Shown here: piece by piece, positions 1-37,960 of the stretch
Layout of the letters: every line of letters starts with the position of its first letter
How positions within the stretch are numbered: the stretch's first letter is position 1
Virus record (IMG/VR): IMGVR_UViG_3300026478_000263
DNA length: 37,960 nucleotides
Direction: 5' to 3' (one strand)
Origin: a virus
Lineage: Duplodnaviria; Heunggongvirae; Uroviricota; Caudoviricetes
Notes under the pieces: generated by a model
What the model was told of the DNA's origin: nothing
Seen by the model: the letters and a program-made list of their open reading frames with translations, nothing else
Databases searched by the model: none
Made by a program: the position numbers and the translations under genes

Positions 1-1
1 C

Positions 2-1009
2 GAATGGGGCAGAATAGAATTCAGCCGAGGTTGTAAGTTTGCCTGTAAGTTCTGTAATTTTCCTGTGATCGGTGCCAAAGAAGATTATACTAGAGATATT
101 AAAAACGTAAGAGAACAATTCATGGATGCCTATGATCGTTTTGGTATAGAGAACTATCATATTAGCGACGAAACATTCAATGACAGGCCCTATAAGATTT
201 CTAGAATAGCAGACTTAGTTGAAACGTTACCGTGGAAGCCATACTTTGCTGGATTCATCCGTGCTGATTTATTAATAAATCGTAAGCACGATAGAGAAGA
301 TTTATTAAGAATGGGGTTCCTTGGACATTTCTATGGCATAGAAACATTTAACCCTAAATCAGCAAGTTACATAGGAAAAAATGGTAACACTACACGAATG
401 AAAGAAGGACTAGTAGAAGTTAAAGAATACTTTCAAAAGCACGTAGGTAACAAGTACAGGGCAACTATCAGTTTGATAGCAGGCCTGCCACACGAAACAT
501 TAGACAGTTTAGAAACTACTTACCAATGGGTTAAGAATCATTGGAGAGATCAGTTAGCAGTGGCTTGTCCTTTAGAAATAATGGACTGGGGAGACTCTAG
601 AGAAAATAGAATTTCCGATGATTTTCAAAAATACGGATATGAACAGATTGAAATAGATCTTAATCCTAATCCTAATTTTATATTTGAAAAAGATAAAACA
701 GTAGACAGAACAAAAGTAATGTTACCTGGAACAGGTAAAAATCCTCCCATAGCCTGGAAGAATCCTAACATGGATATTATGCAAGCATGGGATTGGTGTA
801 ACAAATTAGATAAAATTTGGTTAGTGGGAGAAAAGAATCTTGCTAGGACTGAAGGATACTTATTGTCAAGAATATTGTGTCACGAAAACGGCGATGTGCT
901 TACTCTTGAAGAAAAATTAAAATTAGTCGAAGAGACTGCTATTAAACACACAGAAAATTTTAAAGTGTTTGTCAACAACTATAAAACGAAGAAACTAAAT
1001 TGGAAATAA
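2..1009 (+). CDS. Radical SAM protein (5'-truncated by window edge; probably B12-binding/radical SAM type)
   Basis: The frame of the 65..1009 ORF is open back to base 2 and reads EWGRIEFSRGCKFACKFCNFPVIG. The CxxxCxxC motif is at 32-55. Downstream GIETF and SLIAGLPHET resemble radical SAM core motifs. Confidence 0.85.
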   Translation, partial: EWGRIEFSRGCKFACKFCNFPVIGAKEDYTRDIKNVREQFMDAYDRFGIENYHISDETFNDRPYKISRIADLVETLPWKPYFAGFIRADLLINRKHDREDLLRMGFLGHFYGIETFNPKSASYIGKNGNTTRMKEGLVEVKEYFQKHVGNKYRATISLIAGLPHETLDSLETTYQWVKNHWRDQLAVACPLEIMDWGDSRENRISDDFQKYGYEQIEIDLNPNPNFIFEKDKTVDRTKVMLPGTGKNPPIAWKNPNMDIMQAWDWCNKLDKIWLVGEKNLARTEGYLLSRILCHENGDVLTLEEKLKLVEETAIKHTENFKVFVNNYKTKKLNWK

Positions 1010-1968
1010 AAAACAAACTAAACATAGACGATTTGCAAAATTTTTTAGACAGCACAGTTTTAATAACTGGCGCTGGCGGAACTATTGGCAGTGAATTGGT
1101 AAATCAGATACAGGCAAAAACTATTATAGCAGTTGATATCAGCGAATACGCTATCTATAAACTACAGCGCGGCATTGGTGCTAAGAACGTGCATTGTATA
1201 GTCGGAGATGTCAGCGACAAGAAGTTAGTCGACATGATCTTTGACAAATATCAAATAGATTATATTTTTAATGCCGCTGCCTATAAACATGTAGATACAC
1301 TAGAAGATGAAAATAACTTTTATTCTGTAGTTAAGAACAATATTCTATCTGTTATTAATTTATGTAATCATTCGGACGAAGTGAAATGTATGATACACAT
1401 ATCCAGCGACAAGGCAGTAAACCCTACTAACAATATGGGCTACACTAAACTTTGGTGCGAACGTATTGTACAGCAATATGCTAGAACATCTGACACAGAA
1501 ATGAAAATTGTTAGATTTGGAAATGTTTTTAGATCATCGGGATCCTTTGTAGAAACATTAGAGTGGCAGATAGCAAACAATTTGCCAATAACTATTACAG
1601 ATCCTGAAATGAAGCGTTACTTTATTTCAGTACAGGATGCAGTATCGTTAATCATTAATATTGTTCATTTAGAATTTGCCAAAGCAACATACATCTTAGA
1701 TATGGGCGACGAGCAGTCTATAATGGACCTAGTACCTAAAGATTACCCGCAGGTCATAATTGGATGTAGACCTGGAGAGAAACTACGAGAAGAATTATTC
1801 TACGACTACGAACAACTGCAAGATACTAGCAACACTTTGATTAAGAAAATTGAATGGAAACCAGTGCCTATGATAACTAACATAGTCACTTTGCTAGACG
1901 AGTTAAAAAAGGATACAGTATGTCTAAAGACATTAAACGAGATTATCACAACAACAACGATTTTGTAG
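1000..1968 (+). CDS. UDP-GlcNAc 4,6-dehydratase-like SDR (Polysacc_synt_2; CapD/PglF/PseB family)
   Basis: Motifs TGAGGTIG, FNAAAYKHV, ISSDKAVNPTNNMGYTK, VRFGNV, RPGEKLREEL. TTG start overlaps the upstream gene. Confidence 0.9.
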   Translation: MEIKNKLNIDDLQNFLDSTVLITGAGGTIGSELVNQIQAKTIIAVDISEYAIYKLQRGIGAKNVHCIVGDVSDKKLVDMIFDKYQIDYIFNAAAYKHVDTLEDENNFYSVVKNNILSVINLCNHSDEVKCMIHISSDKAVNPTNNMGYTKLWCERIVQQYARTSDTEMKIVRFGNVFRSSGSFVETLEWQIANNLPITITDPEMKRYFISVQDAVSLIINIVHLEFAKATYILDMGDEQSIMDLVPKDYPQVIIGCRPGEKLREELFYDYEQLQDTSNTLIKKIEWKPVPMITNIVTLLDELKKDTVCLKTLNEIITTTTIL

Positions 1969-2555
1969 AACTGTTTGAGCAACGCCTATGTGAATACACA
2001 GGTGCTCCTTATGCTGTGGCAGTAGATCGTTGCACCAATGCTATACTGTTAGCAATGGAATACTATGGTAAGAAGAAACAGAAAGTCAGTATACCAACAC
2101 AGACATACCTAAGTGTTCCAATGACACTGATCAACTACGGATACAATGTATGGTTAGAGTTCGATGATTGGATGGGCAACTATCGTATTGGACACACTAA
2201 TGTCTATGACTATGCTGTAGGTTTTGAAAAGAATATGTATGTGCCTGGGCAAGTCCAGTGTGTTAGTTTTCAACAGAAGAAGCGTCTAGCAATAGGTAAG
2301 GGCGGAGCAATTCTATTAGACAACAAAGAGATGTATGAGAAACTAAAACGTATGCGCCACGACGGTAGAGACAGTGCTATTCCTACAGCACAGGACACAG
2401 GTATCATTATGGGTTATCATATGTACATGAGCCCAGACGAAGCCGCACGTGGTGTATTGTTGCTTAATCAACTCAGCGAACACTACACTAATGGCTCACA
2501 CAAAGACTATCCAGACATTTCAAAGTTTGCGTGTTTAAAGGACTATGCAGTATGA
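1920..2555 (+). CDS. DegT/DnrJ/EryC1/StrS-family PLP sugar aminotransferase (unusually short, 211 aa)
   Basis: FEQRLCEYTGAPYAVAVDRCTNAILLA; SFQQKKRLAIGKGGAIL (PLP-lysine region); RHDG; GYHMYM...AARG. Confidence 0.85.
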   Translation: MSKDIKRDYHNNNDFVELFEQRLCEYTGAPYAVAVDRCTNAILLAMEYYGKKKQKVSIPTQTYLSVPMTLINYGYNVWLEFDDWMGNYRIGHTNVYDYAVGFEKNMYVPGQVQCVSFQQKKRLAIGKGGAILLDNKEMYEKLKRMRHDGRDSAIPTAQDTGIIMGYHMYMSPDEAARGVLLLNQLSEHYTNGSHKDYPDISKFACLKDYAV

Positions 2556-3379
2556 AGTATGCCCTAATCACAGCCATCGAAGGAGATGCTAACAACCTTA
2601 ACGAGCAGAAAGGTATTGTTGGTACTAGACGTTTGTTTGAAAGCGAAGCAGTACTGTGCTTTGAGAACTGGCGTAAGAATGGCGGATGGTTAAAGGACTG
2701 TGCTATCTATGCTTTTTGTCCCACACACAACATTGTAACTGACAAAACAAAAGAACGATTTAAAGAATTAAATGTAACTTACATAGAAGAGTATCAGCCT
2801 ATCACAGAAACATTTATCAGTGGTTTCTTAAATGTTCCTTTAGTAGGTATGTTGCTAGAGCAGAGGCTTGCAGAAGATGTACTAATCAAAATAGACTTAG
2901 ACATGAATTTGATTAAGCCCTTGCCGGAAGAGTTAGTTAACAGTGAAACATTGATCTGCGGACAGTACGATGACTACTGTACAGCACAACAGCGTACAGT
3001 TAAAGAAGGATGGAGTAATCCATTTGACACAGGCTTTACTATCAGCAGACGTGACAGTGGATTTTATAAATTCTTCTTTGATGTCCTAACTGACACAATG
3101 ACTAATCATGATCCTGAATGGGAGAAAGTTCGTGCAGTCAGCGGAGACTACTACTTAGAAGAATACGTTATGGACAAGATCTATAACAACAAACTGTGGC
3201 CAGTACAGCCAATACAAAAGTATCAGATAGGCGAGTGGTATACACCAGTAAAGGAGTTTACAGACGATGAACTTAGAACAGTATACTTCTGGCACGAACA
3301 CCTTATACATGATCCTGTGTATGACAAAGTCAGAGAGAAAGTAGAATATTTTAATAGAATGAGGAAGTTACGTGATTAA
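2552..3379 (+). CDS. GT-A fold glycosyltransferase (GT8-like)
   Basis: ATG at 2552 overlaps the upstream TGA (ATGA). DxD motif IKIDLDM; FDTGF resembles the GT8 FNSG motif; FWHEH near the C-terminus. Confidence 0.6.
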   Translation: MKYALITAIEGDANNLNEQKGIVGTRRLFESEAVLCFENWRKNGGWLKDCAIYAFCPTHNIVTDKTKERFKELNVTYIEEYQPITETFISGFLNVPLVGMLLEQRLAEDVLIKIDLDMNLIKPLPEELVNSETLICGQYDDYCTAQQRTVKEGWSNPFDTGFTISRRDSGFYKFFFDVLTDTMTNHDPEWEKVRAVSGDYYLEEYVMDKIYNNKLWPVQPIQKYQIGEWYTPVKEFTDDELRTVYFWHEHLIHDPVYDKVREKVEYFNRMRKLRD

Positions 3380-4445
3380 CTCACACACAAGTTTTGGCCG
3401 TTTAAAAGAAGTAGTAGTTGGCAGAGAATTAAAACTAGCCAAGCGTATCAGCGACATTACATTCAAACAGTTTTATAGAGAAGCCTTAGACGAACGCATC
3501 TACGAAGCACCGTTTGAAAACTATACAGTCAGCATGGAATTGATTGATCAACGCAATGAACAGTTAGATGGGTTGGCAAAGACATTAGAAAGCCTAGGAG
3601 TAACAGTACACAGACCCGATGTGCTAGATAAGATTGTTCCGTTTACTACCCCTAGTTTTCGTAGTGAACTAAGTTCGGCAAGTAATGTACGTGATCTAAC
3701 ATTAGTGTATGGCAACAAGTTAATTGAAACTCCTACTTTTGTACGCAATCGTTATTATGAAAATACTCTGTTACATGATGTGTATAGTCGTGCATGGGAT
3801 AGAGGACGTGGCGGGCAATGGATTAAGGCTCCGCACACTGAGTTAACAGAAGACACTATTGACCTAGGGCATTGGGGAGATAGTCGTGACTATGCAAACA
3901 TTCCCAGTAACTATGTAATGGCAGTAGATGGCGCACAGTTCCTACGCATAGGCAAAGACTGTGTTGTTAACATCAACAGTTATAATCAATACTTGGGCTA
4001 CGAGTGGATCAAGAGCTTTTATCCAGACACAGACTTCCATGTCTTACATGTAGCAGATAATCATATCGATGGTTGCCTAATCTGTCTACGGCCAGGAGTG
4101 TTCCTAGTTAATCCCTTGTACCCAAACATTAAAGATCTGTTGCCTGCTAAGTTCCGCAACTGGACTTACTTGTATCCTAAAGACCTAACAGCAAACATTG
4201 ATGTACGAGGTATGACAGATATTGATATTAGACTAGCCAGCAGTCGTGGTATGGACGTTAATGTATTAAGTGTTGACGAAAATACTGTGTTGGTTACCGA
4301 TCGTGCTGTTGGTGTTGCAGACATATTAGATAAGAATGGTTTTACAGTCATTCCTATTAAACTAGAGCACGGTGAAATCTTTGCAGGCGGCATTCATTGC
4401 TCAACATTAGACTTGGTGCGTGAGGATGAATACATATCTTATTAA
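3372..4445 (+). CDS. Amidinotransferase (glycine / inosamine-phosphate amidinotransferase family)
   Basis: NSHTSFGRLKEVVVG N-terminus; VRD, VDG, HIDG; C-terminal GGIHCSTLDLVR with the catalytic Cys. Confidence 0.9.
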   Translation: MINSHTSFGRLKEVVVGRELKLAKRISDITFKQFYREALDERIYEAPFENYTVSMELIDQRNEQLDGLAKTLESLGVTVHRPDVLDKIVPFTTPSFRSELSSASNVRDLTLVYGNKLIETPTFVRNRYYENTLLHDVYSRAWDRGRGGQWIKAPHTELTEDTIDLGHWGDSRDYANIPSNYVMAVDGAQFLRIGKDCVVNINSYNQYLGYEWIKSFYPDTDFHVLHVADNHIDGCLICLRPGVFLVNPLYPNIKDLLPAKFRNWTYLYPKDLTANIDVRGMTDIDIRLASSRGMDVNVLSVDENTVLVTDRAVGVADILDKNGFTVIPIKLEHGEIFAGGIHCSTLDLVREDEYISY

Positions 4446-5067
4446 CAGTAAGGTGCAATTTATAAAGGAAGCCCGTGATGACTTTAAACGCATTTACGGA
4501 CTAGACCACACGCCTTTTACTCGTAAGATATATTTTTACTTCTTTGAACACAATAACAAAAAGTACGTTCACAGGCGAGCGTTACAATTCATTTACTCTA
4601 ATGCAGATACTTACACTACTGAAGTAGATCCTTACTACTGCTATTTGACAAAACAAAAACAGCCCGTAGACATATTTGCATTTTTAGAATCTTATCAGGG
4701 AAATCTATTACCCAAATTACTAGAAAGCAATGATAGTTTTTTGGTCTATGAATACTGGGAAGGAGATCCTGTAGAATCAGTTACAGAGCAGGAATTTCAT
4801 TATTTGAAACTTCAACACAAACAGTTAGAACTCACTCCATTCTACAACAGCATGACTTATAATTTGGCTAGAAACGGCAATCAAATTAAATTAATAGATT
4901 TTAAGCACTTTGAACTCAAGGATAACAAGCCGTTCTTTCTCTATCTTTACAATGAAGATAATAGGGTAAATACACTATACATCGAACAAGGAACAGATAT
5001 TGATACTATAGTCAATCATTTGGGTATTGACTATCCTGTATTAGATGCTAATATTATAGAATATTGA
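4426..5067 (+). CDS. Hypothetical protein, possible degenerate kinase-like (APH/Kdo/RIO-type) fold
   Basis: LPKLLESNDSFLVYEYWEG (hinge-like) and NLARNGNQIKLIDF (N...DFG-like); no canonical HxD. Start uncertain (GTG 4420 or ATG 4426). Confidence 0.4.
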   Translation: MNTYLINSKVQFIKEARDDFKRIYGLDHTPFTRKIYFYFFEHNNKKYVHRRALQFIYSNADTYTTEVDPYYCYLTKQKQPVDIFAFLESYQGNLLPKLLESNDSFLVYEYWEGDPVESVTEQEFHYLKLQHKQLELTPFYNSMTYNLARNGNQIKLIDFKHFELKDNKPFFLYLYNEDNRVNTLYIEQGTDIDTIVNHLGIDYPVLDANIIEY

Positions 5068-5076
5068 GGAATAAAA

Positions 5077-5874
5077 ATGACAGAACCTACTAACGAACAA
5101 GTCTCTATCCCTGCGTCTTCTGTGGAAAATTCCAAAGAAAACCTTTTTAGACTTTGTGAGTATAATCCAGACGGACAGTCTGGTTGCCGCAGAACTAGTA
5201 CAATACTTGCTTTAGAAGCAGAATACGACACGTTTGTCGATCCAGAAATGCAATGGGGTTATTGGGATCAATACTGTCTACACGAAGGCGCCGCATACTA
5301 CTACAAAGGTTGGTTAGAAACTAATTTAAACGAAGACATTACCGAATTAGATTTCTTAAAAGATAATCCAAATAGTCGTGTAGATGATAAGAAAAAATAT
5401 ATTTCTGTTGTAGGTTCTCAAATTTTAGACGCATTTGACTTTGAGCAACTTTCTAATTTGTTTAAAAATAGACCAGCAGGTTTTCCAGAGCTTACTTTAG
5501 AAACTCCTCAGTTCTTTAAATGTATGGACGTAGGTACAGATGTTATCACTATAGACGAGCTCGATAAAACTTTACTGACAAAAATACAAAACACATTCAC
5601 AGATAACATTAATCCACTTTTAACAGATCTTACAGATAAATTACATTTAGTTGACGGTAAAGTTTACTGTGTCGATTGTCTGTCATTTTTACAAAACCCA
5701 AATGTTAAATTAGGGGTATTAATGATTGCAAAGAATTCTGAAAAGTATATAAATGGAAATGGATACTTCTTTCCGTTTTCAACATTAACAGCAGAACAAA
5801 CTGATTTCGTTAAAACTATTCCTCATGTTTATTTTGACGATTTTGCAGGGGAAGTGATTATAATTAATCTATGA
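5077..5874 (+). CDS. Hypothetical protein (weak kinase-like C-terminal signature)
   Basis: 265-aa ORF with SD gagga upstream; DKLHLVDGKVYCVD loosely resembles a kinase DFG-region strand. Confidence 0.5.
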   Translation: MTEPTNEQVSIPASSVENSKENLFRLCEYNPDGQSGCRRTSTILALEAEYDTFVDPEMQWGYWDQYCLHEGAAYYYKGWLETNLNEDITELDFLKDNPNSRVDDKKKYISVVGSQILDAFDFEQLSNLFKNRPAGFPELTLETPQFFKCMDVGTDVITIDELDKTLLTKIQNTFTDNINPLLTDLTDKLHLVDGKVYCVDCLSFLQNPNVKLGVLMIAKNSEKYINGNGYFFPFSTLTAEQTDFVKTIPHVYFDDFAGEVIIINL

Positions 5875-6743
5875 AGTATCTATTATTAGGTGGCGCTGGT
5901 TTTATTGGCGCCCACTTAGCAAAGCGTCTTATCAAAGACGGACACGATGTTACTATTGTTGATTCCTTAATAACATCCAGTGCTCCAAACTTTCCAGTTA
6001 AGTTCATTCATGCAGACATACGCAACGCTGTACTTGATGAATTGCTGTTAGAAACAGATGTTGTATATTTTCTAGCAGGATCTGTAGGTGTTGCTAACAT
6101 AGTCAACAATCCAACAACTACATTAAGAAACAATATTGAACTAATGAGTCGTTTGATTCCTTTGTTTGAAAGATATCAAAACAAAGTAATCTTTAGTTCT
6201 ACATCAGAAGTCTACGGCGACGGACCATTCAGCGAAGATAACACTCTACACATTGGTCCTCCTACAGATTTGCGTTGGGGATATGCCGCGGCAAAGTTAA
6301 TGACAGAGTTTATGATATCTGCCAGTACATTCCCTTACACTATAGTTAGATTCTTTAATGTAACAGGCCCTGGGCAGTTAGGCGAGCATGGCATGGTGCT
6401 GCCAAGGTTTGTTGATGCGGCCAAGGTTGGTAGGGATCTTACAGTCTATAGCGATGGCGGGCAGGTACGTAGTTTCTGTCACATCAATGATGCTGTTGAG
6501 TTGTTGTTAAAGATCGAAAACATCAACGGAGAAATCTTTAATGTAGGCAGTGACAGCGTAGTGACTATCAAAGAATTAGCAGAGCGAGTGATTAAACTAT
6601 CGAACTCTACATCTAAGATAAACTATGTGCCAACACCGCACAGTGACATTGTCAGTAGAATCCCAGATCTAACTAAAGTAAAATATCTTACAGGTTTTGT
6701 AGCACAGTATGACTTAGATGATATTATCAAGGACATGCTGTGA
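5871..6743 (+). CDS. NAD-dependent epimerase/dehydratase (UDP-glucuronate decarboxylase / ArnA-C-like SDR)
   Basis: GGAGFIG, FSSTSEVYG, WGYAAAK (YxxxK), VRFFNVTGP, GGQVRSFCHINDAV; ATGA coupling. Confidence 0.9.
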   Translation: MKYLLLGGAGFIGAHLAKRLIKDGHDVTIVDSLITSSAPNFPVKFIHADIRNAVLDELLLETDVVYFLAGSVGVANIVNNPTTTLRNNIELMSRLIPLFERYQNKVIFSSTSEVYGDGPFSEDNTLHIGPPTDLRWGYAAAKLMTEFMISASTFPYTIVRFFNVTGPGQLGEHGMVLPRFVDAAKVGRDLTVYSDGGQVRSFCHINDAVELLLKIENINGEIFNVGSDSVVTIKELAERVIKLSNSTSKINYVPTPHSDIVSRIPDLTKVKYLTGFVAQYDLDDIIKDML

Positions 6744-7399
6744 ACATACTGTTTGTCCTAGCACACCCAGACGATGAAGCATATGGTCCATACGGTACTA
6801 TGGCTCGGATGGTGGCTGAAGGACATAAGGTTACACTATTCTGCTTGTGTAACGGAGAGCGTCCGAACTTTGAACAAGTTGCCGCTGACAGAGTGTTTGC
6901 ACTCAAAGCCAACTGCGAACAACTAGGAATAGAATGGAAGATTTGGAATAATAAAGATCTTAGTTTAGAACTTAATGATACTGCACATCTATTGACACAG
7001 TTGTTTATTCAACATAAACCTGAAGTAGTTTACACACATAACATATCAGATATAAATCACGACCACAGAGTATTGGCAGATGCAGTTATGATAGCCAGTC
7101 GTCCCAAACCAGATAGTACTGTTAATCAACTTTATTTCTTTGAAGTGCCGTCTAGCACAGATTGGACATTTAATCAACTAACACCTGCGTTTCAACCTAC
7201 AACCTATGTAGACATCAGTGATTATATTGACTCTAAGAAAGAGGCCCTAAGTAGATACTCAACAGAAACTTACGAGTTTCCAGATGCTAGGAGTATCGAG
7301 GCAATGACCACGCTGGCAAAGTATCGAGGCTATCAGGTTGGCCTTCCTTATGCCGAAGCATTTCGATTGGTATTCGACCGGATCCAGCGCAGTCAGTAA
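6740..7399 (+). CDS. PIG-L/LmbE family N-acetyl-sugar deacetylase
   Basis: AHPDDE metal motif, THNISDINHDH, C-terminal AEAF; GTGA coupling. Confidence 0.9.
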   Translation: MNILFVLAHPDDEAYGPYGTMARMVAEGHKVTLFCLCNGERPNFEQVAADRVFALKANCEQLGIEWKIWNNKDLSLELNDTAHLLTQLFIQHKPEVVYTHNISDINHDHRVLADAVMIASRPKPDSTVNQLYFFEVPSSTDWTFNQLTPAFQPTTYVDISDYIDSKKEALSRYSTETYEFPDARSIEAMTTLAKYRGYQVGLPYAEAFRLVFDRIQRSQ

Positions 7400-7895
7400 T
7401 CCCAAACTTTTTAACTAGTCCTTTGTACAGTCCGTGTGGATCTTCGTTGTAAGGGAAACAGAAGTGCGTTGGTTTAAATCCTAGATTTGTTTCAAACCAT
7501 TGTATCATCTGTTCAGTGTCTTGATTAATATAAGCAACTTTTTCTGCTAGACTAGTAAAGTTATCTAACCTAGTGTGACTGTGGCTGTGTGCGCCAATGA
7601 TAACATTAGGGTCTTGCATGAGCTCTTTGATCTGTTCCACAGTCATATAATCTTCAAAGTCGCCCAATCTTGCTTTTTTATGTGCTTGAACACAGTTTGG
7701 AAAATCTAGGCTTTGACAACCACTGCTAACAATGCCTGAACTGATGTAGTATATTCTCTGCGTAGTTAATTGTTTGAAACAATCGTTGTAGTAATACTGG
7801 CTGTACAATCCGTCATCAAAGGTCAAGATGTAATCATTTAAGGGTAAATCAAACATCCATTCACGGACTTCGTGTATCATCAACAAAGGTTTCAT
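7287..7895 (-). CDS. Polysaccharide deacetylase (CE4/NodB family)
   Basis: LTFDDG, IGAHSHSH, FCFPY. Likely start ATG 7895, 6 nt after TAAATA. The 3' end overlaps the PIG-L gene by 113 nt. Confidence 0.85.
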   Translation of the reverse strand: MKPLLMIHEVREWMFDLPLNDYILTFDDGLYSQYYYNDCFKQLTTQRIYYISSGIVSSGCQSLDFPNCVQAHKKARLGDFEDYMTVEQIKELMQDPNVIIGAHSHSHTRLDNFTSLAEKVAYINQDTEQMIQWFETNLGFKPTHFCFPYNEDPHGLYKGLVKKFGITDCAGSGRIPIEMLRHKEGQPDSLDTLPAWSLPRYS

Positions 7896-7901
7896 AAGCA
7901 A

Positions 7902-7917
7902 TATTTAACGATAAATA
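7902..7917. promoter_or_regulatory. Back-to-back divergent T4-like late promoters
   Basis: TATTTA-acga-TAAATA: TAAATA on - (7902-7907) and on + (7912-7917), between divergent genes. Confidence 0.65.
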
Positions 7918-8000
7918 TATTACAGTTACAAATATTATGGAATCCTGATTAGAAATCAGTATTCTAATCAAACAGATTTTAAATATCAAAGGAAATACAA

Positions 8001-8291
8001 ATGAGTCAATATTATACAATACAAACGCTGGACGGTGTTGATACTAATCGATATCAAACTGTGAGCACTAATAATGCCAGTGTACAAAGCACAGCAATTA
8101 CAGCAAGAAGAATTTTAATCACAACAGGAGCCCAACCGACTTATATTGAATTTGGGACTAATCCAACCGCAAGCGTTACAAAATTTGTAATCCCTGCAAA
8201 TGCACAAATGATTTTTAACTTCAAATCTGGAAATAAGGTTGCAATTTACACAGCAACACAAAGTTATACAAGTATTTTAGACCTAGATTAA
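8001..8291 (+). CDS. Small hypothetical protein, probably virion structural (beta-rich, Thr-rich)
   Basis: 96 aa, SD aagga, downstream of a late promoter. Confidence 0.6.
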   Translation: MSQYYTIQTLDGVDTNRYQTVSTNNASVQSTAITARRILITTGAQPTYIEFGTNPTASVTKFVIPANAQMIFNFKSGNKVAIYTATQSYTSILDLD

Positions 8292-8295
8292 TTTC

Positions 8296-8301
8296 TAAAT
8301 A
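8296..8301 (+). promoter_or_regulatory. T4-like late promoter core
   Basis: cTAAATAa followed by SD ggag and ATG 8315. Confidence 0.6.
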
Positions 8302-8314
8302 ACGGAGTTATTCT

Positions 8315-9937
8315 ATGGGTGTAAGAAATCCTAACTCGACAGACTACGTCCACTCGGACGAACCAAACCTTCTAAACCTACACAAGGCCATGGAGTACGA
8401 CTTGGCTGGTAAGCCAATGATTCGTGTAGCGGCTAAATTGTCAGGGCCTAGTGTTGCCGGTCAGGTATCTGCTTTTGGCGAACCATTAGCAATCACTCCT
8501 ACTGCTGTTATACAATTAGATGGTATATATGGCGCCACAGCAGATGTTATACAAACATACACAAACGGTACAGGATCTAGTGCCGGTTCAGTAGATCAGA
8601 TGTTTAGAGTACACTCAGGAACCACAGCAGGTGGTTATGGTGTATTGCGTAGCAAACGTTTTGTTCGCTATCGTCCAGGACAGGGCATTATAAGTCGTAT
8701 GACCGCAGGTTTTACTACGGGCGTTGCAGGCAGTAGTCAGTTTGCTGGTTTAGCCAATCAAGAAAATCGTGTGGGCTTTGGCTGGAATGGCAATCGTTTT
8801 GGAGTTGTTCGAAGCACAGGCGGTAAGGCCACAATCTTAACATTAATTATAAACACGGCACCCAACGCTGGGCAGACTGCTACTATCACTCTTAACGGAA
8901 CGGCCTATACTGTAGCACTGACATCGGGCACAGCCGCACATGCAATTACAGAAATTGTTAACCGTGTAGGTGGATATGGTGGTTGGTTGATGCAACAAAC
9001 AGATGGCGCTATGATGTGGTTGGCACCTAGTCTAGGCCCGATGAATGGCACATTTAGTTTTAGCAGTACAGGCAATGCTACTGCTACATTTACTGTAAGA
9101 CAAGCAGGGTTGGCACAAACAGATAACTGGACCTATCAAGAAGATTGGAACATTGACAAACTAGATGGCAGCAATTCCATTGACTCTAATCCTAGTGGTA
9201 TGACTTTAGATCATACTAAACTTAATGTCTACCAAATTGCTATGCGCTGGTTAGGCGCAGGTGTAATCAGTTATGCTATAGAAGATCAAGATTCGGGAAC
9301 AATGATCTATGTACATCGCGAACACTATGTTAATCAACATACTACTCCTCATACTGCTAATCCAAGTTTTAAGATTACCTACAACGCTGTTAACACAACT
9401 AATACCACAGACATAAGTGTATATGGTGCTAGTATCTATGCCGCTGTCGAAGGTACAATTCACCTAAACGAACTCACACGCTCTTATTCAACAAGCAAAA
9501 CAGGCCTAGCAAAAGATATCATACATCATATAATGACTATTAAAAATGCTGTAGTCACTAACGGATTAGCAGGTGCTAACAACGGCAACTATATCATCAA
9601 TGCCAAAGAAGCCATTGTCAAAAGCATGAGCCTGTCAGTACAGAGCACAGACCCTGTGGAAGTTTACTTATACTTTGAACCAAGTAGTTTTTCAGGAACA
9701 CACGAATACTATGCTATTACTCGTTGCAACGAAGTTCGTAGTACAGTCACAGGAACATTTGATAACACTATAGATACTCCTATATATACAGGCTTTTGTG
9801 GTATTAACGGAACTATTAACATTGACCTAAGTGCTTATCGTATCACAGTTCCGCCAGGTAGTTGGTTAAGTATTGCTGTTAAAAGCACAAACAGTATTAG
9901 TCCTTGTATTGCAGGATTAGTATGGAGCGAGGATTAA
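8315..9937 (+). CDS. Putative virion structural protein
   Basis: 540 aa, G/T/S/N-rich beta composition, LRSKRFVRYRPGQG segment reminiscent of T4-like phage structural proteins; late promoter. Confidence 0.55.
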   Translation: MGVRNPNSTDYVHSDEPNLLNLHKAMEYDLAGKPMIRVAAKLSGPSVAGQVSAFGEPLAITPTAVIQLDGIYGATADVIQTYTNGTGSSAGSVDQMFRVHSGTTAGGYGVLRSKRFVRYRPGQGIISRMTAGFTTGVAGSSQFAGLANQENRVGFGWNGNRFGVVRSTGGKATILTLIINTAPNAGQTATITLNGTAYTVALTSGTAAHAITEIVNRVGGYGGWLMQQTDGAMMWLAPSLGPMNGTFSFSSTGNATATFTVRQAGLAQTDNWTYQEDWNIDKLDGSNSIDSNPSGMTLDHTKLNVYQIAMRWLGAGVISYAIEDQDSGTMIYVHREHYVNQHTTPHTANPSFKITYNAVNTTNTTDISVYGASIYAAVEGTIHLNELTRSYSTSKTGLAKDIIHHIMTIKNAVVTNGLAGANNGNYIINAKEAIVKSMSLSVQSTDPVEVYLYFEPSSFSGTHEYYAITRCNEVRSTVTGTFDNTIDTPIYTGFCGINGTINIDLSAYRITVPPGSWLSIAVKSTNSISPCIAGLVWSED

Positions 9938-9939
9938 TT

Positions 9940-10101
9940 ATGAGCGAAAACAACGACACGACTTATCAAAGATTAAAACCTAAATGTCAGTGCTGGTGCA
10001 CCGCACATTGCGGATTCAGTTGTATGACTGACGGCTGCGATTGCAACGAATGTGGTTGTTCGGATTGTTTAGATAAAAATGTCCAACGTAGCTCTAACTG
10101 A
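9940..10101 (+). CDS. Cys-rich metallothionein-like peptide (53 aa)
   Basis: ATG 9940 with SD gagga. CQCWCTAHCGFSCMTDGCDCNECGCSDC has 10 Cys and 1 His in 28 residues. Confidence 0.55.
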   Translation: MSENNDTTYQRLKPKCQCWCTAHCGFSCMTDGCDCNECGCSDCLDKNVQRSSN

Positions 10102-10720
10102 TAACAAATTTGACGCCAACGGTTATTGGGATAAACCTGTAGAAAAGATAGTTTATATCCCAACAGTAGAGGATGTTGCATTATTTGATCAGAACGGTTA
10201 TGACCTAACTGATCTCGAAAAGCACTATGCCTACAGTAATTGGACCAAACCAAAGAAGCATAGGGAACATCGCACAGCACTTAAACAGCCGTGGTTTACT
10301 CAGGAACATACAATAGAAGGCAGTGTATTAAATCACAGTCTATTATTCGAACGTAAAGGTTACGCAGGAGCCGCCTTAGAAGAACTACAGTACTGGGCAA
10401 AAAGTTTACCCTTAATACATAAAGTTATAGCTCTAAGACCCAAATGGGGATTAGATTTTAGCATGGACTATGTAGATCAACAGGGCAACGCACTTGAAGT
10501 CCTACACTGGGAATGGGATAGTTTTGACTATGCGGAAATTGAATCTGTACGTGAAACTATAGAACCTGTGTTGTTGGCTATAGATTGGGAAGATGCTGGT
10601 AAGCAGATACTAGCACATAAAAATTCTTGGCATCACTTGGATTTCTTTGCACAGAGTCGCTGGAAATGCGAATATTTCGGCATTCCTGAAGAAAGATTTA
10701 AAATGGTTGCGTGGAACTAA
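10079..10720 (+). CDS. Hypothetical protein
   Basis: 213-aa ORF with native codon usage; no recognised motif. Confidence 0.7.
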   Translation: MSNVALTDNKFDANGYWDKPVEKIVYIPTVEDVALFDQNGYDLTDLEKHYAYSNWTKPKKHREHRTALKQPWFTQEHTIEGSVLNHSLLFERKGYAGAALEELQYWAKSLPLIHKVIALRPKWGLDFSMDYVDQQGNALEVLHWEWDSFDYAEIESVRETIEPVLLAIDWEDAGKQILAHKNSWHHLDFFAQSRWKCEYFGIPEERFKMVAWN

Positions 10721-10723
10721 ATA
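10718..10723 (+). promoter_or_regulatory. Late promoter core, 5 nt before ATG 10729 (leaderless)
   Basis: cTAAATA-attgt-ATG. Confidence 0.6.
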
Positions 10724-10728
10724 ATTGT

Positions 10729-10935
10729 ATGAGAGCCGCAGAATTCCTAAGATCACTAGCAGATATAATTGATGCACTAGACGATAACTCTAGTGATAAA
10801 CAAAGCCACGATGCCGAAGAAAAAGACCCAGATCCTGTAATGGTTCCGCCATTACAACAGCATTTAGAGCTGGACAAAGCAGAACAGGGCAAAGACAGTC
10901 CTGTTATTCAAAAACTTACACGTAGCGAACACTGA
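10729..10935 (+). CDS. Small acidic hypothetical protein (MRAAEFL N-terminus)
   Basis: ATG 10729 after TAAATA-N5; 68 aa. Confidence 0.6.
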   Translation: MRAAEFLRSLADIIDALDDNSSDKQSHDAEEKDPDPVMVPPLQQHLELDKAEQGKDSPVIQKLTRSEH

Positions 10936-10946
10936 TACGTTTTACG

Positions 10947-10952
10947 GTAAAT
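10947..10952 (+). promoter_or_regulatory. Late promoter core for the tail fibre gene
   Basis: ggTAAATAc upstream of ATG 10975. Confidence 0.55.
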
Positions 10953-10974
10953 ACATTAAACGTGAGATAGTTTA

Positions 10975-13900
10975 ATGTCATTTACACAAGATTTCCGAAC
11001 CCAACGAAGAAACTACGAAGACGGCGACACCCGTATAGGTGAAAAAGACCGTCTTTGGTACGATGGAATAACCAATACAATACGCATCTCTGACGGTGAA
11101 ACTCCGGGCGGTTTAGCCGTAGGCGGAGCGGGCGGCAGTAGTTATGTGCTACCTACAGCAACTACCACAGTTAAAGGTGGTATTAAGATTGATGGCACAA
11201 CTATTGCTATCGATAACAGCGTTATCAGTGTAGGCACAGTTCCCTACTCTAGTATATCAGGTGCCCCTACAGTTCCAACAAATGTTAGCCAACTTACAAA
11301 CGACACAGGATTTATCACAGGTGTAAGTTGGGACGCAGTCACAGGCAAGCCTTCACTATTCAGTGGTGCTTACGCCGACTTAACTGGCAAGCCTACAAAT
11401 GTTAGCTCATTTACTAACGACAGCGGATACCTAACATCCAGTTCATTATCAAGTTATGCTACACAAAGTTATGTAACCAGTCGCGGCTATATTACATCAG
11501 CAAGCATACCTACAGCAGTTAGCCAACTGTCAAACGACAGCAACTTTCTAGTTCAAAGTAATTTTGATCTAAACACTATCAATCTTGATGCTAATGGCAA
11601 GTTACACACTACAGGTATCCTCCCTGGCGATGCTGATGGATTCACAGCAGTATTCGCAGGACGTGCGGCAGGTGTGGCAGCACTACCAAATACAGTTATC
11701 CAAAGTCAAGCACAGGTCAACGACTACGCACAGAATAACTTCCAAAATACCAGCGACGGTGCTCACTCAAGTACAGAATGGGTAGCAACAAGTCCTAATG
11801 GCAGTGACACAGACTACTACATTGACATGGGTATCAACGGTGCGAGCTGGGATGGTACAGCAGAGAATAGCCTATATGACAACGTGGGACAACGTGATGG
11901 TTGGTTGTATGTTCAAGGTGGCAATGCTGGCGGAGGTAATCTAGTATTAGGTACAAGTATTGCTAATACCTACACAAAGATTGTAGCAGGCAATGTAGCC
12001 ACAGGCGATAGAGAAGTCATTCGATTTAGTAGTACAGAAGTTAAACTGAGCAAACAGTTAACATTCAACGACAACACTACACAGACAACAGCGTGGTTAG
12101 GAACATACAGTTGGAATGATTTAACCGATGCTCCAACTATTCCATTAGATACCGGCGACTTAACTAACAACGCAGGATTTATTACCAGTGCCGCATTATC
12201 TGGCTATGCTACTTTAACTGGCGAAGAAACACTAACCAATAAAACATTTACCAGTCCAACAATTAACAATCCAACCTTCAACGGTACATTTGCTTTTGAA
12301 AGTAATAACACTAACCAACCGGCTATGACATTGACAGCCAGTGTCTTACAGGATGGTGTTGGTATTCTTCGTGTTATTGGTAGCGAACCAGATATTAACT
12401 TTAATCAAGTTTCGGCTAGTCCAGGATTTAATACATTTACATTTGAATGGAACGGAGATCCTAAACTGGCAATGGGTCGCAGAAACGATCACAGTTTCTA
12501 TATTACTCGCAACGATGGTGCTTGGCACGACAACGCATTTGTCTTAGACTATGCTACTGGTGTACTGTCAGTAGAGTCTGGTATCTCTGTTCCAAGCATA
12601 AACTTTGCTGACGAAACTACACAGACAACTGCTTGGACTGGCTCTGTTGATTGGGCCAACGTAACTAATCAACCAACACTGACTACATCCTTGTCAGCAC
12701 TGACAGATGTTAACGTCACAGGTGCTATCACAGGACAAGTATTAACCTATGACTCTGTTACACATAGTTGGATACCAGGCGGATCGGGTGGAGGTGCTAC
12801 AGGTGCTCTAGGCTACTACGGTAGTTTCTATGATGTCACAGCACAACAGTCTAACGCAGGTGCTACCAGTGCTAACCTAGTATTAATTGGCGGAACTTAT
12901 GAAGCCAACGGTATTACAATACAGAACGGATCTAAGATCACGTTCAGTTATGCTGGCACATATTCTATCGTATTCAGTTTACAGTTTGTCAATGACAATG
13001 CCGCAGAACAGGATGTCAGTGTTTGGTTAAAGACTACAGTCAATGGTGTTACTTCAAACGTAGATGACAGTACAGTGGTTTATACTATCGATGCTGATAC
13101 AGGATCATTGGGCAAGTTGGTTGCTATCAATCCGTTCATTCTAACTGTTGAAGCAGGAGAACAGATACAGATATATTGGCAGAGTCCTAGCACTGATGTT
13201 TACCTTAAGACCATTGCCGCACAAACAAGTCCTTCAGTGCCACGAGCCCCGGCAGTTATTCTAACAGTTGAACAAACATCTAGTATCGTAGTTCCAGACA
13301 GTATTGCTGGCAATGCTGCCACCGTGACTAATGGTGTTTACACTACAGGAAGTTACGCTAATCCAAGTTGGATTACCAGTTTAGCAGGTAGTAAGGTTAC
13401 TAATGCTGTTCTAACCACAGACACTGGTACTGTTACTAATACTATGTTGGCCGGCAGTATTGCCAATAACAAGTTAGCCAACAGCACAATCACAGTTAAT
13501 GGAACAAGTATAAGTTTAGGTAGCAGTGGCACAGTCAACACAGCCAACGCACTAACTATCGGTAGAGGCTTAACAGGCACAGCCAGCACCTTCAATGGTA
13601 GTGCCGCAGTCACAGTTAGTTTGGATACAAGTACTACTACCGTTGTGGCAACAGCAGGTGCTACTACAACATTAGATGCCGCAACTATAACTAGATATTA
13701 CAATGTTACAGGATCAATAAGCGGTACACACATATTCAAACTGCCAGACTTGACTACGCTAACTGCTGGGCAACAGATTACATTCTTTACTTCGGCAGCA
13801 ACTATAACTTATCAGTTGAGTACCGGCACACAAATAGTTTCTAATACTATAGCGACAGCAAGACAAACTACATTCACCGTAGTCAGCACAGCATCTAACG

Positions 13901-16900
13901 CAACTGCTAACTTGTCTTATACACAGTTAGTGAGTGGATTGGTTGGAACAGGTACATCATTAGTTACTAACTCAAGTCCAAGTATTAGTACTGCTTACAT
14001 TACTAACCTTGACAGCACAACCAGTACCAATGCTTATGCCTCAACACCTTCTTTAACATTGGGTCCTAGTAGTAGTGTTTTTAATCACACACTAAACATT
14101 CTTACCGCGGCAACGGGTGCTACCTATGTTAAGAATTTAAACATTGGCACAAACTTAGCAGGCGGTACAAGTACTATTAACATTGGTACGGGTGTTACAA
14201 GTGGTACTGCTACACTTAACTTAGGTAGTGCTACAACTACAACAACTATGAACGGTGCTGTGACTATCACAAGTCTAACAGCAACTAACAGCATTGTAGG
14301 TAGCATTACAGGCAATGCCGCAACAGCAACTAAACTAGGCACAGCAAGAACAATTAACAATGTGAGCTTTGACGGCTCTGCTGGCATTACTGTTACAGCC
14401 AGTACAACTAACGCACTAACTATTGGCAGTGGATTGAGTGGTACAAGTTTTGATGGTAGTACCGCAGTTACTATCGCTGTAGACTCAACCGTAGCCCTAC
14501 GAGCAGACACGCACTACATTGGTACAACCAGCATAGCACTAAACAGAACAAGTGCTAGCCAAACTTTAACAGGTGTAAGCATTGATGGCAATGCCGGTAC
14601 AGTAACTGATGGAGTCTACACTACAGGAACATACAGTAACCCTGCGTGGATAACAAGCCTAGCCTACAGCAAACTAACTGGTACACCTACATTGTTTAGT
14701 GGCAGTTACACAGACTTAACAAACAAGCCAACTATCTACTCTAGTGCTTATATTGGCACAACCAGTTTAGACTTTACAAGACTAAGTGCTAGCCAAACAC
14801 TAACTGGTGTAAGCATTGATGGTAATGCGGCAACAGTTACCAACGGATTATACTCAACAGGATCGTATGCTAACCCTGCCTGGATAACAAGTCTTGCCTA
14901 CAGTAAGTTAACTGGTGCTCCTACAGTTCCAACTAACGTTAGCCAACTGACTAACGACAGTGGCTATGCTACTCTAACTGGTGCTGAAACATTAACCAAC
15001 AAGACATTAACACTACCAACGATAGGTGGTACTGGCGCTACGTTCAACGGCAGCTCAAGTGGTACTACAGTAGTAAAAGCATCAGCAGCCGCAGGTACTA
15101 CAACTATTACTTTACCAGCAACTACAGGCACAGTAGTTACTACAGGTGATACTGGTACTGTTACAAATACAATGTTAGCAGGATCAATCGCCAATGCTAA
15201 ACTAGCCAACAGCACTATATCTGGTGTAAGTCTGGGCAGTAACTTAAATGCCTTAACTATTGGCACAGGATTAAGCGGCACAACTTATAACGGTAGTTCA
15301 GCAGTTACTATCGCTATTGATTCAACAGTAGCAACCCTAACTGGTAGCCAAACACTAACCAACAAAACTATTGCTCTAGGTTCTAATACAGTCAGCGGAA
15401 CCACTGCTCAGTTTAACTCAGCACTGACTGATGGAGATTTTGCTACACTGGCGGGCAGTGAGACACTGACTAACAAAACGCTGACATTACCAACCATAGG
15501 TGGTACTGGTGCTACATTCAACGGATCAACAAGTGGCACTACTGTATTGAAAGCAAGTGCGGCTGCTGGTACAACTACTATCACAATGCCAGCAACAACT
15601 GGTACAGTGATAACAACTGGTGACACAGGTACAGTAACTAATACTATGTTGGCTGGATCAATAGCCAACAGCAAACTAGCCAACAGCGCAGTCACAGTTA
15701 ACGGTACAAGTATTAGTCTAGGCTCTAGTGCTACTATTGAAGTCAACAGTATCAAAGCCAGTGGCTTTACTAGTTCGTTAGGCTTTGATGGCGCCGGCAG
15801 TTTAATCTTATCTAACACAAATACATTTAGACAAGCAACTGGTTTAACAATCCAAACAGGCGGCCCAGCACCATACTATGAATGGAAGTTTAACAACGAT
15901 GGAACCACAACTCTGCCTAGTAATACTCTTGACAGCGGCACTAACAGTATTGGCGTAAAGAGCAGTGGTGATACATCTAGTTCTAATTTGTATTGGAAAG
16001 CCACTACTATTGGAGCAGGACTTCCTTTTGACAGTTATGTAACAACTGATACTTCAGGTGTTACTCTTTATGTGTCATCAGGAACAGCAAGTGTAAGGTC
16101 TATCAAGACTTGGGTATTTGACAAGGCTGGACAGATAACATTCCCAGATAGTACTGTACAAACAACAGCCTATACTGGTAATGCTACTACAGCAACTACT
16201 CTACAAACTGCTCGTAATATTAACGGTGTAAGTTTTAATGGTAGCGCAAACATTACCGTTACAGCAGCCGCAGATACTCTAACTGGCGTAACATTAAAAT
16301 CTACTGTGGTAAACAGTAGTTTGACTAGTGTAGGAACATTAACTGGTTTAACATCTAGTGGTGCAGTTAGCATTACAGATACTACTAACAGCGCAAACAC
16401 AACAACTGGAGCATTGAAAGTATCTGGTGGTGTAGGTGTTGCTGGTAACATATATCTTGGTGGCGGTATCAACTCAGTTGGCACTATCTATGCCGGCGGG
16501 TTCTCTACCAGTACCGGCGATGTTACAGCACAGAATTTATTAACCGGAAACACTAGTGCTAATATCTTTAACACAACAGCAACTACCGTTAACTTTGCAG
16601 GTGCCGCAACTACTCTAAACATTGGCAACAGCAGTGGCACTACAAACATTGCCAGTGCTGTTAAAGCGGGCACTGGTACATACACCAAAACACTGGGCAC
16701 TGGTGATATTGCCCTAGACAACGGCACTACAGACACTCCGGGTGTGTTGATGTATTATGCCAACAATAATAACTGGGCTGTTGATAGTTACAACGGGTCA
16801 TTCACTGTCCTAAGCGGACAACTGTTCCGTGTGACTAACAACCTAAATGAAAGTGGCGGCGCAGTAAAGATGGCTGTAGATACTACAGGTAACTTGGCCA

Positions 16901-17370
16901 CTACTGGATTTATACAAGCAGGTGCTTGGAGAGCTGGACAAGTCATCAAAGATACTATGTTGAACAACAGCGAGTTTACTGTTAATAATACTACAGTGGC
17001 TACTAGCACCAGCGACACAGATCTTCTTACCTACAGTTATACACCGACCAGCAATTCAAGTTACTTGATCATACACGTTCACGTGGCAGACTATAGAGCG
17101 GCATCAGATAGTGGTGGTGCTGGTACAGACAGTTATTTTTCTCGTATCAAAGTAGATGGTTCTGAAATAGTCTACGCTCGTCAAATGACAAGAAGTAATG
17201 AAAGCGGTAGAACAGGTAATTTATTTCCGCTAACGGGTAGATATACAAATTCAAGTACCACAGCAAAGACTATTACCGTTGGTGTTCGTAGAGACTCAGC
17301 GGACGATAGCATAACCGTTACAAATTCATCAACAGCACTAACACTTCGTATTACAGAGATCGCTCGATAA
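10975..17370 (+). CDS. Long tail fibre / receptor-binding virion protein (2131 aa)
   Basis: Mtd_N-like start (GEKDRLWYDGITNTIRISDGETPGG); T/S/G/A-rich; recurring fibre motifs (SQLTNDSG, TLTNKT, TARTINNVSFDGSA, GALKVSGGVGVAGNIY); internal duplications. Confidence 0.85.
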   Translation: MSFTQDFRTQRRNYEDGDTRIGEKDRLWYDGITNTIRISDGETPGGLAVGGAGGSSYVLPTATTTVKGGIKIDGTTIAIDNSVISVGTVPYSSISGAPTVPTNVSQLTNDTGFITGVSWDAVTGKPSLFSGAYADLTGKPTNVSSFTNDSGYLTSSSLSSYATQSYVTSRGYITSASIPTAVSQLSNDSNFLVQSNFDLNTINLDANGKLHTTGILPGDADGFTAVFAGRAAGVAALPNTVIQSQAQVNDYAQNNFQNTSDGAHSSTEWVATSPNGSDTDYYIDMGINGASWDGTAENSLYDNVGQRDGWLYVQGGNAGGGNLVLGTSIANTYTKIVAGNVATGDREVIRFSSTEVKLSKQLTFNDNTTQTTAWLGTYSWNDLTDAPTIPLDTGDLTNNAGFITSAALSGYATLTGEETLTNKTFTSPTINNPTFNGTFAFESNNTNQPAMTLTASVLQDGVGILRVIGSEPDINFNQVSASPGFNTFTFEWNGDPKLAMGRRNDHSFYITRNDGAWHDNAFVLDYATGVLSVESGISVPSINFADETTQTTAWTGSVDWANVTNQPTLTTSLSALTDVNVTGAITGQVLTYDSVTHSWIPGGSGGGATGALGYYGSFYDVTAQQSNAGATSANLVLIGGTYEANGITIQNGSKITFSYAGTYSIVFSLQFVNDNAAEQDVSVWLKTTVNGVTSNVDDSTVVYTIDADTGSLGKLVAINPFILTVEAGEQIQIYWQSPSTDVYLKTIAAQTSPSVPRAPAVILTVEQTSSIVVPDSIAGNAATVTNGVYTTGSYANPSWITSLAGSKVTNAVLTTDTGTVTNTMLAGSIANNKLANSTITVNGTSISLGSSGTVNTANALTIGRGLTGTASTFNGSAAVTVSLDTSTTTVVATAGATTTLDAATITRYYNVTGSISGTHIFKLPDLTTLTAGQQITFFTSAATITYQLSTGTQIVSNTIATARQTTFTVVSTASNATANLSYTQLVSGLVGTGTSLVTNSSPSISTAYITNLDSTTSTNAYASTPSLTLGPSSSVFNHTLNILTAATGATYVKNLNIGTNLAGGTSTINIGTGVTSGTATLNLGSATTTTTMNGAVTITSLTATNSIVGSITGNAATATKLGTARTINNVSFDGSAGITVTASTTNALTIGSGLSGTSFDGSTAVTIAVDSTVALRADTHYIGTTSIALNRTSASQTLTGVSIDGNAGTVTDGVYTTGTYSNPAWITSLAYSKLTGTPTLFSGSYTDLTNKPTIYSSAYIGTTSLDFTRLSASQTLTGVSIDGNAATVTNGLYSTGSYANPAWITSLAYSKLTGAPTVPTNVSQLTNDSGYATLTGAETLTNKTLTLPTIGGTGATFNGSSSGTTVVKASAAAGTTTITLPATTGTVVTTGDTGTVTNTMLAGSIANAKLANSTISGVSLGSNLNALTIGTGLSGTTYNGSSAVTIAIDSTVATLTGSQTLTNKTIALGSNTVSGTTAQFNSALTDGDFATLAGSETLTNKTLTLPTIGGTGATFNGSTSGTTVLKASAAAGTTTITMPATTGTVITTGDTGTVTNTMLAGSIANSKLANSAVTVNGTSISLGSSATIEVNSIKASGFTSSLGFDGAGSLILSNTNTFRQATGLTIQTGGPAPYYEWKFNNDGTTTLPSNTLDSGTNSIGVKSSGDTSSSNLYWKATTIGAGLPFDSYVTTDTSGVTLYVSSGTASVRSIKTWVFDKAGQITFPDSTVQTTAYTGNATTATTLQTARNINGVSFNGSANITVTAAADTLTGVTLKSTVVNSSLTSVGTLTGLTSSGAVSITDTTNSANTTTGALKVSGGVGVAGNIYLGGGINSVGTIYAGGFSTSTGDVTAQNLLTGNTSANIFNTTATTVNFAGAATTLNIGNSSGTTNIASAVKAGTGTYTKTLGTGDIALDNGTTDTPGVLMYYANNNNWAVDSYNGSFTVLSGQLFRVTNNLNESGGAVKMAVDTTGNLATTGFIQAGAWRAGQVIKDTMLNNSEFTVNNTTVATSTSDTDLLTYSYTPTSNSSYLIIHVHVADYRAASDSGGAGTDSYFSRIKVDGSEIVYARQMTRSNESGRTGNLFPLTGRYTNSSTTAKTITVGVRRDSADDSITVTNSSTALTLRITEIAR
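14515..14916 (+). repeat. Two 168-nt (56-aa) direct repeats in the fibre gene (14515-14682, 14749-14916)
   Basis: YIGTTS..RxSASQTLTGVSIDGNA..V..G.Y.TG.Y.NPAWITSLAYSKLTG twice; much of the divergence is at third codon positions. Confidence 0.9.
14968..15687 (+). repeat. Two 246-nt (82-aa) direct repeats in the fibre gene (14968-15213, 15442-15687)
   Basis: ATL.G.ETLTNKTLTLPTIGGTGATFNGS.SGTTV.KASAAAGTTTIT.PATTGTV.TTGDTGTVTNTMLAGSIAN.KLANS twice; partial third copy near 13.42-13.53 kb. Confidence 0.9.
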
Positions 17371-17371
17371 C

Positions 17372-17377
17372 TAAATA
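17372..17377 (+). promoter_or_regulatory. Late promoter core for the nuclease gene
   Basis: cTAAATAa, then SD aagga and ATG 17404. Confidence 0.6.
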
Positions 17378-17403
17378 ATAGCACTTAATTACTAAGGATT
17401 ATT

Positions 17404-18213
17404 ATGAAGAAGTTATTATTATTGTTAGCGTTTGTTTCAACCCAAGTGTTTGCCTGGGAACAACGTGCTCCACTACCAGTACAAGCCTGTCAAGTACACA
17501 GTCCTTACGGCTTTGCTCAAACACAACGACAAGTTGCTCCAATTTGCCGCGAAGCATATCTAGTAGCATACGATGCTCCTGTTAAGATTCCTGCTTATGT
17601 AGCATACACATTACTTCCACAAAATGCTTTAGGATGCTTTCCACGTACGAACGCATTCGTTGCGGATCAGTCAGTTCCTGGGGGTGCTACTCCTAATGAC
17701 TACGCAGGCACAGGCTACGACAAAGGACATGCCGCTCCCGATGGTGACCTAAGTTGGTCACAGATCGTGGAGTATGAGAGTTTCCTAATGACCAATATGT
17801 ATCCACAACACGGCAGTTTAAATCGTGGAATTTGGAAACTACTGGAAACTTCAGTACGTGGGTGGGCGGTACAGCAGAATCGTCCGTTTACAATATACGT
17901 TGGAGCATTTTATGGCGCTGGTGACGGTGTAATTGGCAATGGCGTTATTGTTCCACATGGCTACTACAAGATTGTTATTGATCAACAAACAGGTGCTATT
18001 GCTGGTTGGGCTTTCCCACACACTAAACCATATGTTAATCTTGGCAACGACTTGACCAAGTTCCGTGTACCAGTAGCACAAATACAACAACAAGCAGGCG
18101 TTACATTCAAGTATCCTGCTAACGCAAAAGAACTACAACCTGGACAAGAATGGCCTGTGGACTACGGTGCGTTAACTAATGCTAAACGTGCTAAGTGCGG
18201 CAAAGCAGATTAA
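17404..18213 (+). CDS. DNA/RNA non-specific endonuclease (Endonuclease_NS, Serratia/NucA type) with signal peptide
   Basis: MKKLLLLLAFVSTQVFA|WE signal; YDKGHAAP (DRGH-like); SFLMTNMYPQHGSLNRGIWKLLE; VPHGYYKIV. Confidence 0.9.
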   Translation: MKKLLLLLAFVSTQVFAWEQRAPLPVQACQVHSPYGFAQTQRQVAPICREAYLVAYDAPVKIPAYVAYTLLPQNALGCFPRTNAFVADQSVPGGATPNDYAGTGYDKGHAAPDGDLSWSQIVEYESFLMTNMYPQHGSLNRGIWKLLETSVRGWAVQQNRPFTIYVGAFYGAGDGVIGNGVIVPHGYYKIVIDQQTGAIAGWAFPHTKPYVNLGNDLTKFRVPVAQIQQQAGVTFKYPANAKELQPGQEWPVDYGALTNAKRAKCGKAD

Positions 18214-18575
18214 CTGTAAATTTGTCTATATTTGAGTAATGCTAGTTGGCGAGCTAAAAACAATCGCCAACGAACATTATCACTGATACCGTCTTCGTGT
18301 TCAATCTTGTTTAAATCCCTACGACGATAACTGGTGATAACATCATCAATTTCTAGGAAATCTCCGTCCCAATCAGAGACAAAGATTTTATGTGGATGTC
18401 CAACAAATATCTTAGGTTTTTGGATTTTCGGTAGATTTACACGGACCTGTGCGCTTCGTATCACAGTCGGGTGTTGGGCAACGGAGACTGAATGGGTCGG
18501 GTTTTTCAAGCTCGTATTTGCCAGGCTTAATGTCAAACTTGTTGTCAACGCAATGAATACTACTAAGCGTTTCAT
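18210..18575 (-). CDS. Hypothetical exported protein
   Basis: MKRLVVFIALTTSLTLSLA signal-like start, SD gagga; stop overlaps the nuclease stop (shared TTAA). Confidence 0.6.
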   Translation of the reverse strand: MKRLVVFIALTTSLTLSLANTSLKNPTHSVSVAQHPTVIRSAQVRVNLPKIQKPKIFVGHPHKIFVSDWDGDFLEIDDVITSYRRRDLNKIEHEDGISDNVRWRLFLARQLALLKYRQIYS

Positions 18576-18655
18576 AATTGGTCCTCATCAACATAGTAAT
18601 CCACCTTTTTAAGTGCTATAATATAATAACGCCTAACCCAACAGAGAAGTTTACA

Positions 18656-18661
18656 TAAATA
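18656..18661 (+). promoter_or_regulatory. Late promoter core, 5 nt before ATG 18667 (leaderless)
   Basis: caTAAATA-agact-ATG; no SD. Confidence 0.65.
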
Positions 18662-18666
18662 AGACT

Positions 18667-20079
18667 ATGAGAGCCAAAGAATTCTTATCCAAACTTTTTG
18701 AATCAAAATCCAACGTTTACGTAATTGGAGACAGTATTGCCAATGGCATTGCTGGCGCCGGTGGCGTTAGCAAAGAATACACTAATCCTGGAAAAAACAC
18801 TACATTTGTTCTACAAAATCTTGTAACGCCCTTTGTTAAAAGTGGCAAAGCAAAAGGTGCTATTGTTATTTTAAGTAGTGGAGCCGCTAACAGTGGTAAA
18901 GTAGAAACAGAAGACGGAACACAGATTCAATCGGAAAACTTTGGTCCAATTAGTCAACAGATTAAAGCGTTAAAAGATGCAGGAGCATCGGTAGCACTAG
19001 TTGGTGTTGCTGATGGCAAAACACCTTTGCAAAAGCCTACAAAGTTTACTAATGGTAAACAATGGACTGTAGATTACACAGGCGCAAATCAAAAACTATC
19101 CGGCATTGCCGCAGGCGCAGGAGCAAAGTTTTTAGGTTCACTAAACACCTTTGATCCAAACATAGCCAAGGGCGATGGCATACACCCGTTTAACGGATAC
19201 AGTAAACTATTTCAAGCAGGTTCTTCTATTGCCGCACCTGCTAGTAAAGATACAGCAGACAATAAAGAAAAAGATGCTACGGCAGTTCCATTTAGTGTAG
19301 AAGTTCCAGACGGCAAACGTGGCCCATTAATTGCAGATGCACAAAAGGCATTAGAAGCATTGGGCGTACCTTTACCTAAATATGGTGTTGATGGGATTCA
19401 AGGTAAAGAAACAACAGGTGCTATCAAAACCTTCCAAGAGAAGAATGGCTTAGAAGCAACAGGAATTGTTAATCAGCAAACTGCGGATAAAATGAACGCC
19501 ATGCTCAAAGCCAAGCCTGAAGTATTGGCTACTTTAACAAAGAGTACTAACAAGGATGTTAAGTCATTAGACTATAGCAGAGGTGCTGAAGAAGTTGCAG
19601 CCTTAACTAGCACCGAGAGTACGCAAAAGGCAAGAGCAACAGCAGAAAAGTATCTAGGACGTCCAATGGACGACAAAGAATGGAATTACTTGTTACGTGC
19701 TACAACTGCTGAAGCAAGCAATAACAGTAAAGAACAAGCCTATGTTATGGGCGTTATCCTAAACAGAACACGCACAGGTAATTGGGGCGACAATGTTATC
19801 AGTGTGTTAAGAGCTCCAAATCAGTTCCAAGCAGTTACTGGTACAAGATTTGATCCGGGCCCAAGTGCTAACTTTACACGTGGCCCAACTGATAGACAAT
19901 TGGCTAACATTGTAGATGGCGCAATTAATATTCTTCCGCAAGTTCCAACAAATCTCAAATACTTTACAGCGGCTTCTAGTGCGGCCTACGGTGCAGGCAC
20001 TAACATTGGATTTAGAGATAAGATGATAGCCGCTGGCGGCGAAAAGATAGGCGGCACAATATTTGCCGCTCAAGTATAA
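18667..20079 (+). CDS. Modular wall-degrading protein: SGNH hydrolase + peptidoglycan-binding domain + SleB/Hydrolase_2-like domain
   Basis: VYVIGDSIANG and DGIHP (SGNH blocks I and V); QKALEALG..YGVDGIQGKETTGAIKTFQEKNGLEATG (PG_binding_1); AEAS..EQAYVMGVILNR...VLRAPNQFQAV (SleB-like). Confidence 0.75.
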   Translation: MRAKEFLSKLFESKSNVYVIGDSIANGIAGAGGVSKEYTNPGKNTTFVLQNLVTPFVKSGKAKGAIVILSSGAANSGKVETEDGTQIQSENFGPISQQIKALKDAGASVALVGVADGKTPLQKPTKFTNGKQWTVDYTGANQKLSGIAAGAGAKFLGSLNTFDPNIAKGDGIHPFNGYSKLFQAGSSIAAPASKDTADNKEKDATAVPFSVEVPDGKRGPLIADAQKALEALGVPLPKYGVDGIQGKETTGAIKTFQEKNGLEATGIVNQQTADKMNAMLKAKPEVLATLTKSTNKDVKSLDYSRGAEEVAALTSTESTQKARATAEKYLGRPMDDKEWNYLLRATTAEASNNSKEQAYVMGVILNRTRTGNWGDNVISVLRAPNQFQAVTGTRFDPGPSANFTRGPTDRQLANIVDGAINILPQVPTNLKYFTAASSAAYGAGTNIGFRDKMIAAGGEKIGGTIFAAQV

Positions 20080-20105
20080 AAAAGGACTCCGAAGAGTCCT
20101 TTTTT
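20078..20105. terminator. Bidirectional intrinsic terminator
   Basis: AAAAAA-GGACTC-cgaa-GAGTCC-TTTTTT between convergent genes. Confidence 0.9.
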
Positions 20106-20144
20106 ATTTTCTATAATTTCCCTATGGGATTAATATAATAATTA

Positions 20145-20411
20145 TTATTTCTTTGCGCCAGTATTAACAAAAGCGTACATCTTTTCAGCGGCTTCTAAAA
20201 CTTTCTCAAGTCCTGGAAACTCTGGCATATCTACTTTGCTAACAATCTGACCTGTCTTCTCATCACGAGTAGCAGTCATTTCCCAACCTTGAAACTTCAC
20301 ATGGAAGTCTTGGCTAACTAAGTCTTTAGCCATTGCTAGTATGTCAGTACGAATTTCATAACCGTTTTTGTTGAATTTTACTTCTGGTAGTTTTGGTGTT
20401 AAATCACTCAT
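20145..20411 (-). CDS. Hypothetical protein (88 aa)
   Basis: Strong SD (ACACACACAGGAGAAAATT-ATG); KNGYEIRTDILAMAKD. Confidence 0.75.
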   Translation of the reverse strand: MSDLTPKLPEVKFNKNGYEIRTDILAMAKDLVSQDFHVKFQGWEMTATRDEKTGQIVSKVDMPEFPGLEKVLEAAEKMYAFVNTGAKK

Positions 20412-20440
20412 AATTTTCTCCTGTGTGTGTTAATTAATGA

Positions 20441-20647
20441 TTACTTAGTGTAAACAGCGGCTGATGCGTTCTTAACGAATGCTTCTGCGATTGCTAGAGT
20501 AGTTTTAACTTGACCCTTGGCAAACTCAGTCTGTGCATCAACTAGTTTGATAAGTTCTTTTTTGAATGAATCGTTAGTGATAAATGTATTAACGATTTGC
20601 TTTTTAGCGTTTTGAACGCCGTCGATGTAAAAGTCTGGTGTAAACAT
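20441..20647 (-). CDS. Small amphipathic helical protein, possibly phasin-like
   Basis: 68 aa, A/K/V-rich (LVDAQTEFAKGQVKTTLAIAEAF); strong SD. The family call is by resemblance only. Confidence 0.4.
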   Translation of the reverse strand: MFTPDFYIDGVQNAKKQIVNTFITNDSFKKELIKLVDAQTEFAKGQVKTTLAIAEAFVKNASAAVYTK

Positions 20648-20720
20648 AATTTTCTCCTTGTGTGTGTATGTTACGATTAACTAGCACCTTGCTAGTAATC
20701 TATAGTATATATGCCTTCTG

Positions 20721-21293
20721 TTAAAAAAGCAACGGAAATCTGAATATTTGAGCAAATTTCCTTTGTGTTTTGCCTAGATGGTCTATCTTAGCAAAATTGT
20801 CTTCCATGTACTCTTTCCATAGACTAACTGGAGTAGGGTTTGGAATTTCTATTTCACCGTGGCTGTCACTGTATTCTGTTTTAACAAGAACATTGTGTTT
20901 TCTAGCCAGGCTTTTAATTTTGTCATTGATACCTAAACAGACCATACAGCCGTGTTTGATATTACGATTTTGACAGTATTCAATAGCACGAGCCATTAGA
21001 GCATCGCCCATACCTTGACCTTGACATTCTTTAAAAACACTAAAGGCTAGTTCTGCTGGATCGTCTTCTAGACTGATATGTGCTACAGCAACAACTTCTA
21101 AGTTATCGTTTTCAATAGCAAATATTTTATGCTTATCCGAATTTAATTCCCAACGATTAACTAATTCATTAATTGTTATATTTGGAATATGAAATCCAAA
21201 TCGTAGATATCTAGTTTCGTCGTCGAGACTTAACAAGTGAGTTCTATATCTATAGAACTCGTGAGTCGGCAGTTTATAGATAGTGTAAGACAT
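20721..21293 (-). CDS. GNAT acetyltransferase resembling the GNAT domain of Pat/PatZ protein lysine acetyltransferases
   Basis: LLSLDDETRYLRFG; AELAFSV...QGQGMGDALM (acetyl-CoA motif A); CLGINDKIKSLARK. Confidence 0.8.
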   Translation of the reverse strand: MSYTIYKLPTHEFYRYRTHLLSLDDETRYLRFGFHIPNITINELVNRWELNSDKHKIFAIENDNLEVVAVAHISLEDDPAELAFSVFKECQGQGMGDALMARAIEYCQNRNIKHGCMVCLGINDKIKSLARKHNVLVKTEYSDSHGEIEIPNPTPVSLWKEYMEDNFAKIDHLGKTQRKFAQIFRFPLLF

Positions 21294-21295
21294 TA

Positions 21296-21406
21296 TTAAT
21301 CTCTGTAGATTGATTGTGCGGCTTTGTAATCACCCATTCTTGCGAAGTGTGCGGCTACTCGCGCTTTTTGAAACGACTTTAAAAAGTCAGCAATAAATTT
21401 GAACAT
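21296..21406 (-). CDS. 36-aa small ORF not in the ORF track (MFKFIADFLKSFQKARVAAHFARMGDYKAAQSIYRD)
   Basis: SD acggaga 7 nt before ATG; own TATAAATA upstream; stop is 2 nt from the GNAT ATG. Confidence 0.7.
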   Translation of the reverse strand: MFKFIADFLKSFQKARVAAHFARMGDYKAAQSIYRD

Positions 21407-21454
21407 TTTGTATTCTCCGTGTATGTGTGTAGTAACTCATGGTTTCTACTGATA

Positions 21455-21462
21455 TATTTATA
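21455..21462 (-). promoter_or_regulatory. Exact T4 late promoter TATAAATA (minus strand)
   Basis: Plus-strand tatttata; heads the inverted 4-gene cassette. Confidence 0.7.
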
Positions 21463-21497
21463 CAATATAACGCAGTGCCACATACTTCCGTTGACTC

Positions 21498-21535
21498 TTG
21501 CAATTCCAAAATCTTTAATGTATAATAGGTAAATA
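21498..21535 (+). promoter_or_regulatory. sigma70 promoter with tandem late core
   Basis: TTGCAA-N17-TATAAT (21498-21526), then TAAATA at 21530-21535. Confidence 0.65.
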
Positions 21536-21555
21536 CATAACAGGAAACAGGGCTT

Positions 21556-21831
21556 ATGAAAAAACGTACACGTTCGATTTTAGAAGAACTTAGTAGTTTA
21601 GGCAATAGTAGAAATACAGAACTTCTAATAGAAAATAGAGGTCAAAATATCATTGACAGCGCAGTTAATCTACTAAGTTTAGTGCGCCAGCAGTTCAATG
21701 AGGAAGAAAGTGCAGAACTAGAACGCCGTTTCCTTAATGCTATACGCACAGGTGACCCACGCAAATTCCGCCGTGGAGTACAGAAAATTCAAGAACAGCG
21801 CAGAGCCGCTAAAAATAATCCTGAAAACTAA
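21556..21831 (+). CDS. Hypothetical helical protein (91 aa)
   Basis: ORF downstream of a promoter; no motif recognised. Confidence 0.7.
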   Translation: MKKRTRSILEELSSLGNSRNTELLIENRGQNIIDSAVNLLSLVRQQFNEEESAELERRFLNAIRTGDPRKFRRGVQKIQEQRRAAKNNPEN

Positions 21832-21861
21832 CCGATAGACACCGGTTTTTCTCCTTTTGGC

Positions 21862-21867
21862 TAAATA
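21862..21867 (+). promoter_or_regulatory. Late promoter core
   Basis: gcTAAATAa, 52 nt upstream of ATG 21920. Confidence 0.6.
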
Positions 21868-21919
21868 AAATTACAAAAGTCCTATAGAGTAATAGGCATA
21901 TGACACGAGGAGAAAAATT

Positions 21920-22258
21920 ATGTCAGCAACAACACGTTATAATGGTAGCACAAAATTTGTGCAAGGTACTGTATACTCAGTATATCAATTAAAAGCATTC
22001 GTTATCGATGCTGGTGCAACACTAGCAGATCAAGATGGCGACGGCGCAGGTGAAGTAGATCAAGCTCTTGAAGCAGTAGTTCGTGAAGTACAACCTTTAA
22101 TGTACTATTCAGCAACAGACAAGATCCATGTTATCGTTGATGGTCACGCTGTAGATGCAACAACACTACAAGCACGTATCCAAGCAATGGGTACTGTTAA
22201 CGGTTACGACCTAAGCGGTGCAACTGTTACTTTAGCATCTAGTTTAACAATCGCTTAA
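21920..22258 (+). CDS. Probable abundant small virion protein (112 aa)
   Basis: Own late promoter, strong SD GAGGAG, own terminator; codon choice looks highly biased (gca/gta/cgt/act). Confidence 0.6.
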   Translation: MSATTRYNGSTKFVQGTVYSVYQLKAFVIDAGATLADQDGDGAGEVDQALEAVVREVQPLMYYSATDKIHVIVDGHAVDATTLQARIQAMGTVNGYDLSGATVTLASSLTIA

Positions 22259-22268
22259 TAGCAAATAA

Positions 22269-22315
22269 CCCAGGGATGGGAAGGAAGGGCCCTAGTTTAT
22301 CTAGGGCTTTTTTTT
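22269..22315 (+). terminator. GNRA hairpin followed by an intrinsic terminator
   Basis: CCCA-GGGA-TGGG (22269-22280); GCCCTAG-tttat-CTAGGGC-T8 (22289-22315). Confidence 0.85.
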
Positions 22316-22330
22316 GACTGGAAAATACAT

Positions 22331-22336
22331 TAAATA
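22331..22336 (+). promoter_or_regulatory. Late promoter core
   Basis: tTAAATAa immediately after the terminator. Confidence 0.55.
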
Positions 22337-22360
22337 ATTGTTCATAGAGGCACAATTAAA

Positions 22361-22690
22361 ATGAACGACTTCAACAACTTCAGAATAAAAACACTTAAAC
22401 AAATTAAAATATGGGCATGGTTAGCGGCAGTACTACCCTTGGTATCTCTTGCAGGCATTTTCTTTATATGGGTATTTGGCGACAACACTCTCTTTGCCAG
22501 GGCTATGGTATTTGGTGAGACTAGTATGTTTGCCATAGCAGTGATATGGTGGTGGTGGGCAATATATGTTATCAACAAACTAGTACACCAGTGGGATAAA
22601 ACTAGAGACAATGTTGGTGAAGTCTTGGTGGAACTTCGAGACATCAAAGACTTTGTCAAAGGTCGCAAATCGGTCAATACCGATAAATAA
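22361..22690 (+). CDS. Two-TM membrane protein with C-terminal coiled coil (holin-like topology)
   Basis: WAWLAAVLPLVSLAGIFFIWVF and SMFAIAVIWWWWAIYVI hydrophobic segments. Confidence 0.6.
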   Translation: MNDFNNFRIKTLKQIKIWAWLAAVLPLVSLAGIFFIWVFGDNTLFARAMVFGETSMFAIAVIWWWWAIYVINKLVHQWDKTRDNVGEVLVELRDIKDFVKGRKSVNTDK

Positions 22691-22693
22691 ATA
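22684..22693 (+). promoter_or_regulatory. Overlapping late promoter cores
   Basis: gaTAAATAAATAt. Confidence 0.55.
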
Positions 22694-22741
22694 TAACAAA
22701 GGCACACAACTAGGCATGTATTTTTATTTTGGAGATAAAAC

Positions 22742-22984
22742 ATGGCTACAGCGCCTACAACAGAATTAGAAAAAACTAGTTTAGAAGCACACGTTGACCT
22801 TTGTGCTTTACGCTATGGACAACTTGAAGGTCGTTTAACTGCACTTGAAGAAAAAGTAGAGTCAGTGCATAACGATATCATCGAAGGTCAAAAGAGTTTA
22901 ACCAAAGTTATTATTGGCACAGCCGGCACTATCATTGCAGGCGTTATTTCGTTAGTAGTAGCAATCTTATTAAAGATGGGTTGA
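22742..22984 (+). CDS. Coiled-coil protein with a C-terminal TM (XhlA-like topology)
   Basis: LEGRLTALEEKVESVH heptads; VIIGTAGTIIAGVISLVVAILL TM; SD ggag. Confidence 0.6.
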   Translation: MATAPTTELEKTSLEAHVDLCALRYGQLEGRLTALEEKVESVHNDIIEGQKSLTKVIIGTAGTIIAGVISLVVAILLKMG

Positions 22985-23003
22985 ACCAACAGGATACATT
23001 AAA

Positions 23004-23029
23004 GCTCTAGTTTAACTAGGGCTTTTTTT
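23004..23029 (+). terminator. Intrinsic terminator, near-duplicate of 22289-22315
   Basis: GCTCTAG-tttaa-CTAGGGC-T7. Confidence 0.85.
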
Positions 23030-23037
23030 GTGGCTGT

Positions 23038-23043
23038 TAAATA
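23038..23043 (+). promoter_or_regulatory. Late promoter core, 5 nt before ATG 23049 (leaderless)
   Basis: tTAAATA-ctcac-ATG. Confidence 0.6.
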
Positions 23044-23048
23044 CTCAC

Positions 23049-23474
23049 ATGAAAGAGTTTACCATACAGACGTTAGTAGATATTACTGAGACTGGACAGC
23101 GAAGAAAAGAGCCGGGCAAGGAAATAGACTATTTCCAAAATCAAAACTTTACAATGTTGATTCAAACCATAGGTATGCGTGTAAACCCGCACTACATCAA
23201 CAGTCCCAAACTTAGGGAAGATGATGTCAAGGACTATGGATTTGGATCTGCCTACAAAGGCCAGCACAATATCTGGACATTTAAGTTTAGCATAGAGTAT
23301 GCTGACGGATACAAAGATGCAGAAGGAAACAATGCAGGTCTGTTAATTGAAGATTTAAACTTCATTCCAATGATTGTAGACTTGAACGAAACAGCAGACT
23401 TGGAACGTGCTCTGCTGGATACTAAATCTCCACAGCACAAGAACACAGTAATTTTTGCGTCGGACGACGAATAA
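23049..23474 (+). CDS. Hypothetical protein
   Basis: Likely start ATG 23049 (MKEFTIQTL) rather than GTG 23028, which lies in the terminator. Confidence 0.7.
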   Translation: MKEFTIQTLVDITETGQRRKEPGKEIDYFQNQNFTMLIQTIGMRVNPHYINSPKLREDDVKDYGFGSAYKGQHNIWTFKFSIEYADGYKDAEGNNAGLLIEDLNFIPMIVDLNETADLERALLDTKSPQHKNTVIFASDDE

Positions 23475-23477
23475 ATA
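23472..23477 (+). promoter_or_regulatory. Late promoter core, 4 nt before ATG 23482
   Basis: aTAAATA-tagt-ATG. Confidence 0.55.
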
Positions 23478-23481
23478 TAGT

Positions 23482-24210
23482 ATGAACGTCACAGAATTAA
23501 CTGGTATTCCTAGTCCCGACTTTAGCATTAGTAATGCTGTGGTCTTCCACGACATACTGAACCCTAAATTGTTCACTGAGTCGGGTATGATGCACGGGGA
23601 AGTACGCAGAGCGTTGATTGATATTGCTCGCCACTTTAAAGATTTCATAGGAGTTGAGTTAGACGTTAAAGATATCACAGTCAGCGGCAGTAACGCGGCA
23701 TTCAGTTATACTCCACAGAGTGACTTGGATCTGCACATTGTTGTTGCTGTACCAGACAAGCCAGAATTCCGCGAACTGCTGGATGCCAAGAAAAATGTAT
23801 ATAATGCTAGACATGACATCAAAGTGCGAGGTATAGACGTAGAGCTATATGCCCAGGACGTAAACCAAGAGCACCACAGTTTGGGAATTTACAGCGTGTT
23901 AAGGAGTCGTTGGATTGAAAAACCCACACGACAAGATGTAGATATTAACACACAGGATGTTAAGGATAAGTACAAGAACTACAGAGATAGAATTATTGTA
24001 GTGTTAGGCGACAATGACATTGCCCTAGCAGAAGATATGTGGAAAGACATAAAACGTATGCGACAGGCAGGTCTAGCCCGTGATGGAGAATTTGGCACAG
24101 AGAATTTAGTATTCAAAATGCTACGCAGTCAGGGATGGATCGAAAAACTCAATGATCATATTAACACACTACAAGATCAAGAATTAAGTATAGAGCAGAG
24201 ACAACTATGA
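23482..24210 (+). CDS. Pol-beta superfamily nucleotidyltransferase
   Basis: TVSGSNAAFSYTPQSDLDLHIV (hGS-x-DhDh); third carboxylate in DVELYAQ; C-terminal helical bundle. Confidence 0.8.
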   Translation: MNVTELTGIPSPDFSISNAVVFHDILNPKLFTESGMMHGEVRRALIDIARHFKDFIGVELDVKDITVSGSNAAFSYTPQSDLDLHIVVAVPDKPEFRELLDAKKNVYNARHDIKVRGIDVELYAQDVNQEHHSLGIYSVLRSRWIEKPTRQDVDINTQDVKDKYKNYRDRIIVVLGDNDIALAEDMWKDIKRMRQAGLARDGEFGTENLVFKMLRSQGWIEKLNDHINTLQDQELSIEQRQL

Positions 24211-24470
24211 AAATATCAGACTTATTAGAAGCAGTACCCCCAGCACCAGGTGCCGCGCCCGCTCCAGGAGCCACAGCGCAAGGAGCCACACTGGATCCTA
24301 ATAATCAAATGGTTGCTCAGGATCCTGCCGCACAGCAAAAACAAATGCAGTTACAGATAGCACAGCATCAAAAAGAAGTGCAAGACAAGAAAAAAGAAAT
24401 TACTGATCAAATCGCTGATTTAACAAAACAGATAACTGACCTTAAAAAGCAGATGGCTGAATTAAAATGA
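24207..24470 (+). CDS. Hypothetical protein (P/A-rich N-terminus, Q/K coiled coil)
   Basis: ATGA coupling; MKISDLLEA start. Confidence 0.7.
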   Translation: MKISDLLEAVPPAPGAAPAPGATAQGATLDPNNQMVAQDPAAQQKQMQLQIAQHQKEVQDKKKEITDQIADLTKQITDLKKQMAELK

Positions 24471-24667
24471 AAATTAACGAATTTGTAAGAAAAATAGATG
24501 TATGGACCAGCAAGGAGGAACAAGAACTTCTTGAAACTATCACTGAGCCCAGCATCTTAGCAGGATTTAATGAAAGAGAGCAATCCATAATCGAAAGTCT
24601 TATACGTAAGAGTCTGTTAATTAAAGTACAAGGTAAACATTCTTCTTACGTATATCCAAATGTTTGA
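24467..24667 (+). CDS. Small hypothetical protein
   Basis: ATGA coupling; MKINEFV start. Confidence 0.7.
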   Translation: MKINEFVRKIDVWTSKEEQELLETITEPSILAGFNEREQSIIESLIRKSLLIKVQGKHSSYVYPNV

Positions 24668-25103
24668 TATTAAACAAGCCGCCGCAGATTTAGATTCCAT
24701 GCTCTATGACATAGTTGTCAAGCAGGGCATCTTTGTAGCAGTAAACAAACGTCAGATACGATACAAGAAGTATATCATTGTAAAAGGTACAGACGATAAT
24801 TGGAACGTAATTTTAGCAGACAAACGCAAAATTCACGTGGCCACAGTATTTTTAAAAGTAAGTGCTTTTGCTATATGCAAAATGCACGAAAAAGGCAAAA
24901 AACACAGCATCGATGATATTAAAAACAACGATGAGATTTTTAGAAAGAACTATATAGATTCACAGTTTTACAGAAAAACAGCCCAGAACGCAAAGGACCC
25001 TGTGACTAGGGAAAGTGCTTACTGGAGATTTGAGTTAGTCAAGGATTATGCTAAGACAGCCAAGGCTCGAATCGACAACCTGTTCTACTCGTCGATTGTA
25101 TAA
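24660..25103 (+). CDS. Hypothetical protein
   Basis: 147-aa ORF overlapping the upstream stop. Confidence 0.7.
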   Translation: MFDIKQAAADLDSMLYDIVVKQGIFVAVNKRQIRYKKYIIVKGTDDNWNVILADKRKIHVATVFLKVSAFAICKMHEKGKKHSIDDIKNNDEIFRKNYIDSQFYRKTAQNAKDPVTRESAYWRFELVKDYAKTAKARIDNLFYSSIV

Positions 25104-25106
25104 ATA
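25099..25106 (+). promoter_or_regulatory. Exact T4 late promoter TATAAATA
   Basis: Sequence match upstream of ATG 25137. Confidence 0.75.
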
Positions 25107-25136
25107 ATAAAACAACTTCACAGGAAGATTTTAACC

Positions 25137-26024
25137 ATGCGTATTACAGAACTTAACAAACCATTAACTGCCAAGGCGTTAAACGAAAGCGTAGCCCAGC
25201 AATTTGGACAGAAAATTGATTTAGAGAGTTTCACTCTTGAACAGTTAGAAGATGCACGTAACAAGTTACGTACAAAGATTAGTCAGTTTGAAGCCAGCGA
25301 GAGCTACAATGCTGTCTACGAAGACGAAACATATTCTAAGAACAAACTGTTCCTAGATGTGTTAAATCGTGCTATCGAAGAGCGTAGCAACGAAATGACT
25401 ACTGACAGCGGCTATACTGAAATGGAAAGCATGGTATTAGAAAAAGTAGAGCAAGGTGTTATCGCATTTGAAGATCTTCCAGAAGAATTACAGAATAAAG
25501 TTAATAAGAACAAAGCCGTAGTACAAGTAGAATCTGTACTACGTGAAGGCGAAGAAGAAAAGGCCGAGTTAATCATGGCCGCTCGTGACATGGTTGACCG
25601 CGTTACAGGCTGGATGGAAGACACAGCAAATATGCAGGCCGAATCAATGTTAGAATTAATTGACTCTATAAGAGACGAAATGGGCAGTGATACATCAATG
25701 GAGTTCGAGGGAGTTGTTAAACCAGCCCTTGCAACTATCTACACAGCATTAGAAAGTTCACGTCAGCAACTAACACAAGCAGTTGCTATCTTAACAGGCG
25801 AAGGTGAAGGAGCCGCTCCAACAATGGGCGCAGAGCCAGCACCAGAAGCAGGCGCAGAAGAACCAGAAGCAGGTGCTGAATCAGGCACAGTAGTTGGCGG
25901 TGAAGAAGAAGCAGGAGCGGCTGCTCCAGCGGCAGGTGGCGAAGAGCCCGCAGGTCGTGCTACTCGTGAATCAATCGAGTTTAGCCGTAAACTAGCAAGT
26001 TTACTAGCACCAAAAAAAAAGTAA
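25137..26024 (+). CDS. Acidic coiled-coil late protein (possible prohead core/scaffold-like)
   Basis: 295 aa, E/A-rich, low-complexity GAEPAPEAG tail; ends PKKK* on an A9 run. Confidence 0.6.
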   Translation: MRITELNKPLTAKALNESVAQQFGQKIDLESFTLEQLEDARNKLRTKISQFEASESYNAVYEDETYSKNKLFLDVLNRAIEERSNEMTTDSGYTEMESMVLEKVEQGVIAFEDLPEELQNKVNKNKAVVQVESVLREGEEEKAELIMAARDMVDRVTGWMEDTANMQAESMLELIDSIRDEMGSDTSMEFEGVVKPALATIYTALESSRQQLTQAVAILTGEGEGAAPTMGAEPAPEAGAEEPEAGAESGTVVGGEEEAGAAAPAAGGEEPAGRATRESIEFSRKLASLLAPKKK

Positions 26025-26080
26025 TTGAGGCAACCGATCCAAACCTAATCCTAATTCTTAGGAGTTTGATCGGTAAAGCC
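26012..26080 (+). other. Candidate -1 ribosomal frameshift / transcriptional slippage signal
   Basis: A9 run (26012-26020) containing A_AAA_AAG (26015-26021) in frame, then a 3' stem-loop (26029-26080). Confidence 0.7.
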
Positions 26081-26353
26081 GATAGCAAAAACATTCCAGG
26101 CAATTTTAGATGGGACGAAATTAATCGTTTCATGACAAACATTGGCCAAGAAGAATTCGACTACGACACATTTAAATTAACCTTCGATGCAGATCCTAAT
26201 CTACAAAAATTAGTAGCACGATTTGATCAAAACGGCATTGAACTAAAGACTAAAAATCAAACACCACCACAAGGTCCAGTAGACGGCGACACAGGCAGTG
26301 ACGCTGTTGCACAAATGGCAAAACACGCAACAAATACAGCAATGGCCTCTTGA
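26021..26353 (+). CDS. -1 frame extension of the 25137 ORF (110 aa: VIEATDPNLILILRSLIGKADSK...)
   Basis: Frame open from 25991 with no ATG until 26122; the TTG at 26066 has its AGGAG only 1 nt away and both lie in the hairpin. Confidence 0.65.
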   Translation, partial: VIEATDPNLILILRSLIGKADSKNIPGNFRWDEINRFMTNIGQEEFDYDTFKLTFDADPNLQKLVARFDQNGIELKTKNQTPPQGPVDGDTGSDAVAQMAKHATNTAMAS

Positions 26354-26378
26354 CAGGCTGTAAACATAATGTTATAAT
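26350..26378 (+). promoter_or_regulatory. Consensus sigma70 promoter with extended -10; leaderless
   Basis: TTGACA-N17-TATAAT with TGn; ATG 26385 only 6 nt after the -10. Confidence 0.9.
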
Positions 26379-26384
26379 TGCGTC

Positions 26385-27077
26385 ATGACTACGACATTAT
26401 TACAGCCAAAATATACCTACACTAAACTTAATAGAGATGAATCCACTGGCAAGCGTTTATATGCTTGCCCAGATGGGTTTAAAGTTCCCAGTGTAACAAC
26501 AATCCTAGATAAAACTAAACCAGCAGAAGCCCGTGAAGCACTGGCTAATTGGAAAAAGGCTGTTGGCGAACAAAAAGCACAACAGATTACCACCGAAGCC
26601 GCCAGTCGCGGAACTAGGATGCACACATACCTAGAAAACTACATTAAAGGTGAGCCACTAAAAGAAAGTGTGAGTAACCCTTATGCACAACAAAGCCTGG
26701 ACATGGCTAAGATTGTTATTGCACAAGGATTCCCTAAAATTAAGGAAGTATGGGGCAGTGAAGTTCCTTTGTATTTCCCAGAATTATATGCAGGAACCAC
26801 AGACTGTGTAGGCATACACGAAGGCGACGAAAGTATCCTAGACTTTAAGCAGACTAACAAACCCAAGAAACTTGAGTGGATCGAGGATTACTTTTTACAG
26901 TTAACAGCCTACGCTCTAGCACACAACGAAATACACGGCACTAATATACGCAAGGGTGTTATTTTAATGTGTAGCAAAGACTACGAATATCAAGAGTTTA
27001 TATTAGAACCTTCAGATTTTGACTACTGGACAAATCGCTGGTGTGACAGGGTGGCACAATATTATAGACTACCCTAA
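26385..27077 (+). CDS. PD-(D/E)xK exonuclease (PDDEXK_1/Cas4-like family)
   Basis: VPSVTTIL, RGTRMH, EVPLY...YAGTTDCV, LDFKQT, YFLQLTAYA. Confidence 0.85.
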   Translation: MTTTLLQPKYTYTKLNRDESTGKRLYACPDGFKVPSVTTILDKTKPAEAREALANWKKAVGEQKAQQITTEAASRGTRMHTYLENYIKGEPLKESVSNPYAQQSLDMAKIVIAQGFPKIKEVWGSEVPLYFPELYAGTTDCVGIHEGDESILDFKQTNKPKKLEWIEDYFLQLTAYALAHNEIHGTNIRKGVILMCSKDYEYQEFILEPSDFDYWTNRWCDRVAQYYRLP

Positions 27078-27082
27078 ACACA

Positions 27083-27088
27083 TAAATA
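27083..27088 (+). promoter_or_regulatory. Late promoter core
   Basis: caTAAATAc, SD ggag, ATG 27111. Confidence 0.6.
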
Positions 27089-27110
27089 CAGTCATAACGG
27101 AGTGTAGATT

Positions 27111-28739
27111 ATGGCTGTAGTGCAAATATCAAAAATTCAGCATCGAAGAGGACGTAAAAATTCAGGTACTAGTTTACCGCAGTTAGCCAGCGGAGAAATT
27201 GGTTGGGCAATTGACACGCAAGAATTGTTCATAGGTAATGGTAGTGTTAGTGAAGGTGCTCCGTATGTGGGCAACACTAAAATTATTACAGAACACGACA
27301 ACATTCTTGACCTAGCATTACAATATCAGTACAAGAGAAATGATGCCACAATCCAAACAGGTCCAAGCGCCGCGCAACCGATACAACGTACTGTTCAAGA
27401 ACGTCTTGATGATGTAGTTTCTGTTAGAGCATTTGGTGCTGTGGGAAATGGTACTACAGACGATACATTAGCCATTCAACGTGCTATTGATCAATTATAT
27501 CTAAACGATGCTACCAAAGGATCTACAGCCAGCAGAATTAAATTAGTGTTTGAAGCAGGTATCTATAAAATTACTTCTCCACTACGTATTCCTCCTTATG
27601 CAAACTTACAAGGTGCTGGCAAAGATAAAACAGTGATTCGCCAGACAGGTGCATTTGCAGTAGCATATACAGTTGGTAGCGACAGTACTCCAGGTGTCTA
27701 TACAGACACATCTACTATGACCAGTTTAAATCAACCACAGTTAATAGGCATGTCCGACATGACCTTAGAAAATACTGTGGCAAATAAGCCTGGCTTAGAA
27801 TTAATAGCCGCTAAAAATTCTACATTTAGTAATCTAAAGATTAAAGGTGTATGGGCATACCCAAGTACAGCCTTAAATGCAGACAGCGTTGGATTAAGAT
27901 TAGTGGCAAAATCAGCCAGCGTATCTTGTACTGGTAATTTGTTTGACAATGTTGACATTACAAACTTTGCTTATGGTATCGACAGTACATACGACATCGA
28001 ATCTAATCATTTTACCAACAGTACATTCTATGAACTACGTAGAGGAATTAGATTTGGCCACAACGTAGATTCATTAGCCAGTGGACGTCAGTATGGTCCG
28101 CACGAAAACAAAGTTACACATTCACGTTTTTCTAGAATTACAGAAACTGGATACGAAATTATTGCAGGTACAGGCAACGTATCTGAAAGCAATACCTATG
28201 TACAAGTTGGTAATGACGGCGGTACTGAAGAAACTGCAACCTATGAAGTAGTTAATTTTGTTTCAGGCGGTAACGTTTCTACTAACGATTACTTTGAAAG
28301 AAGTATCGAATTAACTTCTAATCCAACATACTTGAATTCTATTCCTTATATTCCAGAAGTAAAAGGCATAGTAAAATCGGAACACAAATACAACAACGAA
28401 ATTTATATCGACTCGGGTGCAACTGGTAGTCCGTTTATTAAACTGCCTGCTAATACCAGCACTTCTCACATCATTCATTATTTCTATACAAGCCCTGCAC
28501 AGGCCGTTACAAGACAAGGAACTATTTTTGTTAATGTAGATAGAGAAAATGATCTAGTACACCTTACAGACGACTGTAGTACCATTGGTAATTCTTCAAA
28601 CATTGAAGACCTAAGTTTTTCAGCAACTTTAGAAAACGCAGGAACATTTACCAATGATCCAACTGTGTTTGTTAGATATACAAATACAGCAGTCTCTGAG
28701 GATGGTTATATTAACTATTGGTACGAAACAATTAGTTAA
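27111..28739 (+). CDS. Tailspike/virion protein with pectate-lyase-3-like beta-helix
   Basis: Mtd_N-like LPQLASGEIGWAIDTQELFIGNG; VSVRAFGAVGNGTTDDTLAIQRAID...FEAGIY; N/S/T-rich beta-helix repeats. Confidence 0.8.
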   Translation: MAVVQISKIQHRRGRKNSGTSLPQLASGEIGWAIDTQELFIGNGSVSEGAPYVGNTKIITEHDNILDLALQYQYKRNDATIQTGPSAAQPIQRTVQERLDDVVSVRAFGAVGNGTTDDTLAIQRAIDQLYLNDATKGSTASRIKLVFEAGIYKITSPLRIPPYANLQGAGKDKTVIRQTGAFAVAYTVGSDSTPGVYTDTSTMTSLNQPQLIGMSDMTLENTVANKPGLELIAAKNSTFSNLKIKGVWAYPSTALNADSVGLRLVAKSASVSCTGNLFDNVDITNFAYGIDSTYDIESNHFTNSTFYELRRGIRFGHNVDSLASGRQYGPHENKVTHSRFSRITETGYEIIAGTGNVSESNTYVQVGNDGGTEETATYEVVNFVSGGNVSTNDYFERSIELTSNPTYLNSIPYIPEVKGIVKSEHKYNNEIYIDSGATGSPFIKLPANTSTSHIIHYFYTSPAQAVTRQGTIFVNVDRENDLVHLTDDCSTIGNSSNIEDLSFSATLENAGTFTNDPTVFVRYTNTAVSEDGYINYWYETIS

Positions 28740-28742
28740 TAC

Positions 28743-29168
28743 ATGGTTCTCAAACGATTCGAAGATCGCCTAGCCGCCTGGAGAGGTCTCAGAGACCAAT
28801 TAACCTCTGACACTGATCCAATTCAAACAGCCATAGACTTTTGGAACACAATTCCAAAATCTGTGCGTAACATCGATCCTTATGACCAAACAACATGGCC
28901 AGATCCATGGGAGATGATTGAGGAGAATGTCTATTGCGAGTACACCGCAACACTGGCAATTGGATATACATTAATGCTAACTGAAAAATTTAAAGATTGG
29001 CATTATGAGATTCAAGTTGGCCTTGACAAAGAACAGTCCAAGTTATATTATATGTTAATTGCGGGCGACCGTGTAATAGGACTAGACCAAGAAAAAAGTG
29101 TGCATATTAAAGACATTCCAAAGAACATACATATAGAAAAAACTCATGTATTGTCCGAACAGTTTTGA
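28743..29168 (+). CDS. Hypothetical protein, possible transglutaminase-like cysteine protease (BTLCP/LapG) fold
   Basis: WPDPWEMIEENVYCEYTATLAIGYTL resembles the BTLCP W.TP.E....GDCEDYAIAKY.TL motif. Confidence 0.4.
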   Translation: MVLKRFEDRLAAWRGLRDQLTSDTDPIQTAIDFWNTIPKSVRNIDPYDQTTWPDPWEMIEENVYCEYTATLAIGYTLMLTEKFKDWHYEIQVGLDKEQSKLYYMLIAGDRVIGLDQEKSVHIKDIPKNIHIEKTHVLSEQF

Positions 29169-29175
29169 ACAGTAC

Positions 29176-29181
29176 TAAATA
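29176..29181 (+). promoter_or_regulatory. Late promoter core upstream of nrdA
   Basis: acTAAATAt, SD gagg, ATG 29206. Confidence 0.5.
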
Positions 29182-29205
29182 TCATACTTTGCAATCGAGG
29201 CGTAA

Positions 29206-31533
29206 ATGACAAATATAACAGTAATAAAAAGAAACGGTAACAGAGAGAAATTAACGATTGAAAAGTGGCAGGCACAGGTAGCGAAAGTATGTGCTGGTAT
29301 TGCAGACGTAAGTCAGTCGATGATTGAAATTAAAGCACAGCCTCATTTCTATGATGGCATTACTACTCAAGAAATCGATGAAATTACACTACGAGCGATT
29401 GTAGATTTAATTGACGTTGAACATAATCCAGATGTAGGTCATGTAAATTATCAATATGTAGCAGGCAAGCAACGCTTGAGTATGCTACGTAAGGATGTAT
29501 ATGGCGAATACGAGCCTCCTCGCCTCTACGAGATCGTAAAGAAAAATATTGAAGTCGGACTATACACACCAGAACTAATGAATTGGTATAGCGAAGATGA
29601 TTGGAATAGAATGGATGATATGTTAGACCATTCTAAAGATGAAGAGTATAGTTATGCGGCTATTGAGCAGTTAATAGAGAAGTATTTGGTACGCAATCGT
29701 GCGACAAAGGAAATTTATGAAACTCCACAGGTTAGATATATGGTGGCCGCGGCTACAGTCTTCCATAAGGAAGAACCGAATAGTGCAAGAATGCGTTACA
29801 TTAAAGAATACTATGCGGCAGCATCCGATGGTTTGTTTACTCTTGCTACACCTGTGTTGGCAGGGCTTGGCACTCCAACTAAGCAGTTTTCTAGTTGTGT
29901 TCTTATCCGCAGTGACGACGATCTGGATAGCATATTTGCTTCTGGAGAGATGATGGCTAAGTACGCCAGTAAGAGAGCGGGGATTGGATTGGAAATCGGT
30001 CGACTACGCCCATTGGGCTCCCCGATCCGTGGTGGAGAAATCATGCACACTGGCATGATCCCCTTCTTGAAGAAGTGGTTCGGTGATTTAAGGAGTTGCA
30101 GTCAAGGAGGCATTCGTAATGCAAGTGCTACTGTGTTTTATCCTATTTGGCATCATCAGTTCGATGATCTTATTGTTCTCAAGAATAATCAAGGAACTGA
30201 GGAGACAAGAGTCCGCCACATGGACTACGGAGTCGTCCTCTCAGCGTTCTTTTGGCGCCGATTCAAGAACAAAGAAAACATAACATTCTTTGATCCTAAT
30301 GAAGTACCAGATTTGTACGAAGCATTTTATCAGGATACTAAACTATTTGAAGAATTATATGTCAAATATGAAAAGCAAAAAGATCTTCGCAAGAAAGTAA
30401 TTTCAGCAGAAGAAGTTTTTAAAGGCGGTATTCTAAAAGAACGTACAGACACAGGACGTATCTATCTTGTGTTTGTAGACAACGTAATGAACCAAGGTCC
30501 ATTTGATCCTGAGTATCATACAATCTATCAAAGTAATTTGTGCTGTGAAATACTATTACCTACTAAGCCATTTAAGCGTCTCGATGACGATGCTGGTCGT
30601 ATCGCTCTCTGTACTCTGGGCTCCATTAATTGGGGAGCATTCCGCAATCCTGAGGATATGCGTAGAGCTTGCCGCATCCTTCAGCGTAGTCTATGCAACA
30701 TACTGGACTACCAAGACTTCCTAAGTATTCAAAGTAAACTAAGCAACGACGAAATCCAACCATTGGGTATTGGCGTTACTAACTTAGCATACTGGCACGC
30801 CAAGCGTGGACTCAAGTATGGCGAAAAAGATGCACTACAAGATGTCAAGACATGGATGGAGCATCAAGCCTACTACCTAACAGAAGCCACAGTTGAATTG
30901 GCCAAAGAACGTGGACCTTGTCTGCATAGCGCACATACACGATACGGTCAGGGAGAGTTTCCTTGGGAGTTACGTGCTAAAGGTGTTAATGAACTAGCAG
31001 ACTTTACTCCGGAACTTGATTGGGAAACTTTGCGTGGCGAGATGTTAGAACACGGAGTTAGAAATGCTACACTTATGGCCATTGCCCCTGTTGAAAGTTC
31101 TAGTGTTGTCATTAACAGCACTAATGGCATTGAAATGCCTATGTCGCTTATTTCAGTTAAGGAAAGCAAAGCAGGTTCCTTTGTACAAGTTGTCCCCGAG
31201 TATCATAAACTCAAGAACAAATATCAAATGATGTGGGAACAGAAAGACTGCGATGGTTACTTAAAGACTGCGGCTGTACTTGCGGCCTATGTTGACCAGT
31301 CAATTAGTACAAACACATTCTACAATCCAGCACACTTTGCGGATCGTAAAGTGCCAACTACATTGATTGCTAAGAACTTGATGCAGGCACACTACTGGGG
31401 ACTAAAAACTTTCTATTATAGCCTAATCAACAAGGCAGGTAGTAAAGCCAAAGAAGAAGAACTAGTACAAACTGTAGCACAGAATTATGTAGAAGTAGAT
31501 TTAGAAGACGATTGTGAGGCATGTAAATTATAA
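29206..31533 (+). CDS. nrdA: Ribonucleoside-diphosphate reductase class Ia alpha subunit
   Basis: N-terminal ATP cone (VIKRNG); QFSSC; QSNLCCEI; APVESSS; KTFYY; C-terminal DCEACKL redox pair. Confidence 0.97.
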   Translation: MTNITVIKRNGNREKLTIEKWQAQVAKVCAGIADVSQSMIEIKAQPHFYDGITTQEIDEITLRAIVDLIDVEHNPDVGHVNYQYVAGKQRLSMLRKDVYGEYEPPRLYEIVKKNIEVGLYTPELMNWYSEDDWNRMDDMLDHSKDEEYSYAAIEQLIEKYLVRNRATKEIYETPQVRYMVAAATVFHKEEPNSARMRYIKEYYAAASDGLFTLATPVLAGLGTPTKQFSSCVLIRSDDDLDSIFASGEMMAKYASKRAGIGLEIGRLRPLGSPIRGGEIMHTGMIPFLKKWFGDLRSCSQGGIRNASATVFYPIWHHQFDDLIVLKNNQGTEETRVRHMDYGVVLSAFFWRRFKNKENITFFDPNEVPDLYEAFYQDTKLFEELYVKYEKQKDLRKKVISAEEVFKGGILKERTDTGRIYLVFVDNVMNQGPFDPEYHTIYQSNLCCEILLPTKPFKRLDDDAGRIALCTLGSINWGAFRNPEDMRRACRILQRSLCNILDYQDFLSIQSKLSNDEIQPLGIGVTNLAYWHAKRGLKYGEKDALQDVKTWMEHQAYYLTEATVELAKERGPCLHSAHTRYGQGEFPWELRAKGVNELADFTPELDWETLRGEMLEHGVRNATLMAIAPVESSSVVINSTNGIEMPMSLISVKESKAGSFVQVVPEYHKLKNKYQMMWEQKDCDGYLKTAAVLAAYVDQSISTNTFYNPAHFADRKVPTTLIAKNLMQAHYWGLKTFYYSLINKAGSKAKEEELVQTVAQNYVEVDLEDDCEACKL

Positions 31534-31706
31534 TGGACGCTTACGACATACATCAAGAAATATTTAAAGCGTGGCAACAGTTGGCACACAAGGCCGATGC
31601 TACGAATATTAAGAAAAACTTTACTGAAGTTCCTGTGTACGTCGATGGCCGTCCAGTTAAACGTGTAACAATCGTAGACGGACAAATAACATTGGAAACA
31701 AAATGA
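31533..31706 (+). CDS. 57-aa ORF between nrdA and nrdB, not in the ORF track
   Basis: MDAYDIHQEIFKAWQQLAHK...ITLETK; TAATG overlap with nrdA and ATGA overlap with nrdB. Confidence 0.75.
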   Translation: MDAYDIHQEIFKAWQQLAHKADATNIKKNFTEVPVYVDGRPVKRVTIVDGQITLETK

Positions 31707-32803
31707 GTAAAGCGCAATACAATTTAAACACAAAGACAGACTATCTTAATCGTAAGATGTTCTTGGACCCACAGGGTCCTGTTACTATTCAAAGATTTGA
31801 GGAAGTAAAGTATCCTAAAATTCAAAATTTCGAAACTACTGCTCGCGGCTTCTTTTGGGTACCTGAAGAAATTAGTTTAACTAAGGACGCACAGGACTTT
31901 AAAGATGCCAGCGATGCCGTAAAACATATCTTTACATCTAACTTGTTGCGTCAAACAGCGTTAGATAGTTTACAAGGCCGTGGCCCAAGTCAAATCTTTA
32001 CTCCGGTCGTAAGTCTGCCAGAACTAGAAGCACTGGTTTACAACTGGACATTCTTTGAAACAAATATTCATAGTCGTAGTTACAGTCATATCATCCGTAA
32101 CATCTATAATGTGCCTAAAGAAGTATTCAATACTATCCACGACACTAAAGAGATTGTAGACATGGCTAGTAGTGTAGGCAAGTATTATGACGACCTACAC
32201 TTAATTAACTGCCGCAAAGAACTAGGCGAAGAAATTTCCGAAGTAGAACACGTCAAGTCAATTTGGTTAGCGTTGAACGCAAGTTATGCCTTAGAAGCAT
32301 TCCGCTTTATGGTATCGTTTGCTACAAGTCTAGCAATGGTAGAAAATAAAATCTTTATTGGTAATGGCAACATTATCAGTTTAATTCTACAAGATGAATT
32401 ACTACACAAAGGTTGGACTGCCTATTTGATCAATCAAGTAGTCAAAGAAGATCCACGCTTTGCTCGAATCAAGACAGAGTGTGAAGCAGAAGTCTTGGCG
32501 CTATATATGGATGTAATACGTGAAGAAAAAGCATGGGCCGACTACTTGTTCCAAAAAGGACCAGTGATTGGATTAAACGCTAACATTCTTAAAGACTTTG
32601 TAGATTACACCGCATATAACGCACTCAAGGAGATTGGCATTAAGTACACTAACCCTGCACCTAAGACAACTCCTATTCCTTGGTTTAACAAGCACAGCGA
32701 TACTAGTAAAAAACAAACTGCTCTACAAGAGAATGAAAGCACTAACTACGTTATTGGCGTTATGAGCGATGCAATCGATTATGACGCATTACCAAATTTA
32801 TAA
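31703..32803 (+). CDS. nrdB: Ribonucleoside-diphosphate reductase class Ia beta subunit
   Basis: FFWVPEEI, LDSLQ, ETNIHSRSYS (radical Tyr), LEAFRF, QDELLH, ALQE...YV. Confidence 0.97.
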   Translation: MSKAQYNLNTKTDYLNRKMFLDPQGPVTIQRFEEVKYPKIQNFETTARGFFWVPEEISLTKDAQDFKDASDAVKHIFTSNLLRQTALDSLQGRGPSQIFTPVVSLPELEALVYNWTFFETNIHSRSYSHIIRNIYNVPKEVFNTIHDTKEIVDMASSVGKYYDDLHLINCRKELGEEISEVEHVKSIWLALNASYALEAFRFMVSFATSLAMVENKIFIGNGNIISLILQDELLHKGWTAYLINQVVKEDPRFARIKTECEAEVLALYMDVIREEKAWADYLFQKGPVIGLNANILKDFVDYTAYNALKEIGIKYTNPAPKTTPIPWFNKHSDTSKKQTALQENESTNYVIGVMSDAIDYDALPNL

Positions 32804-32812
32804 GAGAGAAGT

Positions 32813-33055
32813 ATGATTACAGTATATTCAAAACAAAACTGTCCGTTTTGTGACAGAGCAAAAGCATTGTTAGAAAGCAAAGGTATTCCATTTAAAACAA
32901 TTATGATGGAAGATGAACCAGATGCACGTGAGTTCCTTATGGATCAAGGCTTGCGTAGTGTTCCACAAATTTTTAAGGATGGCGTTCTCCTTCCTGGTGG
33001 CTATCAGGGCCTAGCAGGTAAAGACGAAGCATTTTTTGAAACATTAAAGGGATAA
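32813..33055 (+). CDS. Glutaredoxin
   Basis: CPFC active site, SVPQIF, GGY. Confidence 0.92.
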   Translation: MITVYSKQNCPFCDRAKALLESKGIPFKTIMMEDEPDAREFLMDQGLRSVPQIFKDGVLLPGGYQGLAGKDEAFFETLKG

Positions 33056-33056
33056 T

Positions 33057-33350
33057 ATGTTAATTGACAAAGGCGTATCAGTAGGCGAAGTAATTACACT
33101 TAAACTAACTTCAGGAGAAGAATTAGTAGCCAAACTTACAGAGGAAACAGCAACTTACTATAAGTTGAGTAAGCCAATGGTTATTGGTATGGGTGCAAAA
33201 GGACCAGGACTTATGCCGTATTTGTTTACAGTAAGTCCCGACAAAGAAGTTAAACTACTTAAGACTACTGTAACTGTAGCAGAAGCAACAGACAAACAGT
33301 TTGCAGATCAGTTCATTCAAACAACAACTGGGATCACGTTAGCGTCTTAA
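33057..33350 (+). CDS. Hypothetical protein, possible Sm-like beta-barrel
   Basis: GEVITLKLTSGEELVAKL resembles the Sm1 V.L.nG..h.G.L pattern. Confidence 0.45.
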   Translation: MLIDKGVSVGEVITLKLTSGEELVAKLTEETATYYKLSKPMVIGMGAKGPGLMPYLFTVSPDKEVKLLKTTVTVAEATDKQFADQFIQTTTGITLAS

Positions 33351-35012
33351 TTACGCTGAAAACGGTTGATCTAAACTACTAGGCAAGGCCGCTTCAGGCT
33401 TTGCCTTTATCAAATCCGCATACGTTTTAAAATATTTTGCTTCCTCTTCATCGGATAATACAGCCGATGTTTTAATAGCAGTTTCAATACTCAACGGTGC
33501 TTCGCCGTATGTTTTATTTTCGTCAAATAACTTTTTAAGCAATTGCCACTGACGTGCTCTCTCATTAGTTTGAGCTTGAGTACGACTAGCACCTTTCCAA
33601 AAAACAGAATATTCTTGGAAGTTTGCGTTAAGTTTATCACGCTTATCTGAGTAATACGTTTCTTCGGCTGTTCTAGTAGCAGGATCTGGTTTGTCTTTTA
33701 CTACTTGTCTTCCTTTATCTCGTATAGCAACATATCCAGGGTACCAAGCATTAAGATTTTTTTCAAAATTATCTTTGGCAGTAATAGTCTCGAAGTAAGT
33801 CCTAATTTGTCTCCATTTTATTGCATAGGCTTCAACAAATGCCTCTGAAATTTTTTCATTAGGATCTTTGCCAAAGATTCCTGTTTTAGGTGTAGTTGTA
33901 GTAGTAGTTTCAGGTTCTTTAATTTTTGTTTCTTTAATCTCAGACTCTGGAGACTTAGGCGGTTGTGCTGGATTGCTGGCAGCGGCCTGTGCAACAACTT
34001 TATTAATTTGTGCGGCACTAACTTGACTAGCATCAATCGTAGCGGCCCTGGCCGTGGCCATAATGCCACCTGCAGGTTGAGCCAATTGATTAGCAAATGC
34101 AAATGCCTTTAAATCTGCAACACCTGCACTAACAGCCGTATTGGCTTTAGTTTCGATTGCACCAAATGCCGCAGTAAGACCAGCACCCGCAGTAGTCATA
34201 GCAGTTTTTAAATTTGCTAGACTACTTAACTTACTGGCATTATCAGGATTAGCGGCAAATGTAGTATATGCCGGATTAGTAATAGGAGGACCACTGGGAT
34301 TCTGTGGATCCGGGATAGTCTGCGGAGGTACACTATTAGCAAACGAAGTAATTGATGCGCCTGCGCCGGTGGCAAGACTTGATACTTTATCTAAACCTGC
34401 CTTAGCAAAATTAGATGCGGTGTTTAATGCCGCAGGAAGTTTTGCACCAAAGTCTGCTCCTGCCTGTGCTACAGTTTTACTAACAGCCTCTGCCTGTGCT
34501 TTTAGAGCGGCAGGTCCATCTTGAAATATAGCCAATGCACCGCTGGCGGCTTTTAGTTGTTCTTCAGTTGGTGGTGCACCGGCTGCTAATGCTTTCTTAG
34601 TTGTTAGATCCATATTAGCCTGTGCTACTGCCATTAATTTAGGAAGTTGCGCCTGCGCCGCGGCCATCTTTGCGGCTACTGCGGCCTGTGCAGAAGCAAG
34701 TCCTTCGCTGACATCAGAAGGCAATGATCCAGCAACGTCGCCGATTTTATTAATCGAAGCGGTAATACTTTTATTAATAGATCCATTTTTAATAGCATCT
34801 ATAGTAGCATTTAAACTAGGACCATTAGAATCTGCCGGGGGAGTAAATGTGCCTGCATCTGCAGGAGGCTTAGGAAATGAACTGGCTATCTTCTTTGCCG
34901 CATCATTAACTATACTAGCCGCAGATTTGATTAATGTACCGGTTTGTTGACCAAATCCATTAGTAGCAAAATCAAACCCATCTGGTGGGCTAGGTAAATT
35001 TAGTAAAGGCAT
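33351..35012 (-). CDS. Ala-rich hypothetical protein downstream of PAAR
   Basis: 553 aa: long Ala-rich helical N-region, P/T/E linker (PPKSPESEIKE...TTTTTTP), charged C-domain; ATG 2 nt after the PAAR stop. Confidence 0.75.
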   Translation of the reverse strand: MPLLNLPSPPDGFDFATNGFGQQTGTLIKSAASIVNDAAKKIASSFPKPPADAGTFTPPADSNGPSLNATIDAIKNGSINKSITASINKIGDVAGSLPSDVSEGLASAQAAVAAKMAAAQAQLPKLMAVAQANMDLTTKKALAAGAPPTEEQLKAASGALAIFQDGPAALKAQAEAVSKTVAQAGADFGAKLPAALNTASNFAKAGLDKVSSLATGAGASITSFANSVPPQTIPDPQNPSGPPITNPAYTTFAANPDNASKLSSLANLKTAMTTAGAGLTAAFGAIETKANTAVSAGVADLKAFAFANQLAQPAGGIMATARAATIDASQVSAAQINKVVAQAAASNPAQPPKSPESEIKETKIKEPETTTTTTPKTGIFGKDPNEKISEAFVEAYAIKWRQIRTYFETITAKDNFEKNLNAWYPGYVAIRDKGRQVVKDKPDPATRTAEETYYSDKRDKLNANFQEYSVFWKGASRTQAQTNERARQWQLLKKLFDENKTYGEAPLSIETAIKTSAVLSDEEEAKYFKTYADLIKAKPEAALPSSLDQPFSA

Positions 35013-35014
35013 TG

Positions 35015-35332
35015 TTACGCTCCGTCATTAAACACATTAGAACTTCCGGTGATAGTTGTATATGTATCTCCGCCTTGTCCAAGGCCTGTATCTCCAATAC
35101 GATGCACAGGCAAGTTTTCTGCAAACACAGTAGCAGATCCAGTAAGTGTTTGGCTAGTATGTCCGCAGGATTGTTCGCCAGGATCTCTAGTGGCTACTAG
35201 TTGTGCTAGGTTGTTTGTAAACACAGTACTGCATCCGGCAATGTGTGTGGTAGTATAATCTACCGGTGGGCTAGGGGAGTGCAAAGGACATTTTCCTTCT
35301 CCCAAATCTGTTAATCTTGCTAGTGCTGGCAT
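35015..35332 (-). CDS. PAAR-like spike-tip protein (T4 gp5.4-like)
   Basis: MPALARLTD, CPLH, TVFTNN, CGH, GSATVFAENLPVHRIGD, GSSNVF; start ATG 35332 is 5 nt after TAAATA. Confidence 0.85.
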   Translation of the reverse strand: MPALARLTDLGEGKCPLHSPSPPVDYTTTHIAGCSTVFTNNLAQLVATRDPGEQSCGHTSQTLTGSATVFAENLPVHRIGDTGLGQGGDTYTTITGSSNVFNDGA

Positions 35333-35337
35333 ATTCA

Positions 35338-35343
35338 TATTTA
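35338..35343 (-). promoter_or_regulatory. Late promoter core, 5 nt before the PAAR ATG (leaderless)
   Basis: Minus strand gaTAAATA-tgaat-ATG. Confidence 0.65.
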
Positions 35344-35347
35344 TCGG

Positions 35348-35397
35348 TTGACAACTACCAAAAATAATACTAAACTACGATAATTGTGCGATAAATA
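35348..35397 (+). promoter_or_regulatory. sigma70 promoter plus late core for the Fe-S operon
   Basis: TTGACA-N17-TAAACT (35348-35376); TAAATA at 35392-35397. Confidence 0.75.
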
Positions 35398-35418
35398 TTA
35401 CTACAACGGAGACACGAC

Positions 35419-35724
35419 ATGATTACAATAACAGAAACCGCTGAAAAAGAAATTCAAATGGTGCTGGATGAAAGCAAAGAAAAATACCTTAGAATTGCAA
35501 TAGAAGGTGGAGGATGTTCGGGATTTAATTACGTGTTCGATTTTGCAAAAAACAAAGAAGAAGACGACTTTGAATTTGGTAGAATATTAATAGATTCAAT
35601 GAGCATGAACTATTTGCAAGGAGCCAAAGTCGACTTTATCGATGACTTAATGGGCTCTAGTTTTAATATTGAAAATCCAAATGCACAAACAACTTGTGGA
35701 TGTGGAAGTTCGTTTTCAGTTTAA
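35419..35724 (+). CDS. erpA: A-type Fe-S carrier, ErpA-like
   Basis: GGGCSGFNY, IDSMSMNYLQGAKVDF, NPNAQTTCGCGSSFSV. Confidence 0.8.
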   Translation: MITITETAEKEIQMVLDESKEKYLRIAIEGGGCSGFNYVFDFAKNKEEDDFEFGRILIDSMSMNYLQGAKVDFIDDLMGSSFNIENPNAQTTCGCGSSFSV

Positions 35725-35733
35725 GGAGATTAA

Positions 35734-36123
35734 ATGGCTTATTCCGATAGAGTTATAGATCACTACGAAAATCCTCGCAACGTAGGTAGTTTCCCTAAAG
35801 ACGAGGAAGGCGTTGGCACAGGCATGGTGGGAGCACCTGCTTGCGGCGACGTGATGAAGTTACAAATTAAAGTTAATAACGAGGGCATTATTGAGGATGC
35901 GAAATTCAAGACATACGGATGCGGAAGTGCTATTGCTAGTTCATCGTTGGTCACCGAGTGGCTCAAAGGAAAAACGTTGGATCAAGCGGGAGAGATTAAG
36001 AACAGCGCGATTGCCGAAGAACTTGCACTTCCACCCGTTAAAATCCATTGTTCAATTCTTGCGGAAGATGCTATCAAAGCCGCAGTAGCAGACTACAAGG
36101 CAAAAAATGATATCACTGTCTGA
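35734..36123 (+). CDS. iscU: Fe-S scaffold IscU
   Basis: [65 protein letters not shown]. Confidence 0.96.
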
Positions 36124-36427
36124 GAAAGCCGCAGAGCGAGTAAAGATTACACTAGACCGTAGGGGCAAAGGGCTAGGCATTCGATTAGGTGTTAAAACTA
36201 CAGGCTGTAGTGGAATGGCTTATATGATTGAATTTGTTGACGAGCCCACAAAAGAAGATATGAGTTTTGTTAGTCACGGTGTACACGTATTTGTTGATCC
36301 AAAAAGTCTAGCATACCTGGACGGTGTACAAGTTGAATGGGTAAAGAAAGGTCTTAACGAAGGATTTGACTTTACCAATCCAAATGAACGTGACCGTTGT
36401 GGCTGTGGCGAGTCATTTCGAGTATAA
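36107..36427 (+). CDS. iscA: A-type Fe-S carrier IscA
   Basis: [54 protein letters not shown]. Confidence 0.93.
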
Positions 36428-36437
36428 ACCAAAACAC

Positions 36438-36466
36438 TTGACAGTTACCAAAAGTTGTTATATAAT
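36438..36466 (+). promoter_or_regulatory. Consensus sigma70 (early) promoter
   Basis: TTGACA-N17-TATAAT. Confidence 0.9.
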
Positions 36467-36497
36467 AATCCTATAGTAACAATATTTGGAGGTAACT

Positions 36498-36887
36498 TTG
36501 AGTATGCACTTAGAAGGCCCGTGGCTTAGTACCACTGGCAAAAAGAAAGGCAAACAAAAGTTTCGTTCTGCTGAACATGCCAAAAAGGCTAGAGAGTTAG
36601 ACGAAAGTTGGAAGGCACTTCAAAAGAAGTGGGCCATCGAAGCCGAAGATAAAAAACGTAAGCGTGGACTAGCGGCACCGACGATGAATCCGGTAGTCAA
36701 CAAGCCATTCGTTAGAGAAACACCAAAGATTGCTAGTTTACCATTTACTGGCGGTCCTTGTTTAAAAGCACCAGATAAAGTTTATACAGGCACAATGATC
36801 AAAGGCATCGGTACTATGCACAAGAGTAATGCAGTTCCAATTTTTAGTAATGAAGAAGCCGTAGAAATCTCCAAAATGAGAAGATAG
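36498..36887 (+). CDS. Basic hypothetical early protein
   Basis: SD GGAGGT, then TTG 36498 or ATG 36504; K/R-rich; GIGTMHKSNAVP motif. Confidence 0.7.
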   Translation: MSMHLEGPWLSTTGKKKGKQKFRSAEHAKKARELDESWKALQKKWAIEAEDKKRKRGLAAPTMNPVVNKPFVRETPKIASLPFTGGPCLKAPDKVYTGTMIKGIGTMHKSNAVPIFSNEEAVEISKMRR

Positions 36888-36929
36888 GGCCTATTTAACT
36901 AGTGATTTTGGAATTATGAACTATATATT

Positions 36930-37196
36930 TGTACGTTTCGCAAAGAAACTAAGATAGTTGGATTAAAGTATGTCACAAGCAGAAACAATCCTGCGAGTCT
37001 TGGCCAATTGGAAACCCGTGAGATTCGGGCGGTCAAGTTCGCCAAAGGCACACAAGTTATGAGATTGTGCGTCCAATGGAGACAACTACACGAACCCAGG
37101 GTTCTTTAATTGAGCCTCGTGAAGTTAACTCCCTTAATGTAATGTTGTTGCGGTGCAATATTATGCCCAAAATAACACTAAGTGAAAGGAGGACTT
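36930..37196 (+). ncRNA. Candidate structured leader / ncRNA upstream of the lysin gene
   Basis: ~270 nt without a convincing ORF; at least 5 hand-identified helices, two UGAGAU T-loop-like loops, and a possible anti-SD helix. Confidence 0.45.
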
Positions 37197-37751
37197 ATGG
37201 AAAAGTCATTTAGATTAGTATCCTATTTTTTAGGATTAGTTATGGTTGCCGTTTTGGTTCAAACTGTAACGACTACAAAGTTTCAGTCGTTGCGTGAACG
37301 AGGCGGGCTATACTCACAGGACGTAGTGTCTATCAAGACACGAGAGCGTCAATTAGATTGTTTGGCAATCAACATTTATCGCGAAGCAGGTTATGAGCCA
37401 TTCGAAGGTAAGGTTGCTGTTGCCCAAGTAACAATGAACCGTGTTGCATCAGGCAAATTTGGACAAGATGTCTGCGGTGTCGTTTACCAAAAGAACGTAA
37501 TTATGGAAAAAGTTGTGTGCCAATTTTCATGGGCATGTGACTCTGCGGCAAAAACTAAACCTGTAAACAAGGAGGCTTATAATGAAAGTTACGAAGTTGC
37601 TAAGAAGGTTTTACTTGAGAATTTCAGATTGGACGTTCTCAAAGATGCTTTATACTATCATGCCTCCTACGTCAACCCAAGATGGAATTTGGAAAAAATA
37701 GGCAAAATTGGACAACACATTTTTTATAAAGGCAAGGAAACCAAAATATGA
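37197..37751 (+). CDS. Cell wall hydrolase, SleB/Hydrolase_2 family, with N-terminal signal/anchor
   Basis: SD AAAGGAGGA, ATG 37197; CLAINIYREAG.EPFEGKVAVAQVTMNRV, VCGVVYQ, CQFSW, ALYYHA, IGQHIFY. Confidence 0.92.
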   Translation: MEKSFRLVSYFLGLVMVAVLVQTVTTTKFQSLRERGGLYSQDVVSIKTRERQLDCLAINIYREAGYEPFEGKVAVAQVTMNRVASGKFGQDVCGVVYQKNVIMEKVVCQFSWACDSAAKTKPVNKEAYNESYEVAKKVLLENFRLDVLKDALYYHASYVNPRWNLEKIGKIGQHIFYKGKETKI

Positions 37752-37960
37752 TTAATAATATTGATCAACTCAAAGAGTTTGTTACTACCAAAGTATCTCA
37801 AATTTCCGCAGAAACATTTGGTTGGTTAGCAGTCATTGTATTACACGCTAGTACCATTCCAAGTTTGTTAGCAGTAATGAGTGGACTTACAGATAGACTA
37901 CCAGCAGTTGATTTGGTACTGTTAGTTTGGTCCGGACTTGCGCTGTTGTTTGTCAAAGCC
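37748..37960 (+). CDS. Membrane protein, 3'-truncated (possible holin or small TM protein)
   Basis: ATGA-coupled to the lysin gene; MINNIDQLKEF...FGWLAVIVLHASTIPSLLAVMSG...LVLLVWSGLALLFVKA; open to the window end. Confidence 0.7.
   Translation, partial: MINNIDQLKEFVTTKVSQISAETFGWLAVIVLHASTIPSLLAVMSGLTDRLPAVDLVLLVWSGLALLFVKA

Follow-up and report, generated by a model that had tools for sequence, protein, structure and literature searches.

Leader RNAs of phages and the sleB locus

Structured RNAs have been described in potential 5′ UTRs of T4-like phages from aquatic metagenomes, where the manA (RF01745) and wcaG (RF01761) motifs of T4-like cyanophages are riboswitch candidates with no assigned ligand (PMC2864571). 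These leader motifs are the nearest described kind to the RNA reported here, which likewise occupies a potential 5′ UTR of a T4-like phage. However, manA and wcaG precede sugar, nucleotide, photosynthesis or exopolysaccharide genes, whereas our element precedes a wall hydrolase gene, lacks an Rfam match and has an explicit anti-SD/anti-anti-SD layout. A lytic enzyme is the target in gene e (lysozyme) of T4, in which RNA structure hides the ribosome site and prevents early lysis; the structure is a simple helix, and the late promoters omit its 5′ strand (PMC3014915). RNA structure is also predicted over the ribosome site of a lytic enzyme in our phage, but a conserved late promoter (36922-27) lies upstream of all stems of a whole 260-nt fold and promoter choice therefore cannot be the switch. 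The analogy to T4 lysozyme drawn in a preliminary description of this DNA thus holds for the outcome only.

Several other RNAs invite comparison. The loop at 37019-25 of the window, on a G-C-closed stem, fits the terminal T-loop consensus (YGNRA)NY published for FMN (RF00050) and cobalamin modules (PMC2258182; bioRxiv 10.1101/2022.12.26.521914), as it does in 75 of 135 copies; 37060-65 does not. Unlike those riboswitches, the element has no FMN or cobalamin core and does without the T-loop in 60 of 135 copies, and a search with RF00050 gave 0 matches in the leader's genome while being positive in 7 of 14 control genomes. Type A copies resemble the interdigitated double T-loop of T-box stem I and RNase P in that a single stem carries a 5′ bulge with a T-loop-like pentamer, then a short helix and, at its apex, a T-loop. 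Here, in contrast, the apical T-loop is dispensable (absent in the same 60/135) and its partner is a distant bulge; the Rfam search of the element returned neither T-box nor RNase P. The c-di-AMP riboswitch (ydaO/yuaA, RF00379) is a large leader RNA that regulates cell-wall hydrolase genes, and with its covariance model the window and the homolog-bearing loci scanned gave nothing, even when E was relaxed to 10. More generally, Rfam 15 gave no match over the element at gathering and E-value thresholds, the best E values (1.5-4) belonging to unrelated eukaryotic or plastid families, and ARAGORN found no tRNA or tmRNA in the window. Likenesses to TPP, SAM-I, cobalamin, a tmRNA tag and the hammerhead were dropped because Rfam gave them no support, as was one to a permuted group I or II intron, for which the search covered the unpermuted order.

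Fremin et al. (2023) mined viral candidate structured RNAs from IMG/VR intergenic regions (PMC10690425). Our element is likewise intergenic and from the same collection; since their models are at most 151 nt, the 265-nt element is not among them whole, and fragments of it could be. Blastn against 50,697 annotated phage records gave no match, SleB relatives in those records are below 60% identical, and literature searches found no description of the RNA.

The window, by which we mean the whole stretch of 37,960 nucleotides analysed, is part of a linear virus record of 104,860 bases. As that record is estimated to be 30% complete, the phage would be about 350 kb; contigs of related phages reach 353 kb. 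The genome is that of a large freshwater T4-like phage, with ribonucleotide reductase, tail and PAAR genes in the window, many tRNAs and a permuted tmRNA. The tmRNA (88592-88994 of the record, outside the window) has an unusually long tag. A tRNA with a CUA anticodon, of the amber suppressor type, lies at 94685-94758 of the record, also outside the window, and the gene just ahead of the leader has TAG as its stop codon. On one homolog-bearing contig a tmRNA of betaproteobacterial type scores above threshold, a weak hint at that host group. The leader fills a 309-nt gap between a gene for a basic 128-aa protein and a gene for a SleB-type hydrolase, in the following setting:

36438-36466, plus strand: sigma-70 promoter for the upstream gene, a perfect match at 12/12 positions
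36501-36887, plus strand: conserved basic 128-aa protein, phrog_27048, function not annotated; usual upstream neighbour of the RNA
36922-36927, plus strand: T4-type late-promoter variant TATATA, a few nt before the first stem; at least 97% conserved, TAAATA in one divergent clade
37197-37751, plus strand: SleB-type cell-wall hydrolase, PF07486 (Hydrolase_2), E 1e-26, with an N-terminal hydrophobic anchor; putative regulated gene
37748-37960, plus strand: 100-aa membrane protein overlapping sleB and running past the window end; holin candidate only

The role of this SleB as an endolysin is taken from annotation, and the window holds a second endolysin-like gene (18667-20079, 470 aa, with PHROG lysis matches) with which it may share the work; both points weigh against the timing switch proposed below. 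The overlapping membrane protein is followed by two lipoprotein-like ORFs; none of the three matched a named family. The C-terminal motif of the basic 128-aa protein is invariant. Further upstream, at 35419-36427, are three genes that by eye resemble Fe-S assembly genes, an IscU-like one between two A-type carriers.

The genome has ATAAATA-type late promoters, 11 of 22 sites being intergenic. The late-promoter variant that the preliminary description saw near 36921 proved to be conserved in the homologs, with TATATA becoming TAAATA in one divergent clade, which puts the probable start of the RNA near 36932. No terminator-like site was found between the sigma-70 promoter and the leader; earlier transcripts may therefore read into the leader and sleB, which would make translational blocking useful. 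To our knowledge, little is understood of how large phages with exported, signal-anchored wall hydrolases time lysis, and we know of few validated regulatory RNAs of such size in lytic phages.

Conserved fold of the leader

Homologs were collected from uncultured T4-like phage contigs by searches that took the two flanking proteins and DNA patterns as queries. The RNA spans 36933-37192 (about 265 bases) and was found in 158 distinct near-complete copies, of which 149 lie immediately 5′ of sleB, seven are truncated by contig ends, one has suffered a deletion and one a transposase-like insertion. Hence 149 of 151 copies with room downstream directly precede sleB and one RlpA-type operon also carries the RNA, a consistent 5′ UTR position before coherent genes of the kind looked for in riboswitches. 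Below 95% identity 97 copies remained (mean identity 0.74, minimum 0.53), and a covariance model of the element scored 270 bits on the window and 100 bits on the most divergent copy. The gap before sleB is held at about 290-317 nt across homologs.

The leader's single-sequence fold beats shuffles only modestly (z = -2.1), and it is the homologs that settle that the structure is real. In a fitted alignment of 101 rows, 93.7% of cells were paired versus 27-47% with partners slid, and double changes occurred in 22 of 60 pairs versus 9-18 with partners slid. Our own G-test, set against a tree-based null, found significant covariation at six pairs in P2 and P6 on a structure-blind alignment and at nine in P2, P4 and P6 on the fitted one. 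At least 97% conservation was seen at 119 of 280 positions, many of them unpaired. The domain is thus supported by covariation and has conserved unpaired nucleotides, as is expected of riboswitches. The parts of the fold are as follows:

36935-36949, plus strand: P1, a 5-bp stem (36935-39/36945-49) with a GNRA-like loop of 4-5 nt, always G...A; from homolog pairing
36949-36958, plus strand: near-invariant strand able to form an alternative helix, P2ext, with 36993-37003, exclusive with P3; from conservation
36960-36991, plus strand: P2, a variable hairpin (stem 36960-64/36987-91) with three significantly covarying pairs
36993-37042, plus strand: P3, 36999-37005/37031-37 extended by 36993-97/37038-42; from homolog pairing
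37006-37014, plus strand: bulge inside P3, U-K-N-R-A, T-loop-like in 99 of 100; from conservation
37015-37029, plus strand: P3a, a hairpin inside P3 (stem 37015-18/37026-29); from homolog pairing
37019-37025, plus strand: L3a, the loop of P3a, in T-loop or U-rich kissing form; likely partner the bulge at 37093-98, from co-change
37047-37074, plus strand: P4, a variable hairpin with three significantly covarying pairs, including its stem 37051-55/37065-69; loop not a conserved T-loop
37078-37132, plus strand: P5, a long interrupted hairpin whose basal GGAG (37078-81) holds the anti-SD CUCC (37129-32); from homolog pairing
37129-37191, plus strand: P6 and putative expression platform, with a covarying hairpin (37143-77), a conserved internal loop and a CUCC for which the SD GGAG (37188-91) is a possible partner

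P3 is conserved on one side: its 5′ strand is invariant, and each of the 15 distinct strand combinations forms the helix, at -13 to -19 kcal/mol. Divergent copies, in which the second helix segment is swapped with pairing retained, confirm the base of P5. Covariation was found in the 3′ hairpin stem of P6 (37143-49/37171-77). A non-canonical pair, 37136-37184, also co-changes, all nine changes of 37136 falling on branches where 37184 changes, but on the global null it does not reach significance. This co-change places lower P6 in a register that continues into the CUCC:SD helix. Taken together, the comparison of homologs shows the leader as a six-stem fold (P1-P6) fixed at the predicted sleB ribosome site.

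Much of this agrees with the preliminary description, whose quoted sequences were all found where it had placed them and which had folded the leader by hand. Its GTTTC/GAAAC helix (P1) is conserved in the 101-row alignment, and CTTGGCC/GGTCAAG (P3, now further extended), the CCCG/CGGG stem of P3a, CACAA/TTGTG (P4, which also covaries) and the inner P5 helices CACGA/TCGTG (37089-93/37117-21) and GGTTC/GAGCC (37100-04/37112-16) are likewise conserved among homologs. Other proposals did not survive. One pair of GCAG/CTGC (36979-94) forms in only 16 of 100 homologs, the real stem there being that of P2, and the suggested competing hairpin (37092-97/37099-104) is broken in about 40%. A pair of T-loop hairpins had been proposed. 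The second loop (37060-65) is no T-loop: it is variable, shares positions with the stem that should close it and has disappeared from several clades. The first is a T-loop in 75 of 135 copies but UAUUUU in 52, a loop that would pair by Watson-Crick kissing. New features are the 3′ hairpin, the upstream GGAG and the contact described below. The proposal of an unrecognised structured RNA has been borne out by conservation, by nine covarying pairs in three stems beyond the tree-based null upstream of sleB and by the lack of any Rfam family over the element; a conserved peptide, which it raised as the competing possibility, is excluded.

Among 135 copies, L3a is mainly a 7-nt T-loop (75) or UAUUUU (52). 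The UAUUUU loop always occurs with its complement in the P5 bulge at 37093-98 and the T-loop form never does, giving an alternation between a T-loop and a 6-bp kissing form, with 0 of 127 mismatched. Since P4, which lies between loop and bulge, shows all four combinations of its type with loop type, and type B requires at least seven changes on the sleB tree, linkage alone is unlikely to account for the association. One haplotype carries a compensatory U-A to A-U change at two bulged T-loop positions, the kind of long-range pair to two bulged nucleotides described for type-II T-loops (PMC2258182). Loops also paired better with their own partners than with permuted ones (13 combinations, p = 0.0008, phylogeny ignored), but tested against the tree-based null the contact falls short of significance (E about 1.6). 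The contact therefore likely docks P3a on P5, short of proof. A natural swap of a T-loop for a kissing loop at one site is of RNA-structure interest regardless of function.

A predicted translational switch and competing explanations

A cis-regulatory role for the RNA is likely. The preliminary description had left this open between a cis-regulatory element and an independent ncRNA; the former is favoured because the fold includes the sleB ribosome site and because ORF insertions always fall upstream of the promoter. Nine longer gaps hold an extra ORF, and in 9/9 RNA-bearing cases it lies upstream of the promoter with the RNA intact and none stands between RNA and gene. We predict, as the reading we consider reasonably probable, that the leader is a cis-acting translational switch that times a signal-anchored lytic enzyme. 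It would control translation initiation of sleB, and probably of the overlapping membrane protein, through two states. In state A, P3 and P5 would be formed, with CUCC held by the upstream GGAG and the SD largely free (ON). In state B, the 5′ strand of P3 would pair upstream, 37006-27 would pair with 37091-111 and CUCC would lie on the SD (OFF). The balance would be set by a trigger that stabilises the docked 5′ domain, which could be a phage protein (the basic upstream one, for instance), a small molecule or the kinetics of folding. The outcome would be an exported, potentially holin-independent lytic enzyme delayed to late infection.

The case for this switch lies in the second partners of three conserved strands: 36993-37003 can pair with 36949-58, 37006-27 with 37091-111 (up to about 20 bp) and CUCC with the SD. 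The invariant CUCC is 99-100% pairable, whether with GGAG at 37078-81, leaving the ribosome site free, or with the sleB SD, blocking it. This core of the anti-SD helix in the preliminary description stands, while its AAGT/ACTT extension is kept only in part, at about 70-85% per pair. The pairings of state B do not exclude one another and stand at 95.5% paired over the homologs. Adjacent stems vary freely, but the SD and both of its complements do not change, and variants of CUCC to CUCU still pair with both partners. For 51 homologs, constrained ensembles, whose nearest-neighbour energies omit tertiary contacts, gave a predicted difference of B minus A with a median of 1.1 kcal/mol and a 5-95% range from -1.0 to 2.7. 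Matched halves of the state B helix reached -14.7 kcal/mol versus -13.0 +/- 0.25 for permuted ones (55 haplotypes), and a B-type 5′ domain is predicted as an intermediate when the growing chain reaches 37112-25.

Other observations count against a switch. The mutually exclusive pairings of the expression platform are conserved and predicted to be near-isoenergetic, but helices found in state B alone are nearly invariant and hence without covariation support. Covariation cannot test a switch made of invariant helices; with the SD itself fixed, a sequestration switch would be expected to keep both the SD's complement and the second strand that this complement pairs with unchanged. Divergent clades no longer have the outer part of the B helix, P3 is far stronger than its alternative (-4 to -7 kcal/mol), and sister phages have sleB behind shorter, unrelated or different leaders, a few contigs lacking the 5′ domain. 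Whatever the trigger, we conclude that this is a real, uncatalogued structured RNA family and that a conformational switch is plausible. The element likely acts like a riboswitch-type translational leader outside every Rfam family tested. That it forms a phage-specific riboswitch class, sensing a host metabolite, second messenger or cell-wall precursor through a T-loop-or-kissing tertiary contact to time translation of the lytic enzyme, is rather unlikely; the discovery of a ligand would make the element a new class of riboswitch linked to lysis. The design lends itself to testing, as a single 4-nt strand has two named partners and natural variants supply ready-made compensatory mutants.

A static pseudoknotted leader with one fold, serving as a platform for a repressor or activator protein or as a stabiliser that sets a fixed low translation, is an explanation we hold to be unlikely. 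All nine significantly covarying pairs belong to state A, the loop-bulge contact fits a static pseudoknot inside it equally well, many of the highly conserved positions are unpaired, and the protein-bound leaders of T4 gp32 and gp43 set a precedent (PMC3014915). However, a single fold leaves the second perfect partners of three strands and their near-equal predicted energies unexplained. Quite improbable, in our judgement, is an independent ncRNA or ribozyme that the late promoter would produce and that would do no more than share a transcript with sleB. Its own conserved promoter, a size and wealth of invariant unpaired nucleotides like those of large ncRNAs, and sister clades that carry sleB without the RNA would suit it, but there is no conserved terminator (the sole match, 37092-104, is at chance level and not conserved), the conserved fold extends into the SD, Rfam gave no ribozyme or intron match, and the RNA is confined to wall-hydrolase operons, apart from the one insertion (L179) and the one deletion (L265).

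The 5-bp stem and GNRA-like pentaloop of P1 at the transcript start also recall a boxB- or put-like processive antitermination element, at which the basic upstream protein would bind P1 and allow read-through of the long downstream envelope operon. Language-model features of that protein weakly resemble N antiterminators (0.81-0.83), but this score is within the range of shuffled proteins, a 27-sequence profile matched no N protein in Pfam or PDB, leaders without the RNA are flanked by the protein too, and conservation of the anti-SD would go unexplained; we regard antitermination as very doubtful. The protein is nonetheless a candidate RNA-binding partner of the leader, as a lead only. A leader-peptide attenuator or short coding region, for which a near-invariant AUG at 37076 and a start-stop AUG-UAA at 37137-42 could speak, is hardly credible. 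The ORF from 37076 runs for 7-45 codons in all three frames relative to sleB (34/27/39), a variability of length and frame that refutes the conserved-peptide form, and variation at 37137-38 is explained by pairing with 37182-83.

Variant copies and other sleB leaders

The most divergent copy, on the near-identical contigs L501 and L510, precedes not sleB but an 85-aa exported-looking ORF and then a DPBB_1/RlpA-type lytic transglycosylase (DPBB_1, E 1e-23). This single case suggests that the RNA may track wall-hydrolase function rather than one gene. In L179, a 418-aa ORF that by eye is transposase/TnpB-like interrupts the last RNA hairpin just behind the P6 5′ strand and pushes sleB about 1.8 kb away. 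Four copies (L184, L199, L240, L255) have an internally deleted 5′ domain with P5/P6 and the SD intact, and sleB is intact in the three translated; these are either natural mutants or assembly artefacts. In L376, L298 and L321 the first hairpin is tandemly duplicated at the RNA 5′ end. The stretch from the basic gene to the RNA is an insertion hot spot (L035, L039, L056, L108, L113, L140, L151, L152, L153) with ORFs of 117-181 aa, seven of which show by eye an HNH-like S.DRID pattern; Pfam gave no match for the three tested. In GTDB the RNA was found on one phage-like contig in a MAG (L476), probably a binned phage contig and thus no evidence on host.

Against the short or alternative sleB leaders, the covariance model detected nothing except a 13-bit 3′-end match in L430. 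Two shorter conserved leader types occupy the same position before sleB in sister clades, one in L103, L111, L125, L143, L155, L159, L160 and L457 (130-190 nt before sleB) and the other in L077, L080, L124, L132, L154 and L430, each with a similar promoter-like motif ahead of it. In L403 and L406, a different multi-stem leader of about 250 nt (about 1240-1500, plus strand) precedes sleB, with apparent compensatory changes between the two; the covariance model did not detect it, nor did Rfam match it (L406). In the more distant T4-like phages L468, L469 and L474, the 300 nt before sleB appear by eye to hold a two-piece tmRNA with an alanine-ending tag.
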